A stretch of 64,000 bases of DNA. Origin: an uncultured Eubacteriales bacterium. GTDB lineage: Bacteria; Bacillota; Clostridia; Oscillospirales; CAG-272. Where the stretch lies: positions 17,813-81,812 of the forward strand of contig CATKFO010000059.1 of NCBI GenBank assembly GCA_949747515.1, written 5' to 3'. The translations under genes were made by a program, and so were the position numbers. Positions within the stretch are counted from its first letter, which is position 1, and each line of letters starts with the position of its first letter. Of this stretch, positions 1-64,000 are shown in pieces. Under the pieces are notes generated by a model. The model ran no database searches and was not told the origin of the DNA. It saw only the letters and a program-made list of their open reading frames with translations.

Positions 1-2
1 GA

Positions 3-362
3 GAGTATTCGGCAGCGGATATAGACGTTAAAAGCTCGTATACTATTCAAATTATAAGGAGATACCTTGAATCTTGCGCGGAAATGTCTGAAGCAGATCT
101 TTTGAAAAAATTTGAGGACGCTTCGCATGGAAATAAACATACGTCCTCGGATCCATATGAAATAAAGGAAACTATAGGAACAAATTTCACAGTTGACGAC
201 GTGAAAAATCTTCATTCTATGGCGCAGGCGTTTGATTATTTCAATATTAGAACCGGCGTTTACCCGGGAAATTATTCAATTCCCGACGGAGCCGCCTATG
301 GAAGATATGAACCGAACGTTGAAGAAGGATTGAAGCAATTCGGAAAATATCGCGGAGAGTGA
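3..362 (+). CDS. hypothetical protein; frame is open to the left window edge, so this may be the 3' end of a longer gene (first in-frame ATG at 84)
   Basis: Hand translation shows no stop in this frame from nt 3 to the TGA at 360-362. The ATG at 84 has no Shine-Dalgarno at normal spacing (GGAG is about 24 nt upstream). No family motif recognised. Confidence 0.4.
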   Translation, partial: EYSAADIDVKSSYTIQIIRRYLESCAEMSEADLLKKFEDASHGNKHTSSDPYEIKETIGTNFTVDDVKNLHSMAQAFDYFNIRTGVYPGNYSIPDGAAYGRYEPNVEEGLKQFGKYRGE

Positions 363-412
363 TAAGGATCTAATCTTTTTTTAAATTTAAACCGGAAGGA
401 ACAATAAATAAA

Positions 413-1825
413 ATGGCGAGAATGAAAAATAGTGAAAAAACTATGGCGAAGATCGTGGCTCTGTCAAAGAATCGCGGCTTCGTCTATCCGGGCAGCGAAA
501 TATACGGAGGTCTTGCAAATACGTGGGATTACGGACCGCTTGGCGTTGAAATGAAAAACAACATTAAGCGCGCATGGTGGAAAAAATTTATTCAAGAAAA
601 TCCATATAACGTAGGTCTTGATTCCGCAATATTGATGAATCCACAGACTTGGGTGGCTTCGGGACACTTAGGCGGATTTTCCGATCCTCTTATGGATTGC
701 CGCGAGTGCAAGGAGCGTTTTCGCGCCGATAAACTCATAGAGGATTGGTGTTTGGAGAACAATTATTCTCTCGAGAAGCCCATCGACGCTTTTTCACAGG
801 AAGAGATGAAGAGCTTTATAGAGGGAAAAAATATTGCATGTCCTTCGTGCGGCAAGCATAATTTTACCGATATTCGTCAGTTCAATTTAATGTTTAAGAC
901 GTTTCAGGGCGTTACTGAAGACGCAAAAAACACAGTGTACCTCAGACCAGAAACCGCGCAGGGCATTTTTGTAAACTTTCCGAGCGTTCAGCGCACGACG
1001 AGGAAAAAGATGCCTTTCGGTATCGGACAGATAGGTAAATCTTTCAGAAATGAAATTACTCCGGGAAACTTTATTTTCCGTGTTCGTGAATTTGAACAAA
1101 TGGAGTTGGAGTTTTTCTGCAAGCCGGGGACAGATCTCGAGTGGTTTTCTTACTGGCGCGGGTTCTGTCGCGATTGGCTTCTTTCGCTTGGAATGAACGA
1201 AGAAAACTTAAGACTTCGCGATCATGATCCTGAGGAACTTTGCTTCTATTCTAAGGCTACTACCGACTTTGAATTTATGTTCCCGTTTGGTTGGGGAGAG
1301 CTTTGGGGAGTCGCCGATCGTACCGATTATGATTTGACTCAGCATCAGAATACGTCTGGAAAAGATCTTACATATTTTGATCAGGAGACTAACGAACGGT
1401 ATATTCCTTACGTTATCGAACCGTCTCTCGGCGTTGAGCGTTCGTTCCTTGCGTTCTTATGCGACGCTTATGATGAAGAGGTTATTGATGCTGAAAAGAA
1501 CGACGTTCGCACCGTCCTTCATCTTCATCCCGCTCTCGCGCCGTTCAAGGCCGCCGTCCTCCCTTTGTCAAAGAAATTGTCTGATAAGGCTGTAGAGCTG
1601 TATACAAGACTGTCTAAAAAATTCTCAGTTGATTTCGACGAATCGGGATCTATCGGCAAACGTTACAGAAGAGAGGATGAAATTGGAACTCCTTTTTGTA
1701 TTACATATGATTTCGACTCGCTTGAGGATAATTGCGTAACGGTACGAGATCGCGATACGATGGAGCAAGTACGTATATCGATGGAATCTCTTGAAAAATA
1801 TCTTGAGGAAAAGCTTGAGTTCTAA
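413..1825 (+). CDS. glyQS: glycine--tRNA ligase (alpha2 type)
   Basis: 470-aa ORF with class II aaRS signatures typical of GlyRS ([56 protein letters not shown]). Confidence 0.95.
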
Positions 1826-1869
1826 TGATGTAGACTCGGCGAAAAACAGTATCTGTTTGACGCTGACCA

Positions 1870-1899
1870 GAGCCGGAGGCACGGATGTGTTTCCGGCTC
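1870..1899 (+). terminator. possible weak terminator hairpin after glyQS
   Basis: GAGCCGGA (1870-1877) pairs with TCCGGCTC (1892-1899); only a short interrupted T run follows. Confidence 0.35.
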
Positions 1900-1998
1900 G
1901 CAGAGCTTTTGAGACGGAAAATTGACGTTTTATAGACGGCTTAACGCTATATAAATGTAGTAAAAAATTATTTTGTATGAAACGGATGGTAAATAGAT

Positions 1999-2880
1999 AT
2001 GAATTACACGCTGAAAAACGGTATAACGACCGCTGAGTGTACAACGGATGGGGGAGAACTCATTTCTTTTGTATGCGATGGAACGGAGTATGTGTGGCAA
2101 GGCGATTCTGACTTTTGGGGAGGACGAGCTCCTCATCTATTTCCGGTCGTATGCTCTCCGCTTGACGGTTCTGTTGTATACGAAGGCGTAAGCTATCCTA
2201 TGCCTAAGCATGGATTTATACGCGGAGCATCGTTTCATACGATAGAGCTTTCGCCCAACAGAATTGTTTTCGAAACGAAAAATAATGAAAATACTATGCG
2301 ATCCTTTCCATATCGATTTAACTTTAGAGTAACGCACGCTTTGTTAGAAAATGGATTCCAAACGTCGTATACAGTTATCGCCGGAGACGATATGATATTT
2401 AATTTAGGAGGGCATCCAGCTTTCAATTGTCCGTTTTTTCAAGAAGAATCTTTTGAAGACTATGAGCTTCATTTTGCTGATAATTCCGACGAATACATTA
2501 TGTCGATAACGGAAGAAGGATATATGAATCCAGCTTCCGCTAAGCTTAATCGAATAAAAAACGGCATATTGCCGCTCAGATATTCAGATTTTGATAGGGA
2601 CGCTATGATAGTCGAGAATCTTGCGGAAAAGAAAGTAGATCTTGTTAGTAGCGTTACCGGCCATGGAATAAGATTTTCGTTCGAAGGGTTTGACGCGCTC
2701 GGAATATGGACTCCGTACAGTACTCCGAGCGGTAAACCTGCGCCTTTCTTGTGTCTTGAACCTTGGCGAGGATTGCCTGCATCCGTCGACGAGAGCGGAA
2801 AAGCAGAAGATAAAAAGTATTCTATAAAGCTTGCATCCGGAGAAATCTTTTCAGTAGGATATGAAATTAGAGTTATATAA
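1999..2880 (+). CDS. aldose 1-epimerase family protein
   Basis: 293-aa ORF. Overall resemblance to the galactose-mutarotase-like family (LFPVVCS, MPKHGFIR, GGHPAFNCP, EPW). GGATGG RBS upstream. Confidence 0.75.
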   Translation: MNYTLKNGITTAECTTDGGELISFVCDGTEYVWQGDSDFWGGRAPHLFPVVCSPLDGSVVYEGVSYPMPKHGFIRGASFHTIELSPNRIVFETKNNENTMRSFPYRFNFRVTHALLENGFQTSYTVIAGDDMIFNLGGHPAFNCPFFQEESFEDYELHFADNSDEYIMSITEEGYMNPASAKLNRIKNGILPLRYSDFDRDAMIVENLAEKKVDLVSSVTGHGIRFSFEGFDALGIWTPYSTPSGKPAPFLCLEPWRGLPASVDESGKAEDKKYSIKLASGEIFSVGYEIRVI

Positions 2881-2894
2881 ATTTAAGGGGAATT

Positions 2895-3836
2895 ATGAAT
2901 CTTTGCAATAGAACTGAAGTAAAACGACTTCTAGATAAATATGGTCTTGCTCCGAGAAAAGGGTATGGTCAAAACTTTCTAATAAATCCTGCCGTTCCTC
3001 AGATGATAGCTGAGAACTCATACACGATGTCTTTATCCGGTAATTTAGATAACAACGCTCCTTGCGGTGTTATAGAGATTGGTCCCGGGGTAGGCGCATT
3101 AACCTCCTGCTTAGCTCAGTATTATGATAAGGTTGCGGCTCTCGAAATAGATAAAGGATTGATTCCTTTATTAGAGGAATCTATGCGCGATTTTGATAAT
3201 GTTAAGATAATATGCCAAGACGTGATGGAAACTGATATTCCCGCGCTTATTGAAGAAGAATTTGGCGACATTATTGAGCAAGGCGGATCCTTAAGCGTTT
3301 GCGCGAATTTGCCGTATTATATTACTTCTCCAGTAATAATGAAACTGCTTGAGTCATTTTCATTTAGCGAAAGCGTACCGTTTTCATCGATAACCGTTAT
3401 GATACAAACAGAGGTTGCCGATAGACTTGTTTCAGAAGCTGGAAGCGGAGAATATGGCGCGGTGACCGCCGCCGTTAGATTGAGAGCGGACGTAAAAAAA
3501 ATATTTAACGTTTCGGCTGGAAATTTTTATCCTATTCCAAAGGTGTCGTCAAGCGTTATATCTATTATTCCGCACGGTGGAATAAGTCAACTGTATCCGA
3601 TGGCGAAGGATTCGCCGTTAGGAATTGACAGGCTTGGAAAAAAGACGTGCGAACTCATATCTCTTGCGTTTGGTCAACGAAGAAAAACTATAGTTAATTC
3701 GGCGGCGTCAGCGTATCCAAAGGAGCTTATTGTCAAATCTCTAAGAAATCTCGGATTGCGCGAGGACATTCGCGGAGAACGACTGTCGGCAAGTGATTTT
3801 CTTGCGTTAGCCGATAATCTTAACAGAGGCTTATAA
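2895..3836 (+). CDS. rsmA: 16S rRNA (adenine1518/1519-N6)-dimethyltransferase
   Basis: N-terminal GQNFLINP and SAM-binding VIEIGPGVGALT motifs; AAGGGG RBS. Confidence 0.9.
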   Translation: MNLCNRTEVKRLLDKYGLAPRKGYGQNFLINPAVPQMIAENSYTMSLSGNLDNNAPCGVIEIGPGVGALTSCLAQYYDKVAALEIDKGLIPLLEESMRDFDNVKIICQDVMETDIPALIEEEFGDIIEQGGSLSVCANLPYYITSPVIMKLLESFSFSESVPFSSITVMIQTEVADRLVSEAGSGEYGAVTAAVRLRADVKKIFNVSAGNFYPIPKVSSSVISIIPHGGISQLYPMAKDSPLGIDRLGKKTCELISLAFGQRRKTIVNSAASAYPKELIVKSLRNLGLREDIRGERLSASDFLALADNLNRGL

Positions 3837-3895
3837 TATGTGTGAGTGATAAATTGACTTCATATTTTACGCTTTACCGCACGAATAAAAATTAT

Positions 3896-3940
3896 AAAAA
3901 AGGGCGTTTGGCTTTATTCCACCAAAACGTCCTTTTTCTC
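3896..3940. terminator. bidirectional terminator between convergent rsmA and the GGGtGRT gene
   Basis: AGGGCGTTTGG (3901-3911) pairs imperfectly with CCAAAACGTCCT (3922-3933). It is flanked by an A run on the left and a T run on the right. Confidence 0.6.
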
Positions 3941-3969
3941 TAAAAATTGTTTTTATGAGGCTTTTTAAA

Positions 3970-4968
3970 TTACTTGCAAGCTTCCTCAACTGCAACCGCG
4001 CAGGCCACGGTAGCGCCGACCATGGGGTTGTTACCCATACCGATAAGACCCATCATTTCAACGTGCGCCGGAACTGATGAAGAACCTGCGAATTGAGCGT
4101 CGGAATGCATACGTCCCATAGTATCCGTCATTCCGTAGCTGGAAGGACCGGCGGCCATGTTGTCGGGGTGAAGAGTACGACCAGTGCCTCCTCCGGAAGC
4201 CACGGAGAAATACTTTCTTCCGTTCTCAACGCACCACTTTTTGTATGTGCCGGCAACAGGGTGTTGGAAACGCGTAGGATTGGTGGAGTTACCGGTGATC
4301 GAAACGCCTACGTTTTCATGCCGCATGATAGCGACGCCTTCGCAAACGTCGTCAGCGCCATAGCACTTAACTGATGCGCGGGGGCCGTCCGAGTATGCTT
4401 TTTCTTCAACGACGGTCAGTTCTTCAGTGAAGTGATTAAATTCAGTTTTTACATATGTGAACCCGTTGATACGTGAAATTATGAAAGCAGCGTCTTTTCC
4501 AAGGCCGTTCAGTATAACGCGAAGCGGATTGGTACGAACTTTGTTAGCGTTAAGAGCAATTTTGATAGCGCCTTCTGCCGCCGCAAAGGACTCGTGACCT
4601 GCCAGAAAACAGAAGCAATCAGTATCTTCTGAAAGAAGCATAGCTCCAAGATTTCCGTGTCCGAGACCAACTTTACGGTTTTCAGCGACGGAACCGGGAA
4701 TACAGAACGCCTGAAGACCGATACCTATAGCGGCAGCGGCTTCGTTAGCCTTTTTTACTCCTTTTTTGAGAGCAATAGCGCATCCAACCGTATATGCCCA
4801 AACTGCGTTTTCAAAGCATATAGGCTGAGTCTCTCTTACTATTCTATCGCAGTCGATACCGGCCGCAAGAGTAATTTCCTTGCATTCTTCAATGGAGGAG
4901 ATACCGTACTCTGCAAGCACGCCGTTGATTTTATCAACTCTTCTTTCGTAGCTTTCAAATAATGCCAT
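3970..4968 (-). CDS. GGGtGRT family protein (function unknown)
   Basis: 332-aa ORF containing the eponymous SGGGTGRT motif; AGGAGG RBS. Confidence 0.8.
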   Translation of the reverse strand: MALFESYERRVDKINGVLAEYGISSIEECKEITLAAGIDCDRIVRETQPICFENAVWAYTVGCAIALKKGVKKANEAAAAIGIGLQAFCIPGSVAENRKVGLGHGNLGAMLLSEDTDCFCFLAGHESFAAAEGAIKIALNANKVRTNPLRVILNGLGKDAAFIISRINGFTYVKTEFNHFTEELTVVEEKAYSDGPRASVKCYGADDVCEGVAIMRHENVGVSITGNSTNPTRFQHPVAGTYKKWCVENGRKYFSVASGGGTGRTLHPDNMAAGPSSYGMTDTMGRMHSDAQFAGSSSVPAHVEMMGLIGMGNNPMVGATVACAVAVEEACK

Positions 4969-4986
4969 TATATTTTACCTCCTACC

Positions 4987-5688
4987 TTATTCCTTGCGGG
5001 GATCTATGTACTTAACGGCGCCGTCAAACCTTCCGTAAGTACCCATAGCTTTTTTATACGCCTCGCCGGGTTCCATACCTTTTTTGATGAAATCAGTCAT
5101 CTTACCAAGCGATACGAACTCATATCCGATAACTTGATCGTCTTCGTCGAGAGCCATACGCGTAACGTAACCTTCCGCCATTTCAAGATAGCGAACGCCT
5201 TTAGCTTTTGTACCGTACATGGTGCCAACCTGCGAGCGGCTGCCCTTGCCAAGGTCTTCAAGACCGGCTCCTACCGGAAGTCCGTTTTCTGAGAAAGCAG
5301 ACTGAGAACGACCGTATACGATCTGAAGGAAAAGTTCTCTCATTGCGGTATTGATAGCGTCGCAAACAAGGTCTGTGTTCAGCGCTTCAAGTATAGTTTT
5401 TCCAGGAAGAATTTCCGAAGCCATAGCGGCGGAGTGGGTCATTCCTGAACATCCGATCGTTTCTACAAGAGCTTCCTCAATTACTCCGTTCTTAACGTTA
5501 AGGGTAAGTTTGCAGGCTCCCTGCTGAGGCGCGCACCAGCCTATGCCGTGCGTAAGCGCAGAGATGTCTTTAATTTCGTATGCCTTAACCCATTTTCCCT
5601 CTTCGGGAATAGGTGCTGGACCATGATTCGGGCCTTTGGCAACGGTACACATGTGTTCAACTTCCTGAGAATATGCGATATTGCTCAT
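4987..5688 (-). CDS. NifU/IscU-like iron-sulfur cluster scaffold domain protein
   Basis: 233-aa ORF with the Cys pattern of scaffold proteins (GWCAPQQGAC, GCSGMTHSAA). AGGAG RBS. Lies 18 nt upstream of the GGGtGRT gene. Confidence 0.7.
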   Translation of the reverse strand: MSNIAYSQEVEHMCTVAKGPNHGPAPIPEEGKWVKAYEIKDISALTHGIGWCAPQQGACKLTLNVKNGVIEEALVETIGCSGMTHSAAMASEILPGKTILEALNTDLVCDAINTAMRELFLQIVYGRSQSAFSENGLPVGAGLEDLGKGSRSQVGTMYGTKAKGVRYLEMAEGYVTRMALDEDDQVIGYEFVSLGKMTDFIKKGMEPGEAYKKAMGTYGRFDGAVKYIDPRKE

Positions 5689-5741
5689 TTCCGTTATCTC
5701 CTTTATGGATAATTTGCTTTATTGAAAAACATCACCATAAT

Positions 5742-5770
5742 ATTATATAACATTTATCGTCTTGGGTCAA
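5742..5770 (-). promoter_or_regulatory. sigma-A type promoter for the NifU-like/GGGtGRT operon
   Basis: On the minus strand: TTGACC (5765-5770), a 17-nt spacer, then TATAAT (5742-5747). Confidence 0.6.
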
Positions 5771-6040
5771 GAAAATGTGAGAAAAATTTTCACTTTTCTT
5801 TTGATTTAGATAATTGCAGTATTTCTATCTATAACGCTGCTTAAAGAGCAGACCTTATAAATTAAAATCCGCGATAAAGAAAAATGTCCCGGACTTGTTC
5901 GTAGATAATCTATAACGATATATTTATGCGGCGTGATCAATGTGATTAAGCATTTTTCATCGTTTCTACTGGACTCCATCGTCGATTAAGTATGATCTGC
6001 GACTTTATCAACAAATTAGAAATCATGCTGCGATTTTTTA

Positions 6041-6076
6041 ATAAAAAGACGACAGGGAAAATTAACCTCCTGTCGC
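6041..6076 (-). terminator. terminator after the P-type ATPase gene
   Basis: CGACAGG (6050-6056) pairs with CCTGTCG (6069-6075); a T run follows on the minus strand. Confidence 0.6.
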
Positions 6077-6143
6077 CGTTATTTGTAATTCAAATCATTA
6101 TTAAATATTTCTTGATCTTTACTGCGAATATTGTTTACCTGAT

Positions 6144-8855
6144 TTATGATTTCGTTCTTTTCTTTAAAAATAGCTTAAAGATAAGATCGGCAGGGAAGAC
6201 TGTCATCGCAATAAGGCCGGAAATAATCAATTCATGTCGGTCAAGAGGAACCGTACGGAACACTTCGCCTCCGAAATATACCATAATAAGCTGCACTGAG
6301 CATACAAGAGCCATTATCATAATAAAAGCGCGATTTCGCCCAAGTCCGGCAAGTAAATTTATCCGTTCTGTTCTGGCGCAGAACGAGTTGGCTATGCCGC
6401 AGAATACGAAAAGTGAAAAAAATAGCGTGAGGTAATAAATTTCTCCGTTTCCGCGAAACATATTTCTGACTGCAGACGATGTGAGAAAAAATACCGAAAG
6501 AGCTAACGTGTATGCTCCGCCGCAGATAATTCGCGCTGCGATTCCACGGGAAAGAATAGGCTCGTCGCGCCTTCTTGGCGGTCTCTTCATGTATGAAGCT
6601 AATGGAGACTCTCCTGCAAAAGCGAGGGAACCGAGAGTATCCATGATGACGTTTATCCATAACATCTGAGTAATTGTAATCGGAACTTCTACTCCAAGAA
6701 GCGGTCCCAAAATTGATATTCCGACGGCGCAGATGTTCATAGTAAGTTGGAAAAGAATGAATTTACGGATGCTTTCAAATATTGTGCGTCCATAAAGAAT
6801 AGCTCTTCCTATCGACGTGAAATTATCGTCCGTGATTATAATGTCTCCAGCTTCTCGCGCAACTTCAGTTCCGCTTCCCATTGCGAATCCAACGTCCGCG
6901 GCTTTGAGGGCCGGCGCGTCGTTTACTCCGTCGCCCGTCATTCCTACCACGTGTCCGGCCGCCATTGCGACTCTTACCAGGCGGGACTTATCCGCTGGCG
7001 TTACCCGGGCGATAACGTCTATACTGTCGAGATAAGACGTAAGTTCCTGATCCGTCATTCCGCGCAGTTTTTCGGATGTGAGAACTCTCTCGTTTTTTAG
7101 CGCTCCGCGCGATGTAGAACGAAGAATTCCCGCTTCTTCAGCAACTGCCGCGGCTGTTGTTTCGCTGTCGCCCGTTATCATTACCACGTGTACTCCGGCA
7201 TTTTTGCAGCTCTCAACAGCTTCTCTGACGCCTCCTCGTATTTCATCGCGTATACGAAATATGCATGAAAATGTTAGTCCGTCCGGTACCTTACCTTTTT
7301 TCAATTCGTAAAATGTATTCTCACTTCCGGTTGCCGCCGCTATTAGCCTGGCAGAACCAACGCTTGTTACGTCGTTCGATAATCGGAAAGGAGTTTCTCC
7401 ATATTTTCCAATCATTTTAGAACAGTGCGGAAGTATCAGCTCGGGAGCGCCGCGAACAATGGTAACACAGCGTCCGGTTGCGGTGTTTCTTATAAGAGCG
7501 GCGGCATATTTGTTAGACGAATCAAACGGAAGCTTTTCAATTAATTCAAAGCCTTTTTTGCTTCCTGACAGCCATCCTCCGACGGCTCGATCCGTCATGT
7601 TTCCCCCGCCGCCGCCCGAACAAAACTTTTGGCCTAATGTAAGTATTTCATAAAGTTCCGGTTCTTCACGGAGCTCGGTTTTCTTTTTAAATATTCGATC
7701 GCTGGTAATAACGCTTTCAACACGCATTTTTCCGGACGTTACAGTTCCGGTTTTATCGGTAAAAAGTATGCTGAGACTGCCTGATGTTTCGATACCTACG
7801 AGTCGGCGTACGAGAACGCCGTGCTTCATCATTTTTTTCATATTGGCTGAAAGCACTACGGTTATCATCATAGGCAGTCCTTCCGGCACAGCGACGACTA
7901 CGATCGATACGGCGAGCGTAAGCGCATGCAAGAGTTCTGAAGCCACGAATTTAACGTCGCTGATTCTTGAAGACAGACCGGCGACGGAACCGCATCCGCC
8001 AAGTATAAGTGAACTGATAAGATATGCCGCAGCCGCGATAGCCGCCCCTGCGTATCCTATTCTGCTTACCGTACGGGCAAGGGAAGTAAGTCTTTCCTTA
8101 AGCGGACTTGGCTGCTCTCCCTCTTGCAGCTCGGACGCTATGGCTCCGTACATAGTAGAATCTCCCACCGCTGTGACAATCATTTCGCACTCTCCGGATA
8201 TAACGGAAGCTCCTCTGCATAAGAAAGAATTGTCAGACGGGGATGTTCTGGAGGATACTGCGTCTTCAGTAAAGCCTGCACCTCGAAAACCGCACGGTAA
8301 TTTTTCTATTGCTTTGGCTTCTCCGGTAAGAGCGGATTGATCCGCGGATATACCGCCGGATACTACGAGTCCGTCGGCTGGAATTATTTCTCCCGCCTTT
8401 AGACATACAAGATCAAATTTTACTATATCGGATATTCCGATTTCAATCGTTTTTCCGTCGCGCACGACAGTATATTTTCGTTCGGTCATGTCTGAAAATA
8501 TTCTGTCGTAAGCGCGTCCGCTTCCGTACTCCGAAATTGTGGATACTAGAGCGGATATCATTACGGTTAGAGCTATTCCTCCAGCCTCGATCCAGTTTAC
8601 ATTTTTAAATGTAAAGATAATGTTTACAAGAAGAGCGCCGATAAGAACTCGTATTATAGGATCGTTTAGATTTGAAAGAAGCCCCGATGCAAACGTACGT
8701 CTTTTCTTTACTGTAAATGCGTTTTTTCCGAATTTTTCGGCCGATACTGCGGCGTCTGACGATGATAGTCCATATAATGCGTCGACTTTTACGGAGTTTT
8801 GCGGTTTGTCGGCGCGTCGAACGCCATGTCTGCCGAATGTTAAGCTCTTTTCCAT
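6144..8855 (-). CDS. cation-transporting P-type ATPase (P2, Ca2+-type)
   Basis: 903 aa with DKTGTVT phosphorylation site, TGDS, MTGDGVNDAPALKAADVG hinge and multiple TM segments. Confidence 0.9.
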   Translation of the reverse strand: MEKSLTFGRHGVRRADKPQNSVKVDALYGLSSSDAAVSAEKFGKNAFTVKKRRTFASGLLSNLNDPIIRVLIGALLVNIIFTFKNVNWIEAGGIALTVMISALVSTISEYGSGRAYDRIFSDMTERKYTVVRDGKTIEIGISDIVKFDLVCLKAGEIIPADGLVVSGGISADQSALTGEAKAIEKLPCGFRGAGFTEDAVSSRTSPSDNSFLCRGASVISGECEMIVTAVGDSTMYGAIASELQEGEQPSPLKERLTSLARTVSRIGYAGAAIAAAAYLISSLILGGCGSVAGLSSRISDVKFVASELLHALTLAVSIVVVAVPEGLPMMITVVLSANMKKMMKHGVLVRRLVGIETSGSLSILFTDKTGTVTSGKMRVESVITSDRIFKKKTELREEPELYEILTLGQKFCSGGGGGNMTDRAVGGWLSGSKKGFELIEKLPFDSSNKYAAALIRNTATGRCVTIVRGAPELILPHCSKMIGKYGETPFRLSNDVTSVGSARLIAAATGSENTFYELKKGKVPDGLTFSCIFRIRDEIRGGVREAVESCKNAGVHVVMITGDSETTAAAVAEEAGILRSTSRGALKNERVLTSEKLRGMTDQELTSYLDSIDVIARVTPADKSRLVRVAMAAGHVVGMTGDGVNDAPALKAADVGFAMGSGTEVAREAGDIIITDDNFTSIGRAILYGRTIFESIRKFILFQLTMNICAVGISILGPLLGVEVPITITQMLWINVIMDTLGSLAFAGESPLASYMKRPPRRRDEPILSRGIAARIICGGAYTLALSVFFLTSSAVRNMFRGNGEIYYLTLFFSLFVFCGIANSFCARTERINLLAGLGRNRAFIMIMALVCSVQLIMVYFGGEVFRTVPLDRHELIISGLIAMTVFPADLIFKLFLKKRTKS

Positions 8856-9174
8856 TTGCCGAATTCCTTTATTTGTAATCGTACCGCGTTGCGGCTATAA
8901 GAAATAATATTCATGACGTGTTTGTTATATGCTTGCATAAGCTTCGTCTGATTATTTCATTCATATATTATAGTTGAATTTATATGCGCGGCTTTTTTAA
9001 GACGCAGGTAAACATTTCTATAAAAATCGCTTTAACTATATTGCAATTTACTTTTTTTGTGGTATACTATGTAATAGAGGGCATTGTCTTTCATTATATG
9101 GGAGATAATATAAAAGCTTTGGATCGTAGTATATGGCGAGTCCGTAAGCATGAAATAGAAAGGTGAGTGTTATT

Positions 9175-9411
9175 ATGTGTAATTTTAGAAAAGAAAAAAG
9201 CTCTTCGGATGTTTTGAAGGCGATACTCATCGTCATCGGAGCTATCGTAGCGGTCAGCGGAATCGTTATGGCTTTATACAGTATGTTCAAAAAATATTTT
9301 AAGGTAACCTTTGAGTGCGGAAACGTATGCGACGACGATTGCTTCGACGATGAGAACGAAGATTATGAACCGCTTTGCTTCTGCGAGGATGATAACTCTG
9401 AGGAAGAGTAA
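9175..9411 (+). CDS. small membrane protein with Cys- and Asp/Glu-rich tail
   Basis: GGTGA RBS lies 9 nt before the ATG at 9175 (the track start at 9163 is GTG). One hydrophobic helix, then the tail FECGNVCDDDCFDDENEDYEPLCFCEDDNSEEE. Confidence 0.55.
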   Translation: MCNFRKEKSSSDVLKAILIVIGAIVAVSGIVMALYSMFKKYFKVTFECGNVCDDDCFDDENEDYEPLCFCEDDNSEEE

Positions 9412-9452
9412 AAACTATTTATCGTCGTTAGATTTGACGCGATGTTTCAAAA

Positions 9453-9492
9453 AACGAGGGTTGCATTCAAAAAAGTGTAATCCTCGTTTTTC
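9453..9492 (+). terminator. rho-independent terminator
   Basis: 13-bp stem, AACGAGGGTTGCA (9453-9465) with TGTAATCCTCGTT (9476-9488), including two G-T pairs, followed by TTTTT. Confidence 0.75.
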
Positions 9493-9552
9493 GTATTTAT
9501 TTAATGATTATCGACTTGAATTTGAAATAATATATTTATATGGGAAAACAAT

Positions 9553-10599
9553 ATGAAATTTAATAGAATTACCGCATGTCTCGATATGTTCGGTTGTCCT
9601 AATCGCTGCAAACACTGTTGGATAGGGAGCTCTCCAAACGGAAATTTAACTGTTTCCGATTTAGAATTTGTCGCCGAGCAATTTCGTACGTTTGCCGACT
9701 ATCTTGAAATTTACGATTGGTATCGCGAACCGGATTATAAAAATAATTATAAACAGCTTTGGAATTTGTGCAATGATCTGTCTGATGGACCGAGAGATCA
9801 TTTTGAACTTATCAGCGTTTATAGAATTGTTCGCGATAAAGAGTACGTAAAGTGGCTGTATTCTCTTGGGGTAAGGAACGTTCAGCTAACTTTATTTGGC
9901 GGCGCTGAGAAAACAGACTATTATACTGGAAGAAAAAATGCATATAACGAAATATTGGAGGCTGTCGAAATTTTGATTAAAAACAGAATTTCTCCGCGAA
10001 TACAATTTTTTGTTAATAAGGACAATATTGAAGAGCTTCCGTTTATTGAAAAACTAATTAAAAATCTAAATTTGGATGAGCGCTGCAAAAATTTTGACGG
10101 AGGATTTTCCTTTTTTATACATCAGGGATCGTGTTGTGGAGAAAACGAAAAATTGAATGAATTTAGATTGACTCCAGAAGATGTGAATAAAATTCCCGAG
10201 GCTACCATTGAATATACCAAGAAACATTTTAATGTGGAAAATATAATGGATGTGTTCGGCAGAACCGAGCGAGAACTTTATGATGAATTGTTAAAAGACA
10301 ATTCTATAGATACCTTTGTAAGCGACAAGCCGGTTTTTTATATAGACAAAGATTTTAACGTTTATCCTAACATTTCTGCTCCTGAAAATTTTTGGCTTCT
10401 GGGAAATTTGAAATTAGACGGCGCTGAAATCGTGCTTAAAAATTATAAATCGAGCGACAGCGTCGCACAGCGTGTTCGAAAAACAGTTCCTCTCTGCGAC
10501 ATTGTCAGGAAAACCGGGGATCATGAAAGTCTGAAGTTATTTACTAAACCCGACTATAAGATATACTTGCTGAATAAGTATTGCAGAAATTTATTATAA
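9553..10599 (+). CDS. radical SAM protein (subfamily not recognised)
   Basis: N-terminal CPNRCKHCW, a CxxxCxxC motif; 348 aa. Confidence 0.8.
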   Translation: MKFNRITACLDMFGCPNRCKHCWIGSSPNGNLTVSDLEFVAEQFRTFADYLEIYDWYREPDYKNNYKQLWNLCNDLSDGPRDHFELISVYRIVRDKEYVKWLYSLGVRNVQLTLFGGAEKTDYYTGRKNAYNEILEAVEILIKNRISPRIQFFVNKDNIEELPFIEKLIKNLNLDERCKNFDGGFSFFIHQGSCCGENEKLNEFRLTPEDVNKIPEATIEYTKKHFNVENIMDVFGRTERELYDELLKDNSIDTFVSDKPVFYIDKDFNVYPNISAPENFWLLGNLKLDGAEIVLKNYKSSDSVAQRVRKTVPLCDIVRKTGDHESLKLFTKPDYKIYLLNKYCRNLL

Positions 10600-10840
10600 C
10601 CGGATAATTAACCGGAAATTTTAATATTAGCGATAGAATCTTATGTTACGGTTATGTACAATATAATTTTTAAATTATAAATAACTTTTATACAAATGGT
10701 AAAAAAAGAAATTATTCGCAAAAACGCTTGTATAATCTTTCATTTTGAGATAAAATATACGAGGGGAAAATGGCGCGAGCTGTTTTCATAAAAAGAGTTA
10801 CCCAAAATAATTTTATATACATTTTTGGAGGTTCAATACC

Positions 10841-11872
10841 ATGTCAGTAAAAGTTGCCATTAACGGTTTCGGTCGTATAGGCCGTCTTGCATTCCGTCAG
10901 ATGTTCGGCGCGGAGGGCTATGAAGTCGTAGCTATCAACGATCTTACCGCTCCCTCTATGCTCGCTCACCTTCTGAAGTACGACACCGCTCAGGGCGGTT
11001 ACTGTGGAAAGATCGGCGAAGGTCTTCATACTGTAGAAGCTGGCGAGGACAGCATTACTGTCGACGGCAAGACGATAAAAATATATGCAATGAAAGACGC
11101 TAAGGACCTTCCTTGGGGAGAAATCGGCGTAGATGTAGTTCTCGAGTGCACCGGTTTCTACTGCTCGAAGGATAAGTCTCAGGCTCACATTGACGCAGGG
11201 GCTAAGAAGGTTGTTATTTCAGCTCCTGCAGGAAGCGATCTTAAGACTATCGTTTACAGTGTAAATGAGAAGACTCTTACCGCAGAGGATAACATTATTT
11301 CCGCGGCGTCCTGTACCACTAACTGCCTTGCTCCTATGGCTAAGGCTCTTAACGATTACGCTCCTATTCAGAGCGGTATCATGTCCACCATTCACGCGTA
11401 CACAGGCGACCAAATGATCCTCGACGGTCCTCACAGAAAAGGAGATCTTCGTCGTGCGAGAGCAGGAGCCGCTAATATCGTTCCTAACTCTACCGGCGCT
11501 GCAAAGGCAATCGGTCTTGTTATACCTGAACTGAACGGAAAACTTATAGGTTCTGCTCAGAGAGTTCCTGTCCCGACCGGCTCCACCACTATTCTCACAG
11601 CCGTAGTTAAGGGTTGCGACGTTACCAAAGAGGGAATCAACGCTGCAATGAAGGCTGCCGCGTCCGAATCTTTTGGATATAATGAAGACGCAATTGTGTC
11701 CTCAGACGTTATCGGTATGAGATACGGCTCTCTCTTTGACGCTACTCAGACCATGGTTTCTAAGGTTGACGACGATACTTATCAGGTACAGGTCGTTTCA
11801 TGGTATGATAACGAGAACTCTTACACCAGCCAGATGGTACGTACTATTAAGTACTTCGCCGAGCTTGCGTAA
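10841..11872 (+). CDS. gap: glyceraldehyde-3-phosphate dehydrogenase
   Basis: [12 protein letters not shown]-binding N-terminus, SCTTNCLAP active site, GGAGG RBS. Confidence 0.95.
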
Positions 11873-11890
11873 GGTTACGGATATAAATAT

Positions 11891-11920
11891 AAGACGCTCT
11901 TATAAGAGGGCGTCTTTTTC
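11891..11920 (+). terminator. rho-independent terminator after gap
   Basis: AAGACGCTCTT pairs with AAGAGGGCGTCTT (one bulge), followed by TTTTT. Confidence 0.75.
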
Positions 11921-12070
11921 TTTATTAATTTTTATAAATGTAGTAAGGTAAAAGGGGGATATGAATTAGTCATAGGTAAAACTACGGACAGTAGCGTCTA
12001 ATCGCTTAAGTCGACAATATATGAGGATAAAAGACTTATAGTAAAAAATTGAAATATAGATATATTTTCT

Positions 12071-12099
12071 TTGACAAATTTCTCAATCAGCGCTATACT
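12071..12099 (+). promoter_or_regulatory. sigma-A type promoter of the ZIP transporter gene
   Basis: TTGACA (12071-12076), a 17-nt spacer, then TATACT (12094-12099). Confidence 0.6.
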
Positions 12100-12109
12100 A
12101 TTATAGTAT
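12095..12109. promoter_or_regulatory. perfect 7-1-7 palindrome overlapping the -10 box (candidate metalloregulator operator)
   Basis: ATACTAT-T-ATAGTAT; both halves are exact reverse complements. Confidence 0.45.
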
Positions 12110-12130
12110 TTTAAGAATAAGGATATATTT

Positions 12131-12985
12131 ATGTCAGTAGTTTTTCAAATTGTAATCGCAACGTTTATTTCGGGCGTTCTTGGAACCGGATTAGGAGGTC
12201 TAGTTGGTAGTTTTGCCAAAAAAGATTCTTCAAGGGTAGTTAGCTTATTTTTAAGCTTTGCAGGCGGCGTAATGCTTAGCATCGTATGCTTTGATTTAGT
12301 AGCTGAATCGCTGGATCCATCGGGGAATGAAAGTAAATTATATCTTGTCCTTACAATTTTGGGACTTTTTCTTGGGTACGGAGTTGTTTTTCTTCTAAAT
12401 CGTCTTATTGACAACCGTACAAATCATGAGGTCGTCCATATAGACAAAAATCATCCGGCTACGGCCGATGATCTTGGCGAACTTATTCATAGCGATCATT
12501 ATACTCATCACAAAGAAACTGATGGAAATCGAAGGGAAATGTTTATCGCCGGTATAATCATGGCGTGCGCAATCGCTCTTCACAATCTTCCCGAGGGCAT
12601 TGTTATCGGAGTTTCGTACGCCGGAGGCGGATCGATAGGCGATCGGGCAGGCCTGATTATGGCGGTTATTATAGGCCTTCATAATATTCCAGAAGGAATG
12701 GCGGTGTCCGTGCCTCTTATATCTGGCGGCATGGAAAGATGGAGGGCCGCGGCGCTTACCGCGCTTAGCGGAACGCCTACCATTATTGGCGCTTTAATAG
12801 GATTTGGAATCGGCGGTCTTGGCGCGTCTGCGCTTAGCCTTTCGCTTTCTTTCGCAGCAGGAGCTATGCTATACGTGGTGTTTGGAGAACTTATACCGGA
12901 ATCTATATTGATGTGGCGTTCAAAATTGCCGGCGTTTGCCGTACTTGTCGGTATAATTGTGGGACTGATTGTTATTTATGTATAA
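12131..12985 (+). CDS. ZIP family metal (zinc) transporter
   Basis: 284 aa, multi-TM, with HNLPEG and HNIPEG motifs and a His-rich loop (HEVVHIDKNH, HSDHYTHH). Confidence 0.85.
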   Translation: MSVVFQIVIATFISGVLGTGLGGLVGSFAKKDSSRVVSLFLSFAGGVMLSIVCFDLVAESLDPSGNESKLYLVLTILGLFLGYGVVFLLNRLIDNRTNHEVVHIDKNHPATADDLGELIHSDHYTHHKETDGNRREMFIAGIIMACAIALHNLPEGIVIGVSYAGGGSIGDRAGLIMAVIIGLHNIPEGMAVSVPLISGGMERWRAAALTALSGTPTIIGALIGFGIGGLGASALSLSLSFAAGAMLYVVFGELIPESILMWRSKLPAFAVLVGIIVGLIVIYV

Positions 12986-13035
12986 ATTATATAAAGAGGT
13001 AAGGAGAACATATAGTTTTCTTTACCTCTTGTATT

Positions 13036-13950
13036 TTAAAATATTCCACAGATTAGGAATAGAGATATTATGCCGAGAAACAGACCGACGCTCTGTCGGA
13101 AATTAAGTTTTTCCTTAAATATAAATAATGACGCAAGGGTAGAGAGTATAACAAGACCTCCGTTGCACATAGGAAAAAAAATAACGGCTGGCAATACGCC
13201 CGATAAATATAGGTTAGCTACATTAGCAAATCCTATGCACACTCCCGATCCTATGGCCGCCGAGTAGTCTATCCGTTTAAACTCCTTTTTCGGTCTATCG
13301 CCTAAAAGCCTTGAAGAAAGCATAACATATATAACTGCGAGAATCATAGCTGTGAAAAACGCAATAATAAGCATCATATTTATTTCAGATCGGCCGTTTG
13401 AACGCTGATGCGCTTGCTGAATGATTCCCAACCCGCCGTTTGTAACCGTAGCTGTTAATACAAAAAACAGCCACTTAAAATTAAATTTTTTTCCGTCTGA
13501 GCTCTTGATACCTAAAATTAGAGACAGAATCAGAACGGCGACGCCGCACCATTGAATTACCGTTACCGGATTATTGTCCGGCCATATCCAAGGGCCCGCC
13601 ACAGTTGGAATGAGCAGACCGAGACAGTACATAATAAGCACTGTAAAATTCATTGGACCTGTTGCGTACGACAGAAGGGAAGTAACATACGTGATCGCCG
13701 CGCAAACGCCGTAGGTAATTCCGCAAATTATCGTATAGCTCGACGCGGCGCTCAGACCTCCGTTATATATCAAAATACCGACAAAAATAACCGCGAACAT
13801 TATGCAGTTAAACATTACCTTTGCCGACGTTGATTTAAGTCCGGATTTTTTTCCCGTAGAGTTAAGAAGAATAGTGTTAGCTACGGAAACAAGCGTAGAA
13901 ATAGTTAAAATAAAAAAATTCATGTTAAGTCGTAATAAAAGTTTCCCCAT
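13036..13950 (-). CDS. DMT-superfamily (EamA-like) membrane protein; start uncertain (13950 or 13923)
   Basis: About 10 predicted TM segments with a two-halves architecture. No convincing RBS at either ATG. Confidence 0.55.
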   Translation of the reverse strand: MGKLLLRLNMNFFILTISTLVSVANTILLNSTGKKSGLKSTSAKVMFNCIMFAVIFVGILIYNGGLSAASSYTIICGITYGVCAAITYVTSLLSYATGPMNFTVLIMYCLGLLIPTVAGPWIWPDNNPVTVIQWCGVAVLILSLILGIKSSDGKKFNFKWLFFVLTATVTNGGLGIIQQAHQRSNGRSEINMMLIIAFFTAMILAVIYVMLSSRLLGDRPKKEFKRIDYSAAIGSGVCIGFANVANLYLSGVLPAVIFFPMCNGGLVILSTLASLFIFKEKLNFRQSVGLFLGIISLFLICGIF

Positions 13951-14074
13951 TTCGAGAGGAATATTTCCTCCATTTCATGGAATGGGGGAACCCGACTGTT
14001 AGAAGGTTCCCCATTACATAATTATGTGTTTTATATTTAAAGTCGACTATAATAACGTATAATTTACTTACGTA

Positions 14075-15172
14075 TTAGCCCGCTACTTCATTCATAATAG
14101 CGTATGTGTCGGCAAACTGCTGTTTTTTTATTTCAATAGCGCGTTTCATTTCGTTGATTTGATCTTCGTTGAATTTATCAATCATGCCGTCTTTAAGAGT
14201 ACCCTTATACATTCTGTCGAGTACCTGAGAGTAAGCGATATCTACGGTAATTATTTCGCCCGCCTTTTCGCATATTACAAGATCGCTCTTTCCGGCAAGA
14301 AGCTCGTCTACCGCGCGAACGCCCATCTTAGTTGCGAGAAGTCTGTCGCTAAGCGTAGGCGATCCGCCTCTTACTACGTGAGCGAGACGACAGAATTTTG
14401 TTTCAATCCACATAGCGGGATTTTTTTCGTCTTCAGAAAGTTTTTTAGTAAGATCGTTTATTTTTTTAGCAAGTCTCTCTGAATGATCGTCTACTCCCTC
14501 GGAAACGATGATAATAAAGTTTCTTTTTCCTTCACGCCGAAGTTTTATCATTTTTTCAATTGTTCCGTCTTCGTCAAACGGACACTCCGGGATAACCGCG
14601 GCGACGGCGCCGCAAGCGATGGCCGTATTTAAAGCTATATCTCCTGCTCCGCGTCCCATTACTTCAACGACGTTGCAGCGAGCGTGAGATTCACATGTGT
14701 CGCGAAGTCTGTCTACGTTTTCTAGAACGGCCTGCATAGCGGTGTCAAATCCGATAGTGTTATCAGTCGCGGTAATATCGTTGTCGATTGTTCCGGGAAT
14801 ACCGATAGTAGGAATACCGCGCGCGGAAAGATCAGTCGCGCCTCTGAACGTGCCGTCGCCGCCTATAGCTACTACTCCGTCTATTTCTCGGCGTTTTAAT
14901 GTTTCAATGGCTTTTTGCATTCCCGATTCTTCTTTAAATTCAAGGCATCTATCAGAATATAAAAACGTGCCGCCAAGCGTAATTTTATTGGAAACTTCAC
15001 GCGAGGTGAGAGCGATCATATCGTCGTCAATCATTCCGCGATAGCCTCCGTAGATTCCCATTACTTCGACTCCTCGCGCGAGAGCGGCTCTGGTTACGGC
15101 GCGAACAGCCGCATTCATTCCAGGAGCGTCTCCGCCTGAGGTAAGGACGCCTATCTTTCTAAACTTTTTCAT
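14075..15172 (-). CDS. pfkA: ATP-dependent 6-phosphofructokinase
   Basis: Canonical N-terminus MKKFRKIGVLTSGGDAPGMNAA begins at 15172; also GGDGT and PGTIDND motifs. The longer track ORF (to 15370) is an AT-rich upstream extension. Confidence 0.92.
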   Translation of the reverse strand: MKKFRKIGVLTSGGDAPGMNAAVRAVTRAALARGVEVMGIYGGYRGMIDDDMIALTSREVSNKITLGGTFLYSDRCLEFKEESGMQKAIETLKRREIDGVVAIGGDGTFRGATDLSARGIPTIGIPGTIDNDITATDNTIGFDTAMQAVLENVDRLRDTCESHARCNVVEVMGRGAGDIALNTAIACGAVAAVIPECPFDEDGTIEKMIKLRREGKRNFIIIVSEGVDDHSERLAKKINDLTKKLSEDEKNPAMWIETKFCRLAHVVRGGSPTLSDRLLATKMGVRAVDELLAGKSDLVICEKAGEIITVDIAYSQVLDRMYKGTLKDGMIDKFNEDQINEMKRAIEIKKQQFADTYAIMNEVAG

Positions 15173-15396
15173 TATTATATATCCTTTCAAAATAGTATGC
15201 AGATTATGCGAGTATAGGTCGCTTTTTATTCCGATACATATTTTAATACAAAAACCTTCCAAAATCAATAGAAACATGGAAAATATGCGCGTTATAATTA
15301 AATAAATAGTTAAATACTTGACATACGCACAGAGGTTATGGTATAACAGAAAATATAAAATATTCAACAAGTAAGAATAGAAAGGGAGTGAAGTTC

Positions 15397-16074
15397 ATGT
15401 TTACGCCTGAAACTTTAGCGTTTATAGCCGAAAATAGAGAAAGAAACGATAAGAATTGGTTTATTAAACATAAAAAAGAATATATGAGTCTTGTACGAGA
15501 TCCTTTTTTTAATCTTTCACAAAATCTCGCGCCTATAATGAACGAAATTGATCCGCTTATTATTACAGATCCTAAAAATTGTGTTTCTCGCATATACTGC
15601 GATATGAGATTTTCTAAAAATATACTTTACCGAGACACACTATGGATATCTTTCAGACGCGACAAAAAGGCGTTTAATGGTTGGCCTGAATTCTTTTTCG
15701 TACTGTCTCCACGCGAATTTTTTTACGGATGCGGATATTATTCAGCTTCATCCAGAGTTATGGAAACAGCACGTCGACTTATAATTCAAAATCATCCTAT
15801 TTTCCTAGCGGCTTTGCAGGCATATAAAACTCAGACGACGTTTATTATCAGCGGAGATAAATATAAGGTTAGCAGATATTCAAATTATAATGATGAACTT
15901 AGAGAGTGGCTTGAGAGAAAAACAATTTGTTTCATATATAATCCTGAAGACACTAGGGAGCTGTTTTCTTATGAACTTACAGATAAAATGAAAACGGCGT
16001 TTTTGCAAATGAAACCAGTTTATGAATTTTTTGTTGTTGCAGAAACTCTGTCTGAGAGTGAGAAAAACATTTAA
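15397..16074 (+). CDS. DUF2461 (TIGR02453) family protein
   Basis: The N-terminus FTPETLAFIAENRERNDKNWF is typical of the family. AAAGGGAG RBS lies 8 nt before the ATG at 15397. Confidence 0.75.
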   Translation: MFTPETLAFIAENRERNDKNWFIKHKKEYMSLVRDPFFNLSQNLAPIMNEIDPLIITDPKNCVSRIYCDMRFSKNILYRDTLWISFRRDKKAFNGWPEFFFVLSPREFFYGCGYYSASSRVMETARRLIIQNHPIFLAALQAYKTQTTFIISGDKYKVSRYSNYNDELREWLERKTICFIYNPEDTRELFSYELTDKMKTAFLQMKPVYEFFVVAETLSESEKNI

Positions 16075-16094
16075 ACAATATATTATATATTTAT

Positions 16095-16129
16095 AAAGTT
16101 CTCCGTTCAATTAGGCACCGGAGAACTTT
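16095..16129. terminator. bidirectional terminator between convergent genes
   Basis: Perfect 11-bp stem, AAAGTTCTCCG (16095-16105) with CGGAGAACTTT (16119-16129); A/T runs on both sides. Confidence 0.8.
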
Positions 16130-16154
16130 ATTTTAACAGTAATACTAAAAGCAT

Positions 16155-17579
16155 TTACGATCTCTTTTTAAGCCTAAATACAAGACGCGCAAGAGCTTTT
16201 CCGTTAAATGGAATTAAAGGGTACAGATAACTTCTTTTTCCGTTTACCGTTCTATTAGTTGCTACAAGAATAATCGTTATTACGACGCCAAGAACGAGTC
16301 CAATCCAGTCGAATATGGCTGTCAGCATAAGAGTCATCATTCTCATATATTTAAATGCGTAGCCAAGCTCATAGCTTGATTGAGTGAAGTTTGCAATCGC
16401 TACAAAGGCCATATACAATATGACGTCTGGCGAAAGCCATCCTACTGTTACCGCAAAGTCTCCGAGAAGTAAACCACCTACAACGGAAAGAGAGTTGGAC
16501 AGCATATTCGGCGTGTTGAGAGAAGCTAGCTTTAATCCGTCGAGCGCAAATTCAGTTAAAAATAGCTGAAGTAAAATCGGAAGTTCGCCGGGATCCGCTG
16601 GAACGAGGAAAGCCAGAGACGATGGAAGCGCATCCGCATGCATCAGAGCAAGATACCATAACGGAGTCATTAGCATGGTAAGCCAAAAAATCGCATGTCT
16701 TAGTAATCTTAGATATGAGCCGGTAAGAGGAGGAAAATAATAGTCGTCGGTTTCCTGAAGAAAATCAAAAATAGATGTAGGGAATATCATTGCCTCGGGG
16801 CTGTTATCGCATATGAGCACAATTCCTCCCTCGAGAATTGTTGCCGCGGCTGCGTCGGGTCGCTCTGTCGCGCGTATTTTGGGGAACGGATTATACCATT
16901 TATCGCGTATCAACGCTTCCGCTACGCTTTGATGTCCAAGCACAAGGGCGTCTGTCTTAAGATTTTGGAGTTTCTCAGAGAGTTTGTCGACATACTTTTG
17001 ATCAGCCCTACCTTCAATGTAGCATAAAGCCATATCGGTGCGAGTCTCGCTGCCGGCGTTTATATATTTAACTGTGAATCTTGTGTCGCGTATACGACGT
17101 CGAATCAACGCTGTGTTGAATATCATTGTTTCAACAAATCCGTCTCGGCTGCCTCGCATAACTCTATCGTTTTCAGGCTCTTCCGTACTTCTTGCCGGAT
17201 AGGTACGCGCGTCGATAACGAGGGCGTTTTTACCGAATCCATCGCACAGAAACGCTGTGCATCCGCTCATTACCGATAGTACTAATTGATCCGCGGACGG
17301 TGTAACGTCCACCTCTACGCTCGGTACGGACGACGCCGCGAATTTTTCCGCCGCGTCTTCGCCGCCGTCTCCAAAATCTTTGACGGTTGCAAGATATAGC
17401 ATCAGCTTTTGCATCATCTCAGCTTTAACGAATCCGTCGATATAATACATTACTATTTTAGCGCCGGAAAATTCAAGCTGTCGTTTTATAATATCGAAGC
17501 TCTCGTTTACTCTCAGCGCTTCATCCATAAGTTTTACATCGTCGTCAAAGTTTCCGCTTAGTTTAATATTTTTGTCCAT
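16155..17579 (-). CDS. GerA-family spore germination protein (SpoVAF-like)
   Basis: Soluble N-domain plus C-terminal membrane domain typical of the GerA/SpoVAF family. No adjacent GerAB/GerAC genes. The ATG at 17579 follows AGGAG (the track start at 17600 is TTG). Confidence 0.75.
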   Translation of the reverse strand: MDKNIKLSGNFDDDVKLMDEALRVNESFDIIKRQLEFSGAKIVMYYIDGFVKAEMMQKLMLYLATVKDFGDGGEDAAEKFAASSVPSVEVDVTPSADQLVLSVMSGCTAFLCDGFGKNALVIDARTYPARSTEEPENDRVMRGSRDGFVETMIFNTALIRRRIRDTRFTVKYINAGSETRTDMALCYIEGRADQKYVDKLSEKLQNLKTDALVLGHQSVAEALIRDKWYNPFPKIRATERPDAAAATILEGGIVLICDNSPEAMIFPTSIFDFLQETDDYYFPPLTGSYLRLLRHAIFWLTMLMTPLWYLALMHADALPSSLAFLVPADPGELPILLQLFLTEFALDGLKLASLNTPNMLSNSLSVVGGLLLGDFAVTVGWLSPDVILYMAFVAIANFTQSSYELGYAFKYMRMMTLMLTAIFDWIGLVLGVVITIILVATNRTVNGKRSYLYPLIPFNGKALARLVFRLKKRS

Positions 17580-17667
17580 AAAAGAAAACGCTCCTGACAA
17601 ATAATCACTGAGGTATTATTTGCCGCAAGCGTTTTCTTTATTCAAAATACGACTGCTAAAAAGTTAT

Positions 17668-18792
17668 TTAGTACGTCTTTTTAAAGTATTGATATAAATA
17701 GCAGGGTATCATTCCATTATATAAACGACGTATTTTATCGGCTCTACGTCTGAAAAGCTTAGGAAAATTTTCGTTAGGAGTTAAAACGTACATCTGCCAA
17801 TTATCGAGAGTTTTAAAATGAACTCCAATATCTACGTAAAGTTTTTCAGCTTCTTCGGGAGTCATGAGTCTTTCGCCATAAGGCGGATTGGTAACGATAG
17901 TGCCGCGTTTTCCACCAGTAGTAATTTTAAGAGCGTCTTCAGTAAAAAAATTAGCGCAGTCGGACACTCCGGCTCGATATGCCGATTCCGTTGCAATACG
18001 TACGCAGTCGCTGTCTATATCCGAACCTATCGCTTCAAATATAACGTTTTGCTTAACGACGGCCTTGGCGTTTTCTCTGGCGTCATGCCATGACCTTGCG
18101 GGGAAGAATGGGAATTTTTCCGCTGCAAATTCGCGTTTTATTCCGGGAGCGATATTTTTCATCATCATAGCTCCCTCGATAGCTATTGTTCCCGACCCGC
18201 AAAAAGGATCGCGAAGAATTACGTTTTCCCTTGGACGCGAAAGCTTTACAATGGCTGCCGCCAAGGTTTCCCTCAAGGGCGCCGTCACTCTTTCAGGCCT
18301 GTAGCCTCTTTTATGCAGGGGACTTCCGGAAAGATCTATCATAACGGAAGCTCTATCCTTAAATATAAAGAATTCAATCTTATAAGTTTCACCAGTTTCA
18401 GGCAGAGTAGCGAGAGAATATGCTTTTCCGAGTCTTACCGATACGGCCTTTTTTATAATACGCTGGCAGTCGGGAACCGAAAAAAGCGAGCTTTTTATTG
18501 AATGACCGCTTACAGGATAACGGGCGTCGCGCGGAATAAAATCTTCCCACGAAACTGATCGTACATTTTCGAACAATTCGTCGAAAGAGTTCGCTTCAAA
18601 AGAACCGGCGTTTAAATATAAGCGTTCCGCAAATCTAAGGCCTATGTTGAGCTTTGCAGCCGCGTACTCGTTTCCTGTAAATGTTACTCGTCCATCTATG
18701 GTTTCAATACGTCTGCATCCAAGCGCGTCTATTTCCTCTCCCAGCATTGATTCAAGGCCAAACAGACAGGTTGCGGTATAAGTTAAAGTCAT
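17668..18792 (-). CDS. THUMP-domain class I SAM-dependent RNA methyltransferase
   Basis: DPFCGSGTI SAM-binding motif and TNPPYGER catalytic motif. The start overlaps the kinase stop as ATGA. Confidence 0.85.
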   Translation of the reverse strand: MTLTYTATCLFGLESMLGEEIDALGCRRIETIDGRVTFTGNEYAAAKLNIGLRFAERLYLNAGSFEANSFDELFENVRSVSWEDFIPRDARYPVSGHSIKSSLFSVPDCQRIIKKAVSVRLGKAYSLATLPETGETYKIEFFIFKDRASVMIDLSGSPLHKRGYRPERVTAPLRETLAAAIVKLSRPRENVILRDPFCGSGTIAIEGAMMMKNIAPGIKREFAAEKFPFFPARSWHDARENAKAVVKQNVIFEAIGSDIDSDCVRIATESAYRAGVSDCANFFTEDALKITTGGKRGTIVTNPPYGERLMTPEEAEKLYVDIGVHFKTLDNWQMYVLTPNENFPKLFRRRADKIRRLYNGMIPCYLYQYFKKTY

Positions 18793-20333
18793 GATTTAAT
18801 CTCCTTATGCTCTCCGCTTGTCAGCATTTTCGGAACTTGGTTTTTCGGCGCTGATCCGCGAGGCAGAGTAAATGTGAAACGACACCATTTTCCATATTCG
18901 CTTTCGCATGAAATATTTTCGCCATGAGCTTCAATAATAGTTCTTGCAATATACATACCAAGGCCAACGCCGGTTTTGTCAAGCCCTCGGCTTTTATCGG
19001 ATTTATAGAATCGATCGAAAATATACGGAAGATCGTCTTCCGAGATACCGACGCCTTCGTTATAAACGCTTGTAACTATTTTTGTTCCGTCATATTTGAC
19101 GGTAATCGAATACTTTCCGCCGTCTCTTGAAAATTTGATCGCGTTATCCATAATATTATATACTATCTGATTTATTGCGTCCGTGTCTCCAATCGCGTAC
19201 ATGTTATCGTCGTCGCACATAAATTCAACGTCCAAGTTTTTTGAATCGATGCGCTGTTCGGACGATATCAGTACTTGTCGGCACATTTCGCATATATCGA
19301 ACGACACCATTTCAAATTTTCGTTCGCCCGCCTGTATTTTCGTAATATCAAGAAGAGAGGAGACAAGACGGGAAAGACGACGTACTTCAGACGCGATTAT
19401 CTCAAGATAGTACTCATGCTTTTCCGGAGGTATGGCTCCGTCAAGTATTCCGTCTATAAATCCGGAAATGGTAGTCATCGGAGTTCTTAGATCGTGAGAT
19501 ACGTTTGCGAGAAACAGTCGTCTCATTTCTTCGTTATTTGCGAGAGAAGCGGCCATATTATTAAACGCTTTAGACAACTCGGCTATCTCGTCGTTTCCTC
19601 TTACAGGCACTCGTATATCAAACTGTCCCTTTGCAAATTTTTTTGACGCTCGGCTCATTAGGCGTATGGGAGCTATGAGCCTTTCGCTAATAAAATACAC
19701 GACGACTAGCACGGCGAGCATAAGCCAAAGCGTAGACATTACGACGCTTCTTACCATACTGTCGAGCAGAGTATTCATACCGTTTCGCGCTGATCCGGCG
19801 ATTATAGCTCCAGCTAATACTCCGGTTTTTGTGTATACCGGTTTGGCGCATATTATATATTCCTCGTCGTAAATTCCGTCGAGATCGGTGATCGCTCTGA
19901 CGTAGCTTTTTTCCGAAAGCTCTTCCATGAATCCGTCAGGCAAGCGATATCGTTCGGATCCAGATGGGAGAATACCGTCCTCTCCAGTATACTTTAACGC
20001 TCCGGGTCCTCCTCCTGAAATAAATATGTTTCCTGAAGTATCGGCGAGCATTATTATAAAATCGTCTGCGTTTATGTTCATTGAATTGATTATTGGAAGA
20101 AGATTCGGGGCGTAAACTCCGGCGTATTTTCTCAGGTCCTCCATATTATACGTGTCCATTTTTTTGTACATAAAGTCGGACATAAAGTCCGCGGCGGAGC
20201 TAACCGTATTAGTCTTTACTTCCGTGCTGTAAGACGTAACTAAAGACGTAATTATGATAGTAAGAATAAACATACATAGAATGTTTATCAGCATAAATGC
20301 GGTAACGTATTTTAGAAATACACTTTTGAACAT
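18789..20333 (-). CDS. sensor histidine kinase (two TM, HAMP, HisKA, HATPase)
   Basis: H-box SHDLRTPMT, N box NAIKFS, G box GVGLGMYIA. The ATG at 20333 follows GGAGA (alternative ATG at 20345). Confidence 0.9.
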   Translation of the reverse strand: MFKSVFLKYVTAFMLINILCMFILTIIITSLVTSYSTEVKTNTVSSAADFMSDFMYKKMDTYNMEDLRKYAGVYAPNLLPIINSMNINADDFIIMLADTSGNIFISGGGPGALKYTGEDGILPSGSERYRLPDGFMEELSEKSYVRAITDLDGIYDEEYIICAKPVYTKTGVLAGAIIAGSARNGMNTLLDSMVRSVVMSTLWLMLAVLVVVYFISERLIAPIRLMSRASKKFAKGQFDIRVPVRGNDEIAELSKAFNNMAASLANNEEMRRLFLANVSHDLRTPMTTISGFIDGILDGAIPPEKHEYYLEIIASEVRRLSRLVSSLLDITKIQAGERKFEMVSFDICEMCRQVLISSEQRIDSKNLDVEFMCDDDNMYAIGDTDAINQIVYNIMDNAIKFSRDGGKYSITVKYDGTKIVTSVYNEGVGISEDDLPYIFDRFYKSDKSRGLDKTGVGLGMYIARTIIEAHGENISCESEYGKWCRFTFTLPRGSAPKNQVPKMLTSGEHKEIKS

Positions 20334-20449
20334 GACTGTCTCCATTTGTTGGCGTATAACAATACGCTTGAGTTATAAAACGGTCCCGAAAAGCACAATA
20401 CCACCTCGGCCGGTTAGACCGAAGTGGACGTGTGAGAAAATATTATTTT

Positions 20450-21139
20450 TTACTGTATAAGTTCAAATTTGTAGCCTACGCCCCATACTGTTTTCAAGGT
20501 CCACTTATCTGAAACGCCTTCAAGTTTTTCACGAAGACGCTTTACATGTACGTCTACCGTTCTGGAGTCTCCAAGATAATCGAATCCCCATACCTTGTCC
20601 AAAAGCTGATCGCGAGTAAATACTCGATTAAAGTTAGACGCAAGGAAATAGAGAAGTTCGAGCTCTTTGGGGGGAATGTCGACTTGTTTGCCGTTCAGCT
20701 TAAGCTCATACTTTTGAAGACTTATTTCAATATTTTCAAATTTTACGACTTCGTCTTCTTTTTGGGTGTCATGAGCGGCGTATCTACGAAGAACAGCCTT
20801 GATACGCGCGGAAAGCTCTTTCATGTCGAAAGGCTTAACCACAAAGTCGTCCGCTCCAAGCTCTAACCCGAGAACTTTATCAAATACGTCCCCTTTGGCC
20901 GTGATCATAATGATTGGACGAGACGATGATTCTCTGATCTCTCGGCAAACCTGCCAGCCGTCCTTTTTAGGCAGCATGATATCCAGCAATACTAAATCCG
21001 GTTCATACATTTTGAAAAAGCTAACGCCTTCGGCGCCGTCGCCGGCCGTCTTTACTTCATACCCTTCGTTTTCAAAGTAGAGCTTAAGTAAATCGCAGAT
21101 ATTGGGATCGTCGTCAACGACGAGAATTTTTGTTCCCAT
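20450..21139 (-). CDS. OmpR-family response regulator
   Basis: Receiver domain (VDDD, LLDIMLP, TAKG) plus winged-helix C-terminus (TVWGVGYKF); AGGAGG RBS. Confidence 0.92.
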   Translation of the reverse strand: MGTKILVVDDDPNICDLLKLYFENEGYEVKTAGDGAEGVSFFKMYEPDLVLLDIMLPKKDGWQVCREIRESSSRPIIMITAKGDVFDKVLGLELGADDFVVKPFDMKELSARIKAVLRRYAAHDTQKEDEVVKFENIEISLQKYELKLNGKQVDIPPKELELLYFLASNFNRVFTRDQLLDKVWGFDYLGDSRTVDVHVKRLREKLEGVSDKWTLKTVWGVGYKFELIQ

Positions 21140-21457
21140 GATCGTACCTCCTTTTTATTTCTTATAAGCATCTTCACTATATAGATACTATTATACGATA
21201 TTACGGCGAATTTGTCAAACATTTTTGAGAATTAAGCAGATTTTTTGCTTTTTCTCTTTCTTACAATAAAATTATACGAGACAAATGTGTTTTTCTGGTG
21301 AAATCAGACTGATAATTTGGGAAAAGTAAGGAAAAACGGCTTTTAAGTAATACTGAATCTAATATCGCGTATTTTTATAAATATATGAGCGACAAATTTA
21401 TAGACGTATTTATGGACTTAATTATAATTTTATAGTTATTCATGGTGCGATCAGGTA

Positions 21458-21486
21458 TTTACAACAGGATGAAATTATTGTATAAT
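21458..21486 (+). promoter_or_regulatory. strong sigma-A type promoter now followed only by a ychF 5' remnant
   Basis: TTTACA (21458-21463), a 17-nt spacer, then TATAAT (21481-21486). Confidence 0.55.
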
Positions 21487-21574
21487 TAACTGGTATTTAT
21501 ATAAAGGCTGCGAAAAGGATAACTCCGCAGGTAAGAATTTATTTTGTAATTATTACGAAAAGGATTAAAGATAT

Positions 21575-21601
21575 ATGAAACTCGGAATAATTATATATTG
21601 A
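21575..21601 (+). pseudogene. ychF: displaced or duplicated ychF 5' end (MKLGII then stop)
   Basis: ATGAAACTCGGAATAATT matches the real ychF start ATGAAATTAGGAATAATC (32368-32385) at 15 of 18 nt. Both encode MKLGII. This frame stops after 8 codons. Confidence 0.5.
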
Positions 21602-21716
21602 CGAATTTCCATATTTTCATAAAGAATAACAAATCTGCATAAGCCCCCATGGTACAAGGAAATATTGATTTTTGCAGTTTATATATCTTGATGTTATTTA
21701 ACAAGAATCAATGTGA

Positions 21717-21737
21717 AAATGGCGTAAAAATGGCGTA
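21717..21737 (+). repeat. left copy of the terminal direct repeat (2 x ATGGCGTA)
   Basis: AAATGGCGTAAAAATGGCGTA; the partner at 32292-32313 differs by one extra A. Confidence 0.8.
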
Positions 21738-21764
21738 GACGATTTTTTTCAAAATTAAATATTG

Positions 21765-21807
21765 AAACGGTCATTCGTGTCTGAGAAAGTTGCGAATGAC
21801 CGTTTTT
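21765..21807. terminator. strong hairpin terminator at the left end of the element
   Basis: Perfect 13-bp stem, AAACGGTCATTCG (21765-21777) with CGAATGACCGTTT (21793-21805), then TTTTT on the plus strand. It also lies just downstream of the minus-strand 69-aa gene. Confidence 0.8.
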
Positions 21808-21812
21808 CATAT

Positions 21813-22022
21813 TTAAACTACCGCAGCGTTATCCGAGACTTCAAAAACATTCTCACCAACTACAAACAGGAGCGATCCTGTGGGACTGTCTTCAATCGAG
21901 ATATTACATCCTTGCAGTTCTGGAATCATTTTCAGTAAATCTACAATATCAGTCGGGGACAATATACATTCCTCTGCTAATGGGTTGCTTGAAGCAACAA
22001 TTTTACGTCTTAATCTCTTCAT
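21813..22022 (-). CDS. hypothetical protein (69 aa)
   Basis: AAGGAG RBS at good spacing; no motif recognised. Confidence 0.6.
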   Translation of the reverse strand: MKRLRRKIVASSNPLAEECILSPTDIVDLLKMIPELQGCNISIEDSPTGSLLFVVGENVFEVSDNAAVV

Positions 22023-22352
22023 AGTTAAAACTCCTTTGTGTGGATAATTGATTTGTAAAATTACAAGACATTCCTTTTCATTTGTGTTGCTCAGGTTGAA
22101 CAGCGTATTTTCTGTTTCATGTTTTCATGACGGTTTCATGAGTAACGCAGAATCAGAAAATCAAACTACATTCGGAAAACTTGTTTTCTTTATCAATAAT
22201 ATTAAAGGTTTTGAAGGCAATTTTTCCTATTTAAAGAGAACACCGTATATCACACGATATACGGCGGTTAAAGTTATTCTATATAAATTATGGCTGTTAT
22301 AATTTATCCACGTGAGAACAGGCGCAGAAAATGTTTGCGTTAGGTATAAAGG

Positions 22353-22658
22353 TTAGTCAATACCTAAGAGTATATTCACAGCCTGTTGCAGTTCCGGTTT
22401 TGCGCGGTAAGACTGTAATACCTTTCTTTCCTGCTCGGTGATTTCTCCATCCATTAGGTGAACATCCAAAAGCTCACTTGGCGATACCTGCAAGGCTCTG
22501 CATATCTCAGCGAGAATATCCGCGTCGGGTCTGTTGATACCCTGCTCCCAATTTGAAACCCTGCTGTTGCTGACTCCGATCAGCTCGGCTAATTGCTTTT
22601 GACTTAGATTTCTGTCCTCACGGTATTTGCGGATTCTGTTTCCGATTTCATATTTCAT
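22353..22658 (-). CDS. XRE-family HTH repressor (cI-like, no peptidase domain)
   Basis: LSQKQLAELIGVSNSRVSNWEQG helix-turn-helix. 101 aa. Divergent from a second HTH gene. Confidence 0.85.
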   Translation of the reverse strand: MKYEIGNRIRKYREDRNLSQKQLAELIGVSNSRVSNWEQGINRPDADILAEICRALQVSPSELLDVHLMDGEITEQERKVLQSYRAKPELQQAVNILLGID

Positions 22659-22717
22659 CCTATCACCTCACCTTGCAATAATTATACAGCATATTATCTG
22701 AAAAGTAAATAGAAAAA

Positions 22718-22792
22718 TACAGTATTTCTGTAGAAAAGCGTTGACGAAACAGTATATCTGTGATATAATGTAGAAAAATACAGAAAATCTTG
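22718..22792. promoter_or_regulatory. switch region: operators plus the rightward promoter
   Basis: TACAGTATTTCTGTA (22718-22732) and ACAGTATATCTGT (22749-22761) are palindromic and near-identical. A degenerate third copy is at 22780-22792. TTGACG (22741-22746), 17 nt, TATAAT (22764-22769) has the second operator in its spacer. Confidence 0.7.
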
Positions 22793-22811
22793 ATTGTGGA
22801 GGTGAAAAATC

Positions 22812-23036
22812 ATGAGTGTGTATGAAAAAGTGCGCGCGTATCTTGATGAAAACGGGATAAAACAAGTCGTTATTGCACAGAAAGCAGGGATATCCAATGT
22901 GACTTTCAACGCGATAATGAACGGCAAGCGGACAATGTATGCAGACGATCTGCGGGCTATCTGTCTTGCACTGAATGTCAGTCCCGAATTGTTTATTGAC
23001 GTTAAATGTCCTTGCAAAAGCGGTACTAAAGGATGA
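22812..23036 (+). CDS. XRE-family HTH protein (Cro-like)
   Basis: 74 aa with HTH segment QVVIAQKAGISNVTFNAIMNG; GGAGGTGA RBS. Confidence 0.8.
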   Translation: MSVYEKVRAYLDENGIKQVVIAQKAGISNVTFNAIMNGKRTMYADDLRAICLALNVSPELFIDVKCPCKSGTKG

Positions 23037-23142
23037 TTTCAGAGACGATATCTGATTTTATATTGCTAAACTAAAAATAACAGTTATCAATAAATATCTT
23101 TTTAATACAAAATAAGAATATTTTTTATTTAGGAGGCTGAAA

Positions 23143-24018
23143 ATGTTAACTCACTCAAACAAAGATGAAAATATTGTTATGAAGGATATCCATTGTCCTT
23201 ACTGTGGAAGTGATAACGCCTTATTACTTAATAAGACAACATCAAAAAAGTTATCACTTCAATTACCAGCCTATGGCTTAAAATTTATATTTTCTCTTTT
23301 ATATTTATCCTTTGTACAAATATGGATACATGGTTATAAACTAATTGAAGCAATAAAAGTAATTGATACTGTTACATATGGCTTTTGTCCTCATTGCGGA
23401 AACAGTTATTCAATGGCTCCACCAGATATCATAAAAGAAGAAATAAAAGAACCAAGATTTTATAAAATAAAAGATGGCAAAATAGTAATGGGTTTATGCA
23501 AAGGTATTTCCGAATATACGGGCATTTCCTTATTGTGGGTTCGCATTATGACAGTATTTTATGGATTAACAGTTATTGGTGCCATTTTATACTTTTTAAT
23601 TGGTGCTTGTCTTCCTTTTAAAGAAGAAGCCGAGGACGGTGTTGCATATAAGAAATTCTACAGGATTAATAAAGGCAAAGATATAATGGGTCTGTGTAAA
23701 GGCTTTTCTGAATATACAAGTATTCCTGTTATGTGGGTTAGAATCTTTACCGTATTGTTTAGTAGTACAATTATAGGCATTCCGCTTTATTTTATTATAT
23801 CGGCGTTTGTTCCTGTAAAAGAAAATGTTGAACAAGGTATTACACGGAAAAAGTTATATAAAATCAAAGAAGGTAAAGTCATTCTCGGACTGTGTGCAGG
23901 ATTTGCTAAGTATGCAAACATGCGGTTGTGGCTCGTTCGTTTGTTAACAATTGTTCTTGTCATTCCGTTAGCTTTGTATTGGATTATAGGAGCTATTGTG
24001 CCGACTGAGGAAAAGTAA
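23143..24018 (+). CDS. membrane protein: split zinc ribbon plus three tandem PspC domains
   Basis: CPYCG and CPHCG flank a TM helix. Three repeats follow of the pattern YKIKxGKxxxGLCxGxxxYxxxxxxxVRxxxV plus a TM helix. AGGAGG RBS. Confidence 0.8.
   Translation: MLTHSNKDENIVMKDIHCPYCGSDNALLLNKTTSKKLSLQLPAYGLKFIFSLLYLSFVQIWIHGYKLIEAIKVIDTVTYGFCPHCGNSYSMAPPDIIKEEIKEPRFYKIKDGKIVMGLCKGISEYTGISLLWVRIMTVFYGLTVIGAILYFLIGACLPFKEEAEDGVAYKKFYRINKGKDIMGLCKGFSEYTSIPVMWVRIFTVLFSSTIIGIPLYFIISAFVPVKENVEQGITRKKLYKIKEGKVILGLCAGFAKYANMRLWLVRLLTIVLVIPLALYWIIGAIVPTEEK
23455..24003 (+). repeat. three diverged in-frame tandem repeats, each encoding one PspC-type module
   Basis: Residues 105-158, 170-224 and 236-287 align with each other (nt 23455-23616, 23650-23814, 23848-24003). 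Confidence 0.75.
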
Positions 24019-24019
24019 A

Positions 24020-25549
24020 ATGCAGAATAATAAGCAGTTACCTCCTGGCTGGGGTAAAAATACAGAAAAACCCAAAAGCTGGAATACACAAAACAATAAA
24101 CTTCCAAATGATTTCAGTAATAGCCCAAAAGCCTTGGACACTAAAGAAAATAGTGACGCAGTCTTAACCAAAAATCATCAAGGAGAAATATCAAATTTTG
24201 TTCCTTCATCAGGTAAAGAAACAAAAACTCCCATAATCGAAAGTGATATTAAATCAGAGCAAGTTTCCGCTTGCTCTGATAACTTAAATATTACTAAGAG
24301 TACTAGTACAAATAAAAATGATGAACTAGGTCATTCTAATAAGAGCATTGTAAAACCGTCAGACAAAGCAATAACACTTTCAGAAAAAACGATTGATAAA
24401 AAATCTTCTCGCAAGAAAAAAGTTATCCTGTTCATAGCGATAATAATTATTGTCGTGTTGGTTTTTGTATGTGTTTTAATATCATTAAAAAGAAAAAATG
24501 ATAATCAAAATAATAGTACCGATAAAACAGAAGAATCATTTTCTACTGAAAAAGTATATACTTCGATAGTTTCCGAAGAAATAACCGAAGAAGAAACAAC
24601 AGATAATTCATCTGAAATTACTACAGAAACACCCTCAACAACGGAATTACCTGAAACTACTGAGCCAAATATAAGCTTAACTGAGTACATAGGTTTTTGG
24701 CGTAATTCAAATGATGATGAATTAACCATCAATAGTGCAGATCAAAGTTCAGTTAATTTTAGTTTGTATTTTTACCGACTAACTTCAATTGAAAATGTTG
24801 TCGCTGAACTTAGTGGCAATATAGCATCTTTCTCATATATCAGTAATGGGGAACCTTGGACGGGAGACGGTATAACTAGTGGAATATTAGAATTTAACAA
24901 GTCATCAATTACTGTGACCTTAACCGAATCTGATATTACTTATATACCTAAGGGTTACACCATAGTATTTGATATTATGGATAGTCAAAGCCGTGACGAT
25001 TATCAAACCGACGAACCGACATTTGAAGAAAATACAAGTTCATCAGAAGAACCAATCATTGAAACGGATAACAAAGTATATTGTTCTGTTTGCGGTACCG
25101 ACTGTACGAATAGAAATATGACAGATGGTATATGTGATGATTGTTATACTCATATTCCTAATGTTTACTGCCCTAATTGTGAATATGGTTTTTTCACTAC
25201 CGGAGTAGGTATAAGTGGATTTGAATGTCCAAAATGTAATTATAAATTTAATTATCCTCCAGATTCTCACTCGCAGGAGTTTTTTGAAATAAGCGGATAT
25301 TACAAAGAGCATGAAACTCTATCTAACGGAGAACACATAGATAAAAATTATGATGGAGAGCTTTATTTGTATTCAGATGGTACTGCTTATATATCATCAT
25401 CAGGATTGAGTGTTAATTTAAATTGGGATGTTGAAGTAATGTGGAATGCATCAAATCCTTACGAAAAATTTTCTTTTGCAACAGACAATGAGTACCTGAC
25501 TATATATTTACAAAATGACATCAAATGGATATTTAAAAAAATCTATTGA
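24020..25549 (+). CDS. single-pass membrane protein with a low-complexity N-terminus, Thr/Glu-rich linker and two CxxC-pair zinc knuckles
   Basis: The ATG at 24020 is 1 nt after the upstream stop, with GAGG at 24007-24010. TM encoded at nt 24422-24487. CSVCG..CDDC and CPNC..CPKC encoded at nt 25082-25240. Confidence 0.75.
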   Translation: MQNNKQLPPGWGKNTEKPKSWNTQNNKLPNDFSNSPKALDTKENSDAVLTKNHQGEISNFVPSSGKETKTPIIESDIKSEQVSACSDNLNITKSTSTNKNDELGHSNKSIVKPSDKAITLSEKTIDKKSSRKKKVILFIAIIIIVVLVFVCVLISLKRKNDNQNNSTDKTEESFSTEKVYTSIVSEEITEEETTDNSSEITTETPSTTELPETTEPNISLTEYIGFWRNSNDDELTINSADQSSVNFSLYFYRLTSIENVVAELSGNIASFSYISNGEPWTGDGITSGILEFNKSSITVTLTESDITYIPKGYTIVFDIMDSQSRDDYQTDEPTFEENTSSSEEPIIETDNKVYCSVCGTDCTNRNMTDGICDDCYTHIPNVYCPNCEYGFFTTGVGISGFECPKCNYKFNYPPDSHSQEFFEISGYYKEHETLSNGEHIDKNYDGELYLYSDGTAYISSSGLSVNLNWDVEVMWNASNPYEKFSFATDNEYLTIYLQNDIKWIFKKIY

Positions 25550-25616
25550 TATCTGTCTGTTGTTTTATCCCTATAAAAACAAACATCTCTTTCCGTTTAT
25601 AGATTTACACACCACA

Positions 25617-25652
25617 AAACAGCCGTAGTCTGCTATGATTACGGCTGTTTTC
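25617..25652. terminator. bidirectional terminator
   Basis: Perfect 11-bp stem, AAACAGCCGTA (25617-25627) with TACGGCTGTTT (25640-25650), plus a T run. Confidence 0.85.
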
Positions 25653-25700
25653 TATAAAAGATATTGGCAACACCTTTTCTTTTATATTAAAGTATGGAAT

Positions 25701-25943
25701 TTATTTTGCAAGAACCTCATAAGCAGATTTGTTCTTTGCAATGAGTCTCTTTGAAATCTCTCTTACATCTTCTTCTTTTGCTGTCTGCTCCTGCTCTGCC
25801 GCGTTAAATTCCACAACAAGATAGCGCGGCACATTGTTTTTCAAAATAATGACAGAGCCGTTTTCATCAACCATTCTTGCGACGCGTGAAAAATTTTGAT
25901 TGGCTTCCGTTATGGAAATTAAGTTATCTGTATTTACAGTCAT
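25701..25943 (-). CDS. Phd/YefM-family antitoxin-like protein (no adjacent toxin)
   Basis: The N-terminus ISITEANQNFSRVARMVDENGSVIILKNNVPRYLVV is typical of the Phd/YefM fold; 80 aa. Confidence 0.75.
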   Translation of the reverse strand: MTVNTDNLISITEANQNFSRVARMVDENGSVIILKNNVPRYLVVEFNAAEQEQTAKEEDVREISKRLIAKNKSAYEVLAK

Positions 25944-26141
25944 GATAAGCCCCCCTTTTTTATCTTCAATTATATTATATGCGATATTTAGGATAAATTC
26001 AACCTATTTCAGAAAAATTAAAAAAAATATATCAGTAATGCTGGGGTATTTCCGCAAATATTAATAAATCATTAAGTGGGGTTGTTGTTGAGTCTGATTT
26101 ATCTTATAATATTATTAGATCAAATGCGGCGGGGTGATTTC

Positions 26142-26729
26142 ATGATTTACGGATATGCAAGATGTTCTACCAATGAGAAACTACAGGATATTCAAAGACA
26201 GGTCAGAGAATTAAAACAGCACGGCGCGTCCGACGAGACGATTTATCTTGAATACGAAAGCGGAGCAAAGGAAGATCGGGCAGAGCTTAATAAACTGCTT
26301 AAAGCTATTCAGCCACATGACACGATCATTGCAACGGAAGTAAGCAGAATCACACGCAGTACAAAACAGCTTTGTGAGATTACAGAGCTTGCTAAATTAA
26401 GAAAACTGAAACTGATCCTCGGAAACTTCGTTGTAGATTGCAGTAAGGAGCTTGACCCAATGACTGAGGGAATGTTAAAAATGATGGGTGTGTTCAGTGA
26501 GATTGAGAGAAACATCACAAGTCAGCGTGTGAAAAGCGGTATGCATAATGCAAAGGCAAAAGGCAAGGCAATAGGCAGACCGAATACTACTGCCGACGAT
26601 ATACCGAGCGTATTCTACAAGCATTATCCCAAATACAAAAACGGAGAGCTGAATAAGAAGGATTTATCCCGACTGTGTTCTCTCTCCTATCCTACAGTAT
26701 ACAAATATTTAAGAATGATAGAGGGCTGA
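26142..26729 (+). CDS. small serine recombinase (resolvase/invertase type)
   Basis: MIYGYARCSTNEKLQDIQRQ catalytic N-terminus with the Ser in YARCST, and a C-terminal HTH. GGGGTGA RBS before the ATG at 26142. Confidence 0.88.
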   Translation: MIYGYARCSTNEKLQDIQRQVRELKQHGASDETIYLEYESGAKEDRAELNKLLKAIQPHDTIIATEVSRITRSTKQLCEITELAKLRKLKLILGNFVVDCSKELDPMTEGMLKMMGVFSEIERNITSQRVKSGMHNAKAKGKAIGRPNTTADDIPSVFYKHYPKYKNGELNKKDLSRLCSLSYPTVYKYLRMIEG

Positions 26730-26732
26730 AAA

Positions 26733-27185
26733 ATGAATGTGAAAATCTACTCGCGAGAAGCAATGGAAGAACTGTTGAAAGATAGTGTACTTGAAAGCAC
26801 AGCGGTTATCAGTTTCTATGATCCGCCGACCAAGAGAAATCCAAATGTAACTGAGCCTGTTGACTATACAGGAAAATGTGATCGGGTGTTCCATGTGTGC
26901 ATTAACGATATTGACATTGAGATATTAGGGGACTATGGCTTGACATATGACACATACTTTCCCGAGACTGACGAATTAGCAGAGTTTATTTACAAGGCTA
27001 AGCAGGATGGGTGTGATATTATCTGTCAATGCGAGTATGGGCAAAGCAGGAGCGCGGCGTGTGCCGCGGCGATACTGGAGCATTTCTACGGAACAGGGAT
27101 ATCTGTGTTTGCAGATTACAGGTACTATCCCAATCAGATGGTTTATCATAAGGTTTTTGACGCGTTGGGGAAAGTTAATACATAA
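26733..27185 (+). CDS. CX5R cysteine-phosphatase-fold protein (predicted)
   Basis: CEYGQSRS matches the C-x5-R-(S/T) P-loop of the PTP/DSP fold. The start is 3 nt after the recombinase stop. Confidence 0.55.
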   Translation: MNVKIYSREAMEELLKDSVLESTAVISFYDPPTKRNPNVTEPVDYTGKCDRVFHVCINDIDIEILGDYGLTYDTYFPETDELAEFIYKAKQDGCDIICQCEYGQSRSAACAAAILEHFYGTGISVFADYRYYPNQMVYHKVFDALGKVNT

Positions 27186-27192
27186 CTATGGC

Positions 27193-27230
27193 AAACAGCC
27201 GCTGAATGTTAGTGTTCAGCGGCTGTTTTC
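27193..27230. terminator. bidirectional terminator
   Basis: Perfect 14-bp stem, AAACAGCCGCTGAA (27193-27206) with TTCAGCGGCTGTTT (27215-27228), plus a T run. Confidence 0.9.
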
Positions 27231-27234
27231 TTAT

Positions 27235-27843
27235 CTATAGTATATCTTTATATGTCTTTGCCAAATCTTTCAAAAGAGTATCAATAGCATTAGAAGTTGC
27301 ATCAGATTCACAATTTGAGTTTTCCAAAATTTTAATAGGTTCGTAAGCCTTAAAAAAATCTTTTAGTGTTTTATCACCGAGATAATATAGCTCGTTGTAA
27401 TTAAATGATAATGTGACATGAGGTGAGTTAATTCCATCACCTATATCAATCTTGGGGTTAAATTTATTCAAAATAGCAAGTAGTGCATATGCGATTGGTA
27501 TATTCAACCAAACATCATTGCTATTAAGTTCTGTTCTTAAATCTATTTCATCCCCACATAACCAATCAAGCGAGACACCGAAGTATTTTGCCAAGTACTT
27601 TGCAGTATAAAGACTAGGAGCCTTTTCCCCTGTACCGTACTTGCCTATCATGGATTCATTTACTCCCGTTTCACGTGATATAGTAGCATTATTCTTTTTA
27701 ACTGATTCTTGTGCAGAGATAAATCTTTTAGAAAATTTTTTTCTTATGTTGTCTTCAGCTTCTTGTCTTTTGTTTTTTACTTTAGCATTTTCAGCTTCTT
27801 GTTTTTCTTGTCTTACTTTCAATTTTTCATAATTTGACGCCAT
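27235..27843 (-). CDS. HTH (XRE-like) regulator with N-terminal charged coiled-coil and an unknown C-terminal domain
   Basis: HTH segment NATISRETGVNESMIGKYGTG. AAAGGTGA RBS before the ATG at 27843. Divergent from the primase operon. Confidence 0.75.
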   Translation of the reverse strand: MASNYEKLKVRQEKQEAENAKVKNKRQEAEDNIRKKFSKRFISAQESVKKNNATISRETGVNESMIGKYGTGEKAPSLYTAKYLAKYFGVSLDWLCGDEIDLRTELNSNDVWLNIPIAYALLAILNKFNPKIDIGDGINSPHVTLSFNYNELYYLGDKTLKDFFKAYEPIKILENSNCESDATSNAIDTLLKDLAKTYKDIL

Positions 27844-27884
27844 GAAAATCACCTTTATATATATAATTTTTCTTTAAGTATATC

Positions 27885-27931
27885 ACACTATAGCAAACAT
27901 GTCAATGCTATAGTGTAGAAAACACACTATA
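27885..27931. promoter_or_regulatory. operator repeats of the second switch
   Basis: Perfect 10-bp inverted repeat, ACACTATAGC (27885-27894) and GCTATAGTGT (27907-27916). A third half-site ACACTATA lies at 27924-27931. Confidence 0.65.
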
Positions 27932-28162
27932 AAATATATTCTATATTATGTTTGATTTCCCGCGCGCATATAGCGTACAATATAGATACTTGGTAATAAG
28001 CGGTGTTGGGAGGGCACATAAAAGATGCCGTCAGAGTATTACCGGTACTCCGACGGCGATCATCCAGTGAAAACGAGATTATAACATAACATGCGGTTTC
28101 ACCATATTTATTATAAAACATTTGGACTGTAACCGCAAGAAAAAAGAAAGGAAAATATTATA

Positions 28163-28360
28163 ATGAATGAGTTTTTGAGTAATTTTTTTAAATCCCTTGA
28201 AAATGATCCTGACGTAAAGAAAACAACGTGGGATATACGCGAGGGCAAATATCCACAGGTCACATATGATCTCGGAGACCATATTGAAGAAGTTACAATT
28301 ATGAGGTGCAGTTCAATAGATGATATTGTAAAGGCTCTCATGGATAGTGAGGAGGAATAA
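28163..28360 (+). CDS. hypothetical protein (65 aa)
   Basis: AAAGGAAA RBS. The stop is 1 nt before the primase ATG. Confidence 0.6.
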   Translation: MNEFLSNFFKSLENDPDVKKTTWDIREGKYPQVTYDLGDHIEEVTIMRCSSIDDIVKALMDSEEE

Positions 28361-28361
28361 T

Positions 28362-30734
28362 ATGATATTAGATGAAATACTGAGTTGCTTCAATGACGTT
28401 AAGAAAAAAGACGGTGGAAAGAGATATGAAGCGCGATGTCCTGCACATGACGACAAACACCCAAGCCTATCAATATATATAAATGGCGATTGGGTAAATT
28501 TACATTGTTTTACGGGGTGTTCCGAAGAGAAAATACTCAGTTCAGTGGGATTAAAAAAATCCGATTTATTTATAGGAGCAAAGGGGGTAAGACCAATGGT
28601 AATTAAAGAAAAAATCTATAAATATCAAAAGGCTGACGGCACTCTTGCCTACACAAAAAAACGTTTGGATTATGATGACGGTAAGAAATCATTTTTCTTT
28701 AGTATGCCCGACGGAACAAAAGGATTAAAGGATACAAAACATCTCTTTTATAATCTCCCGGGGATAGACAAAGCTAAAATAATTTATTTTGCAGAAGGTG
28801 AGAAATGCGCCGACGCGATCATTGAGCAAGGCTATACAGCAACTACTCTTGACAGCGGAGCAAATTCAAAATTTTATAAAGAATATATAAAATACTTCAA
28901 AGATAAGGAAGTCATAATCATTCCTGACAATGACGAGCCGGGAATGAAGTATGCCAAAATGATTCAAAAAAATCTACCGTGGGCAGTAATTAAAGAGTTG
29001 CCGGGTCTCAAAGAAAAAGAAGATGTGTATGACTGGTTACAATCGGGACATTCAATAACCGAGATTGAAAAAATTCCTGCGACGGTTTTAGAAAATACTG
29101 ATAATGAAACTTCTGATATCTCCTTTGAAAACAGACAACAGTCTGGCATTTTACTTGATATTATCAGAAATGAAGAAACAGACTTCTTTATGGATGAAAG
29201 TAATAATGCGTTTATAGAAATACTAAATGAAGACCATAAGGAAATTTATGATATAAGTGGCAGTGACTTTAACTTGTGGGCTCAGAATGTATTCTACAAG
29301 AAGAGCAAAAAGGCAATCTGCAAAGACAGTCTTGCGAGAGCAATAGACATTCTGATTGCAGATACAAAATTTGGCAACAAGCAAAAATATATATTGTCAA
29401 ATCGTGTTGCAAAAAGCGGAAATGATTTTTGGTTTGACCTCTCAAATGATAAGTGGTCGGCAATCAGAACAAATTCCGATGGATGGGCATTGATTAAGGA
29501 CGTTCCGAAGCTGTTTTGCAGATATAATCATCAGGCGGCGCAGACGCTTCCGCAGAGCGGCGGGAATATTATGGAAATATTTAAATATGTAAACATGAGC
29601 GGATATCAAACCTTATTCCTTTGTTGGCTTGTCTCATGCTATGTGCCTGATATACCACACCCTATGCCGATTTTTTACGGCGAGAAGGGCGCGGCGAAAA
29701 GCACAGCTTGTGAGCTGTTGAAAAAGCTAATTGATCCGTCATTGATGGATACAGTATCATTAAGTAAAGATGAAAGGACGCTTGTAGTCAATTTACAACA
29801 TCATTATTTTCTACCGTTTGACAATGTATCTGCCATCAATAATGATACCAGCGACATATTGTGCCGAGCGATTACAGGCGGGGCAGTTCAGCAGAGAAAA
29901 TTACATACTAATGGTGAAGATTATATTTTCAAATTTAAAAGGTGTTTAGCTATAAATGGCATTAACAATGTTGCGAATCGTTCAGACCTTCTTGACCGTT
30001 CCATACTGTTTGAGTTGGAGCGTGTGCCCGAAGAAAAGCGTAAGGAAGTACAGGAAATTAAAAATACGTTTGAAGCTGACAGACCTTATCTATTGGGAGC
30101 CATATTTGATATTCTGTCAAAGGCAATGGCAATACATCCAACTGTAAAATTGGACATGCTTCCGCGAATGGCTGATTTCTGTCGTTGGGGGTATGCTATT
30201 GCAGAAGCAATAGGAAATCATGGCGATAGATTTTTACAAGAGTATAAATCTAATCAGGAAATACAGAATACCGAAGCAGTTAACGCGGATATGGTAGCCT
30301 TTCTGATAGTTGAATTTATGAGACACCAAAGAGATTGGTCGGGACGAGTATCTAAGCTTTACAGTGAATTGAAAAATGAAGCTGAAAGGCAAGGCATAAA
30401 TCCCAACAGCAAAAATATACCACAATCTCCTAATAATCTATCAAGACGAATAAAAGCTGTCAAGAGCAATCTTGAAAAGGTGGGTATCACATTTGAATTT
30501 GACACTACAAGATCAGACGGCACATACATCATACTTAAAAATACAATTTTATCTCCATTAGCTTCATGCCATGTGAATCCATACCAAGTTCTGGAGGATT
30601 CAAGCGAAATAGGCAATGGTGACGGCAATGGAGATAGTTCATTCACATCGGAAGCATCACCACTCCAAACTACCTTTAACAGCAATGACAATGGCGATAA
30701 TGAAGATGATGAAGATGAAAATGTAATATTTTAA
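28362..30734 (+). CDS. bifunctional DNA primase / P-loop helicase-like replication protein
   Basis: Zinc motif CPAHDDKHPS..HCFTGC, Toprim-like FAEGEKCADA and IIIPDNDEPG, Walker A GEKGAAKST, and an acidic tail. GAGGAGG RBS before the ATG at 28362. Confidence 0.85.
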   Translation: MILDEILSCFNDVKKKDGGKRYEARCPAHDDKHPSLSIYINGDWVNLHCFTGCSEEKILSSVGLKKSDLFIGAKGVRPMVIKEKIYKYQKADGTLAYTKKRLDYDDGKKSFFFSMPDGTKGLKDTKHLFYNLPGIDKAKIIYFAEGEKCADAIIEQGYTATTLDSGANSKFYKEYIKYFKDKEVIIIPDNDEPGMKYAKMIQKNLPWAVIKELPGLKEKEDVYDWLQSGHSITEIEKIPATVLENTDNETSDISFENRQQSGILLDIIRNEETDFFMDESNNAFIEILNEDHKEIYDISGSDFNLWAQNVFYKKSKKAICKDSLARAIDILIADTKFGNKQKYILSNRVAKSGNDFWFDLSNDKWSAIRTNSDGWALIKDVPKLFCRYNHQAAQTLPQSGGNIMEIFKYVNMSGYQTLFLCWLVSCYVPDIPHPMPIFYGEKGAAKSTACELLKKLIDPSLMDTVSLSKDERTLVVNLQHHYFLPFDNVSAINNDTSDILCRAITGGAVQQRKLHTNGEDYIFKFKRCLAINGINNVANRSDLLDRSILFELERVPEEKRKEVQEIKNTFEADRPYLLGAIFDILSKAMAIHPTVKLDMLPRMADFCRWGYAIAEAIGNHGDRFLQEYKSNQEIQNTEAVNADMVAFLIVEFMRHQRDWSGRVSKLYSELKNEAERQGINPNSKNIPQSPNNLSRRIKAVKSNLEKVGITFEFDTTRSDGTYIILKNTILSPLASCHVNPYQVLEDSSEIGNGDGNGDSSFTSEASPLQTTFNSNDNGDNEDDEDENVIF

Positions 30735-30748
30735 TACGGAGGCTATAT

Positions 30749-30952
30749 ATGAACAAAGAAATAAGTATTCCAATTAATCAAAAGGCTTTACTTTCAATTA
30801 GAGAGGCGTCGGAGTATACCAACATAGGTATTAATAAAATTGACCGTATGCTCAGGACTCCTAATTGTCCGTTTGTACTTTATGTAGGTACAAAGAAGCT
30901 TGTTAAACGTAAGGAATTTGAAAAGTTTCTTGATAATCAGTTGGTTATCTGA
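30749..30952 (+). CDS. xis: excisionase-family DNA-binding protein
   Basis: 67 aa; LLSIREASEYTNIGINKIDRML HTH typical of small excisionases. GGAGG RBS. Lies directly upstream of int. Confidence 0.8.
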   Translation: MNKEISIPINQKALLSIREASEYTNIGINKIDRMLRTPNCPFVLYVGTKKLVKRKEFEKFLDNQLVI

Positions 30953-31003
30953 CGTTTAAAAGATTTTTAGTAATTATAGTAAGAAAATTTATTAAAACCA
31001 TTG

Positions 31004-31051
31004 AGAGAAAAGAGCTTTTATGATATAATAACATGTCAGGCTCTTTTCTCT
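31004..31051 (+). promoter_or_regulatory. 12-bp perfect inverted repeat bracketing an extended -10 element upstream of int
   Basis: AGAGAAAAGAGC (31004-31015) and GCTCTTTTCTCT (31040-31051). TGATATAAT at 31021-31029 lies between the arms. Confidence 0.5.
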
Positions 31052-31073
31052 TCTACTCAGAAAGGAGCTTTAC

Positions 31074-32270
31074 ATGGGCAAGGATTTAAAAGGCAGAGAA
31101 ATTGGAAAGGGACTTTCACAGCGCAAGGACAAGAAGTATTCTGCAAGATATGTAACGAAAAGCGGAAGACGGCTTGAAAAATATTTTAGCACACTTCCCG
31201 AAGCCCGAAATTGGCTTGCAGATTCTCAATATGAAGATTTATACGGTACAACGGGACTTACTTCTACAGTCAGCGTAGACACGTGGTTTAATTACTGGTA
31301 TAATAACTTAATAGTTGATTTATCTCCTAATACAAGACGGAATTATAAGGAGCGATACGAAAGAAATATTCAGCCTGCTATAGGCAGAATGTGTATATCA
31401 GACGTTAAGCCAATGCACTGCAAAATGATACTTAACAACATGTCGAAGGACTATGCAGGCTCTACAATCCGTCAGACATATATAGCTATGGGAACAATGT
31501 TCCGATCTGCCGTTATGAATGATGTAATCCGAAAACATCCTATGGACGGTGTGAAATCCACAAAACCCGTAAGAGCGCCCAGCGACCATAGAGTATTGAC
31601 CGTAGAAGAACAGAAAAAGTTTCTTAAAGTTGCAAAATCATCACATAATTATTATCAGTATGCTTTGGCATTGGAAACAGGACTGAGAACAGGTGAAATA
31701 ATTGGTCTTACTTGGGATGCGGTTGATTTAAAAAATAAAGCTCTTACTGTTAATAAAACTCTTGAGTTCAGACACAATCAGCATACATGGCGGGCTGGTC
31801 CTCCTAAGACGCGGACAAGCTACAGAACAATTCCTCTTACAAACAGAGCTTATAACTTATTTCTGGAGCTTAAAGAAATGCGTAAGTCTCAGAAATTATC
31901 TGAGAATTTATCACAAATGCTGACATACACCGACAGGCGTACAGGGCAAAAGTCAAGTCTTATAATGCGCGATTTGGTATTTATAAATTTCAGAACTGGA
32001 ATGCCTGCAAAAAACAGTTCTTATGACACCCATATTTATAAGCTGTGCGAGACGGCGGGAATACCTCCGTTTTCAATGCACACATTAAGACATACATATG
32101 CAACGAGGGCGATTGAAAGCGGCGTACAGCCAAAAGTTCTTCAAAAACTTTTAGGTCATGCAAGCATTCAAACTACAATGGATACATATGTTCATGTAAC
32201 GGATGATTCCATGAATAACGCTATCAGACAGTTTGAATTAAACAACGCGGCAAACAATGATTTACCCTGA
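31074..32270 (+). CDS. int: tyrosine-type site-specific integrase
   Basis: Catalytic C-terminus HTLRHTYAT ... LGHASIQTTMDTYVHV. The N-terminal basic segment resembles arm-binding domains. AAAGGAG RBS. Confidence 0.93.
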   Translation: MGKDLKGREIGKGLSQRKDKKYSARYVTKSGRRLEKYFSTLPEARNWLADSQYEDLYGTTGLTSTVSVDTWFNYWYNNLIVDLSPNTRRNYKERYERNIQPAIGRMCISDVKPMHCKMILNNMSKDYAGSTIRQTYIAMGTMFRSAVMNDVIRKHPMDGVKSTKPVRAPSDHRVLTVEEQKKFLKVAKSSHNYYQYALALETGLRTGEIIGLTWDAVDLKNKALTVNKTLEFRHNQHTWRAGPPKTRTSYRTIPLTNRAYNLFLELKEMRKSQKLSENLSQMLTYTDRRTGQKSSLIMRDLVFINFRTGMPAKNSSYDTHIYKLCETAGIPPFSMHTLRHTYATRAIESGVQPKVLQKLLGHASIQTTMDTYVHVTDDSMNNAIRQFELNNAANNDLP

Positions 32271-32291
32271 TTTATGCCTGTTTTGTAATCC

Positions 32292-32313
32292 AAATGGCGT
32301 AAAAAATGGCGTA
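32292..32313 (+). repeat. right copy of the terminal direct repeat
   Basis: AAATGGCGTAAAAAATGGCGTA; matches 21717-21737 except for one extra A. Confidence 0.8.
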
Positions 32314-32367
32314 AAATAAATTTGAAACCATTAAAAACCCCTTAAAATAAAGGAGATTTGAAAATAA

Positions 32368-33462
32368 ATGAAATTAGGAATAATCGGCCTGCCCAACGTA
32401 GGAAAAAGCACGTTATTTAACGCTATAACAGGAGCTGGAGCCGCCAGTGCCAATTATCCGTTTTGTACTATAGACCCCAACATAGGCATAGTGCAAGTGC
32501 CGGACAAGCGTCTTGATATACTTCGAGATATGTATTCGCCACAGCTCTATACTCCTGCGACTGTTGAATTTGTCGATATTGCCGGACTTGTTCGCGGGGC
32601 TTCAAAAGGAGAAGGTCTTGGAAACAAATTTCTTTCTCATATTCGAGACGTCGACGCCGTCGTACATGTGCTGAGATGCTTTGAAGACGGAGATATTATT
32701 CACGTAGACGGATCAGTAGACCCTATGAGAGATCTTGAGACTATAAATCTCGAGCTTATATTTTCTGATATCGAAACTCTTGATCGGCGTATAGCAAAAA
32801 CGGAAAAACTTTTAAAGGGAGATAAGTCTTTAGCTTTTCAGCTTGAAACTCTAAAAAAAGTAAAAAACTCGCTTGAAGATGGAATTACCGCAAGAGCTAT
32901 AGGACTTTCCGAGGAGGAGAATGAAATTATATCGGATGTGGAGCTTCTTACGCTAAAGCCGGTTATATATGTCGCGAATGTTTCAGAGAGCGAGGCTTCG
33001 GGAGTCAGTGAAACAAATGAATATTATAAAAAGGTAAAAGATGCGGCTGAATCCGAGGGAGCTGAGGTTATACCGGTATGCTGCGGTATTGAAGCGGAGA
33101 TAGCGGAGCTTGATCCGGAAGAAAAAGAAATGTTCCTTGAGGAGATGGGAATAAAAGAGAGCGGACTTGACAGACTTATAACGGCGAGCTATTCGCTGCT
33201 TGGCTACATAAGCTATCTTACCGCTGGACCAAAGGAGGTCAGGGCTTGGCCGATAGTGAAGGGAACTAAAGCCCCTCAGGCAGCCGGAAAGATACATAGT
33301 GATTTTGAACGAGGATTCATACGCGCTGAAATCGTCTCTTTTGAAGATTTAGTTGATTGCGGTTCTATGAACGCGGCTAAGGAAAAAGGCTTGCTTAGAA
33401 GCGAGGGCAAGGAGTATGTTATTCGCGACGGAGACGTAGTTTTGTTTAGATTTAACGTGTAG
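32368..33462 (+). CDS. ychF: redox-regulated ATPase YchF
   Basis: MKLGIIGLPNVGKSTLFNA P-loop N-terminus and a TGS-like C-terminus. Confidence 0.95.
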   Translation: MKLGIIGLPNVGKSTLFNAITGAGAASANYPFCTIDPNIGIVQVPDKRLDILRDMYSPQLYTPATVEFVDIAGLVRGASKGEGLGNKFLSHIRDVDAVVHVLRCFEDGDIIHVDGSVDPMRDLETINLELIFSDIETLDRRIAKTEKLLKGDKSLAFQLETLKKVKNSLEDGITARAIGLSEEENEIISDVELLTLKPVIYVANVSESEASGVSETNEYYKKVKDAAESEGAEVIPVCCGIEAEIAELDPEEKEMFLEEMGIKESGLDRLITASYSLLGYISYLTAGPKEVRAWPIVKGTKAPQAAGKIHSDFERGFIRAEIVSFEDLVDCGSMNAAKEKGLLRSEGKEYVIRDGDVVLFRFNV

Positions 33463-33487
33463 TACCAATAGTATTAATGTAAAATAA

Positions 33488-33527
33488 TACGATGGAGTAG
33501 GAAGCCAATCTGTTCCTCTCCATCGTA
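33488..33527. terminator. bidirectional hairpin between convergent genes
   Basis: Perfect 10-bp stem, TACGATGGAG (33488-33497) with CTCCATCGTA (33518-33527). Confidence 0.7.
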
Positions 33528-33537
33528 ATTATTTTAT

Positions 33538-34641
33538 TTATTTTTGAAAAATATCGATTACGACATATTCTGATATAGCTCCAGTTTTAAACGGTATTCC
33601 CCAACCTGAAATACCTGATGTTACAACGAAAGCTGTGTTTCCTCTAATCTCAGAGCCATATACTGAATCGTTCGCTTTCAGTATTCTTTTCCCAATAATT
33701 CCAGCGGGGAAAATATGTCCGCCGTGGGTATGTCCCGACAATACGAGATCTATGCCGGCCGACGCTTCGGCATCGTAGTCGTTTGGCTGATGATCGAGAA
33801 GTATGGCGTACTTTGATTTATCAATATCCGCAGTTAGAGCATTTACGTCCATCCTGCTCTCATTTTGCCTATCTTGTCTTCCGATTATGTAGAAACAGTC
33901 GTTAATGAGCGCGTATTCGTCTTCCAAAATAATAACTTTGTTTTTTTTGAGTTCTTTCCTGAGTTCCGATGAAGAAAAATCGCGATACTGATAATAACCT
34001 TCGTCGTGATTTCCCATAACAAAATAAACTCCGAACTTTGGATTAAGTTCGCCCAATGCTTGACAAGCGATTACCATATCGTCTTTAATTGTGTCGTCGT
34101 CGACAAAGTCTCCAACGATAACTATTATGTCTGGATTAGATTCGCGGACTTTTTTCATTTCCTTGGAGAACTTTTCTCCATCAAGGGTTATACCTATATG
34201 AGCGTCTGCAATTTCTACTATTCGCAGGGAATCTTGTCCCAGATCTTTGGAAGTATTGAATTGGTAGTTTGTTTCAAATATGTAATGAGCGCAGAACCAT
34301 CCGTAGCTTAAATATATTACGGTAACGCAGATAGAAATGATTCCCGAATAGTATTCTTTCAGTTTTTCCTTCCTACAAATTTTTCTTATTACAAAAAAAA
34401 TCAGGTCGCATAAAATCCAAATAATTACAAGGTGAAGAAGGACGATTACAGCTGCGAACACGTTTATAAATGTAAAGCATGATACGATGAGCAAAGGCGT
34501 AGAAGCGACGATCCACGAAACGATTTTATTTTTTCTGGAAAGCTTTTGTATTATGTTGAACTTATGCGTTTGAATTACCACATATATTGCGCTCAATATG
34601 GCGCATATAATTAACGCTCCGAAAAGAACTGCCCAAATCAT
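33538..34641 (-). CDS. membrane-anchored metallophosphoesterase
   Basis: N-terminal TM segments, then DAHIG, GDFVDD, GNHD and GHTHGG motifs. Confidence 0.85.
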   Translation of the reverse strand: MIWAVLFGALIICAILSAIYVVIQTHKFNIIQKLSRKNKIVSWIVASTPLLIVSCFTFINVFAAVIVLLHLVIIWILCDLIFFVIRKICRKEKLKEYYSGIISICVTVIYLSYGWFCAHYIFETNYQFNTSKDLGQDSLRIVEIADAHIGITLDGEKFSKEMKKVRESNPDIIVIVGDFVDDDTIKDDMVIACQALGELNPKFGVYFVMGNHDEGYYQYRDFSSSELRKELKKNKVIILEDEYALINDCFYIIGRQDRQNESRMDVNALTADIDKSKYAILLDHQPNDYDAEASAGIDLVLSGHTHGGHIFPAGIIGKRILKANDSVYGSEIRGNTAFVVTSGISGWGIPFKTGAISEYVVIDIFQK

Positions 34642-34783
34642 ATATATCCCTCCCTTTTGTAATAGACTGAGCTTGGGTCGAAGACGCTTTTATGCCGTTA
34701 ATTAAAAGAATACCATATTACGATGCGGAAAAGAATATTTAATTTGTTATAATTATGTAAATCAAATAATCTATTTAATTTTA

Positions 34784-34812
34784 TTGACTTTTATATTTAT
34801 TCATGATATAAT
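34784..34812 (+). promoter_or_regulatory. sigma-A type promoter of the pnuC-like gene
   Basis: TTGACT (34784-34789), a 17-nt spacer, then TATAAT (34807-34812). Confidence 0.65.
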
Positions 34813-34818
34813 TTTTAA

Positions 34819-34900
34819 ACTGCCACCGGGTAGGAATGCAATGCATTCGCCGCGCGTCGTTAGGTCACAGAAGACGCGTTAGCGAACGCTTTTTTATTTT
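34819..34900 (+). promoter_or_regulatory. structured 5' leader with terminator/antiterminator-like alternative pairings (candidate riboswitch or attenuator)
   Basis: Hairpin GAATG/CATTC (34834-48). Stem CGCGTC (34853-58) with GACGCG (34873-78). This overlaps the terminator stem GCGTT (34876-80) with AACGC (34885-89), followed by TTTTTTATTTTT. Confidence 0.5.
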
Positions 34901-34911
34901 TAGAGGTTTAT

Positions 34912-35631
34912 ATGAGAAAAAAATTACTGCGGCCGTTTTCATATTTTTCAGCAGGTGAAATTATTCTATGGAGTATCTCAACTCTTTCAATTACTATCTC
35001 ATTTTTCATTTTTGACCGTGAAAATTATCTCATTCTCGCCGCGTCGCTTATAGGAGCGTCATCGCTTATTTTATCCGCCAAAGGAAATCCTGCGGGACAG
35101 GTGTTTATGATATTATTTAGTATTATATACGGCTTTATATCCTTTAAATTTTCATATTATGGAGAGACGATTACTTACGTCGATATGACTATGCCTATGG
35201 CTGTATTGTCGTTAATTTCTTGGCTTAAAAATCCATATGAAGGCTCTCGTTACCAGGTAAAAATAAATAGACTTAAAAGACGAGAAATTCCGCTTATGAT
35301 TTTTATTACAGCCATTGTAACATTTACATTTTATTATATTTTAAAAATATTCCACACTGCAAATTTAATTCCTAGCGCTGCATCTGTTGCGACCAGCTTT
35401 CTCGCGGTATATTTATCGTTTAGAAGAAGTATATTTTTTGCCGCCGCATATGCCGCTAACGATATTATCCTTATTATATTGTGGTCAATCGCGGCAAAAA
35501 CAGAAATTTCTTATTTGTCTGTGGTTATTTGTTTTTTTGCTTTTTTGATAAACGATATATACGGTCTTTTTAATTGGCGGTCTATGAGAATACGACAAGA
35601 GAGACCGCAGGAAAATTTGGAAAATGCTTGA
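34912..35631 (+). CDS. pnuC: PnuC-family (nicotinamide riboside-type) transporter
   Basis: 239 aa, about 7 TM. Resembles the PnuC family (SAKGNPAGQVFMILFSIIYG, WLKNPY). Called on family resemblance only. Confidence 0.7.
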   Translation: MRKKLLRPFSYFSAGEIILWSISTLSITISFFIFDRENYLILAASLIGASSLILSAKGNPAGQVFMILFSIIYGFISFKFSYYGETITYVDMTMPMAVLSLISWLKNPYEGSRYQVKINRLKRREIPLMIFITAIVTFTFYYILKIFHTANLIPSAASVATSFLAVYLSFRRSIFFAAAYAANDIILIILWSIAAKTEISYLSVVICFFAFLINDIYGLFNWRSMRIRQERPQENLENA

Positions 35632-35658
35632 GCTTCATTGCGTAAGCTCAAGCATTTT
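35621..35658. terminator. 15-bp perfect inverted repeat spanning the stop codons of convergent pnuC and spoIVB
   Basis: AAAATGCTTGAGCTT (35621-35635) and AAGCTCAAGCATTTT (35644-35658); 8-nt loop. Confidence 0.7.
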
Positions 35659-36651
35659 ATCTATATAGATACCGTATCCTCTCATAGGATCGCTTACCAT
35701 TACGTGAGTAACGGCGCCTACAAGCGCTCCATCTTGTATAATTGGACTTCCGCTCATTCCTTGAACTATCCCTCCGGTTTTTTCGATAAGAGCATCGTCT
35801 GTAACGGTAATTTCAAAATTTGATGAATTTTTATCGTTACCTAAACCTGTTATTTCAATAGAGAAGGTCTGAGGAGATTTACCATCGATAGTGCATACGA
35901 CGGACGCTTTTCCCGTATGAAGCTGTTCGCGCTTTCCAACCGAAAGCTTTTCTCCTTTATTTGTCGGTATTGAATCAAAGATTCCGTAAACTCCATGTTC
36001 GGTATTTTTCATTATTATTCCTGAATCTTTTTTGCAAAAATACCCTTTGAGTTCTCCTGGAGTTCCAGGCATTCCTTTGGCTACTCCGGAAATTTGAACT
36101 TCGCTTACGATTCCTTTTACAAGAGGCAAAAGTTCTCCGCTTTTTCCATCGCATATGCCGTGTCCGAGGCCGCAGAATTCGCCTGTTTCCGGGACAATAA
36201 ACGTAACTGTTCCAATTCCCGCCGTGCTGTCTCTCAGCCACATTCCCGTTCTATATTTTCCATCTTCAGAGGATAGGGCCGGCGTTATTATAATTACTTT
36301 CGTTTCTCCGTTTCTCTCAATCAGTAATTTTACAGGTTCGGAGCTATTTTCAACCGCTCCGGTAAATTCTTCGGAGGAATTTATTTTTCGCCCGTTTATT
36401 TCTTTTATTATATCTCCAGGCAATATACCGGCTTCTTCAGCGGGAGACGATGATCCGGATCTTGTATTGACGGCGGATAACTCGACGACGACGAGTCCTT
36501 CCGTGTATATTCTTATGCCGAATGGGAAGCCTCCTACATATAAATCGCTATTGCAATCAGCCGCCGCTACCTTGCAGGATAAGGAGAGCGCCGTAATACA
36601 CACTGTCAAAGCGATAGTCATGACCGTTAATTTTTTTATTAAATTTTTCAT
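35635..36651 (-). CDS. spoIVB: SpoIVB peptidase (S55) with PDZ domain
   Basis: Signal anchor, PDZ segment GILPGDIIKEINGRKI, and the serine protease motif GIVQGMSGSPII. Confidence 0.88.
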   Translation of the reverse strand: MKNLIKKLTVMTIALTVCITALSLSCKVAAADCNSDLYVGGFPFGIRIYTEGLVVVELSAVNTRSGSSSPAEEAGILPGDIIKEINGRKINSSEEFTGAVENSSEPVKLLIERNGETKVIIITPALSSEDGKYRTGMWLRDSTAGIGTVTFIVPETGEFCGLGHGICDGKSGELLPLVKGIVSEVQISGVAKGMPGTPGELKGYFCKKDSGIIMKNTEHGVYGIFDSIPTNKGEKLSVGKREQLHTGKASVVCTIDGKSPQTFSIEITGLGNDKNSSNFEITVTDDALIEKTGGIVQGMSGSPIIQDGALVGAVTHVMVSDPMRGYGIYIDKMLELTQ

Positions 36652-36837
36652 TATACACCGTCCTGTCAGCTTTGTTTTTATGAGTTTTATTTTTCTTTAC
36701 TAATTTGCTCAGAGCAAGCGATATTATGTCCCCCAAAATTTTTGTTATTTGGAATTTGACAAGCTAAGAAATTGACGTTCTAAAAACAAAAAATATATTA
36801 TATAATTCATATTTAGTATTTAAATATCGTATATCTA

Positions 36838-36866
36838 TTGACATTTTTTTTGATTTGATGTATCAT
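36838..36866 (+). promoter_or_regulatory. candidate promoter of the SLH gene (long leader)
   Basis: TTGACA (36838-36843), a 17-nt spacer, then TATCAT (36861-36866), about 190 nt upstream of the ATG. Confidence 0.45.
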
Positions 36867-37055
36867 ATTTTCGAAGATATTTCTTGTTGCGATAAACAAA
36901 TATCAGTAAACTATGCCAAAAGAATGACTATATTCCATAGTTGTCATGCATATGAAATTTTTAAATATACCTGTATGATCTTATCGCAAAAAATAATAGA
37001 AATATTTACGCTAACATTTACTTAAAACCCTTCTATAGGGTGAAAGGAGACGAAA

Positions 37056-39896
37056 ATGAAAAAGTTTTTGAGCGTCGTTATGGCGGCCGCCACATTGCTG
37101 TCTATAATGATACTTCCTGCTTATCCTGCTGATGAAAAGCTTCCATTTGAAGACGTTACGGATGAAAAATGGTACTATGAATGCGTAGATACAATGTATA
37201 GAAATGAAATAAATGGAGTTAAGCTTATGCAGGGAATAACTCCGACCATATTTGCTCCCGAATCTTCTATGACCAGGGCTGAGCTTGTTACTCTTCTTTC
37301 ACGCATCGCCGGGGCGGACGTTACCGGCATGGAAAGCAAGGCTTCGGAATTGATCGACATAGAGCGGAACAGCTGGTATGCGGATTACGTTGGTTGGGCT
37401 GTTGACTGCGGAGTTGTCAAGGGGTACGACGATAAAACGTTTAGGCCGAATAATCCTATATCGCGGCAGGAAATCGCCGTTTTGACCGTTCGTTTCTTAA
37501 AAATGATAGATTTGGATATATTGGCGGAAAATCCCATCGATAAGTTTAAAGATCAGGAAGACGTCGCCGAATGGGCTGCAGGCGATGTTGAAGTTTTGAG
37601 AACTACCGGACTTATAGAGGGTGATGACAACGGGTATTTCAATCCTGTAAAGACGGCTACAAGGGCGGAGATATCGATGATTATGTCGAGACTTCTCGTA
37701 CATCTTTACCGTAAAGATATTAAAGCCGACGGGACTGAATTTACTTATGAGTTTAAAGAATTTACCGCAAGTGAAAAGGAATTTACAGAGTGGATTTCTT
37801 CGCTTGCAGACGCAAACGACGCGTTTGCGGAATGTTCTGTTACTAATTTTGCAGATGTTTCTGCATTTGCAGGCCAAGTAATTGCCGGCGACAGCGGCAA
37901 GCATGGCATAGAGATTAGCTTTAATAATTTTGGCGTTAAAACAACCGCAAAATACGTCGTAAATTTTGTAAGAGAGAGCGATTTATCGCACCTTGTAAAA
38001 CCAGCTAATACGGAGTTATTATTTGACTATTCAATTTCAGTATCTGATGAAAATGGATTTAATTTATGGATAAAAGAACTTACAGATCCTGATAACGCTA
38101 TGGATTCCGCATCGGTGGACTTTTCGGCGGTGAGAATGTTTCTTAAAGACGTTGCTCCCGGAAGCGCCTCAGAATCCAATATAAAGGTAAGGTTCAAAAA
38201 AGATGCGGGATCATTTACCGTCGAATATGTTTTAAAGGCGTCTAAGCCCAAAGTTTTTGATTCGAACGCCCCAACTTCTGAAAATATAGGCGTTCAGTAT
38301 TCACAGGAAAACGGCGCGACAATTTCTAATACGGTTATCCTTAACGATGGTGAAAGAAATATTACTGCAAACGGAACTGGAACTCACGGCGGTCATGAAT
38401 CTAAGGTTTTAAGAACAGATTTTGGAACATATTCTACTTATGTAACCGGCTCGTACGTTGAGTACGGATATACTTATAGCGGTACGCTCAGCGAGCCCGA
38501 TATTTCTCAGATGATCGCCGGAAAAAGAGGAGCTACTTCCGCTAAAATAAACGATTATGGCAAAGTGGCCGACGCAGACTCCGCGTTGTCTAATGGAAAC
38601 GACGTCGTTATAAAAGTTAACATAACATTTACCTCCGGCGGCAGTACGTTCGTTGAAAATTGCAGCATACATCTTTTCAAAGGTTCAAGCTTCCCGGCAT
38701 ATAGCATGGATATGGATCAGTTTAAGATTATGAAAATCATTCCTGAAGGAGTTGAAGTTCTTGGATCATATGAATATCCCCATTCTAACGGCAGCTGTGT
38801 TCCTAACATATTTGCAGGCGAGTACGGTACGATTTATGTTTCGGTTATTTCCGTAGATAATCCGAAGTATTATGAGCATAATCATACTCAGGGCGCGTAT
38901 CTCCAGATATATGAAATAGACGAGGCAAAAAAAACAATCGACGTATATAACGGAAGACCTGACTTTAAGATTTGGCGTTCCGGCAACTATGGATATTCTC
39001 AGCCTATTCCCGATATTAAAAATGGGAAAATATACGCGCTTTATACAGGAGAAGGAATTCCAGGCTGTCTTGCATGGTTTGTCTACGATATAAAGAATCA
39101 TTCGTGGGACAATACTTGTCATGCTGTTGAAACGGATTACAGACTTGCATATTTTAATGCGTATGCCGATGGTAAAGGTGGATTTTACTTCCTTGGACAG
39201 CGCGACGTTCTCGTAAAGGATCTTATTGCAAAACTAGATCTTGAGGGAATTCTTCGCAGCACAACCGGATACGCATGGGACGCGCTTTATATATACAGTA
39301 TTCCCGACGTTAACAAAGATGAATTTAAGATTAGCAGTACTGTTTACGAGCCAGACTATAGAGCGATATGGGAGAGCAAGAACAAGCCTAAAAACGGTAC
39401 TTCCGCCGTTGGCGCAACGCATTATGGTTGCGGATGCACATATCTTGACTCGAAAGGCCGGCTTCATATCATTTGGCTAAAAGGCGAGACCAAAAAGATG
39501 ATGTATACGGTATACGATACATCAGGTTGGCAAAAAACATATGAATCCGACTTCTCGCTGACTAACGCTTCCGATTATAGCTTTGCTATGTCGGAGGGAA
39601 AAGACGGAGAGTTATATATTATAGGTTACTGGTGCAAGAGTACTATACGTTCAGCTAATCTGGAGATTTGGAAGATTGAAGACGATTTCTCAATTACAAA
39701 GTCTGTTGACACAGTGAAGCTGACCACCGCTTCCGGAGACGAAATAAACAATACGTCAAGCTCCGTATCTACAAAACTAATTATGACAAGTCCAAGGAAC
39801 GGTTCTCTAAAAGACGGTACAGTCGGTATTATATACTACACTAGCGTACGGGATGGAACGTCCAATTACAATTACGTGTCGGTTGAATTGCCGTAA
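37056..39896 (+). CDS. S-layer homology (SLH) domain cell-wall protein with a large uncharacterised C-terminal region
   Basis: Signal peptide, then three SLH repeats (FEDVTDEKWY.., ..SWYADYVGWAV.., FKDQEDVAEWAAGDV..). AAAGGAGA RBS. Confidence 0.85.
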   Translation: MKKFLSVVMAAATLLSIMILPAYPADEKLPFEDVTDEKWYYECVDTMYRNEINGVKLMQGITPTIFAPESSMTRAELVTLLSRIAGADVTGMESKASELIDIERNSWYADYVGWAVDCGVVKGYDDKTFRPNNPISRQEIAVLTVRFLKMIDLDILAENPIDKFKDQEDVAEWAAGDVEVLRTTGLIEGDDNGYFNPVKTATRAEISMIMSRLLVHLYRKDIKADGTEFTYEFKEFTASEKEFTEWISSLADANDAFAECSVTNFADVSAFAGQVIAGDSGKHGIEISFNNFGVKTTAKYVVNFVRESDLSHLVKPANTELLFDYSISVSDENGFNLWIKELTDPDNAMDSASVDFSAVRMFLKDVAPGSASESNIKVRFKKDAGSFTVEYVLKASKPKVFDSNAPTSENIGVQYSQENGATISNTVILNDGERNITANGTGTHGGHESKVLRTDFGTYSTYVTGSYVEYGYTYSGTLSEPDISQMIAGKRGATSAKINDYGKVADADSALSNGNDVVIKVNITFTSGGSTFVENCSIHLFKGSSFPAYSMDMDQFKIMKIIPEGVEVLGSYEYPHSNGSCVPNIFAGEYGTIYVSVISVDNPKYYEHNHTQGAYLQIYEIDEAKKTIDVYNGRPDFKIWRSGNYGYSQPIPDIKNGKIYALYTGEGIPGCLAWFVYDIKNHSWDNTCHAVETDYRLAYFNAYADGKGGFYFLGQRDVLVKDLIAKLDLEGILRSTTGYAWDALYIYSIPDVNKDEFKISSTVYEPDYRAIWESKNKPKNGTSAVGATHYGCGCTYLDSKGRLHIIWLKGETKKMMYTVYDTSGWQKTYESDFSLTNASDYSFAMSEGKDGELYIIGYWCKSTIRSANLEIWKIEDDFSITKSVDTVKLTTASGDEINNTSSSVSTKLIMTSPRNGSLKDGTVGIIYYTSVRDGTSNYNYVSVELP

Positions 39897-39938
39897 CTTT
39901 AAAACCACTGTATAGTTTCCATATAATTGAAAAAGAAT

Positions 39939-39979
39939 GGGACTGCAAAGCTTCAAAGGTTCTTGCGGTCTCATTTTTA
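39939..39979 (+). terminator. rho-independent terminator after the SLH gene
   Basis: 10-bp stem (39939-39948 with 39963-39972, including two G-T pairs), followed by ATTTTTAT. Confidence 0.55.
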
Positions 39980-40135
39980 TATTAATATCATATCTGAATT
40001 TTTAAATATTATAAAGCATATAGGATGATAATTGATTAGTAATGTAAAATATGAAAATAGTTGCAAATATGAAGTAAATGTGGTAATATATACTTGCGCG
40101 CCAGATAAATATTTAAAATGGAAACGGAGGATAGC

Positions 40136-40756
40136 ATGAAGATAATCGGTCTTTGCGGACGCAGCGGATCAGGAAAAAGCGTAATATCTTCCGTTTTTTC
40201 AGAGTTTGGAATTCCTTCTATTGATACTGACGCTGTTTATAGGGAAATCACCTCAGGATATATTGACGGAGAGTTATCAGATTGTATGAAAGCCCTTGCT
40301 TTAGAATTTGGGTCGGATATAATTATGAAAGACGGAAGCCTAAATAGGAGACGTCTTGCAACCTTGGTATTTACCGACAGAAACAAGCTTGACGCTCTTA
40401 ATCATATAAGTCATACTTTTATTTTGTCGGAAACCGATAAATTAATTAAAAATCTATCACTTTTAGGATATAAAGCCGTAATTGTCGACGCGCCGCTTCT
40501 TTTTGAGAGCGGATACTATAAAAAATGCGATTATATTATAATGGCCGACGCTCCTGAAGAAACGCTTGTTAGTCGTATAGTGGCTCGCGATGGAATAAGC
40601 GAAAAAGACGCTGTTATGAGATTGAAGTCTCAAATAAACTCCGACGATTTACGTAAAAAAGTTAATTATGTAATATATACTGACACCGACGTAAAAAACA
40701 TAAAAGAAAGAGCAAGGAATATATTGAAAAACATTATAGAAGACGGGACATATTAG
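40136..40756 (+). CDS. coaE: dephospho-CoA kinase
   Basis: MKIIGLCGRSGSGKS P-loop N-terminus; GGAGG RBS before the ATG at 40136. Confidence 0.88.
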   Translation: MKIIGLCGRSGSGKSVISSVFSEFGIPSIDTDAVYREITSGYIDGELSDCMKALALEFGSDIIMKDGSLNRRRLATLVFTDRNKLDALNHISHTFILSETDKLIKNLSLLGYKAVIVDAPLLFESGYYKKCDYIIMADAPEETLVSRIVARDGISEKDAVMRLKSQINSDDLRKKVNYVIYTDTDVKNIKERARNILKNIIEDGTY

Positions 40757-40760
40757 TAAA

Positions 40761-41339
40761 ATGAAAATTAAAAACCAAGCTATATATAGAAGCGTCGTTA
40801 TAATTGTAATTCTTATTTTATCCGTTATTTGCGGTATCATATATCAAGTACTTCATAATAAAATGGATTTAAGAAAATACCCTACGGATTATTCTGAATT
40901 TGTTGTAAAATATGCGGAAGAATTCAGCGTTCCCGAATATTTGATATATGGAGTAATAAAATATGAAAGCTCGTTTGCGTCTAATAATCTAAAAGAGAAT
41001 GGAGCCGTTGGACTTATGGGAATAAGTTCTCAGGAATTTGATTCTGTGCTTAAAATAACAAGGGAGTCTATTACAAACGATACCTTGTACGGTCCTGAAA
41101 CAAATATAAAATACGGTTCGCATTGGTTGGCTTATGAATATTCCAGATACGATAATTGGGACGACGTGCTTTTAGCCAAGGTTGCAGGAGAAGCCGCCGT
41201 AGACGAATGGCTTTCAAACGATTCAATCATTGACAAAAACGGTCGTATAAAAGCTATTCCCGACGCTGGCGTGGCTTCAGAATTTAAGGATTTGAAGGAT
41301 ATATGTAAAAAATATCACGATCTGTATTATAGTAATTAA
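40761..41339 (+). CDS. lytic transglycosylase (SLT) domain protein
   Basis: N-terminal TM, then YESSF and GAVGLMGI motifs of the SLT domain. Confidence 0.8.
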   Translation: MKIKNQAIYRSVVIIVILILSVICGIIYQVLHNKMDLRKYPTDYSEFVVKYAEEFSVPEYLIYGVIKYESSFASNNLKENGAVGLMGISSQEFDSVLKITRESITNDTLYGPETNIKYGSHWLAYEYSRYDNWDDVLLAKVAGEAAVDEWLSNDSIIDKNGRIKAIPDAGVASEFKDLKDICKKYHDLYYSN

Positions 41340-41383
41340 ATTATATAATAATAAACATTATGCTGTATGGAGGAATTTTTATT

Positions 41384-42790
41384 ATGAGTACTGAATCAAA
41401 AAACGATCGCCTTTCAGAAAAGCTGCTATACAAAAAAAAGAGCGTGTTTGAAACAAAGAGCCGCGACGAACTTGATAAAATGAAGAGATTTGCCGAGGGA
41501 TATAAAGATTGGCTAAACGACGCAAAGACGGAAAGAGAAGCTACCGCTTCCATGCTTAGCGTTCTTAAAGCTGAAGGATTTCGTGAATATTCGTTCGGAG
41601 ACGCCGTAAAGAGTGGAGATAAGCTATACTTTAATAATCGCGGAAAAAATATTTTCGCTATAATAATAGGAGAGGAATCTATTGATAATGGAGTGCGTAT
41701 ATGCGCGTCTCATATTGATTCTCCTAGATTGGATTTAAAACCCTGTCCAATTTTCGAATCAGAAGGAATAGGGTATTTTAAAACGCACTATTACGGAGGA
41801 ATCAAAAAATACCAGTGGACGACTATACCGCTCGCTCTTCACGGCGTAATTACTCGCGTAGACGGAAGTTCTGTAGATGTGAATATTGGAGAGGATGAGG
41901 GCGATCCAGTATTCTGCATTTCTGATTTGCTTCCTCACCTTGCTAAAGATCAGGTGCAGAAGAAATTAGGCGAAGCGTTCAGCGGAGAAGGACTTAATAT
42001 AATGATCTGTTCTTCTCCATATATGGAAGATAACGTTCCGGTAAAGGACGAAGGCGTACGTCTTAATATAATGAGCATACTAAACGACAAATATGGAATT
42101 ATAGAAAGCGATTTTCTAAGCGCCGAGTTAACGGCTGTGCCGGCTGGAAAAAGCGTAGACGTCGGTTTGGACCGATGGCTTATAGGAGGATACGGCCACG
42201 ACGATCGCTGCTGCGCGTATACGTCGTTTAGAGCTTTGCTTGACTGTTCTTCGCCAAAGCACACGCTCATTTTTACCTTTGCGGATAAAGAAGAAGTTGG
42301 AAGCGAAGGCGTTACCGGTATGAAGTGTTATGCGCTCCTTGATATAATTGAAAATCTTGCGGCGTCGTTAGGGTCAAATCCTGCCGTCGTAAGAAACAAT
42401 TCCATGTGTCTTTCCGCAGACGTTTCAGCTGCTCACGATCCTAATTATCCCGAGGTAACGGAAAAGAATAATTCCGCAATTCTTCACTGTGGGGTCGCCG
42501 TTGCAAAATATACGGGATCACGCGGAAAAAGCGGTACGAACGAAACGACGTCAGAGTTTGCCTCATATATTAGAAACACGTTTGATAGAGAGGGCGTCGT
42601 ATGGCAGATGGCCGAGCTTGGTAAGGTAGATCAGGGCGGCGGCGGAACAGTAGCTATGTATATATCGGAAAAAAATATCGACACTATAGATATCGGAGTA
42701 CCCGTAATATCTATGCACGCTCCCTTTGAAATAATTTCAAAGGCCGACTTGTATGAGGCTTATCTTGCTTTTTCAGCCTTTTGCAAATGA
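41384..42790 (+). CDS. M18-family aminopeptidase
   Basis: ASHIDSPRLDLKP motif and a GGYGHDDRCC metal-ligand region; GGAGG RBS before the ATG at 41384. Confidence 0.85.
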   Translation: MSTESKNDRLSEKLLYKKKSVFETKSRDELDKMKRFAEGYKDWLNDAKTEREATASMLSVLKAEGFREYSFGDAVKSGDKLYFNNRGKNIFAIIIGEESIDNGVRICASHIDSPRLDLKPCPIFESEGIGYFKTHYYGGIKKYQWTTIPLALHGVITRVDGSSVDVNIGEDEGDPVFCISDLLPHLAKDQVQKKLGEAFSGEGLNIMICSSPYMEDNVPVKDEGVRLNIMSILNDKYGIIESDFLSAELTAVPAGKSVDVGLDRWLIGGYGHDDRCCAYTSFRALLDCSSPKHTLIFTFADKEEVGSEGVTGMKCYALLDIIENLAASLGSNPAVVRNNSMCLSADVSAAHDPNYPEVTEKNNSAILHCGVAVAKYTGSRGKSGTNETTSEFASYIRNTFDREGVVWQMAELGKVDQGGGGTVAMYISEKNIDTIDIGVPVISMHAPFEIISKADLYEAYLAFSAFCK

Positions 42791-42816
42791 TTTGATAAAA
42801 AGAGAACGGAACTATA

Positions 42817-43890
42817 ATGATTGAAAGACTTAAAGACGCCGAGCTGCGATTTGAAGCTATAGAGAAGCAGCTCGGCGACGTAAGCGTAATTGCAGACATC
42901 GAAAAATATACTGAACTTTTAAAGGAATACAAAACTCTTGAACCTACAATTTTAAAATATAGGGAATATTTAAAAATAAACTCCGACATTGAGGAAGCTA
43001 AAGATCTCGTCGAATCAAGCGGCGATCAGGAACTTCGCGAGCTGGCGTCGGAGGAATTAAAAGAGCTTAAACTACGTTTGTCAAAGACTGAGGAGGAATT
43101 AAAACTACTTTTGATTCCTCGCGATCCCTTGGATGATAAAAACGTGGTCGTTGAAATACGCGCCGGAGCAGGAGGGGAAGAGGCGGCTCTGTTCGCCGGA
43201 GTTCTTTTTCGTATGTATACTATGTACGCCGACTCCAAAAAATATAAAACTGAAGTCGTAAGCATGAATGAAACAGGTCTTGGCGGATACAAAGAAATAA
43301 CTTTTATTGTGTCAGGAAACGGAGCATATTCGCGTTTTAAGTATGAGATGGGGGTTCACAGAGTTCAGCGAGTACCTGAAACTGAAACTTCGGGTCGTAT
43401 TCATACGTCTACGGCTACCGTTGCAGTATTACCTGAGGCTGAAAGCGTAGAGATAGAGATCAACCCGTCTGATCTTCAGATAGAAACTATAAAATCCAGC
43501 GGCGCCGGAGGACAGCACGTCAACAAAACTGAATCTGCTATAAGGATGATACACAAGCCAACCGGAATCGTGGTCGAATGTCAGGACGAACGCAGCCAGT
43601 TCAAAAATCGGGATAAGGCGATGAAGATTCTGCGAGCTAAGCTTTTTGATATGAAGCAGACGGAGCAGAATAATAAAATCGCTTCCGAAAGAAAATCTCA
43701 GGTTGGAACAGGAGATAGGAGCGAGCGCATACGTACGTATAATTTTCCGCAGGGAAGGGTAACCGACCATCGTATAGGACTTACGCTTCATTCTATAGAT
43801 TCGTTTATTAACGGAGACATCGATCAAATGATCGACGCTATAGCGACGGAAGACGCGGCCGCTAAACTCAAAGGAGAAACTGGAAAGTAA
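42817..43890 (+). CDS. prfA: peptide chain release factor 1
   Basis: PET tripeptide (RVQRVPETE) and GGQ motif (SGAGGQHVNKTESA). Confidence 0.95.
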   Translation: MIERLKDAELRFEAIEKQLGDVSVIADIEKYTELLKEYKTLEPTILKYREYLKINSDIEEAKDLVESSGDQELRELASEELKELKLRLSKTEEELKLLLIPRDPLDDKNVVVEIRAGAGGEEAALFAGVLFRMYTMYADSKKYKTEVVSMNETGLGGYKEITFIVSGNGAYSRFKYEMGVHRVQRVPETETSGRIHTSTATVAVLPEAESVEIEINPSDLQIETIKSSGAGGQHVNKTESAIRMIHKPTGIVVECQDERSQFKNRDKAMKILRAKLFDMKQTEQNNKIASERKSQVGTGDRSERIRTYNFPQGRVTDHRIGLTLHSIDSFINGDIDQMIDAIATEDAAAKLKGETGK

Positions 43891-43905
43891 TTTTCCCATA
43901 TAATT

Positions 43906-44934
43906 TTGAAAACTGAAATATATAAAATCACTGGGACGCCTGAAGACGAATTTGCAATAAATCTCGCCGGCGAAATTATCAGAAACGGCGGACTTGTCGG
44001 AATACCGACGGAAACCGTATACGGACTTGGAGCGTCGGCTTTATCTCAAGAAGCTTCAAAAAAAATATACGCCGCTAAAGGCCGACCTTCCGACAACCCG
44101 CTCATCGTACATATATGGAGACCAGAAGAAGCCGATAAATACGCGGTTACGAGCGAGTTGTACTATCGTATCGCGGACAGATTCATGCCGGGACCTATTA
44201 CAGTCATTATGCCTAAGCGCGAATGTATTCCTTATAATGTAACAGGCGGCCTTGATACCGTCGCTATTCGTTGTCCGGAGAATACGATAGCGCGAAAAAT
44301 TATATATGCGGCGGGAGAGCCTATAGCGGCTCCTTCGGCAAACCGCTCCGGAAGTCCTTCGCCTACTTCAGCAAAGCATGTAATATTCGATATGGATGGA
44401 AGAATTGAAATGATCGTCGACGGAGGACAATGTAAAATCGGCGTTGAGTCAACGGTCGTTTCTATAAATAATAACGCTTGCCGTATACTTCGTCCAGGCG
44501 CGGTTACCGCTGAAATGCTGCGAGAGGTATGCGATAAAGTAGAAATAGACGACGCCGTAGTCGATCCTTCATGCGCCGGAGAGCATCCGTCTTCTCCCGG
44601 TATGAAATATAAGCATTATTCTCCAAAGGCAGAAGTTCTTTTAGTAGATGGAGATAGAGACCGGTTTTATAAATATATAGAAACAAACGCTTCTTCTGAA
44701 GACGGAGTGTTTGTTACCGACGACGATAAGTATGTCGGACGCGCTGTTCCTCTGGTAGCCGGTAAACATGGAGCGGCAGACGAACTTAACCGTTCATTGT
44801 TTTCATTATTTCGATTGGCAGACGAACTTTCGCTTCGTCGAATATTTGTTCAGGTTCCTCCAAAGACTGACGAATATTTAGCTTTATATAACAGACTGAT
44901 TCGAGCTGCGGCCGGAAAAGTAATAAAAATATAG
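43906..44934 (+). CDS. tsaC: L-threonylcarbamoyladenylate synthase (Sua5/YwlC type)
   Basis: YrdC-like domain (GIPTETVYGLGA, KGRPSDNPLIVH) plus a Sua5 C-terminal domain. Apparent TTG start. Confidence 0.85.
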   Translation: MKTEIYKITGTPEDEFAINLAGEIIRNGGLVGIPTETVYGLGASALSQEASKKIYAAKGRPSDNPLIVHIWRPEEADKYAVTSELYYRIADRFMPGPITVIMPKRECIPYNVTGGLDTVAIRCPENTIARKIIYAAGEPIAAPSANRSGSPSPTSAKHVIFDMDGRIEMIVDGGQCKIGVESTVVSINNNACRILRPGAVTAEMLREVCDKVEIDDAVVDPSCAGEHPSSPGMKYKHYSPKAEVLLVDGDRDRFYKYIETNASSEDGVFVTDDDKYVGRAVPLVAGKHGAADELNRSLFSLFRLADELSLRRIFVQVPPKTDEYLALYNRLIRAAAGKVIKI

Positions 44935-45026
44935 CGTAGTCTGTAAAGAAGTGATTTTATACTTTAAACGATTATTTTTCATGCAAAGCGTAGAGCGAAT
45001 AAAGCCGGGTATTTAAGTGAGGTAAA

Positions 45027-47261
45027 ATGGCAAGAAAAAAGAAAGTTGGCGATAGCTCAGATTTTATTGAAGCGTATATTGCCGATCAGGCTATAACAGA
45101 AACAATTGAAAAAAATTATATGCCGTACGTAATGACGGTTATCGTATCGCGCGCTATACCTGAAATCGACGGATTTAAGCCGTCCCACCGTAAATTGCTA
45201 TATACTATGTACAAAATGGGTTTGCTGACAGGCGCTCGGACAAAAAGCGCCAATGTAGTCGGACAAACCATGCGTCTAAATCCTCATGGCGACGGAGCGA
45301 TTTATGAAACTTTAGTGCGTCTTACCAGAGGAAACGAGGCTCTGCTTCACCCGTTTATCGATTCAAAAGGAAGCTTTGGCAAGCAATACAGCAGAGATAT
45401 GGCTTACGCCGCGTCAAGATATACGGAGTGCAAACTAGATCCTATATGCGCGGAAATATTCGCGGGTATTGATAAAGACGCGGTTGATATGATCCCTAAT
45501 TACGACAATACGTTAAAAGAACCTCAATTGCTTCCAACAAGGTTTCCAAACGTTCTCGTATCTCCTAATACAGGTATTGCAGTTGGAATGGCGTCGTCGA
45601 TTTGTTCGTTTAATCTATCTGAAATATGCGACGGGACTATAGCGATTCTTAAAAATCCAAATTTATCTACAGATAAACTGCTTGACCTTATTAAAGCTCC
45701 AGATTTTTCCGGCGGAGGAAATCTGATATATGATAGAGAGCAGCTTCGCGTTATATATGAAACCGGACACGGAAGCATAAAACTCAGAGCAAGATATACG
45801 TTTGACAAACAAAATAGTTGTATTGAAATACTTCAAATACCGTATTCTACGTCTATCGAACTGATTTTAAAGAAAGTGACGGATCTTGTAAAAGAGGGGA
45901 AGCTTAAAGAAATAAAAGATGTGCGAGACGAAATCGACCTTAACGGTTTTAAGTTAACTCTTGACGTTGCCAAAGGCGCGGACCCGGATCTTATTATGGC
46001 GAAGCTTTATAAACTGACTACGCTTGAAGACGATTTTGCCTGCAATTTTAACGTTCTTATTGACGGAGCTCCACGGCTTCTAGGCGTTTCAGACATACTT
46101 AAAGAATGGATAAAATTCAGAACAGGATGCCTCAAACGTGAATTCAGTTTTGATTTGAAAAAGAAAAAGGATAAGCTGCATCTTCTCCGGGCGCTTGGAA
46201 AAATACTTCTCGATATTGACAAAGCTATCGCTATAGTTAGAGGTACGGAAAAGGAATCCGATGTTGTTCCGAGACTTATGGATGGATTTAAAATCGATCA
46301 GACACAGGCCGAATATATTGCTGAGATAAAGCTAAGGCATCTTAATAGAGAGTATATAATAGAGCGTATTAAGGAAATAGAAAGTCTTCAGAAAGAAATA
46401 TTGGATTTAGAGGAAACTATAAAGGACGAACTAAAGTTAAAGGCAGTTATTATAGAACAGCTTAAAGAAATAAAGAAAAAATATGGAAAGCCGAGAAAGA
46501 CTCAGCTGATTTATTCCGACGATATAATAGAGGCTCCTCCGATGGACAGCGTCGACAACTATAACGTTCGGGTAGTGCTGACTCAGGAGGGGTATTTTAA
46601 AAAAATCACGTCTCAATCTTTGCGCGGATCTGACGAACAAAAGCTTAAGGAAGGAGATGAAGTTCTGAATTCCGAGGATACGGAAAACAGAGCCGAGCTT
46701 ATGTTTATTTCAGACCGAGGTCGAGCATATAAAATTAAAGCCGACGATTTTGACCCGGTTAAGGCGTCGGCGCTTGGAGACTTTCTTCCGGCAAAGCTTG
46801 GATTTGATGAAGACGAGCGTCCTATACTAATGAAGTCTATGCTTTCAGGTTATCCGGACAATCGATATATTATATATATTTTTGAAAACGGGAAAGGAGT
46901 TCGAATTCCTGTGTCAGCATATGAAACAAAGGGAAATCGACGCCGTCTTACCGGAGCATATTCTGAAAGCTCTCCCGTCGCAGCGGCGATATATGAGGAT
47001 TCAGCTATTGATATACTCATACTTTCAGGCGATGGAAGAGGCATATATATAAATTCAGAACTTATACCTGAAAAAACAACAAGAACTGCTTCCGGAGTAA
47101 CTCTCATAAATCTAAAAAAGGGTCAAAAAGTGACTTCAGTTCTTTACGGAGAGAAGGCAAATAGTTATCCGTCTGTTCAAAAATATAAAAAAAATAAAAT
47201 TCCGGCTACGGGAATTTTGCCGAGAAATATGACTGAGCAGCTTGGAATGGACATTACTTGA
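45027..47261 (+). CDS. type IIA topoisomerase subunit A (ParC/GyrA-like)
   Basis: PEIDGFKPSHRKLLY and catalytic Tyr context AASRYTECKL. 744 aa. No B subunit in the window. Confidence 0.88.
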   Translation: MARKKKVGDSSDFIEAYIADQAITETIEKNYMPYVMTVIVSRAIPEIDGFKPSHRKLLYTMYKMGLLTGARTKSANVVGQTMRLNPHGDGAIYETLVRLTRGNEALLHPFIDSKGSFGKQYSRDMAYAASRYTECKLDPICAEIFAGIDKDAVDMIPNYDNTLKEPQLLPTRFPNVLVSPNTGIAVGMASSICSFNLSEICDGTIAILKNPNLSTDKLLDLIKAPDFSGGGNLIYDREQLRVIYETGHGSIKLRARYTFDKQNSCIEILQIPYSTSIELILKKVTDLVKEGKLKEIKDVRDEIDLNGFKLTLDVAKGADPDLIMAKLYKLTTLEDDFACNFNVLIDGAPRLLGVSDILKEWIKFRTGCLKREFSFDLKKKKDKLHLLRALGKILLDIDKAIAIVRGTEKESDVVPRLMDGFKIDQTQAEYIAEIKLRHLNREYIIERIKEIESLQKEILDLEETIKDELKLKAVIIEQLKEIKKKYGKPRKTQLIYSDDIIEAPPMDSVDNYNVRVVLTQEGYFKKITSQSLRGSDEQKLKEGDEVLNSEDTENRAELMFISDRGRAYKIKADDFDPVKASALGDFLPAKLGFDEDERPILMKSMLSGYPDNRYIIYIFENGKGVRIPVSAYETKGNRRRLTGAYSESSPVAAAIYEDSAIDILILSGDGRGIYINSELIPEKTTRTASGVTLINLKKGQKVTSVLYGEKANSYPSVQKYKKNKIPATGILPRNMTEQLGMDIT

Positions 47262-47332
47262 CTGAACAAAAAAGTTATTCGTCTAAATTATAACCTATAT
47301 CGCGCCGCATGACGGTTAGATTGGAGTTTGTT

Positions 47333-47458
47333 ATGAAAAAAAGAACCAAACAAGATAAAACAAAATTTATCGCAAGAGTCGTATCTTTAATACTTGCCGG
47401 ACTTATGGTAGCTGGAGCTGCATATTACGCTATATATTTGATGACGTTAAATATATAA
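47333..47458 (+). CDS. small membrane protein (41 aa), not in the ORF track
   Basis: ATG at 47333 with TTGGAG 7 nt upstream. MKKRTKQDKTKFIARVVSLILAGLMVAGAAYYAIYLMTLNI has a basic N-terminus plus one TM. A strong terminator follows. Confidence 0.45.
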   Translation: MKKRTKQDKTKFIARVVSLILAGLMVAGAAYYAIYLMTLNI

Positions 47459-47460
47459 CA

Positions 47461-47510
47461 ATATACAATAAGCACATGGTATTTCCGTGTGCTTATTGTA
47501 TATATTTTTT
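47461..47510 (+). terminator. rho-independent terminator
   Basis: Perfect 16-bp stem, ATATACAATAAGCACA (47461-47476) with TGTGCTTATTGTATAT (47488-47503), followed by TTTTTT. Confidence 0.9.
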
Positions 47511-47553
47511 CATAATTTTCGCGTTATTGAATTTATATTTTGAAAGGTCTGAA

Positions 47554-48774
47554 ATGAATTTAAAATACAAGAAAACACTTAGAGCTTGCTATCTTGGCTA
47601 TATAACGCAAGCAATCACTGTGAACCTGTCAACTCTTTTCTTTGTTATATTCAGAAATGATTTCGGAATCACTTATTCGGAAATTGCGAATATAATACTT
47701 TTTACATTTGTTGTTCAAATTGTCGTCGACGGTATTATGGTTAAGCTAATTTATAAAATCGGTTATAGAGCCGCTGCCATCTCGGCGCATATATTTGCCG
47801 CGTCCGGGCTGTTGATGCTTGGAATCCTTCCGTTTGTTATAAGTAATTATATTGGAATACTTATCTCAGTGTTTTTTTATTCGGTTGGCGGAGGTATAAT
47901 TGAAGTGGTAATAAGTCCCATTGTCGATTCATTGCCTAACGATGGAAAAGGCTCGGGAATGTGCATGCTTCACTCTTTTTATTCGTGGGGACAAGTCATG
48001 GTGATGCTATTCACAACTATTGGGCTAAAGCTGATAGGAAGTTCACATTGGTTTGTTTTGCCTATACTGTGGGCAATATTGCCTATTTTTAATATTATTT
48101 ACTTTTCAAAGGCGCTTCTACCTAAGATAGATTCAGATGAGGGAAAAGCTCAGAAGAAGACACTTTTTTCTTCTCCAGTAGTATATCTGGCAGTTTTGCT
48201 TATGATATGCGCCGGAGCGGCTGAAATGTCGATGTCTCAGTGGGCGTCGTTATTTGCAGAACAAGGCCTTGGAGTTAGTAAAGTAACGGGCGACCTTCTA
48301 GGTCCGTGTTTATTCGCCTTAAATATGGGTATAGGAAGAACTATTTATGGAATCTTTGGCGAAAAACTAAACATTAGCGTCGGTATTATTTCATGCAGTA
48401 TACTTACGTTGGCTTGCTATTTATTTACCATATTCGCTTCGCTACCTATATTTTCTCTCCTTGGATGCGCGTTATGCGGATTTGGCGTAAGTCTCATGTG
48501 GCCCGGCGTTCTTTCTATGACTTCGGAGGCTTTGGGCAATCGAGCCGTTCCGTCTCTTTTCGCCGCGTTAGCGCTTGCTGGAGACGTAGGATGCTCAACC
48601 GGCCCTTGGATATCCGGTATAGTATCAGACAAATATGCGGCCGTACATCCAGCTGCGGGCAACGGAGCAAACCTGAGGGCAGGGATGTTTGCTTCATCAG
48701 CATTTCCATTGATAATGATAATAGCGTCGTTTTTTATGGCGCATATTATCCGAAAAAGAAAAAGCAAAACATAA
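47554..48774 (+). CDS. MFS transporter
   Basis: About 12 TM segments. The ATG at 47554 lies downstream of the terminator (the track start at 47476 lies inside the hairpin). Confidence 0.8.
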   Translation: MNLKYKKTLRACYLGYITQAITVNLSTLFFVIFRNDFGITYSEIANIILFTFVVQIVVDGIMVKLIYKIGYRAAAISAHIFAASGLLMLGILPFVISNYIGILISVFFYSVGGGIIEVVISPIVDSLPNDGKGSGMCMLHSFYSWGQVMVMLFTTIGLKLIGSSHWFVLPILWAILPIFNIIYFSKALLPKIDSDEGKAQKKTLFSSPVVYLAVLLMICAGAAEMSMSQWASLFAEQGLGVSKVTGDLLGPCLFALNMGIGRTIYGIFGEKLNISVGIISCSILTLACYLFTIFASLPIFSLLGCALCGFGVSLMWPGVLSMTSEALGNRAVPSLFAALALAGDVGCSTGPWISGIVSDKYAAVHPAAGNGANLRAGMFASSAFPLIMIIASFFMAHIIRKRKSKT

Positions 48775-48787
48775 ATTATCATAATAG

Positions 48788-48830
48788 AAAATACTGCCTA
48801 TTTGACAAAATATCGAACAGGCAGTATTTT
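48788..48830. terminator. bidirectional terminator between the MFS gene and the PEPCK gene
   Basis: AAAATACTGCC (48788-48798) pairs with GGCAGTATTTT (48820-48830). Confidence 0.75.
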
Positions 48831-48848
48831 TTATTAAAAATTATTTGG

Positions 48849-50624
48849 TCAACCGAGACGGGATTTAAGCTCTTCAAGTTCCTGCTTCAATTCATTAGGA
48901 ACGCGTTCGCCTATCATATTGTAGAATTCTTCGATATTCTTTGTATCCTCAAGCCATGAGTCATGATCAACAGACAGCAAGTCGCGAACTGTATCAACTG
49001 TTATGTCGAGTCCTTCGATATTGATATCTTCAGCTTTAGGAACATATCCGATAGCTGTTTCAACAGCCTCCGCTTTGTCCTCGCATCTATCAAGGATCCA
49101 CATAAGAACGCGCATATTATCGCCAAATCCAGGCCAAATAAAGTTTCCGTTGTCATCCGTGCGGAACCAGTTTACATTGAATATCTTAGGAGGATTAGGA
49201 ATTTTCTTGCCCATTTCCAGCCAGTGAGCAAAGTAATCGCCCATATCGTATCCGGTAAATGGACGCATAGCCATGGGATCGCGGCGAACTACGCCGACAG
49301 CTCCGGAAGCGGCGGCGGTAGTCTCTGAAGCCATGATTGAACCGACAAACGTTCCATGCTGCCAATTTCTTGACTGATATACCAGAGGAGCCGTTTTTGC
49401 GCGTCTTCCGCCAAATATAATCGCGGAGATCGGAACTCCGGCAGGATTGTTAAATTCTGACGAAATACACGGGCAGTTAACCGCCTTAGCTGTAAAGCGG
49501 GAATTAGGATGAGCGCCGCAAGTAGATTTGTCTTTTTTATCGTACTTTTTGTAATCCCAAGGATTACCTTTCCAATCGACTGCGTTTGCGGGAGGATTAT
49601 TGTCAAGCCCTTCCCACCAAACAGTATTGTCGTCGAGGTTGTGAACGACGTTTGTGAAAATAGTATCGCGCATCGTAGTATGAAGAGCGTTGGGATTTGA
49701 ATGCTCGTTTGTTCCGGGCGCTACTCCGAAGAAACCGTTTTCAGGGTTTACGGCCCATAGACGTCCGTCGCCGCCTACGCGAAGCCATGCGATATCGTCG
49801 CCTACGCACCATACTTTATATCCCTTCGCTTTGTAAATTTCGGGAGGAATAAGCATTGCAAGGTTAGTTTTACCGCATGCGGACGGGAAAGCGGCGCTTA
49901 CGTACTTAATTTCTCCGTCAGGATATTCTACGCCGAGTATAAGCATGTGTTCGGCCATCCATCCCTCTTTGCGTCCAAGATAAGATGCGATTCTCAGCGC
50001 GAAGCACTTTTTTCCAAGAAGCACGTTTCCGCCGTATCCAGAGTTAACGCTCCAAATAGTATTGTCTTCCGGAAAATGGCAGATATAACGGTTTTCCTCG
50101 TCAAGGTCAGCCTTTGCATGCAGTCCTTTAATAAATCCTGATTCATTGCCGAGAGCTTCAAGAACGTCGGTTCCTACTCGAGTCATTATAAGCATATTGA
50201 GAACGACGTATATTGAGTCGGTAAGCTCGATTCCATATTTTGCAAAGTCAGACCCTACTATACCCATTGAATAAGGAATAACATACATAGTTTTCCCTCT
50301 CATTGAGCCGCGGTACAGTTTTGACAATTTATTATAGCACTCTTGTGGATCCATCCAATTGTTTATGTTGCCGGCATCCTCTTTCTTCGCGGTACAAATA
50401 AAAGTGCGTCCTTCAACCCGCGCCACGTCGTTAACGGCGGTGCGGTGCAGATAGCATCCGGGAAGCTTTTCTTCGTTGAGTTTAATAATTTCGCCGGTGG
50501 AGCATGCCTCCCGGCGAAGCTCCTCAGCTTGTTCTTCAGAACCGTCGATCCATACCACGCGCTCCGGTTCAGTAAGAGCTTTCATTTCTTCAATCCATGA
50601 AAGCACATATTTGTTATTTGTCAT
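48849..50624 (-). CDS. pckG: phosphoenolpyruvate carboxykinase (GTP)
   Basis: 591 aa with FPSACGKTNLAM kinase-1a P-loop and overall GTP-PEPCK pattern. Confidence 0.92.
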   Translation of the reverse strand: MTNNKYVLSWIEEMKALTEPERVVWIDGSEEQAEELRREACSTGEIIKLNEEKLPGCYLHRTAVNDVARVEGRTFICTAKKEDAGNINNWMDPQECYNKLSKLYRGSMRGKTMYVIPYSMGIVGSDFAKYGIELTDSIYVVLNMLIMTRVGTDVLEALGNESGFIKGLHAKADLDEENRYICHFPEDNTIWSVNSGYGGNVLLGKKCFALRIASYLGRKEGWMAEHMLILGVEYPDGEIKYVSAAFPSACGKTNLAMLIPPEIYKAKGYKVWCVGDDIAWLRVGGDGRLWAVNPENGFFGVAPGTNEHSNPNALHTTMRDTIFTNVVHNLDDNTVWWEGLDNNPPANAVDWKGNPWDYKKYDKKDKSTCGAHPNSRFTAKAVNCPCISSEFNNPAGVPISAIIFGGRRAKTAPLVYQSRNWQHGTFVGSIMASETTAAASGAVGVVRRDPMAMRPFTGYDMGDYFAHWLEMGKKIPNPPKIFNVNWFRTDDNGNFIWPGFGDNMRVLMWILDRCEDKAEAVETAIGYVPKAEDINIEGLDITVDTVRDLLSVDHDSWLEDTKNIEEFYNMIGERVPNELKQELEELKSRLG

Positions 50625-50901
50625 TTCAGCATCTCCTTATGAAAACAAATTCAAATCATATTATACTTTATTTAAAATGAATTTTCAATCTAAAAAGTAA
50701 CCAAAATAAATCAATTAACAATTTTTTAATACAGGATACATAGGGGTATTTTAGCGCAAATTAAAATATGACGACATACGAATAAACTCCATTCGGACAT
50801 AAAAATGCTCCGGTTAGCTATAATCGCGACTAAAATCTTGCTAAAATTCGAGCGTTGCAGTATCATGAATTTGCAAGGAAAAAGTAATGGAGGAATACGT
50901 C

Positions 50902-51120
50902 ATGAAAAAAATAATAATGTTAAAAGGACTTGATTGCGCGCATTGCGCCGAAAAAATTGAAAGCAGCGTTAAAAAAATCAAAGGAGTTGAGTTCGCGGCG
51001 ATATCTTTTATAGCGAGTAAGATGTCCGTGCAAATTGTCGACGGCATGGAAGACGTGGTATGCGGCGAAATAATAAAAATCGTTAGGAAAATAGAACCGG
51101 ACGTTAAAGTTATTATGTAA
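50902..51120 (+). CDS. heavy-metal-associated (HMA) domain protein
   Basis: GLDCAHCAEKIE CxxC metal-binding motif; GGAGG RBS before the ATG at 50902. Confidence 0.8.
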   Translation: MKKIIMLKGLDCAHCAEKIESSVKKIKGVEFAAISFIASKMSVQIVDGMEDVVCGEIIKIVRKIEPDVKVIM

Positions 51121-51152
51121 GCAAACGTTTAAAGATTAGTTTTAAGGAGGAT

Positions 51153-53003
51153 ATGATGTCGAAAAAGCAAAAAAAAGATCTTATAAAAATTACGGTCTCG
51201 GCTAGTCTAACGATACTTTCTTTATTTCTGCCATGGAAATTTATTAGTATAGGAGTATTTATAGCCGCTTATCTCGCGGCGGGATACGACGTTTTAATAA
51301 AGGCGATACGCAATATTTTTACCGGACGTTTATTCGATGAAAATTTTCTTATGGGCGTCGCGACGATCGGAGCTTTTTGTATCGGCGAATATGTCGAAGG
51401 TATCCTTGTTATGATTCTTTATCAGATCGGGGAACTTTTTCAGTCGTATTCCGTTGATAAGTCAAGAGAATCTATTTCAGCGTTAGCAAGCATGCAGCCT
51501 CAAAGCGCTCATTTAGTATGCGACGGCAAGATATCTGATATTCTTCCCGAAAAAGTATCCGTAGGAGATGTAATCGCCGTATATCCGGGAGAGAGGATCC
51601 CTGTCGACGGAACAGTGTTAAAAGGTAAAACGGAGATAGATACGTCCGCTCTTACCGGAGAATCAAATCCAGTATATATTGAAGAAGGAAGCTCGGCGTT
51701 AAGCGGATGTATAAACATGAGTGGAGTTATAGAAATGAGAGCCGAACGTCTTTCTTCCGAATCAGCGGCCGCAAGAATACTTGAAATCGTGGAAAATTCC
51801 GCCATGAAAAAAAGTAAAAGCGAGAACTTTATTTCAAAGTTTGCAAAAATATATACTCCAGTAGTAGTAATTTCAGCGCTGCTTCTCGCCGCGATACCTT
51901 CGTTTATAACAGGGGACGCCGCCAAATGGGTGGAACGCGCGCTCACTTTTCTCGTCGTCTCATGTCCATGCGCCTTGGTTATATCCGTTCCTTTGACTTT
52001 TTTTGCCGGTATCGGCAAGGCCTCAAAGAATGGAATTCTTATAAAGGGCGCTTGCTATATGGATTCAATGTCAAAAATAAAAACAGTTGTATTCGACAAG
52101 ACGGGAACGCTTACAAACGGTTACTTTTCTGTAACTGAAGCAATACCAGAAGGAATATCGCGCGACGAACTGACGTATTTCGCGGCGGGCGCGGAAACTT
52201 TCTCCCATCATCCTGTCGGCGAGGCGTTGAAACGATATGCCGAAAAGGAGAATATTCGACTTGACAAGGCGCGCGTTTCAAATGCGCGTGAAATTCCGGG
52301 ACGAGGAGTCGTAACCGAGGTGGACGGGAACGTAGTCGCAGTCGGAAGCATAGGCCATATGAAAGATTTATCGGTTGAGTTATCTTGTTTTGACTCGGAA
52401 GACGAGGGCACAATTATGTACGCGGCCGTTAACGGAAAATATCGCGGTAAAATACTGTTGTCGGACGCGCCGAAAGATACGGCGATTGAAGCAATAAATA
52501 TGCTCCGTTTGGAAGGCGCGGAAAAGCTGGTTATGCTCACCGGGGACAGAAAATCAATTTCTGAAAAGACGGCTGATAAATTAAAGCTGGATGAAGTGAG
52601 AGCGGAACTATTGCCTGAGGATAAGGTTTCCGCCGTTGAAGAATTGATGGCAATCGGCGGAGACACGAAGCTGGCGTTTGTAGGAGACGGTATAAACGAC
52701 GCGCCGGTTATTACCAGAGCCGACGTAGGCTTCGCAATGGGAGCTATAGGCAGCGACGCCGCCGTGGAGGCCGCCGACGTAGTTCTTATGAACGACGACC
52801 CTAGACTTTGCCCAAAGGCTATACGAATTTCCAAAAACACTATACGTATTGTTCGTCAGAATATTGTTTTCGCTCTTGCCGTAAAAGCAGCCGTGCTTAT
52901 CGGCGGAGCATTGGGACTGACAGGAATGTGGGCTGCCGTATTCGCCGACGTAGGCGTTTGCGTTTTAGCCGTATTTAACGCTATGCGCGCGGGAAAAAGC
53001 TGA
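51153..53003 (+). CDS. heavy-metal translocating P1B-type ATPase (Cd/Zn/Co-type, no fused HMA domain)
   Basis: CPC (SCPCALV), DKTGTLT, SHHPV and GDGINDAP motifs. The start may be the second ATG at 51156. Confidence 0.9.
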   Translation: MMSKKQKKDLIKITVSASLTILSLFLPWKFISIGVFIAAYLAAGYDVLIKAIRNIFTGRLFDENFLMGVATIGAFCIGEYVEGILVMILYQIGELFQSYSVDKSRESISALASMQPQSAHLVCDGKISDILPEKVSVGDVIAVYPGERIPVDGTVLKGKTEIDTSALTGESNPVYIEEGSSALSGCINMSGVIEMRAERLSSESAAARILEIVENSAMKKSKSENFISKFAKIYTPVVVISALLLAAIPSFITGDAAKWVERALTFLVVSCPCALVISVPLTFFAGIGKASKNGILIKGACYMDSMSKIKTVVFDKTGTLTNGYFSVTEAIPEGISRDELTYFAAGAETFSHHPVGEALKRYAEKENIRLDKARVSNAREIPGRGVVTEVDGNVVAVGSIGHMKDLSVELSCFDSEDEGTIMYAAVNGKYRGKILLSDAPKDTAIEAINMLRLEGAEKLVMLTGDRKSISEKTADKLKLDEVRAELLPEDKVSAVEELMAIGGDTKLAFVGDGINDAPVITRADVGFAMGAIGSDAAVEAADVVLMNDDPRLCPKAIRISKNTIRIVRQNIVFALAVKAAVLIGGALGLTGMWAAVFADVGVCVLAVFNAMRAGKS

Positions 53004-53010
53004 ATATTAT

Positions 53011-53039
53011 ATGCGCCGATATTGATTTTGTCGGCGCAT
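53011..53039 (+). terminator. hairpin after the ATPase gene
   Basis: ATGCGCCGA (53011-53019) pairs with TCGGCGCAT (53031-53039); no clear T run. Confidence 0.45.
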
Positions 53040-53285
53040 TGTGTTATAATAAAGCATCTATACAAAGACATATTATGGTTTATCGGCGTTTTGAACGTCG
53101 ACAAGATATTACGGTTATAGTTATAATGCGTATCAAAGCTTTGAAGAAATCAATTCTTATCCATAAAATTGTTTTTCCAAAACCAAATGTTTTTTATACT
53201 GCGTTATAAACTGATTTGTTAGAGAAAAACGAACTCTTTACATATTATCAGTTTGTCAGGCGCAGTACTTGAAAGGATATATTAA

Positions 53286-55721
53286 ATGCCTCGAACAATT
53301 GAAAAGATCGAAAAGGTTACTCTCCCTGTAATTCCGCTTCGAGGACTTGTAGCTTTTCCATCTATGCATCTTAATTTTGAATTGCAGAGAGAAACGTCAA
53401 TAAAAGCGGCGACGCTTGCGCTTGAAGCGGACATGCACGTTTTTTTGCTTACTCAAAAGGAGATATCTACAGAGAATCCTGTCGCGTCGGATATGTATAA
53501 GACGGGATGTATCGCTAAAATAACTCATTCGCTGAAAACTCCCGAGGGGACGATTCGCGTTGTTGCGGAGGGAGTAGAGCGCGGCGTAGTTTCAGCTATT
53601 TTTGAGGAAGACGGCTGTTTCAGAGCTCAGATTATTTCAAAATCAATGACAAGCGACGCGGACTCTTCGGATCTCCGCACTGAAGCGATAATGAGAGAAG
53701 CTATGTCGTCTCTTGAAACAATGCTGAAGTATATGCCGTCGGTATCGTCGGATCTTATAATAGCGGCGTATTCGAAAAAGTCCCCGGGAGCCCTTGCAGA
53801 TTTTATCGCTTTTAACGCTCTTATTCGATATAGCGACAAGCAGGAAATTCTCGAATGTATCGATCCGCGGCGCAGACTTGAATTACTTACAATAATTATT
53901 GAAAATGAAACCAAGCTTCTCCGCACTGAAATGCTCATTCATAAAAAGGTCAAGGAGCAAATAGACGAAAATCAAAGAGAGTACTATCTTCGCGAACAAA
54001 TGAAAGCGATACAGGGAGAGCTTGGTGAAAGCGGAGGAGACGATGTATCAGAATATCTGGAAAAGGTAGAAAAGGCGAATCTTCCGGAAGAAGTAGATGC
54101 AAAATTAAGAAAAGAAATCTCTCGTTTATCAAAAACTCCTTTTGGGTCTCCGGAGGCTTCGGTGGCTCGCGGATATTTGGACGTTTGCCTTGAAATACCG
54201 TGGGGCGTATACACAACGGACAGAGTCAACTTATCTTCCGCTAGGCGTATACTCGACGCGGATCACAACGGACTTGATAAGGTTAAAGAACGTATTTTAG
54301 AGTATCTTGCGGTAAGAAAATTAAATCCTGATCTTGGAAATCAAATAATTTGCTTCGTAGGTCCTCCAGGAGTAGGCAAAACGTCGCTCGGACGCTCTAT
54401 TGCAAGTGCAATGAAAAGAAAATACGTTAGAGTATCTCTTGGGGGAGTAAGAGACGAATCCGATATACGCGGACATAGAAAGACTTATGTAGGTTCTATG
54501 CCGGGAAGAATTATAAACGCTCTTATTGACGCCGGTTCCATGAATCCGCTGATACAACTCGACGAGATTGACAAGCTTTGTTCCGACGCTCACGGAGACC
54601 CTGCGTCGGCTTTGCTTGAAGTATTGGATTCCGAACAGAATTGTTCGTTCAGAGATCATTTTGTAGAACTTCCAGTGGATCTCTCAAAATGTATTTTTTT
54701 GGCCAGCGCTAATACTTTGTCGACAATTCCAACTCCGCTGATCGACAGAATGGAAATCATTGAACTTCATACTTACACTCCGATGGAAAAATCGGCTATA
54801 GCGACGGATCATTTAATTCCAAAACAGTTGAAAAAGCATGGCCTTAACCGTCGTATGCTTAAAATTTCAAACGACGCCGTTAAAGAGCTTATTTCTTATT
54901 ATACAAGAGAATCTGGAGTCAGAAATCTTGAAAGGGAAATTGCTTCTCTTTGCCGTAAGGCCGCTAAAAAAATTGCGGACGCTGAATCAAAAAGCGTCTC
55001 GATAAACAAAGACAATGTGAAGGAATACCTTGGCGGAAGAAAATTTGACGACGACGCGTATCTTTCCGGGGACTCCGTTGGAATAGTTAACGGACTAGCT
55101 TATACTGAAGTAGGCGGAGACGTATTAAAAATTGAGGCGTCCGTTATGGATGGAAGCGGAAAAATTGAGATGACGGGAACTCTTGGCGACGTGATGAAAG
55201 AATCTGCGAAGATTGCTTTTAGCTACGTAAGAGCTCGCAGCTCGGATTTAGGAACGCCCAATGATTTTTATAAAACAAAAGATATACATATTCATGTCCC
55301 CGAGGGAGCGGTCCCCAAAGACGGTCCTTCCGCCGGGGTTACTATGCTCGTAGCTTTAACATCCGCTCTTAGCGGGAAAAAAGTAAGATCCGATACTGCG
55401 ATGACCGGAGAAATTACGCTTACGGGCAGAGTTCTGCCTATCGGAGGACTTAGAGAGAAAACTACGGCGGCGTATACGTTAGGGATAAAAAGGGTAATAA
55501 TTCCTTTGGGGAATGTAAAAGATATTGAGGAACTTGATCCTATCGTCAGGTCGGAGCTAACGTTTATCCCATGTTCGTCTGTTGAAGAAGTTTTATCGGC
55601 TTCTCTTTGCGATTCTTCTTGTTATAAACAGTCGAATTCATCGGAAGAGGTCAAGCCTGAAGAGGTTGTTCTCACAAAATCAAATACGCAGATAATAGAA
55701 GGTTACAGCAGAGCAATATAA
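53286..55721 (+). CDS. lon: ATP-dependent Lon protease
   Basis: Walker A GPPGVGKTS, catalytic serine context PKDGPSAGVTM, and a LON N-domain. Confidence 0.95.
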   Translation: MPRTIEKIEKVTLPVIPLRGLVAFPSMHLNFELQRETSIKAATLALEADMHVFLLTQKEISTENPVASDMYKTGCIAKITHSLKTPEGTIRVVAEGVERGVVSAIFEEDGCFRAQIISKSMTSDADSSDLRTEAIMREAMSSLETMLKYMPSVSSDLIIAAYSKKSPGALADFIAFNALIRYSDKQEILECIDPRRRLELLTIIIENETKLLRTEMLIHKKVKEQIDENQREYYLREQMKAIQGELGESGGDDVSEYLEKVEKANLPEEVDAKLRKEISRLSKTPFGSPEASVARGYLDVCLEIPWGVYTTDRVNLSSARRILDADHNGLDKVKERILEYLAVRKLNPDLGNQIICFVGPPGVGKTSLGRSIASAMKRKYVRVSLGGVRDESDIRGHRKTYVGSMPGRIINALIDAGSMNPLIQLDEIDKLCSDAHGDPASALLEVLDSEQNCSFRDHFVELPVDLSKCIFLASANTLSTIPTPLIDRMEIIELHTYTPMEKSAIATDHLIPKQLKKHGLNRRMLKISNDAVKELISYYTRESGVRNLEREIASLCRKAAKKIADAESKSVSINKDNVKEYLGGRKFDDDAYLSGDSVGIVNGLAYTEVGGDVLKIEASVMDGSGKIEMTGTLGDVMKESAKIAFSYVRARSSDLGTPNDFYKTKDIHIHVPEGAVPKDGPSAGVTMLVALTSALSGKKVRSDTAMTGEITLTGRVLPIGGLREKTTAAYTLGIKRVIIPLGNVKDIEELDPIVRSELTFIPCSSVEEVLSASLCDSSCYKQSNSSEEVKPEEVVLTKSNTQIIEGYSRAI

Positions 55722-55756
55722 TTAAAGGCAAATATAAACTAAGGAACAAGCGGATA

Positions 55757-56362
55757 ATGAAATTAAACCTTAATAAAACCGAGCTTGTAATATCTGCTGG
55801 AAGAAATGATCAGTTTCCAAGGCAGTTATTGCCTCAGGTAGCTTTTTCAGGACGATCTAACGTAGGAAAGTCTTCTCTTATTAACTCGCTGATTGGAAGA
55901 AAATCGTTAGCCCGTGTCAGCGGTTCGCCGGGAAAAACGGTTACCGTCAATTTTTATCGGATTGATAATTCCGTATATTTTGTTGATTTACCGGGATACG
56001 GATACGCCAAGCGCACATATGAAGACAAGCTGAGATGGTCGTCTTTGACCGACGGATATTTTACAAATAATCCAAATATCGATCTTTTGAAACTGACCGT
56101 ACAGCTTATAGACAGTAGAATCGGACCGACCAAAGACGACCTTGATATGCTTAAATATATGGCGGAAGCAAAAGTTAATCATATTATTGTCGCGACTAAA
56201 GCCGACAAACTAAACGCTACGGAAAGACGCAAAATAATTGAGATTGTGCAAAATGAAAGTCTTTGTTCCTATGCGAACGCTTTTATTCTGTATTCGTCTT
56301 CAAACGGCTTGGGTCGAGAAGAACTGTGGAATGAAATAACGTCTCACTGCGACCTTAAATGA
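55757..56362 (+). CDS. engB: ribosome biogenesis GTP-binding protein YihA/YsxC
   Basis: GRSNVGKSSLIN G1 motif, DLPGYG, and TKADK G4 motif. Confidence 0.9.
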   Translation: MKLNLNKTELVISAGRNDQFPRQLLPQVAFSGRSNVGKSSLINSLIGRKSLARVSGSPGKTVTVNFYRIDNSVYFVDLPGYGYAKRTYEDKLRWSSLTDGYFTNNPNIDLLKLTVQLIDSRIGPTKDDLDMLKYMAEAKVNHIIVATKADKLNATERRKIIEIVQNESLCSYANAFILYSSSNGLGREELWNEITSHCDLK

Positions 56363-56410
56363 ATTAAATTATGATAGCTGATACATAACGAGAAAGAAAG
56401 GCAAAACAAT

Positions 56411-57709
56411 ATGATACTTCATGAATCTTTTGGAATAAACGAAAAAGGACGCCTTACCATCGACGGCCTTGACGCGGTTGAGCTTGCCGATCAGTTCGGA
56501 ACTCCTTCTATGTTTATATCGGAGGATAAAGTTCGAAAAATGTGCCGTATGTACAAATCGGCGTTCGCAGAGTATTTTGGAGGAGCGTCCTCTCCTATAT
56601 ATGCGGGAAAAGCCCTTTGCTTCAAAAGACTGTATGAAGTAATGAAGGAAGAGGAATTTCTCGCGGATTGCGTATCGTCCGGAGAAATAGAGACTGCGAG
56701 AGCGGCAGGCTATCCGATGGAAAACATTTTTTTCCATGGCAATAATAAGACGGACGAAGATCTTAAACGAGCCGTAAAATATGGAGTCGGTCATATTGTT
56801 GTAGACGGAGTTGAAGAGCTTTTAGCTCTTGAGGACATATGCGCGGCGGAAGGGAGAATCCAGAAGATACTTCTTCGTATAACTCCCGGCATTGATCCTC
56901 ATACTCACAAAAAAATCATAACGGGAAACGTAGACTCAAAATTTGGTTCCGCAATATCTACCGGGCAGGCTGAAGCTATAGTTCGGCTTGCTCTAACAAT
57001 GAAGCGCCTTGATTTGAGCGGATTCCATTGTCATGTAGGATCTCAGATATTTGACATCGATCCATTCCGCGACGCTGCCGATATTATGCTTAAATTTATT
57101 TTCGATATGGAAAAAAATACCGGATTTGAAGCTAAAATACTTAATCTCGGAGGCGGTTTTGGCGTTCGTTATACAGAGGACGATCCCAAGATAGATTATC
57201 GCGACAATATTCGCAGACTTGGTGAAGAAATAGATAAAATGTGCGCTTCGCTCGGCGTCAATAAGCCTTCGATTATGATGGAACCGGGGAGATCAGTCGT
57301 AGCTGCCGCCGGGGCTACGCTTTATACGGCGGGTTCCGTAAAAGAAATACCCGGATTCAGAAATTATGTGTCTATCGACGGGGGAATGACGGATAATCCG
57401 CGTTATACATTGTATCAATCTCAGTACACTGTGCTTAACGCGACTCGGACGACAGATAGAGCAGATTGGGAGTGTACCGTCGGCGGGCGGTGCTGTGAAA
57501 GCGGCGATCTAATTGCCGAGGGAATAAAGATAGCAAAGCCCAAGCGCGGCGATATCATAGCCGTTCTTGTTACGGGAGCTTATAACTATTCTATGGCGTC
57601 TAATTATAACCGTGTTCCACGTCCTCCTGTAGTTATGATAAGCAAAGGGAAGCCGTACGTAGCGGTAAGACGAGAGACGTACGACGATATTATCTCTCTC
57701 GACGAATAA
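56411..57709 (+). CDS. lysA: diaminopimelate decarboxylase
   Basis: Group IV PLP decarboxylase pattern (HCHVGSQI, GGGFG, EPGRS, CESGD, GAYN). Confidence 0.9.
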   Translation: MILHESFGINEKGRLTIDGLDAVELADQFGTPSMFISEDKVRKMCRMYKSAFAEYFGGASSPIYAGKALCFKRLYEVMKEEEFLADCVSSGEIETARAAGYPMENIFFHGNNKTDEDLKRAVKYGVGHIVVDGVEELLALEDICAAEGRIQKILLRITPGIDPHTHKKIITGNVDSKFGSAISTGQAEAIVRLALTMKRLDLSGFHCHVGSQIFDIDPFRDAADIMLKFIFDMEKNTGFEAKILNLGGGFGVRYTEDDPKIDYRDNIRRLGEEIDKMCASLGVNKPSIMMEPGRSVVAAAGATLYTAGSVKEIPGFRNYVSIDGGMTDNPRYTLYQSQYTVLNATRTTDRADWECTVGGRCCESGDLIAEGIKIAKPKRGDIIAVLVTGAYNYSMASNYNRVPRPPVVMISKGKPYVAVRRETYDDIISLDE

Positions 57710-57732
57710 TGCTTTGAAAGGCTTGGAGCATA

Positions 57733-58401
57733 ATGTTTGAAAATTTTGATATTATAAGATTCATTTTGACGATTCCAGCCTTGCTTCTTACTCTGACAAT
57801 TCATGAATACGCTCATGGCTATGCCGCAATGAAGCTGGGCGATCCTACGGCGCGTAATCTTGGAAGACTTACCTTAAATCCGCTTAAGCACCTTGATCCG
57901 CTTGGAGCGCTTTGTATGCTGTTTTTCCATTTTGGGTGGGCGAAGCCTGTTCCAATAAATGCAAGGTATTTTAAGAATCCGCGTAAGGACATGGCTCTTA
58001 CCGCTCTTGCCGGACCGACGTCGAACGTTATTCTTGCATTTATTGGAGTAATACTGCTGTGTGTCTTTCAAAATATTTTTAACGCGTTCCCGCCAAATAG
58101 CGAATTTATTTACAACATATACGATCTAACATTCGTCTTCTTTTCAATTTTTATTTCCCTAAACGCCTCGTTCGCAATATTTAATATGCTTCCTGTGCCT
58201 CCTCTTGACGGATCAAGATTTTTTTATGTATTTCTTCCCTCCAAATGGTATTTTGGAATTATGAAATATGAAAGATATATTATGCTTGCGATGTTTTTAC
58301 TGATTTGGGGAGGAGCGTTTGATATAATCCTCGGAACGCTGGCGCAAAATTTAATTTCCCTTATGTTCAAAGCGGTAAGAATAGTACCGTTTTTCAGATA
58401 A
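57733..58401 (+). CDS. site-2 protease (M50) family membrane metalloprotease
   Basis: HEYAHG HExxH motif within a TM helix, plus LPVPPLDG. Confidence 0.8.
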   Translation: MFENFDIIRFILTIPALLLTLTIHEYAHGYAAMKLGDPTARNLGRLTLNPLKHLDPLGALCMLFFHFGWAKPVPINARYFKNPRKDMALTALAGPTSNVILAFIGVILLCVFQNIFNAFPPNSEFIYNIYDLTFVFFSIFISLNASFAIFNMLPVPPLDGSRFFYVFLPSKWYFGIMKYERYIMLAMFLLIWGGAFDIILGTLAQNLISLMFKAVRIVPFFR

Positions 58402-58403
58402 TT

Positions 58404-59252
58404 ATGGATAGTATAAGCTATAAACTTGACCAATTTGAGGGACCGCTGGATTTGCTATTAACTCTGATCTCCAAGAATAAGATCGATATAAACGACATTC
58501 CTATAGCAATGCTATGCGCTCAGTATATGGAGTATATCACGGCGGAAGAAAATCGAAATATTGAAATTTCCTCAGAATTTCTTATTATGGCGAGCGAATT
58601 GATGTTGATTAAAAGCCGTATGCTACTGCCGAAGAAAGACGACGAAGAAGACCCGCGCGCGTCGCTTGTCGAGGCTATGCTTGAATATCAGCGGGCAAAA
58701 GCTGCGGCCGCAAAAATGAATCTTTTATATTCAACATACGGTTTGCGAATGGTAAAAGAGCAGGACGAAATTTCAGTAGACAAGACCTACGTCGCCGATC
58801 ATTCGCCTGATCTGTTAGTTAAAGCGTTTAGAAAAGTATTGGCTGAAGTTAACGTAAGCGACGAAAAAGCTAAAGAAAGATTCGAACCTTTAGTCAACAG
58901 ACGCCAAGTATCCGTGTTTTCTGTTGCGTCGGCGCTTATGATTCAGCTTAAGCGTAATAAAAGCTTTTTTCTCGACGATTTTTTTTCATCGGAAGACGGA
59001 CGTTCGGCTCTCGTAGCGAAATTTATGGCGTTGCTCGAAATGCTTCGTTCCGGCATAATCGCTATTGAAATTGAAAATTGTGAAAACGAAGACGGAATTA
59101 TAAACGCCGATTCGCATATATCGATATGTTTGTCGGAAGATGCGGATGAAAGCAGACTGGAAGAACTTTTTATAAAAGAGGCGTACGACGATCAAAATGA
59201 AGCTTCAAGCGCTGCTATGGAAACGATCTCTACCGAGTCTATAGGCGTTTAA
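58404..59252 (+). CDS. scpA: segregation and condensation protein A
   Basis: N-terminus YKLDQFEGPLDLLLTLI typical of ScpA; directly precedes scpB. Confidence 0.88.
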   Translation: MDSISYKLDQFEGPLDLLLTLISKNKIDINDIPIAMLCAQYMEYITAEENRNIEISSEFLIMASELMLIKSRMLLPKKDDEEDPRASLVEAMLEYQRAKAAAAKMNLLYSTYGLRMVKEQDEISVDKTYVADHSPDLLVKAFRKVLAEVNVSDEKAKERFEPLVNRRQVSVFSVASALMIQLKRNKSFFLDDFFSSEDGRSALVAKFMALLEMLRSGIIAIEIENCENEDGIINADSHISICLSEDADESRLEELFIKEAYDDQNEASSAAMETISTESIGV

Positions 59253-59297
59253 AATGATATATAACTGCCGAATATAAACGCAGAAGGAGATTATTAT

Positions 59298-59978
59298 ATG
59301 ATTGAAAGTGAAAATATCGTAGGGTATGACGTTGACACTGAGGTCGTTATCTCCGGATGCGCGACGGAAAGCCCTGAAGACTTATCCAAGGACATAAAAA
59401 AATGCGAGCGAATAATTGAATCTGTATTATTTGCCGCAGGCCATCCGGTCGAATATACTCGTCTTGCGGACTCTATGGGAATTTCATTGCGGCTTTGTCA
59501 TAAGATTGTAAGCGATTATGCGGAAAAATATAATAATTGCAGCGAGATTTCCAGAGGAATTATGATGGCTTTGTTTCCTGATTCCTGTCAAATATGTACT
59601 CGCGAAGAGTACGGCTCATATATTCGAACAGCCCTTGGTATAAGACGAGGGGGGAACCTTTCCAATTCATCCCTTGAGGTCCTTGCTATAGTAGCCTATA
59701 ATCAGCCTGTAACACGCGCTTTTGTAGATACGGTTCGCGGAGTTGATTCAAGCTACGCCATGACAAGCATGTGCGATAAAAAGCTTCTTGAAACTTGCGG
59801 GAGGCTCGACGTACCGGGAAGACCTATGTTGTATAGAACAACAGATAATTTTTTGAGGGTATTTGGACTCAGTTCTCTCTCGGAACTGCCGGCTATAACT
59901 ACTGACGATGGAACTACTGTTTTACCTCCGGAGGGAGAACAGATTCACATGGAAATAGATGAAAAATCAGAGTCATAA
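59298..59978 (+). CDS. scpB: segregation and condensation protein B
   Basis: IESVLFAAGHPV and LEVLAIVAYNQPVTRAFVDTVRGV motifs of ScpB. Confidence 0.88.
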   Translation: MIESENIVGYDVDTEVVISGCATESPEDLSKDIKKCERIIESVLFAAGHPVEYTRLADSMGISLRLCHKIVSDYAEKYNNCSEISRGIMMALFPDSCQICTREEYGSYIRTALGIRRGGNLSNSSLEVLAIVAYNQPVTRAFVDTVRGVDSSYAMTSMCDKKLLETCGRLDVPGRPMLYRTTDNFLRVFGLSSLSELPAITTDDGTTVLPPEGEQIHMEIDEKSES

Positions 59979-60068
59979 AATTTATACTCTTTGAATTTTA
60001 TAATCGCCGCATAAGATAAACTTATTGTAGAAGTATTTGTCGAATCTCTGTAATATGGAGGTGAAAAT

Positions 60069-60677
60069 ATGACGGCTTTGATCATAATTATAGCGATTAT
60101 ATCAGTAATTATTATGGTTCTATTTTCATTTTTTACTATTGAAATTGTATACGACGGTTCGTCTCGAGTTAAGGCAGGCGTGGGGCTGATAAAATTTAAT
60201 GTGTATCCTGCGAATAAAAAAGCTTCTATGCTGTCGTCAAGGAAGTATAAAAAACTAAGAAAAGCAACACGAAATAGAACGATCGCGCCGCATACTGAAA
60301 AAACAGATAAAATTGAGACTTCAGATTTTATTTTCTTTACAAAGACAATTATCAAACGTCTCGACAGCTATCTTGAATACCTTCATACAAAGATAGTAAA
60401 ACTTAATATAGATGTGGGCGGAGAAGATGCCGCAGCCGCTTCTTTGAAGTATGGAATTGTCGCCCAGTCCGTTCGCTTGCTTTACGAACTGCTGGATGAA
60501 CAAACTGCGCTTTCGGCCGATTCATGCGATAAAATATCTGTAAAATGCAATTTTTTAGATAACTTTACCACTATTGATTGTCGTATACGAATGAAAATTA
60601 GAATACTTAATCTTTTTCGAATAGGATTTGAAACTCTTGCAGCTCATATAAACTTTAATTCAGATAATAAAGAATGA
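60069..60677 (+). CDS. DUF2953-like (YtfI-like) sporulation-associated membrane protein
   Basis: N-terminal TM; sits immediately upstream of the ytfJ-like gene. Called on family resemblance only. Confidence 0.55.
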   Translation: MTALIIIIAIISVIIMVLFSFFTIEIVYDGSSRVKAGVGLIKFNVYPANKKASMLSSRKYKKLRKATRNRTIAPHTEKTDKIETSDFIFFTKTIIKRLDSYLEYLHTKIVKLNIDVGGEDAAAASLKYGIVAQSVRLLYELLDEQTALSADSCDKISVKCNFLDNFTTIDCRIRMKIRILNLFRIGFETLAAHINFNSDNKE

Positions 60678-60692
60678 AAGGATGAAAATAAA

Positions 60693-61097
60693 ATGGCCGA
60701 AAATAAGATGAGCGATATAATAAAAACATCTCTTGAAAATATTAAAGGAATGCTTGACGCTAATACGATTATCGGGGAACCGATCGTTACTCCAAGCGGT
60801 ACGACGCTCATTCCCGTATCCAAGATATCTATGGGTTATGTGTCGGGAGGAGTCGACTATTTGAGCAAAAAAAATACGGATCGATCAAATTCAAATAATT
60901 TTGGAGGAGGAGGAGGAACGGGAGTTACGCTTTCTCCAGTTGCTTTCATTGTTTTAAAGTCTAACGGAGATTGTGAAATGCTTAATATTAACTCTCCATC
61001 GGCTCCCGAAGACAAAATAACTCAAATTATATCCGCTATCGAGCGTTCTCCCGAGCTTATAGAGAAACTTAAAGGCGTTTTCAAAAAAAAGGAGTGA
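60693..61097 (+). CDS. ytfJ: YtfJ/GerW-family sporulation protein
   Basis: IIGEPIVTPSGTTLIPVSKISMGYVSGG and GGGGGTGVTLSPVAF segments are typical of the family. Confidence 0.82.
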   Translation: MAENKMSDIIKTSLENIKGMLDANTIIGEPIVTPSGTTLIPVSKISMGYVSGGVDYLSKKNTDRSNSNNFGGGGGTGVTLSPVAFIVLKSNGDCEMLNINSPSAPEDKITQIISAIERSPELIEKLKGVFKKKE

Positions 61098-61230
61098 CAG
61101 GAAGAATCGTTTAGCCGTCGGTAACTGATGGCTTGTCGCCCTAAAATTATCACGCGAAATATTAGCATAACATCATCTTTCGGTAGGATACTACATTTCG
61201 TAAGAATTATTACGGAAAGGTATTCTTTAT

Positions 61231-62391
61231 ATGAAAAAGAACGGAGTAAGACGTTTGACGGCGTTTTTGACGTTGTCGCTAATGACCTTATCGGGGCTGT
61301 CGCCATGCATATACGCGAAAAAAAACGACGATCAAGCTTCTGTTCCGTCAGTGTCGGCCGAGGCTGCGGTACTGATGGAGGCGGTAAGCGGAGACGTAAT
61401 TTTTGAAAAAAATTCTGATAAAAGACTTCCTATGGCAAGCACTACTAAGATTATGACCGCTCTCGTTGCTATTGAAAAGCAAAGCGGACTTGATTACGAC
61501 GTAAAGGTAGCGTCAGACGCGGCGGGGGTTGAAGGATCCTCAATCTATTTAAAGGCCGGCGAAACTATCACAATGGAAAGTCTTTTATACGCTCTTTTAC
61601 TTGAAAGCGCCAACGATGCCGCAGCGGCTATAGCTTATGAGATTTCCGGAGGGATCGAGCCATTTGCGGAACTTATGAATGAAACGGCTGAAAGAATAGG
61701 ACTTCAAAACACTCATTTTATGAATCCTCACGGATTAGACGACGAGCAGCATTATACCACAGCGCATGATTTGGCTAAGCTTACGTCCTATGCGCTTAAA
61801 AACGAAAAATTTCGCGAGATTGTCTCAACTTATAAAAAGACCATACCTTTGGGCGATGGGGACGGCACGAGACTTTTGCTAAATCATAATAAAATGCTTC
61901 GTATATACGACAACGCGATCGGAGTTAAAACTGGTTTTACTAAAAAAAGCGGCAGATGCCTTGTTTCTGCTGCAGAGCGCGACGGAGTTACGATGGTGGC
62001 GGTCACCCTGAAAGCGCCGGACGATTGGAACGACCATGAGAAAATGCTTGATTATGGATTTTCAAAATACTCGTTAAATAAAATAGCGTCTCCGGGACAG
62101 TTTTATACTCACATAAATTGTATAGGGGGAGATAAATCAACCGTTAGATGCTCAAATCGTGACGAGCTGGCTATTCCGCTTCCTATAGGAACAAGGGTTA
62201 CGAGCAGAATTGAAGCCGAGAGATATTTTCCCGCGCCGATAAATAGCGGAGACGCTCTCGCTCGCGTAATATTTAGCGTGGACGGCGAGGAAATTGCTTC
62301 AGCGCCGCTATATTCTGAAGAAGACGTGGCTCTTGTTCAAGATGAACCCGGCGTTATAGCAAAAATATTAAGATTTTTTGGAATTGGATAA
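61231..62391 (+). CDS. D-alanyl-D-alanine carboxypeptidase (PBP5/DacB-type)
   Basis: Signal peptide, SxxK (ASTTKIMT), SxN (ESAND) and KTG (VKTGFT) motifs. Confidence 0.9.
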   Translation: MKKNGVRRLTAFLTLSLMTLSGLSPCIYAKKNDDQASVPSVSAEAAVLMEAVSGDVIFEKNSDKRLPMASTTKIMTALVAIEKQSGLDYDVKVASDAAGVEGSSIYLKAGETITMESLLYALLLESANDAAAAIAYEISGGIEPFAELMNETAERIGLQNTHFMNPHGLDDEQHYTTAHDLAKLTSYALKNEKFREIVSTYKKTIPLGDGDGTRLLLNHNKMLRIYDNAIGVKTGFTKKSGRCLVSAAERDGVTMVAVTLKAPDDWNDHEKMLDYGFSKYSLNKIASPGQFYTHINCIGGDKSTVRCSNRDELAIPLPIGTRVTSRIEAERYFPAPINSGDALARVIFSVDGEEIASAPLYSEEDVALVQDEPGVIAKILRFFGIG

Positions 62392-62407
62392 ACGGAGCGA
62401 TGCATTT

Positions 62408-63142
62408 ATGTCGGAAATAAGACTTCAAAAATATTTTACCGATTGCGGTATTATGTCGAGAAGAGCCGCAGAGCGTGAAATTGAAGCAGGTCGAGTTCTC
62501 GTTAATAGCGCTCCAGCCGCTCTTGGAACAAAAATTGATCCTTCAGTAGATACTGTCGAATACAACGGAAAAATAATATCCGATAATTCCCGCGGACATT
62601 CCCGCGGTACATATATTTTACTCAATAAACCAATAGGTTATGTGACGACAACATCGGATGAAAAGGGAAGGCTTACCGTGCTGGATCTTGTAAAAGACGT
62701 TTCTTGCAGAGTGTATCCTGTCGGAAGACTGGACATGTATTCGGACGGTCTGTTAATAATGACAAACGACGGAGCGTTAACAAATAGACTAACGCATCCA
62801 TCTCACGGTATAAGTAAAACGTATATTGCGGAAATACCTATGAATATAACTGAAGACGACGTGGAAAGACTGCGTACTCCTTTTGAGATCGACGGACGGA
62901 TGATCCGCTCGCCTCAAGTAAAAATTATCGATTCTAAAAATGGAAAACGTCCGCTATCTCATATTGAGATAGTTTTATGCGAAGGGAGAAATCGTCAGAT
63001 ACGACGAATGTGCGAGAGAGCAGGATTTAAGCTTACTCGTCTAACAAGAGTTAAAATAGGCGATATCCGTATCGGAAATCTGCCTCTTGGAAAATGGAGA
63101 TATCTGACTGAAGACGAGATAAAATATTTGATGGAAACATGA
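62408..63142 (+). CDS. rluB: pseudouridine synthase (RluB/RsuA family)
   Basis: S4 domain N-terminus (RLQKYFTDCGIMSRRAAE) and catalytic GRLDMYSDGLLIMTND. Confidence 0.88.
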   Translation: MSEIRLQKYFTDCGIMSRRAAEREIEAGRVLVNSAPAALGTKIDPSVDTVEYNGKIISDNSRGHSRGTYILLNKPIGYVTTTSDEKGRLTVLDLVKDVSCRVYPVGRLDMYSDGLLIMTNDGALTNRLTHPSHGISKTYIAEIPMNITEDDVERLRTPFEIDGRMIRSPQVKIIDSKNGKRPLSHIEIVLCEGRNRQIRRMCERAGFKLTRLTRVKIGDIRIGNLPLGKWRYLTEDEIKYLMET

Positions 63143-63179
63143 AAGTCCAATTAAAAAATTTATTATAAGGATTAAAAAT

Positions 63180-63584
63180 ATGCTCGCTGTTAAACCAATT
63201 TATGATTTCAATGTAAAAGACGAGATATGCCGTCTTTGCGGAGTAGAGCATCGTACCGACTCATACGCCTATTTTGCGGCGGATGTAAACGACGACGCAA
63301 CAAAGATTAACTTCATCATCGGAGTATGCGTATTTAATATGAAGGGAGAAAATAACGTTATCGAGGCGCTGCCCGGCGCGCCGGGCGTTGAAGACGAAGA
63401 AGCTATGATTATAATGGCGAGAGCCGTTATGAATTTTATGTATCGCGCCGGTGTTAAAAAAGTGCGTTTGAACAAAGATGGGACGTCGTTGAGCACGGCT
63501 GAAAAGCTGGGATTTAAAGAAAGCGAAAAAATGACTATTGATCTTGCCGAATTTTATAAATCTCCCTGTAAATTCACCTCTTAA
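63180..63584 (+). CDS. hypothetical protein (134 aa)
   Basis: AAGGA RBS; no motif recognised. Confidence 0.5.
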   Translation: MLAVKPIYDFNVKDEICRLCGVEHRTDSYAYFAADVNDDATKINFIIGVCVFNMKGENNVIEALPGAPGVEDEEAMIIMARAVMNFMYRAGVKKVRLNKDGTSLSTAEKLGFKESEKMTIDLAEFYKSPCKFTS

Positions 63585-63688
63585 AATGATTCGAGGCATA
63601 GTAAATTTGATAATAGACTGCGGCTAAATAATTATTCAAATATAAATTGGAAAATTAAAAACTATAACTAATAATATAACTTTTTCGC

Positions 63689-63717
63689 TTGACAAAACAT
63701 AAATAAAGAAGTATAAT
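63689..63717 (+). promoter_or_regulatory. consensus sigma-A promoter of argG
   Basis: TTGACA (63689-63694), a 17-nt spacer, then TATAAT (63712-63717). Confidence 0.7.
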
Positions 63718-63720
63718 TGA

Positions 63721-63755
63721 TGCATAAACATTCACATGAGGTGAATAAAAATACA
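63721..63755 (+). promoter_or_regulatory. two tandem ARG-box-like operators (ArgR/AhrC)
   Basis: TGCATAAACATTCA (63721-63734) matches the core TGAATwwwwATTCA at 12/14. TGAATAAAAATACA (63742-63755) matches at 13/14. The two starts are 21 bp apart. Confidence 0.6.
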
Positions 63756-63766
63756 GGAGAAAAATC

Positions 63767-64000
63767 ATGAACAAAGAAAATATTAAGAAAGTGGTTCTTG
63801 CATACTCAGGCGGGCTTGATACGTCGATCATAATCCCGTGGCTGAAAGAAAATTATAATAACTGCGAAGTTATCGCAGTGTCTGGAAACGTCGGACAGGC
63901 GGACGAGTTGGACGGACTCGAGGAAAAGGCTATTGCTACCGGAGCGTCAAAACTATACGTCCTTGATCTTACCGAAGAGTATGTGGACGATTTTATTATG
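63767..64000 (+). CDS. argG: argininosuccinate synthase (5' part, runs off the window)
   Basis: [15 protein letters not shown]-binding N-terminus; AGGAGA RBS. Confidence 0.9.

Follow-up and report, generated by a model that had tools for sequence, protein, structure and literature searches.

The 64-kb stretch of clostridial DNA considered here (hereafter, the window) carries, between an OmpR-type response regulator gene and an intact ychF, a block of approximately 10.8 kb having the gene content of a small integrative element (table 1). A histidine kinase gene accompanies that of the response regulator on the left side of the block, and the product of the ychF gene on its right side is recognised by the NCBIfam model TIGR00092, 'redox-regulated ATPase YchF', with E = 8.5e-146 and 485.8 bits against a cut-off of 279.2. 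Within the block we find two pairs of helix-turn-helix repressors, a PspC-domain membrane protein with its partner, a serine resolvase and a primase-like protein of 795 residues, together with an excisionase and a tyrosine integrase. Among solved structures, the Tn1549 enzyme comes nearest to the integrase (6EMY, E = 3.5e-21), and the catalytic-domain stretches TGLR, HxLRHT and GH...Y are visible in the alignment to it; about 90 residues lie N-terminal to the aligned region, and no arm-binding domain of Tn916 type was among the sequence matches of the integrase to solved structures. When the open reading frames of 21592-32367 were searched with Pfam and PHROGs, no conjugation module (relaxase, coupling protein, type IV secretion) was found, and no packaging gene (terminase small subunit, capsid) was recognised in the same reading frames. 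From the comparison with PICI-like elements, the integrase, the helix-turn-helix repressors and the primase-like protein are present.

Table 1. Position of genes and sequence features at the ychF locus of the window
Feature	Position	Strand	Evidence and remarks
OmpR-type response regulator gene	20450..21139	-	Pfam Response_reg and Trans_reg_C; considered the ancestral divergent neighbour of ychF, marking the host left flank
Native ychF promoter TTTACA-17-TATAAT, now severed from ychF	21458..21486	+	11/12 consensus positions
Native ychF ribosome-binding site AAAGGA	21559..21564	+	10 nt before the ATG of the remnant; position shared with congeners
Remnant ORF MKLGIIIY-stop	21575..21601	+	Native ychF codons 1-6 fused to the element left end
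attL core, 17 nt, ATGAAACTCGGAATAAT	21575..21591	+	15/17 match to the attR core
Integrative element, ~10.8 kb	21592..32367		Helix-turn-helix repressors, PspC protein, resolvase, primase-like protein, xis, int
Element left end, beginning with TATATATTGACGAATTTCCATA	21592..21718	+	Homologous to left ends in unrelated hosts; DNA left of the ATG unconserved
Left ATGGCGTA pair	21719..21737	+	Putative arm-type integrase-binding sites; 144 nt after the core ATG
Hairpin, 13-bp stem and T run (TTTTT)	21765..21807	+	-28.6 kcal/mol, z = -7.9
xis, Tn916-type excisionase	30749..30952	+	Pfam PF09035 Tn916-Xis, E = 7.6e-28; PHROG excisionase family, E = 1e-17
Integrase promoter TTGAGA-17-TATAAT, TG before the -10 box	31001..31029	+	11/12 consensus positions
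Tyrosine integrase (int), 398 aa	31074..32270	+	Pfam Phage_integrase (PF00589, E = 3.8e-28), SAM_3, Int_M
Right ATGGCGTA pair	32294..32313	+	Putative arm-type sites; 55-74 nt upstream of the ychF ATG; related elements alike
Element-borne leader, ribosome-binding site AGGAG at 32351-32355	32314..32367	+	Motif conserved among elements
attR core, 17 nt, ATGAAATTAGGAATAAT	32368..32384	+	ATGAAATTA element-derived, GGAATAAT common to both cores
ychF, intact, 364 aa	32368..33462	+	First codons from the element, remainder from the host

The repeated start of ychF and the ends of the element

The start of ychF occurs twice in the window. As the original prediction had pointed out, ATGAAACTCGGAATAATT at 21575-21592 and ATGAAATTAGGAATAATC at 32368-32385 are identical at 15 of 18 positions and both encode MKLGII, the left copy continuing with IY before a stop that ends at 21601. 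The likeness between the two sites extends also 5' of the ATG, with 22 identical positions out of 27 (repeat D11). On both strands of the window, a search allowing up to three mismatches returned the two ychF-start sites and no others. Could this simply be a chance likeness between an AT-rich spacer and an AT-rich gene start? The match is indeed short (18 nt) and its sequence is AT-rich, but shuffled sequence gives an expectation of 0.28 matches per 128 kb searched, which corresponds to approximately 0.001 for the 577-nt spacer on one strand. Moreover, the match lies exactly where the left core lies in 15 other elements, at an equal distance from their arm repeats. A fortuitous resemblance has thus a practically negligible probability, as had been anticipated.

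Closer definition of the core comes from the bases that differ between its two copies. Position 18 is T on the left, where it is the first base of the element, as in the sequence TATAAATTGAC of related elements, and C on the right, where it belongs to host ychF; the core is therefore of 17 nt, so that the proposal of a recombination within an 18-nt duplication is correct as to place but not as to length. In six of six element pairs, that of the window and five others, the identity between attL and attR cores stops at position 16 or 17. The two mismatches lying inside the core, at positions 7 and 9, are of host type at attL and of element type at attR, which would confine the exchange to positions 10-17; on this pattern, the crossover is placed inside GGAATAAT, at 21584-21591. 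The overlap of tyrosine recombinases is typically of 6-8 bp, and the GGAATAAT stretch is consistent with this in size. The exchange point may vary, or the crossover may produce mismatched duplex DNA that is repaired either way, because in the congener G010 a leader of element type is joined to a start of native type, ATGAAACTCGG, and the integrase-adjacent locus L101 presents the same combination.

To see how general this arrangement is, the integrase was used for scanning GTDB genomes, which yielded 80 loci at 63-82% identity in Oscillospiraceae, Lachnospiraceae, Ruminococcus, Enterocloster, Flavonifractor, Gemmiger and other hosts. The start of ychF is found about 100 nt downstream of int in 64 of these 80 loci, most of the others being contig ends or tandem junctions; by this genomic association, the ychF start is shown to be the target of the integrase family. 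Six elements with both ends available, namely that of the window and those of L040, L041, L047, L087 and L112, share a common layout. On the left, an unrelated host flank is followed by the core, a TATAAATTGAC-like sequence, approximately 125 nt and two arm repeats; on the right, int is followed by two arm repeats, a leader of approximately 55 nt, the core and host ychF. Perfect repeats of 16-21 nt are present at the same place at both ends of the five related elements. Scanning with a pattern formed by the core plus TATAWATTGAC gave 12 more left junctions, two of them duplicates of L040 and L041 and the other 10, from Lachnospiraceae genomes, being new; in all 12 the host flanks left of the ATG are unrelated and the sequence to its right is conserved. 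This brings to 16 the independent left junctions, including the six of the two-ended elements, and in 15 of them arm repeats lie about 145 nt inward.

The position of these repeats is crucial for another reading of the locus. The longest near-perfect direct repeat near both ends of the element is ATGGCGTAAAA(A)ATGGCGTA, and one might consequently take the ATGGCGTA tandem repeat as the att core of an element spanning approximately 21717-32313, in which case the MKLGII copy would be a host relic or a duplication unrelated to the insertion. The occurrence of one ATGGCGTA upstream of ychF in G010, where no integrase is present, could be viewed in the same way, as an empty site joining at ATGGCGTA. 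This possibility for G010 is ruled out, since its ATGGCGTA is accompanied by the integrase promoter of the element and so constitutes an element relic. Furthermore, a core at ATGGCGTA would turn 21592-21718 and 32314-32367 into host DNA, yet both segments are conserved among elements of unrelated hosts, and the native spacers of element-free congeners have neither ATGGCGTA nor a second ychF start. The distance that separates the repeats from the ychF-start core is also constant in 15 of the 16 left junctions; for example, the left pair is 142-145 nt from the core ATG in L040, L041, L087 and L112, and nine of the 10 new junctions have arm repeats of different sequence, AATTGGTACGT, at that same distance. 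Among the integrase loci listed, the sequence of the repeats differs by integrase-identity group (ATGGCGTA, TTGGTGCGG, ATGGTACAGTA, ATGGTGTA, ATGGGGGTA and others), whereas the core is constant; elements read at both ends have the same arm repeat at both. A junction at the ATGGCGTA repeats was what the original prediction had set against itself, and the 16 left junctions begin instead at the ychF-start core. It is thus very improbable that the repeats are the core. Given their fixed distance from the core in other elements, the ATGGCGTA pairs are placed inside the element and not in the att core; they behave as expected of arm-type sites and would bind the integrase in this capacity.

Taken together, these comparisons indicate that a site-specific element of approximately 10.8 kb, equipped with an integrase and an excisionase of Tn916/Tn1549 type, has very probably used the initial 17 nt of ychF as its recombination site, with attL at 21575. 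The element may still be able to excise. The predicted circle would contain the leader, ATGAAATTAGGAATAAT and then TATATATTGACG, and the predicted restored attB would read ATGAAACTCGGAATAATCGGCCTG.

The host side of the left junction

If the element has entered the start of ychF, the DNA on the left of the core should be the native upstream region of this gene. Orthologues of the response regulator with 88-94% identity adjoin ychF divergently in eight species of the genus, with spacers of 275-325 nt, and these loci provide an empty site at the genus level, with the regulator gene next to ychF and a colinear spacer between them. We aligned with MAFFT the spacers of these eight congeners and the window sequence 21140-21591 joined to host ychF from 32385. 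The alignment is colinear throughout, for the regulator promoter, a pair of TGTGA boxes, the ychF promoter, the ribosome-binding site and the ATG all align, and the orphan promoter of the window falls on the ychF promoters of the eight congeners. This evidence needs a qualification with respect to the method, since a BLAST search of the 581-nt spacer against 40 relatives gave no meaningful match because the intergenic DNA is too diverged; the case for a homologous left flank is based on synteny and the MAFFT alignment. The codons of the left copy are also of native type: its start, ATGAAACTCGG, in which Leu is encoded by CTC, is the commonest among 27 integrase-less relatives of the genus and order (10 of 27).

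Synteny, colinear spacers and the CTC start thus agree with the claim that the native promoter and first codons of ychF have been left at attL, and the alignment with element-free ychF loci, originally suggested as a check, joins the left flank directly to ychF in the eight congeners. In none of the element-free relatives is there an additional MKLGII remnant, the other finding that the original prediction had regarded as contrary to it.

A more complicated origin deserves consideration, namely that 21140-21591 is the right-end relic of an older element, displaced by a second integration. The spacer of the window is approximately 110-160 nt longer than those of the congeners, and relics of the integrase promoter, arm repeat and leader do flank left junctions in other genomes. 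In L122, L127 and L131, the region of about 150 nt upstream of the core has a promoter similar to that of the integrase, arm-type repeats and a leader of element type, without int; these seem to be older relics that a later insertion into the same core has displaced. The flank of the window, however, is colinear with native spacers including both the regulator promoter and the ychF promoter, contains no arm-type repeat and, by eye, is unlike either the integrase promoter or the element leader, while its start codons have the CTC of integrase-less genes and not the TTA of elements. A displaced relic in the window would therefore be a most unlikely event, and we retain the native upstream region of ychF as the identity of the left flank.

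At the level of the species, two metagenome scans, which used respectively the host side of attL and the predicted attB, gave 0 matches to an empty site, and a scan of viral contigs for the junction pattern also gave 0 matches. Exact-protein look-ups retrieved the response regulator only on a Logan contig of 1,083 bp, which ends near window position 21480 and so before the junction; the YchF protein of the window was not on record.

Two minor features of the native spacer can be added. Between the regulator and ychF promoters there are conserved TGTG(A) boxes, at 21290-21330 in the window and in the eight congener spacers, which may be autoregulatory binding sites for the response regulator. 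A small hairpin, CTGCG...CGCAG, is present at 21508-21530 in the orphaned native leader of ychF; the congeners L006, L010, L013 and L015 have a short hairpin in their ychF leader too, with different sequence.

The new leader of ychF and its transcription

On the right side of the element, the arm repeats are separated from the ATG by 55 nt that carry a leader motif, gaaac..cccc..aaataaaggaga, which is conserved in elements of different hosts and absent from the ychF leaders of integrase-less genomes. The start codons follow the same partition: ATGAAATTAGG, in which Leu is encoded by TTA, is found in 51 of 64 integrase-adjacent ychF genes versus one of the 27 integrase-less relatives, and this sole exception lies 107 nt from a contig end. 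Judging from such a distribution, the TTA codon at attR is a signature of the element. By these comparisons the right leader and the start of ychF are shown to be of element derivation, with the YchF protein remaining unchanged; the element would thus give a new ribosome-binding site and start at attR, as had been proposed.

What happens to this right end when the element is no longer there? The congener G010 (L035, G010:C19, 17486-17617) has no integrase upstream of ychF, but the gene is preceded by 50 nt with 88% identity to the integrase promoter (window 30984-31032) and by one ATGGCGTA. A stretch of 42 nt comprising the leader and ATGAAA is identical to that of the window and lies directly 5' of ychF, whereas most synonymous sites differ between the coding sequences of the two ychF genes. 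G010 would then be a relic in which int has been lost and the promoter and leader of the element now serve ychF. The usual synteny of ychF with the response-regulator gene is lost in G010. Fragments of ychF in G005 and G013 were considered as further remnants and discarded, for they are just contig breaks inside the gene.

The transcription signals of the left end, i.e. the orphan promoter, the AAAGGA sequence and the 13-bp hairpin, are where the original prediction had located them and have the strength reported in table 1. That the orphan promoter now drives nothing is valid only with regard to ychF, from which it is severed, because it would still drive the 8-codon ORF and read into the element up to the hairpin. 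This hairpin is probably a terminator stopping such transcripts; each of the six elements examined has a strong hairpin 170-270 nt inward of its left core, in most cases followed by a T run. A converging ORF of 69 aa on the minus strand (21813-22022) also ends at the hairpin of the window, and the two roles are indistinguishable.

At the opposite end, the 97-nt spacer between int and ychF has no consensus promoter and no terminator, and the claim of a promoter supplied by the element depends consequently on read-through from the integrase promoter, which by eye is kept upstream of int in most of 78 related loci. The sequence TTGAAA-15-TAAAAT was evaluated as a promoter within the spacer and rejected, for its spacing is poor and it would place the transcript start at the ribosome-binding site or beyond it. 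The -10 box of the integrase promoter is flanked by an inverted repeat, GAGAGAAAAGAGC (31003-31015) and GCTCTTTTCTCTT (31040-31052), and related elements have one of different sequence at the same place, for instance AGCCAATGC and GCATTGGCT in L077. This repeat might act as operator or attenuator on int and, via read-through, on ychF.

The history of the locus that we propose can be outlined as follows. The ancestral order would have been that of the congeners, with the response-regulator gene on the minus strand, a spacer containing the native promoter and ribosome-binding site, and ychF. Strand exchange within GGAATAAT, i.e. core positions 10-17, would then have left at attL the promoter, the ribosome-binding site and the codons ATGAAACTC of the host, fused to element DNA in the 8-codon ORF, and transcripts from the orphan promoter would enter the left arm of the element, most likely ending at the hairpin. 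At attR, the order would have become integrase promoter, int, two ATGGCGTA, leader with its ribosome-binding site, ATGAAATTA and then host ychF, which would resume from about codon 4-6 and encode the same protein, being now transcribed, most likely, by read-through from the integrase promoter. In functional terms, one may go a step further and imagine a reversible switch comparable to that of SpyCI in mutL, whereby integration would put ychF under the integrase promoter and excision would restore native control, decay as in G010 would fix the cassette of promoter, arm repeat and leader, and the family would drive a repeated turnover of ychF promoters in gut Clostridia. We consider this extension speculative and rather unlikely as a whole.

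Precedents, implications and spread of the family

Integration at the 5' end of a gene with restoration of the gene is already known, and the present case is well supported, and useful for annotation, without being mechanistically surprising. Elements specific for dusA, as well as SXT at prfC, insert into the 5' end of their target and provide it with new first codons and a new promoter (PMC8409611), the supply of the promoter having been shown experimentally for IMEVchUSA3 and SXT (Durand et al. 2021, PMC8409611). The element of the window resembles both the dusA-specific elements (Farrugia et al. 2015), including IMEVchUSA3, and SXT in having a tyrosine integrase that acts at the 5' coding end, where the frame is restored by codons of the element. 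It differs from them in its target, ychF, and in its hosts, which are Clostridia instead of Proteobacteria; moreover, it has an integrase of Tn916 type with an excisionase, whereas dusA elements have an integrase of dusA type with RdfN. The extent of the replacement is different too, since 3-6 codons would be exchanged here without altering the protein, while IMEVchUSA3 changes 35 residues of DusA (PMC8409611). Promoter supply, measured for IMEVchUSA3 and SXT, is in the window deduced from the arrangement of the signals.

Among Gram-positive bacteria, streptococcal conjugative elements are integrated at the 5' end of rbgA, ftsK and ebfC, including Tn5253 at rbgA (Ambroset et al. 2016, PMC4701971); they leave the N-terminus unaltered, and some of them replace the upstream region including the promoter (PMC4701971). 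These elements and SpyCI at mutL are therefore similar to ours in combining 5'-end insertion with conservation of the N-terminus, and rbgA and ychF both encode ribosome-associated P-loop NTPases. The streptococcal elements, however, belong to another integrase clade, have other targets and, unlike the element of the window, possess a conjugation module. For the SpyCI island, excision dependent on growth phase has been described.

The relationship with Tn916 and Tn1549 is closest for the recombination enzymes: the integrase of Tn1549 is the nearest one of solved structure, xis of Tn916 type lies immediately upstream of int, and direct repeats near both ends occupy the places expected for arm-type sites. 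Tn916 and Tn1549 insert at many AT-rich sites with variable coupling sequences. In contrast, the family of the window is site-specific, with 64 of 80 loci at ychF, and its element in the window has no conjugation genes.

The ychF gene or its upstream region is already on record as an attachment locus. PhiBM6001.4, a pneumococcal satellite prophage, lies upstream of ychF, in an intergenic position according to its description and with an att site of 26 bp, and pipolins at ychF use large serine recombinases, unlike the Tn916-type integrase of the window. Neither has been reported as a Tn916-type exchange within the region of the ychF start codon, and in the literature searched we found no description of a Tn916-type integrase family exchanging within the start of ychF. 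The combination of this target with this integrase group is thus absent from the searched literature, the closest precedents being the 5'-end integrations at dusA, prfC and rbgA.

Several implications follow. The ends are fixed for the element of the window and, by extension, for a large integrase family in gut and rumen Clostridia, for which pipelines relying on the longest flanking direct repeat would set the ends too far inward, by approximately 125 nt on the left and 55 nt on the right. The core lies within the codons for the conserved N-terminus of YchF (MKLGI[IV]G), and this offers a ready explanation for the presence of the same integrase family in many genera. Integration would put new regulatory DNA, both promoter and leader, in front of the gene for a universally conserved, stress-related ATPase, and relics of this replacement outlast the loss of the integrase; a core gene rewired by mobile DNA is thereby available as a concrete, testable example. 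Genetic work on these poorly tractable bacteria could also profit from the integrase, whose attB is conserved in many Clostridia.

The downstream side of int provides additional observations on how the family spreads. In eight loci (L052, L053, L064, L068, L077, L082, L106 and L114), the sequence switches to the left end of a next element right after ATGAAATTAGGTATCG, instead of continuing with ychF, and these element-to-element junctions would be of attP type or belong to tandem arrays. Some of the loci join elements with different types of arm repeat, suggesting that unlike elements accumulate in tandem; L064 and L068 join elements of one type, and may represent either tandem copies or a circle captured in the assembly. 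Across L063-L076, the 115 nt upstream of int are identical, as is the 125-nt spacer between int and ychF in the seven loci with a mapped ychF start (L063, L065, L066, L067, L071, L072 and L076). Since the genome labels of L063-L076 include Enterocloster, Oscillibacter, Flavonifractor, Anaerotruncus and Lachnospira, identity of the DNA flanking int suggests a very recent spread of one element between genera. In L069 and L073, the sequence after int diverges from ychF already past ATGAAATTAG (position 10) and continues with unrelated DNA, as may occur at a secondary site or after a rearrangement.

Follow-up and report, generated by a model that had tools for sequence, protein, structure and literature searches.

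The window (64,000 nucleotides) contains a 10.8-kb element (21592-32367) between a response-regulator gene and ychF. Its ends are marked by a 17-nt direct repeat (21575-21591 and 32368-32384) that matches the start of ychF (Table 1). None of the 19 other species genomes searched in the genus has the element, and five genomes of the same genus show the empty site, with the response-regulator gene adjoining ychF across about 300 bp; the integrase occurs in this genome only among 20 species genomes of the genus. G+C content is 35.8%, compared with 44.4% for the genome, which places the element in the lowest 0.4% of the genome's 10.8-kb windows. The block is a mobile island, inserted by a Tn916-type integrase into the first 17 bases of ychF. 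A preliminary description, made from the sequence alone, had drawn nearly the same borders, and these are borne out by the att cores and by the comparison of two sister copies given below. Its four hand-counted G+C samples (21/60, 18/60, 26/60 and 32/60) are all exact, the low G+C that they suggested is found in the windowed count, and relatives of the same genus do not share the block in conserved synteny.

Table 1. Features of the ychF island and its borders (positions in the window)
Feature	Position	Strand	Matches and remarks
Predicted native ychF promoter	21458..21486	+	TTTACA-17-TATAAT; 11/12 consensus matches; host flank upstream of attL core
attL core ATGAAACTCGGAATAAT	21575..21591	+	Original first 17 nt of ychF; 15/17 positions match attR core
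Left arm	21592..21806	+	Conserved ATTGACGA box by the core; tandem ATGGCGTA at 21716-21737; conserved hairpin at 21766-21806
o69, small conserved protein	21813..22022	-	Follows htA; no family match
htA, CI-like XRE-family HTH regulator, 101 aa	22353..22658	-	PF01381 1.6e-19; 62-71% identical across family members
htB, Cro-like HTH regulator, 74 aa	22812..23036	+	PF13443 9e-8; first gene of cargo operon; 70-84% identical in other members
Triple-PspC membrane protein	23143-24018	+	PF04024 x3, 8.9e-36; variable cargo
Single-pass protein with zinc knuckles, 517 aa	23996-25549	+	Variable cargo
Possible orphan Phd/YefM-like antitoxin	25701..25943	-	PF02604 1.4e-5, 25.2 bits, below the Pfam cut-off of 29.8 bits
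Small serine recombinase, resolvase/invertase type	26142..26729	+	PF00239 5e-32; phrog_125 'DNA invertase' 1e-45
CX5R dual-specificity-phosphatase-like protein, 150 aa	26733..27185	+	PF00782 6e-6, below cut-off
Terminator hairpin	27193..27228	+	16-pair stem; divides left from right module; also in L046, L048, L050
Putative master repressor, 205 aa	27235..27852	-	HTH and C-terminal domain of unknown type; PF01381 6e-6, phrog_8 2e-13
o65, small ORF	28163..28360	+	First in replication-excision operon; 78% identical in L050
Pri-Rep, 795 aa	28347..30734	+	DnaG-type primase (CHC2 zinc finger and Toprim) fused to SF3/D5-type helicase; phrog_6088 4e-34
Xis, Tn916-type excisionase	30749..30952	+	PF09035 Tn916-Xis, 7.6e-28
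Int, tyrosine integrase	31074..32270	+	PF00589 3.8e-28, PF14659; promoter-like site at 31001-31029
Right arm	32271..32367	+	Tandem ATGGCGTAAAA putative arm-type sites at 32292-32316; RBS AAGGAG at 32350-32355 for ychF
attR core ATGAAATTAGGAATAAT	32368..32384	+	First 17 nt of intact ychF (32368-33462), supplied by the element

Profile searches confirm the gene content first read from the open reading frames, comprising Int, Xis, a primase-helicase, repressors, a serine recombinase and membrane-protein cargo. The orphan antitoxin of that reading stands as a Phd/YefM-like ORF, its family match being weak and below the cut-off. This ORF is specific to the present copy, with no tblastn match in six members (L046, L048, L050 and L163-L165). 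A promoter-like site with 11/12 consensus matches (22741-22769) precedes htB, and the genes at the cargo position that follows (23143..25549) differ in every family member. In a PADLOC search the 517-aa protein gave one borderline CorA-like match (E 5.4e-4, 18 bits), and the PspC protein gave none. The small serine recombinase is 75-77% identical in other members, and its best solved relatives are the Gin invertase, followed by the gamma-delta and Tn3 resolvases. The phosphatase-like protein is 87% identical in L050 and has a second copy on another contig of the genome (C64; 90.7% DNA identity), while homologues of o69 align at the same position in L052, L055, L046 and L039.

Together these genes, from o69 to the phosphatase-like gene, form a left module that is inverted relative to the window in L046, L048, L163, L164 and L165 and is located elsewhere in one relative. 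The element is thus mosaic, as had been proposed from its uneven G+C, with a separable module, an inversion confined to one clade, and cargo that differs from member to member. Inverted repeats were not found at the ends of the module, and an active invertible switch is not supported; one or two old inversion events suffice, since the inverted copies group together in the tree of primases.

To the right of the terminator hairpin, the 205-aa HTH gene faces the replication-excision operon across a control region (27853-28162) that contains a minus-strand promoter-like site (27905-27877) and perfect inverted repeats (27885-27916). From this arrangement we infer that the 205-aa protein is the repressor of the facing operon; it also has a sub-threshold match to the RstR family (2.8e-10; 40.4 bits, against a cut-off of 80 bits). 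Small ORFs occupy the o65 position in L048, L163 and L165. The C-terminal part of Pri-Rep adopts an SF3 helicase fold in an AlphaFold2 model (pLDDT 82), for which the top Foldseek matches are the ASFV PrimPol, the SaPI5 primase-helicase (PDB entry 7OLA; TM-score 0.60 on target), NrS-1 and poxvirus D5/E5. Pri-Rep has more than 400 homologues, 38 of which were compared and show no variation in the Toprim and Walker A residues; relatives of the helicase part at 28-30% identity lie on small plasmids of 12-35 kb. When the primase served as query in locus searches of genome, viral and metagenome collections, no close match was returned. The element can probably copy itself. Repeat searches of the element identified no iteron-type replication origin, and an Rfam search no RNA family.

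Int and xis close this operon, beyond the replication gene, and are directed outward. The best solved relative of Int is the Tn1549 integrase (PDB entry 6EMY, 3.5e-21), and the 17-nt core recombined by this Tn916/Tn1549-lineage integrase family is the first 17 nt of ychF. Int homologues, counted down to 44% identity, occur in 11 other genomes, and in 10 of these ychF is the next gene. The left-arm features lie at equal distances in L046, L048, L163 and L164, and the right arm is conserved in these four and in L165. The tandem ATGGCGTA repeats of both arms are putative arm-type integrase sites. The ATGGCGTAAAA repeats (21716-21737 and 32292-32316) were also considered as the true att cores and rejected, because identity between L046 and L047 stops at the ychF-start cores and because, in every member, both repeats keep a conserved spacing from the ends, on their inner side.

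Ten further copies with a common layout and att structure were found on metagenome contigs (L046, L047, L048, L050, L051, L052, L055, L163, L164 and L165). The right end is assembled in nine, and all nine lie at ychF, each giving the gene a new ribosome-binding site and start. The family is widespread in gut Clostridia; literature searches turned up neither a description of it nor a publication that connects ychF with elements of this kind. The sister copies L046 and L047 come from different samples, and 5 of 9,581 nt within the element differ between them (99.95% identical). Their hosts differ at 81 of 479 nt of ychF (17%), the left-flank gene is just 72% identical, and identity terminates exactly at both cores, which independently confirms the element ends. 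This comparison points to recent transfer across species. Among members more widely, Int is 81-85% identical where YchF is only 60-71% identical, and movement of the family between species is demonstrated.

No ORF of the element matched a capsid, terminase, portal, relaxase or Type IV secretion gene in Pfam, PHROGs or NCBIfam, in agreement with the first reading, and packaging and conjugation genes are likewise absent from every family member examined. Since no transfer machinery is encoded, an outside vehicle is needed, and the near-identical copies in hosts with 17% ychF divergence mean that some vehicle must move them in the gut. We therefore read the element as an integrative island that probably replicates itself, cannot transfer itself and requires an outside vehicle (probability roughly 0.6). 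The helper-dependent integrative element of the preliminary description accords with this, the block being bounded, equipped with excision and replication modules, and free of transfer genes in three profile libraries. In the mechanism proposed, the 205-aa HTH protein would repress the operon of o65, Pri-Rep, xis and int; once repression is lifted, Int and Xis would excise the element, the primase/SF3-helicase protein would replicate the circle, and the small serine recombinase would resolve multimers. The second, CI/Cro-like pair may govern the variable-cargo hotspot.

An immobile remnant of a decayed prophage or transposon would also lack structural and transfer genes, and the integrase of one copy in the class sample (G612) does carry an in-frame stop. 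However, every ORF is intact in the present copy, the compact architecture is repeated in the ten further copies with structural genes in none, and two copies in different species are 99.95% identical, which makes such a remnant highly improbable. In L051/L053, attL is kept at ychF, and xis is interrupted after codon 2 by an element that carries phage-like genes and a large serine recombinase; swapping of the integrase module, considered for this pair, was rejected in favor of this second insertion.

A search of the genome for a resident helper, as suggested in the preliminary description, gave a possible phage helper and was negative for the conjugation markers sought. One siphovirus prophage is present (contig C67), with TerS, TerL, portal, major capsid protein and tape measure. 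The conjugation markers sought were three families: there is no AAA_10 VirB4-like ATPase above cut-off, no PF03432 relaxase and no TraG-D_C coupling protein. With the assembly 94% complete, the missing sequence could contain a conjugative helper.

Packaging in helper-phage particles is judged the likeliest route, and this assignment is tentative. The element resembles PICI/SaPI satellites in its size (~10 kb), site-specific integration and variable accessory cargo, and in a regulatory layout in which, judging by gene order and HTH assignment, a putative repressor gene faces an excision-replication operon. The helicase part is modeled to fold like SaPI5 Pri-Rep, and the presence in the genome of one prophage and none of the three conjugation families also favors a satellite. 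As in phage P4, an integrative satellite with few if any structural genes of its own, replication is assigned to a single fused primase-helicase. However, the element differs from PICI/SaPIs in having no terS, cpm, ppi or other packaging, interference, capsid-size or capsid-remodelling gene (Pfam, PHROGs, NCBIfam), in its DnaG-type primase and Tn916/Tn1549-lineage integrase, and in its int and xis, which are terminal, outward-pointing and downstream of the replication gene as in Tn916-type elements, unlike classical SaPIs. P4 has sid, psu, delta and a cos matching that of P2, and nothing comparable was found in the element. Also weighing against a satellite, no replication origin was identified, and sequence in common with the resident prophage is lacking: the two share four 14-mers (control contigs 12-21), with no excess over chance, and the shared-sequence comparison found no common cos or pac site. 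Searches of IMG/VR gave distant matches to the N-terminal primase domain alone and no family member.

The terminal, outward-pointing int and xis would also suit a relaxase-less integrative mobilizable element, which would carry only an oriT-like site, to be recognized by the relaxase and mating pore that a conjugative element in the same host supplies. Islands mobilized through an oriT alone are known, and the present Xis/Int module, being of Tn916/Tn1549 type, is one typical of Firmicutes conjugative transposons and their mobilizable relatives; the Tn916-type Xis, the Tn1549 integrase as nearest solved structure and the putative arm-type repeats in both arms all follow that pattern. However, the element has neither conjugation module nor relaxase, its ORFs match no coupling protein or mobilization accessory protein, the genome yielded none of the three marker families, and no oriT was recognized with tools that are unsuited to oriT. 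Mobilization of this kind is accordingly rated unlikely. Insertion of Tn916 is of low specificity, uses AT-rich targets and leaves coupling sequences behind; the present element, in contrast, integrates strictly at one site, in ychF, with an identity core of 17 nt.

The plasmid-borne relatives of the helicase domain and the conservation of a resolvase-type recombinase in the family are consistent with an integrative plasmid-like episome that alternates between chromosome and plasmid, is kept monomeric by the resolvase, and spreads by generalized transduction, transformation or vesicles with no dedicated helper; no hijacking gene was found in the three libraries. However, the assembly contains no free-circle contig, nor an attP or attB contig, and near-identical copies across 17%-diverged ychF suggest an efficient cross-species transfer more typical of helper exploiters. 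An episome thus also seems improbable. In lacking transfer genes, the island resembles SCC elements, which likewise combine a replicative helicase-type initiator with site-specific recombinases and use the end of a housekeeping gene as target. However, SCC elements employ Ccr large serine recombinases at the rlmH 3' end, while the present element employs a tyrosine integrase and Xis at the ychF 5' end; its serine recombinase is of the small resolvase/invertase type and matches Ccr models at 1e-5 or weaker.

It is conceivable, though less likely than not, that the family forms a hitherto undescribed class of replicative islands that depend on helpers in gut Clostridia, namely satellites with no packaging gene and a short packaging signal only, which take over ychF expression and carry unrecognized defense or envelope genes in the CI/Cro hotspot. 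Of note is the family's apparent recent movement across species without transfer genes of its own. The variable cargo position may contain new defense or envelope functions and is a hotspot to mine; type I restriction-modification systems and McrB-like ATPases are encoded on related islands that share the Int/Xis/ychF module.

Insertion separates ychF from its native promoter, ribosome-binding site and start, and the ribosome-binding site and first codons supplied by the element replace them. The predicted native promoter is now an orphan followed by an 8-codon stub of ychF, and the gene beyond attR is full length with both Pfam domains present. A scan of the plus strand between int and ychF found no terminator-like site, and the element probably also replaces the ychF promoter. 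The expression signals of a conserved housekeeping gene have in this way been captured by the element. Exact ends and an exact att site are now available for a widespread island family of hard-to-study gut Clostridia, in which Int, Xis and the 17-nt ychF core could serve as a site-specific integration tool. In decayed copies of the family, the right arm remains as the working 5' region of ychF.

Sequence and profile searches support the satellite-or-mobilisable, helper-dependent character proposed for this island. The 10.8-kb insertion encodes its own Int and Xis and a primase-helicase, and no packaging or transfer gene was matched. All genes named in the preliminary description were recovered by ORF listing and profile searches, although the Phd/YefM-like match falls under the Pfam cut-off. 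Capsid, terminase, portal, relaxase, coupling protein and type IV secretion families gave no ORF matches in the element in Pfam, PHROGs or NCBIfam, which bears out the reported absence of packaging and transfer functions. The cargo consists of two membrane proteins, one with a triple PspC match and the other of 517 aa (23996-25549). The four hand-counted G+C samples were exact on recount; overall, the element has a G+C content of 35.8% versus 44.4% for the genome, within the lowest 0.4% of the genome's 10.8-kb windows. Residues 342-418 of the 517-aa protein, its zinc-knuckle region, show 40% identity to a segment of the 333-aa cargo protein of the metagenome copy L164 (2909-3910), and zinc-ribbon membrane proteins recur as cargo (L046, L164).

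Features of the element and its junctions (window coordinates)
Feature	Position	Strand	Remark
Promoter-like site upstream of left junction	21458-21486		strong
Left core	21575-21591		ATGAAACTCGGAATAAT
Tandem ATGGCGTA repeats, left	21716-21737		
HTH regulator	22353-22658	-	
Promoter-like site, htA/htB	22741-22769		
HTH regulator	22812-23036	+	
Phd/YefM-like ORF	25701-25943	-	weak; score below Pfam cut-off
Small serine recombinase	26142-26729		
HTH regulator	27235-27852	-	
Promoter-like site, 205-aa HTH gene	27905-27877	-	
795-aa protein	28347-30734		CHC2 zinc finger and Toprim domain
Xis	30749-30952		Tn916-type; PF09035, 7.6e-28
Promoter-like site, int	31001-31029		
Int	31074-32270		tyrosine integrase
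Tandem ATGGCGTA repeats, right	32292-32316		
Right core	32368-32384		ATGAAATTAGGAATAAT

The replication and regulation of the element work most like those of PICIs, but the packaging feature that defines PICIs is absent. Its recombination module resembles that of a Tn916-type element, and in having no transfer function it is like an SCC element or an integrative plasmid, while the relaxase feature of mobilisable elements is absent. As it has neither the PICI packaging feature nor a relaxase, the element is placed in neither class and is filed as a variant of its own.

An intact 364-aa ychF begins with the right core, and a ribosome-binding site accompanies the promoter-like site upstream of the left junction. 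In five same-genus genomes ychF is the immediate neighbour of the response-regulator gene that here flanks the element on the left, in agreement with a bounded insertion. Among 20 species genomes of the genus, the integrase is found in that of the window only. The strongest of three lines of evidence for the ends is a sister element seen twice, in the metagenome assemblies L046 and L047. These copies differ at 5 of 9,581 positions within the element, versus 81 positions in the first 479 nt of ychF, and one gene of the left flank is only 72% identical. Near-identity starts at the left 17-nt core, and the first right-side mismatch lies 4 nt past the right core. The comparison fixes the ends and shows that the sister element has recently moved from one species to another. 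In the window, the left and right cores mismatch at positions 7 and 9, placing strand exchange most likely in GGAATAAT. The tandem ATGGCGTA repeats were rejected as alternative att cores, given their constant position inside both ends (~125-150 nt from the left and 50-75 nt from the right in every member examined). They are candidate arm-type sites, of the sort expected where an integrase has an N-terminal arm-binding domain, as Tn916 Int does.

Pfam identifies an N-terminal zinc finger and a Toprim domain in the 795-aa protein, and nothing further. With 38 homologues as input, AlphaFold2 gave a model (mean pLDDT 82) that matches SF3/D5-type primase-helicases in a Foldseek search of the PDB, including ASFV PrimPol, the SaPI5 primase-helicase (7OLA, TM-score 0.60 on target), the C-terminal region of NrS-1 and poxvirus D5/E5. 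The Toprim acidic residues and a GEKGAAKST P-loop are invariant in the 38-homologue alignment. The nearest phage proteins are primases or helicases of 25-35% identity, and small plasmids carry relatives of the helicase half (28-30%). The protein is taken to be a self-contained replication initiator, as in SaPIs; no iteron-type origin was found in the element.

The promoter-like site of the 205-aa HTH gene faces the operon of o65 (a small ORF), primase, xis and int, and perfect inverted repeats lie within the 310-nt region between them. A second regulatory pair, the CI/Cro-like htA/htB, has a promoter-like site that, judging from the layout, would drive the cargo operon. The int gene has its own promoter-like site, and no terminator-like site is found on the plus strand between int and ychF, suggesting that ychF is now probably transcribed from the element.

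Homologues of the 795-aa protein number more than 400 at E ≤1e-20, and the best 120 listed, the window's own protein left out, are 48-86% identical. The few named homologues among the matches listed are 'hypothetical' and derive from Clostridia, Ruminococcaceae or Eubacterium metagenome bins. Tracing the coding loci of eight homologues yielded ten further element copies (L046, L047, L048, L050, L051, L052, L055, L163, L164, and L165). Their common order is small serine recombinase, variable cargo, Cro-like HTH, CI-like HTH, small conserved ORF, ~200-aa repressor, small ORF(s), primase-helicase, Xis, Int, and ychF. All nine copies with an assembled right end are located at ychF; L050 lacks its left end, and its partial int reaches the contig end with no ychF assembled. 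The junctions read in the copies have the same att structure, with an element-borne AAGGAG ribosome-binding site before the rebuilt ychF start. Int is 81-85% identical between members versus only 60-71% for YchF, a further sign that the family spreads horizontally. IMG/VR holds no family members, only distant matches to the N-terminal primase, and literature searches turned up no account of such ychF-targeting elements.

A survey of 400 sampled genomes of the class for the integrase (E ≤1e-80) gave homologues in 11 genomes besides the window's own. In ten of these the integrases are 44-67% identical, ychF follows each, and Xis lies upstream in every case with that side assembled. For the eleventh (~38-40% identity), the stretch fetched shows no ychF after the integrase. 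No primase occurs in the islands fetched in full from this sample, which encode type I restriction-modification systems, a McrB-like AAA_5 ATPase or a DNA methylase. With such contents, L156 (G612), L160 (G571), and L162 (G448) resemble defence islands that share the ychF site. Such primase-less islands indicate that the Int/Xis/ychF module is a general island platform, of which the primase-bearing elements are one subfamily. The G612 integrase contains an in-frame TGA.

A search for a resident helper, to which the preliminary description pointed, covered the 94%-complete genome assembly. Its single terminase large subunit lies within a siphovirus-type prophage on contig C67 (~190-34000, loci L060 and L061), which extends to the contig start and encodes TerS, TerL, portal, major head protein, a 1,241-aa tape measure and a 527-aa large serine integrase. 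This prophage is the only candidate helper found; the genome has no AAA_10 VirB4-like ATPase match above cut-off, no PF03432 relaxase and no TraG-D_C coupling protein. A phage is a plausible transfer vehicle in this host. The element and the prophage have only four 14-mers in common, versus 12-21 for control contigs.

Several copies are rearranged. The left module (o69, htA, htB, cargo, serine recombinase and CX5R phosphatase-like gene; 21807-27192) is inverted in L046, L048, L163, L164, and L165, which form one clade of the family. It is flanked by two conserved hairpins, and no inverted repeats were found at its ends. G180 (L039) has the left module placed downstream of the primase and a large serine recombinase upstream. 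The sister island L051/L053 matches L052 at 98.7% identity over 6.5 kb; its attL remains at ychF, and a second element has inserted after codon 2 of its xis (junction ~L051 9970; compare L052 10797). The first gene of this insert encodes a 503-aa large serine recombinase; phage-like genes of nucleotide metabolism (dUTPase, NrdD, ThyX, and dNMP kinase) follow.

Older insertions may also have left traces. In G010, a genome of the same genus, ~60 nt before ychF (contig C19; L011 8556-8614) closely match the right arm of the element: one ATGGCGTAAAA site is followed by ~12 divergent bases and by an identical block of 37 nt that contains the element's ribosome-binding site. The vicinity has no int, xis or primase, and a tRNA-Leu gene lies upstream. 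The stretch looks like a fossil right arm, retained as the current supplier of ychF expression signals. The host flank immediately left of attL in L052 (560-665) resembles a degenerate right arm (degraded ATGGCG repeat, GAAACCCTTGAAAAATCAGGAGG) with a xis-like fragment upstream (198-325), which suggests decay of an older island at this site and insertion of a new one alongside. The CX5R phosphatase-like gene recurs on contig C64 of the window's own genome (5318-6393, L062; 90.7% DNA identity). This second copy adjoins a truncated large serine recombinase retaining the C-terminal domains only, with an HNH protein and a methyltransferase next, and the locus is probably a remnant of another mobile element.

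Follow-up and report, generated by a model that had tools for sequence, protein, structure and literature searches.

Fusions of a zinc ribbon to PspC, and the action of PspC as a membrane sensor, have been published (Ravi et al. 2024, PMC11237479), and the 'PspA-free' PSP variants described there resemble the gene pair reported here in that a zinc ribbon precedes PspC, PspA is missing from the operon and membrane-proximal sensing has been proposed. A cytoplasmic C4 zinc module combined with one or two transmembrane (TM) helices and a long extracellular part is found in S. aureus TcaA, L. lactis Llmg_0524/0526 (PMC4628341) and B. subtilis YdjG, which is encoded in pspA-ydjGHI (PMC8581546). Zinc membrane proteins affect wall integrity (PMC4628341), and YdjG/YdjH anchor the PspA complex (PMC8581546). 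They resemble our pair in this architecture and in operons for two zinc membrane proteins, with links to cell-wall integrity and the Psp network. YidD is known as an insertion efficiency factor (PF01809/TIGR00278; PMC8082313). Like the two proteins studied here, C. difficile CwpV (PMC4737114), S. thermophilus Ltp (PMC3952083) and P22 SieA (PMC10883804) are non-enzymatic envelope proteins. CwpV has a variable outer domain and switch-like expression control, and Ltp and SieA are encoded on mobile elements. Zorya ZorAB and Kiwa KwaAB are membrane-anchored defence sensors of envelope perturbation that occur in a defence-island context.

The pair lies in the window (the whole stretch of 64,000 nucleotides of a gut Clostridia bacterium that was analysed) and comprises gene 1, coding for a zinc ribbon with three PspC modules, and gene 2, coding for a surface protein with an LPxGWG tail. 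Unlike in the proteins of PMC11237479, the ribbon of gene 1 is split by a hydrophobic helix and marks a distinct, narrowly distributed family, PspC is present as a tandem of three and is dispensable in relatives, and neither an LPxGWG-tailed partner nor a location on a mobile element has been described for those proteins. The earlier note on this DNA had regarded the pair as an undescribed system; new are the splitting of the ribbon, the PspC tandem and the partner, but not the fusion of zinc ribbon and PspC as such. In contrast to TcaA, Llmg_0526 and YdjG, the zinc ribbon and the TM-ectodomain part are on separate polypeptides, and we infer that the pair has this architecture in trans only; the fused form is frequent among proteins that carry the ectodomain of gene 2. 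The TcaA, Llmg and YdjG examples are chromosomal housekeeping or stress genes, whereas our pair belongs to a mobile island. YidD replaces the PspC modules in the version of the operon that has none, and the housekeeping yidD-yidC genes lie directly downstream of one zinc ribbon-PspC (ZnR-PspC) gene; however, gene 1 has no YidD domain (no match to PF01809), and the YidD proteins of the operons have two extra TM helices. CwpV, Ltp and SieA act as single proteins, and the pair has no homology to them or to Sie2009 among the known Sie families, nor is it located in the lysogeny module of a prophage. Ltp and SieA belong to prophages, whereas the pair is absent from phage genomes. The membrane complex sensing envelope perturbation that the earlier note had in mind resembles Zorya and Kiwa, but the pair has no homology to them and no cytoplasmic effector such as a nuclease; the sole Zorya-type match belonged to a neighbouring Snf2 gene.

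The mobile island and the control of the operon

The gene pair is in horizontally acquired DNA. The GC content around it is 0.33-0.35 versus 0.40-0.45 in the flanks, and the island has att-like repeats, an integrase gene (31074-32270) and a primase gene (28347-30734), in agreement with the mobile element proposed earlier. With an integrase, divergent regulators (two divergent HTH switches), a primase/replication module and no phage structural genes found in the island, and with 10.6 kb in a size range set at 7-20 kb, it has the make-up of a phage satellite or PICI-like element and may be one. Among the island ORFs scanned no terS, ppi or cpm-like match was detected. The earlier note had assigned the pair to the cargo position of the element. 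This was not supported in full: the pair is not variable cargo and belongs, together with cI/Cro and the resolvase, to a conserved 5.4-kb block that contains orf69, the cI-like and cro-like genes, gene 1, gene 2 and the phd-like, resolvase and DSPc-like genes. On contig L059 the flanks of this block are unlike those of the window, with an RT to the left and RtcB to the right. The RT genes beside relatives (L005, L059) were considered as defence cargo and rejected, their best matches being generic and group-II-intron-type RT models.

The cI-like regulator is 68-79% identical in related islands with the same regulator type, and according to Pfam both it and the Cro-like regulator are without sensor or peptidase domains. 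The operator-like palindromes are perfect. Over both strands ACAGTATWTCTGT gave four matches, three of them at the 22719/22749 sites, versus 0.6 expected by chance, and the observed number was reached in none of 100 shuffles. In the interval between cro and gene 1 the scan listed neither a terminator nor any promoter above a 9/12 match. The promoter and the bidirectional terminator proposed in the earlier note were both recovered (Table 1); with A/T runs on both sides of the hairpin, termination could occur in both directions. Control by DNA inversion through the neighbouring resolvase was also considered, and no convincing inverted repeats were found around the promoter or gene 2.

Table 1. 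Features of the island and of the two proteins (positions in the window)
Feature	Position	Strand	Basis or remark
Low-GC integrative island (~10.6 kb), carries the pair	21716..32316		AAATGGCGTAAAA repeats at both ends; upstream of ychF (32368)
Conserved block, 5.4 kb	21754..27185		95.7% DNA identity to metagenome contig L059
cI-like Xre-family HTH regulator, 101 aa	22353..22658	-	Pfam HTH_3 E = 1.6e-19; divergent from the pair's operon
Two palindromic operator-like sites ACAGTATWTCTGT	22719-22731, 22749-22761		second site inside promoter spacer
Putative sigma-70-type promoter for cro, gene 1, gene 2	22741..22769	+	TTGACG-17-TATAAT, extended TG, 11/12 positions; consensus match only
Cro-like HTH, 74 aa, first operon gene	22812..23036	+	Pfam HTH_26 E = 9e-8; PHROG 4583
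Gene 1, 291 aa, zinc ribbon then three PspC modules	23143..24018	+	ATG 23143, TAA 24016-24018
Gene 1 signature domain, residues 10-100	23170..23442	+	HCPYC, beta strand, PAYGLK + hydrophobic helix, beta strand, FCPxCGN
PspC module 1, residues 104-162	23452..23628	+	Pfam, own HMM
PspC module 2, residues 170-228	23650..23826	+	Pfam, own HMM
PspC module 3, residues 236-291	23848..24015	+	Pfam, own HMM
Gene 2, 509 aa, LPxGWG-tailed single-pass surface protein	24020..25549	+	ATG 24020, TGA 25547-25549
N-terminal decapeptide repeats LPPGWG / KPKSW / LPNDF, residues 5-40	24032..24139	+	alignment of homologues
Transmembrane helix, residues 136-158	24425..24493	+	hydropathy; AF2 helix 132-162
Thr/Glu/Ser-rich stalk, residues 159-216	24494..24667	+	composition; pLDDT < 50
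Beta module 1, residues 217-320, widespread ectodomain	24668..24979	+	AF2 pLDDT 67-84, all-beta
Zinc knuckle pair 1, CSVC...CDDC, residues 355-375	25082..25144	+	only in this copy; homologues have an SH3b domain instead
Zinc knuckle pair 2, CPNC-x15-CPKC, residues 384-406	25169..25237	+	subfamily-conserved, invariant alignment columns
Beta module 2, residues 418-509	25271..25546	+	AF2 pLDDT 73-86
Bidirectional intrinsic-terminator-like hairpin, operon end	25616..25651		-22.9 kcal/mol, z = -5.7

The zinc-ribbon protein and its LPxGWG-tailed partner

Gene 1 is preceded by AGGAGG at 23130-23135. In its product CPYC (residues 18-21) and CPHC (82-85) lie on either side of a hydrophobic helix (about 42-65), and this signature domain has invariant columns in the alignment of relatives. 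An HMM of the domain found matches in all 45 locus groups (E = 3e-51 for gene 1). The AF2 model of gene 1 was poor (pLDDT 57), which ruled out a structure search; at low confidence it suggests strands at residues 26-40 and 69-81 and a helix at 45-63. An amphipathic in-plane helix inside the ribbon was rejected, as the hydrophobic moment was low (0.12-0.29) and the hydrophobicity high. Because of these properties the two CxxC knuckles could face opposite sides of the membrane and form no single ribbon. Against Pfam PF04024 gene 1 gave E = 9e-36 and 121.9 bits (cut-off 25) in three stretches, and the 107.2 bits against NCBIfam TIGR02978 (cut-off 104) were reached only as the sum of the three modules. 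Gene 1 also has the conserved PspC-family arginine that PMC11237479 places between the first, cryptic helix and the TM helix. All three modules have a WVR/LVR motif, and among relatives W132 and R134 never vary and R200 almost never does. The only PHROG match of gene 1 was one family of unknown function (E = 2.8e-4), and profile searches of PDB sequences gave no match for the pair. Altered copies of gene 1 (truncated or frameshifted) were found in L059, where it has 262 aa, and in L019, where it is split.

Gene 2 has GAGG at 24007-24010 and starts with an ATG one base past the stop of gene 1. The ORF lister gave an alternative start, TTG at 23996, which we rejected; every homologue begins at the conserved M..NK-LPxGWG, and the ATG at 24020 is therefore the real start. 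The decapeptide repeats are the sole part of gene 2 that is kept family-wide (P8, W11, P18 and W21 are invariant), and the long, disordered, K/S/N-rich N-terminal region of 135 aa has no cysteines at the N-terminus and therefore no fused zinc ribbon. In an exhaustive search, which enlarged the gene 2 family mostly via SH3b and beta module 1, the latter proved to be common to hundreds of other surface proteins. Among the proteins with the ectodomain of gene 2 (n=146), 20 have LPxGWG and 29 have an N-terminal zinc ribbon fused ahead of the TM helix; one of these fused proteins is encoded in the corresponding slot of an island, flanked by a cI-like regulator and a resolvase. By Foldseek the gene 2 model was most like avidin-like 8-stranded barrels, a likeness that was not significant (TM 0.55-0.58) and for which the aligning module was unspecified, and no match at E <= 1e-3 was obtained in PDB or BFVD. 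An internal duplication of the beta modules was rejected, since hhalign detected no homology between modules 1 and 2. The CxxC pairs lie at 355/372 and 384/403, and the partners in L008, L010, L016 and L019 likewise have knuckle pair 2, at their C-termini. No PHROG family was found for gene 2, and its profile returned only the query set from the indexed database.

The sequence-level statements of the earlier note on both genes (the ribbon, three PspC modules, single TM helix, knuckles and beta modules) all hold, and no enzymatic domain was detected in either protein, as it had stated. Its description of the pair as two zinc-binding membrane proteins is accurate insofar as the knuckles of gene 2 are present, but these belong to the ectodomain, and one of them occurs in this copy alone.

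Relatives of the pair and their surroundings

The gene pair recurs in about 45 distinct locus groups, all from Ruminococcus/Oscillospiraceae-type genomes. Ruminococcus flavefaciens FD-1, Eubacterium album LFL-14 and Lachnoclostridium sp. MSJ-17 are carriers that can be cultivated. An LPxGWG-tailed partner (consensus NNK-L-P-x-G-W-G-K) was present in 40 of 42 related operons and started within 20 nt of the upstream stop in 38 of 40 (median gap 2 nt), and of the 262 unrelated ORFs with 300 aa or more in these loci none had the motif. This pairing is far above chance, and the two genes constitute a conserved, translationally coupled pair. The coupled translation that had been proposed from the 1-nt spacing was thus borne out, and so was co-occurrence outside this element, on the lack of which the proposal was to have failed.

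Constant throughout the family are the zinc-ribbon domain and the LPxGWG motif, and nothing else. The triple PspC array stressed in the earlier note is not essential: relatives have three, two, one or no PspC copies, and in all 12 operons without PspC that had enough downstream sequence a 2TM-YidD-domain protein, which can substitute for it, is encoded between the zinc-ribbon gene and the partner (PF01809 E about 1e-17; TIGR00278 above cut-off). The number of LPxGW repeats was not correlated with that of PspC modules. Partner ectodomains are swapped independently of gene 1: L058 has a gene 1 that is 83% identical and an unrelated partner, and in L001 and L005 gene 1 is 36-42% and the ectodomain 40% identical. 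The domains found in relatives' ectodomains (SH3_3, YARHG, FG-GAP) are wall-binding or sensor types. In one operon two LPxGW partners are downstream of a single zinc-ribbon gene, which fits an adaptor role for the zinc ribbon.

Of the 45 loci, 25 had a recombinase gene within 10 kb (17 of the 28 long ones), and the available sequence of the other 20 contained none. Relatives lie on other integrative or mobilisable islands, adjoining known defence genes, as had been expected. The neighbours include dGTPase, HEC-06/GmrSD-type, PDC-S20, and type I and DpnII restriction-modification (R-M) genes, as well as HKD+Snf2 and a Snf2/KAP cluster. More than half of the loci are without a cI/cro pair of this type, and there the gene pair directly follows an integrase or is in R-M islands. 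A phage or plasmid origin was rejected, as tblastn gave no match of gene 1 in GenBank phages (50,697 records) or PLSDB and none of gene 2 in the phages; IMG/VR contained no relative of gene 1. Neither protein matched a defence-system model of PADLOC-DB v2.0, where weak partial matches were to PDC-M14A (E = 0.0036 over 11 residues) and a CorA-like model (E = 5e-4 over the TM region). PspA/LiaH, PspB, PspF and LiaFSR/Toastrack partners, by which a canonical Psp/Lia envelope-stress system would be recognised, were absent from the annotated neighbours in the window and in about 10 annotated related loci.

Possible roles of the pair

We favour, at a probability of about 0.4, the reading that the pair is a two-part envelope module that travels on mobile elements, in which the ribbon would dock the LPxGWG tail and be joined to PspC or YidD hairpins, and which would probably serve exclusion or envelope protection. 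Gene 2 would have an N-in/C-out topology, and the zinc ribbon of gene 1 would be cytoplasmic, dip into the membrane and dock the tail at the inner membrane face; it is co-conservation only that suggests this docking. The docking would rebuild in trans the common Firmicute design of N-terminal zinc ribbon, TM helix and variable ectodomain (TcaA, Llmg_0526 and YdjG types), and the PspC hairpins, or the YidD-domain protein in relatives, could be the membrane-active or insertion-assisting part. Having no enzyme or DNA-binding output, the complex would have to act physically in the envelope, most likely by guarding that of the carrier cell, so that incoming phage or DNA is excluded at the wall or membrane or the membrane is protected. 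Expression of the module would be turned on at the cro promoter, under control of the operators; if the cI-like protein holds this promoter off at rest, the pair is not constitutive, unlike classical exclusion genes. In favour of this reading are the co-occurrence and coupling of the genes, the exclusive motif, the swapped ectodomains, the fused proteins, and the low-GC, mobile and defence surroundings. Neither protein has homology to any proven exclusion or defence protein, which speaks against this reading, as do the possible location of the two CxxC knuckles on opposite membrane sides, the poor AF2 model of gene 1, the 20 loci in which no recombinase was found and the housekeeping setting described below.

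According to the main rival explanation, which is possible but on the unlikely side, the pair is devoted to biogenesis: gene 1 would act like YidD as an insertion or holdase factor, binding its client by the LPxGWG N-terminus and aiding YidC/Sec, and the surface protein itself would be of use to the host or the element in adhesion or contact with the cell wall and not in immunity. Such a client would be difficult to insert, because its signal-anchor is 70-280 residues from the N-terminus and its ectodomain is large. The YidD-domain protein of the operons without PspC argues for this role, as does the tight translational coupling, which suits a co-translational chaperone. Moreover, L026 and L060 have a partnerless ZnR-PspC gene that is inserted between rnpA and yidD-yidC (rpmH-rnpA-yidD-yidC-jag), a housekeeping setting that fits membrane-protein biogenesis better than defence. 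The phage-sensor and defence role of the earlier note gained no direct support. However, no insertase role is known for PspC, the rnpA-yidD setting is that of a single lineage (a metagenome scan for further rnpA-[ZnR-PspC]-yidD cases gave the same organism only, at 99% identity), and the mobile islands beside defence genes and the shuffling of ectodomains would be left unexplained.

A layout in which the adaptor is constant, the membrane module exchangeable and the sensor hypervariable resembles the modular logic of defence systems and, with the defence-island neighbours and the tight Xre-type control, would also suit abortive infection, whereby the ectodomain senses phage at the wall, the ribbon relays the signal and the PspC/YidD effector collapses the membrane. 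We consider this improbable, as nothing points to toxicity and there was no PADLOC match, and the housekeeping copy in L026 speaks against an inherently lethal module; the altered gene 1 copies are two observations only and do not discriminate. It is quite improbable that the pair is an envelope sensor for the element's own switch, reporting the wall or membrane state to cI/Cro and so controlling island induction, for instance by holding a regulator at the membrane in the way that PspBC sequesters PspA. Pair and cI/cro travel as one block, both regulators lack sensor domains of their own, and PspC is regarded as a signalling sensor (PMC11237479, PMC9239133), but most loci do without this cI/cro type, and the pair has no domain known to bind HTH proteins. 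A holin/lysis cassette or an ordinary adhesin with functionally unlinked genes is very improbable and largely refuted. Both products are membrane proteins, and SH3b, seen in relatives' ectodomains, is common in endolysins; yet no partner has a catalytic lysin or hydrolase domain, the phage records and IMG/VR contain no relatives, PADLOC and PHROG searches gave no lysis assignment, and genes adjacent by chance would hardly show a conserved coupling and motif. The standard lysis cassette, which the earlier note had set against its own proposal, is thereby strongly disfavoured.

Two wider proposals can be made, although we regard them as unlikely. The pair may represent a new envelope immunity or exclusion system of gut Oscillospirales mobile elements, built from a ribbon adaptor, LPxGWG docking, a hypervariable wall-binding sensor and interchangeable hairpins, or, equally novel, the zinc-ribbon/PspC protein may be a so far unknown accessory of the YidC/YidD pathway, recruited by mobile elements to display their surface proteins. 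What the small, widespread membrane domains PspC and YidD do at the molecular level is poorly understood outside proteobacteria, and their interchangeability behind one zinc-ribbon adaptor and a partner with a short putative docking motif could provide a handle on the function of these domains. Should the pair serve to keep out phage or foreign DNA, it would represent a new type of envelope-level defence from abundant, little-studied gut/rumen relatives of Ruminococcus, and should it aid insertion, PspC would be connected with the YidC/YidD pathway. Either role would account for a recurrent, unannotated gene pair of Oscillospirales mobile islands.

The gene pair, its control region and its host island

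The coordinates and sequence details of the pair in the earlier note were correct on recheck, and they are listed in the table together with the other features of the segment. Pfam recognized PspC in three stretches of gene 1 (E = 9e-36) and gave no match above threshold in gene 2, and neither protein had a meaningful match in PADLOC or PHROGs. In the AF2 model of gene 2, two all-beta modules were predicted with confidence (pLDDT about 70-85), with two CxxC pairs between them, the remainder being disordered; a Foldseek search with this model returned no significant match, the best local match being to avidin-like barrels. The module formed by the two proteins contained no enzymatic or DNA-binding domain. 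Two perfect ACAGTATWTCTGT palindromes flank or overlap the predicted promoter at 22741-22769, the number expected by chance being 0.6.

Features of the low-GC segment (window positions; strand in brackets)
Feature	Position	Remarks
Tandem AAATGGCGTAAAA repeats	21716-21741 and 32291-32316	copies at 21716, 32291/32303; both ends of the low-GC segment
69-aa ORF	21813-22022 (-)	3' of the cI-like gene
cI-like HTH gene	22353-22658	divergent from the operon
ACAGTATWTCTGT palindromes	22719 and 22749	
Near-consensus predicted promoter	22741-22769	
Cro-like HTH gene	22812-23036	5' of the pair in the operon
Gene 1	ATG 23143 to TAA 24016-24018 (+)	AGGAGG seven bases 5' of ATG
Gene 2	ATG 24020, end 25549 (+)	GAGG at 24007-24010
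Hairpin	25616-25651	operon end; -22.9 kcal/mol, z = -5.7
Phd/YefM-like antitoxin gene	25701-25943 (-)	
Small serine resolvase, then DSPc-like gene	26076-27185 (+)	
Second divergent regulatory region	27235-30734	205-aa HTH gene (-) versus orf65 and 795-aa primase (+)
Its near-consensus predicted promoters	27905-27877 (-), 27952-27981 (+)	
Tyrosine integrase	31074-32270	in the low-GC segment; host ychF next

The GC content was 0.33-0.37 at approximately 21-32 kb of the window versus 0.40-0.46 across most of the flanking sequence. Also encoded in the low-GC segment are a small serine resolvase and a tyrosine integrase, Phd-like and DSPc-like proteins, a second HTH protein and a 795-aa primase. 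Since att-like AAATGGCGTAAAA repeats, probable att or integrase-binding sites, stand at both its ends, we regard the segment as a 10.6-kb integrative, satellite-like island, integrated just 5' of ychF. The host belongs to the spore-forming Clostridia, and GerA and SpoIVB are encoded in the flanks of the island. A 5.4-kb part of the island (window 21754-27185; orf69, cI, cro, the pair, the phd-like gene, the resolvase and the DSPc-like gene) was 95.7% identical to metagenome contig L059, the flanks of which are unrelated. This implies that the island is composite and that cI/cro, the pair and the resolvase constitute a separate recombination block, which moves or recombines as a unit.

Other genes of the island recur in related loci (contig stretches with homologues of the pair, designated L). 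The 69-aa ORF, which had no family match, is kept in several related islands: L010, L018 and L019 gave weak BLAST matches (23-38% identity), and L005 and L059 each have a 69-aa gene in the corresponding place. The Phd/YefM-like gene (Pfam E = 1.3e-5, below the gathering score; PHROG 2194, E = 2.8e-24) converges on the pair's terminator and has no adjoining toxin ORF; in L028, its place is taken by a Phd-like gene and, next to it, an overlapping 104-aa ORF, a candidate toxin. The resolvase shares 74-81% identity with its counterparts in L008, L010, L018 and L019, which lie just 3' of the pair; inverted repeats pointing to an invertible segment were not found. Relatives of the 150-aa DSPc-like gene (dual-specificity phosphatase fold) follow the resolvase in L008 and L059, and L005 has a 156-aa gene with no family assigned.

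Constant and exchangeable parts of the pair

At 90% identity, the homologues of gene 1 formed 78 clusters and those of gene 2 only six. Scanning a single genome per species yielded 40 loci, all labelled Ruminococcus, Oscillospiraceae, Acutalibacteraceae or related Clostridia with the exception of one Alistipes-labelled MAG contig. Among the carriers were the isolates R. flavefaciens FD-1 and SAb67, Ruminococcus sp. YRD2003, Eubacterium album LFL-14 and Lachnoclostridium sp. MSJ-17. According to HMMs derived from the alignment, the conserved signature is the N-terminal domain of gene 1, in the order HCPYC, strand, PAYGLK with a hydrophobic helix, strand, FCPxCGN. In all but two operons the next long gene encoded the partner, a protein of 340-750 aa (274 aa in L027) with NNK-LPxGWG-K decapeptide repeats at its start and a single TM 65-280 residues from the N-terminus. 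The gap between the two genes had a median of 2 nt, and 38 of 40 gaps measured at most 20 nt. Among 262 long, unrelated ORFs in these loci none contained the LPxGWG motif, its sole extra matches being in a second partner-type gene of the L050-L052 operon. Zinc ribbon and LPxGWG motif are the constant elements of the pair.

In L050-L052 (e.g., L050:2282-6082) one zinc ribbon-PspC fusion gene (ZnR-PspC) precedes the genes of two LPxGW-tailed proteins of 340 and 391 aa, which are separated by a 333-aa gene, and thus one adaptor gene may serve several partners.

The remaining parts varied. The signature domain was followed by three, two, one or no PspC modules, and the partner ectodomains contained SH3_3 in many cases, YARHG in one and FG-GAP in one, others having no known domain. 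Moreover, the divergence of gene 1 and gene 2 was uncoupled across loci: L058 combines a gene 1 relative 83% identical to that of the window with a partner lacking BLAST similarity to gene 2, and in L001 and L005 the corresponding values were 36-42% for gene 1 and 40% over 370-400 residues for the partner. This indicates that the ectodomain is an exchangeable cassette, so the functional link of the two proteins must reside in the conserved N-terminal motif. The membrane hairpins are swappable and the wall-facing domains are shuffled. The slot between cro and the PspC gene is occupied in L001 (6421-7254) by a 277-aa protein of several double zinc ribbons and in L048 by a 241-aa protein with no family assigned.

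The annotated neighbourhoods of the relatives contained recombinases of the tyrosine or serine type, primase/VapE, relaxase/NikA and ImmA-like regulators. Of 45 distinct loci, 25 had a recombinase no more than 10 kb away, as had 17 of the 28 with at least 15 kb of sequence; the usual distance was 0.1-4 kb. Defence genes were also found nearby, namely a dGTPase (E = 3e-54), HEC-06/GmrSD-type genes, HKD+Snf2 (E = 3e-127) accompanied by a KAP NTPase (PDC-S20) and a methylase, as well as type I and DpnII restriction-modification genes. No relative of either gene was present in GenBank phages, and none of gene 1 in PLSDB plasmids or IMG/VR. The pair is a conserved, coupled, mobile two-protein membrane module; the feature picked out in the earlier note is real, and it is conserved.

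YidD links and fused relatives

In the operon version without PspC modules, a two-TM YidD-domain protein of about 140-176 aa (Pfam PF01809, E about 1e-17; NCBIfam TIGR00278 above cut-off) was encoded between the zinc-ribbon gene and the partner in 12 of 12 cases with enough downstream sequence. In addition, one Oscillospiraceae lineage carries a 166-aa ZnR-PspC gene without an LPxGWG partner between rnpA and yidD (L026:9367-15031, a MAG; L060), within the conserved rpmH-rnpA-yidD-yidC-jag-mnmE operon; a metagenome scan for further cases detected the same organism only. Taken together, it appears that one and the same zinc-ribbon domain is combined with either of two membrane modules, a PspC array or YidD. 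The three-gene version in L033-L047 (e.g., L037:9980-12639, L043:9998-12622) consists of a standalone zinc-ribbon protein, a YidD-domain protein and an LPxGWG-tailed SH3b surface protein, and often directly adjoins a tyrosine integrase.

When the gene 2 alignment served as profile in an exhaustive search, 2873 proteins were returned, mostly via SH3b and beta module 1. Among the best 146 new proteins, 20 had an LPxGWG start, and 29 started with a fused zinc ribbon, single or double, that precedes the TM. In L061 (5246-7563) the same slot of the island, with a cI-like HTH gene on one side and a 195-aa resolvase on the other, encodes a 246-aa Zn_Ribbon_1 protein and a 520-aa fused zinc ribbon-TM-ectodomain protein, the C-terminal part of which resembles that of gene 2. 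The fused relatives, one of them in this slot, suggest that the zinc ribbon-TM-ectodomain architecture of TcaA, Llmg_0526 and YdjG (PMC4628341, PMC8581546) is present in the pair in a trans form: in those proteins the ribbon and the TM-ectodomain are fused, whereas gene 1 and gene 2 appear to provide the same parts in trans.

Possible roles of the pair

We propose that the zinc ribbon of gene 1 would dock the LPxGWG motif of the partner and that the complex would act physically in the envelope. The main rival explanation is that gene 1 is a dedicated insertion factor and gene 2 its client. This rival gains direct support from the YidD/YidC links; however, it leaves unexplained both the association with mobile elements and defence genes and the cassette-like ectodomains. 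The earlier note had suggested, as a hypothesis, a membrane-perturbation sensor or defence-type module, and a defence role is plausible, although the direct evidence for it is no better than for a role in biogenesis. Abortive infection by the pair, a sensor for the element's switch and a lysis function are less likely.

ZnR-PspC fusions and PspC contexts free of PspA have already been described (PMC11237479, PMC9239133). Among the papers covered by our search, none dealt with the present gene pair, and none tied PspC to YidD or to defence against phages. The pair falls within known kinds, the PspC and zinc-ribbon envelope proteins, and the benefit of a docked, envelope-acting complex to mobile elements would be exclusion or protection.
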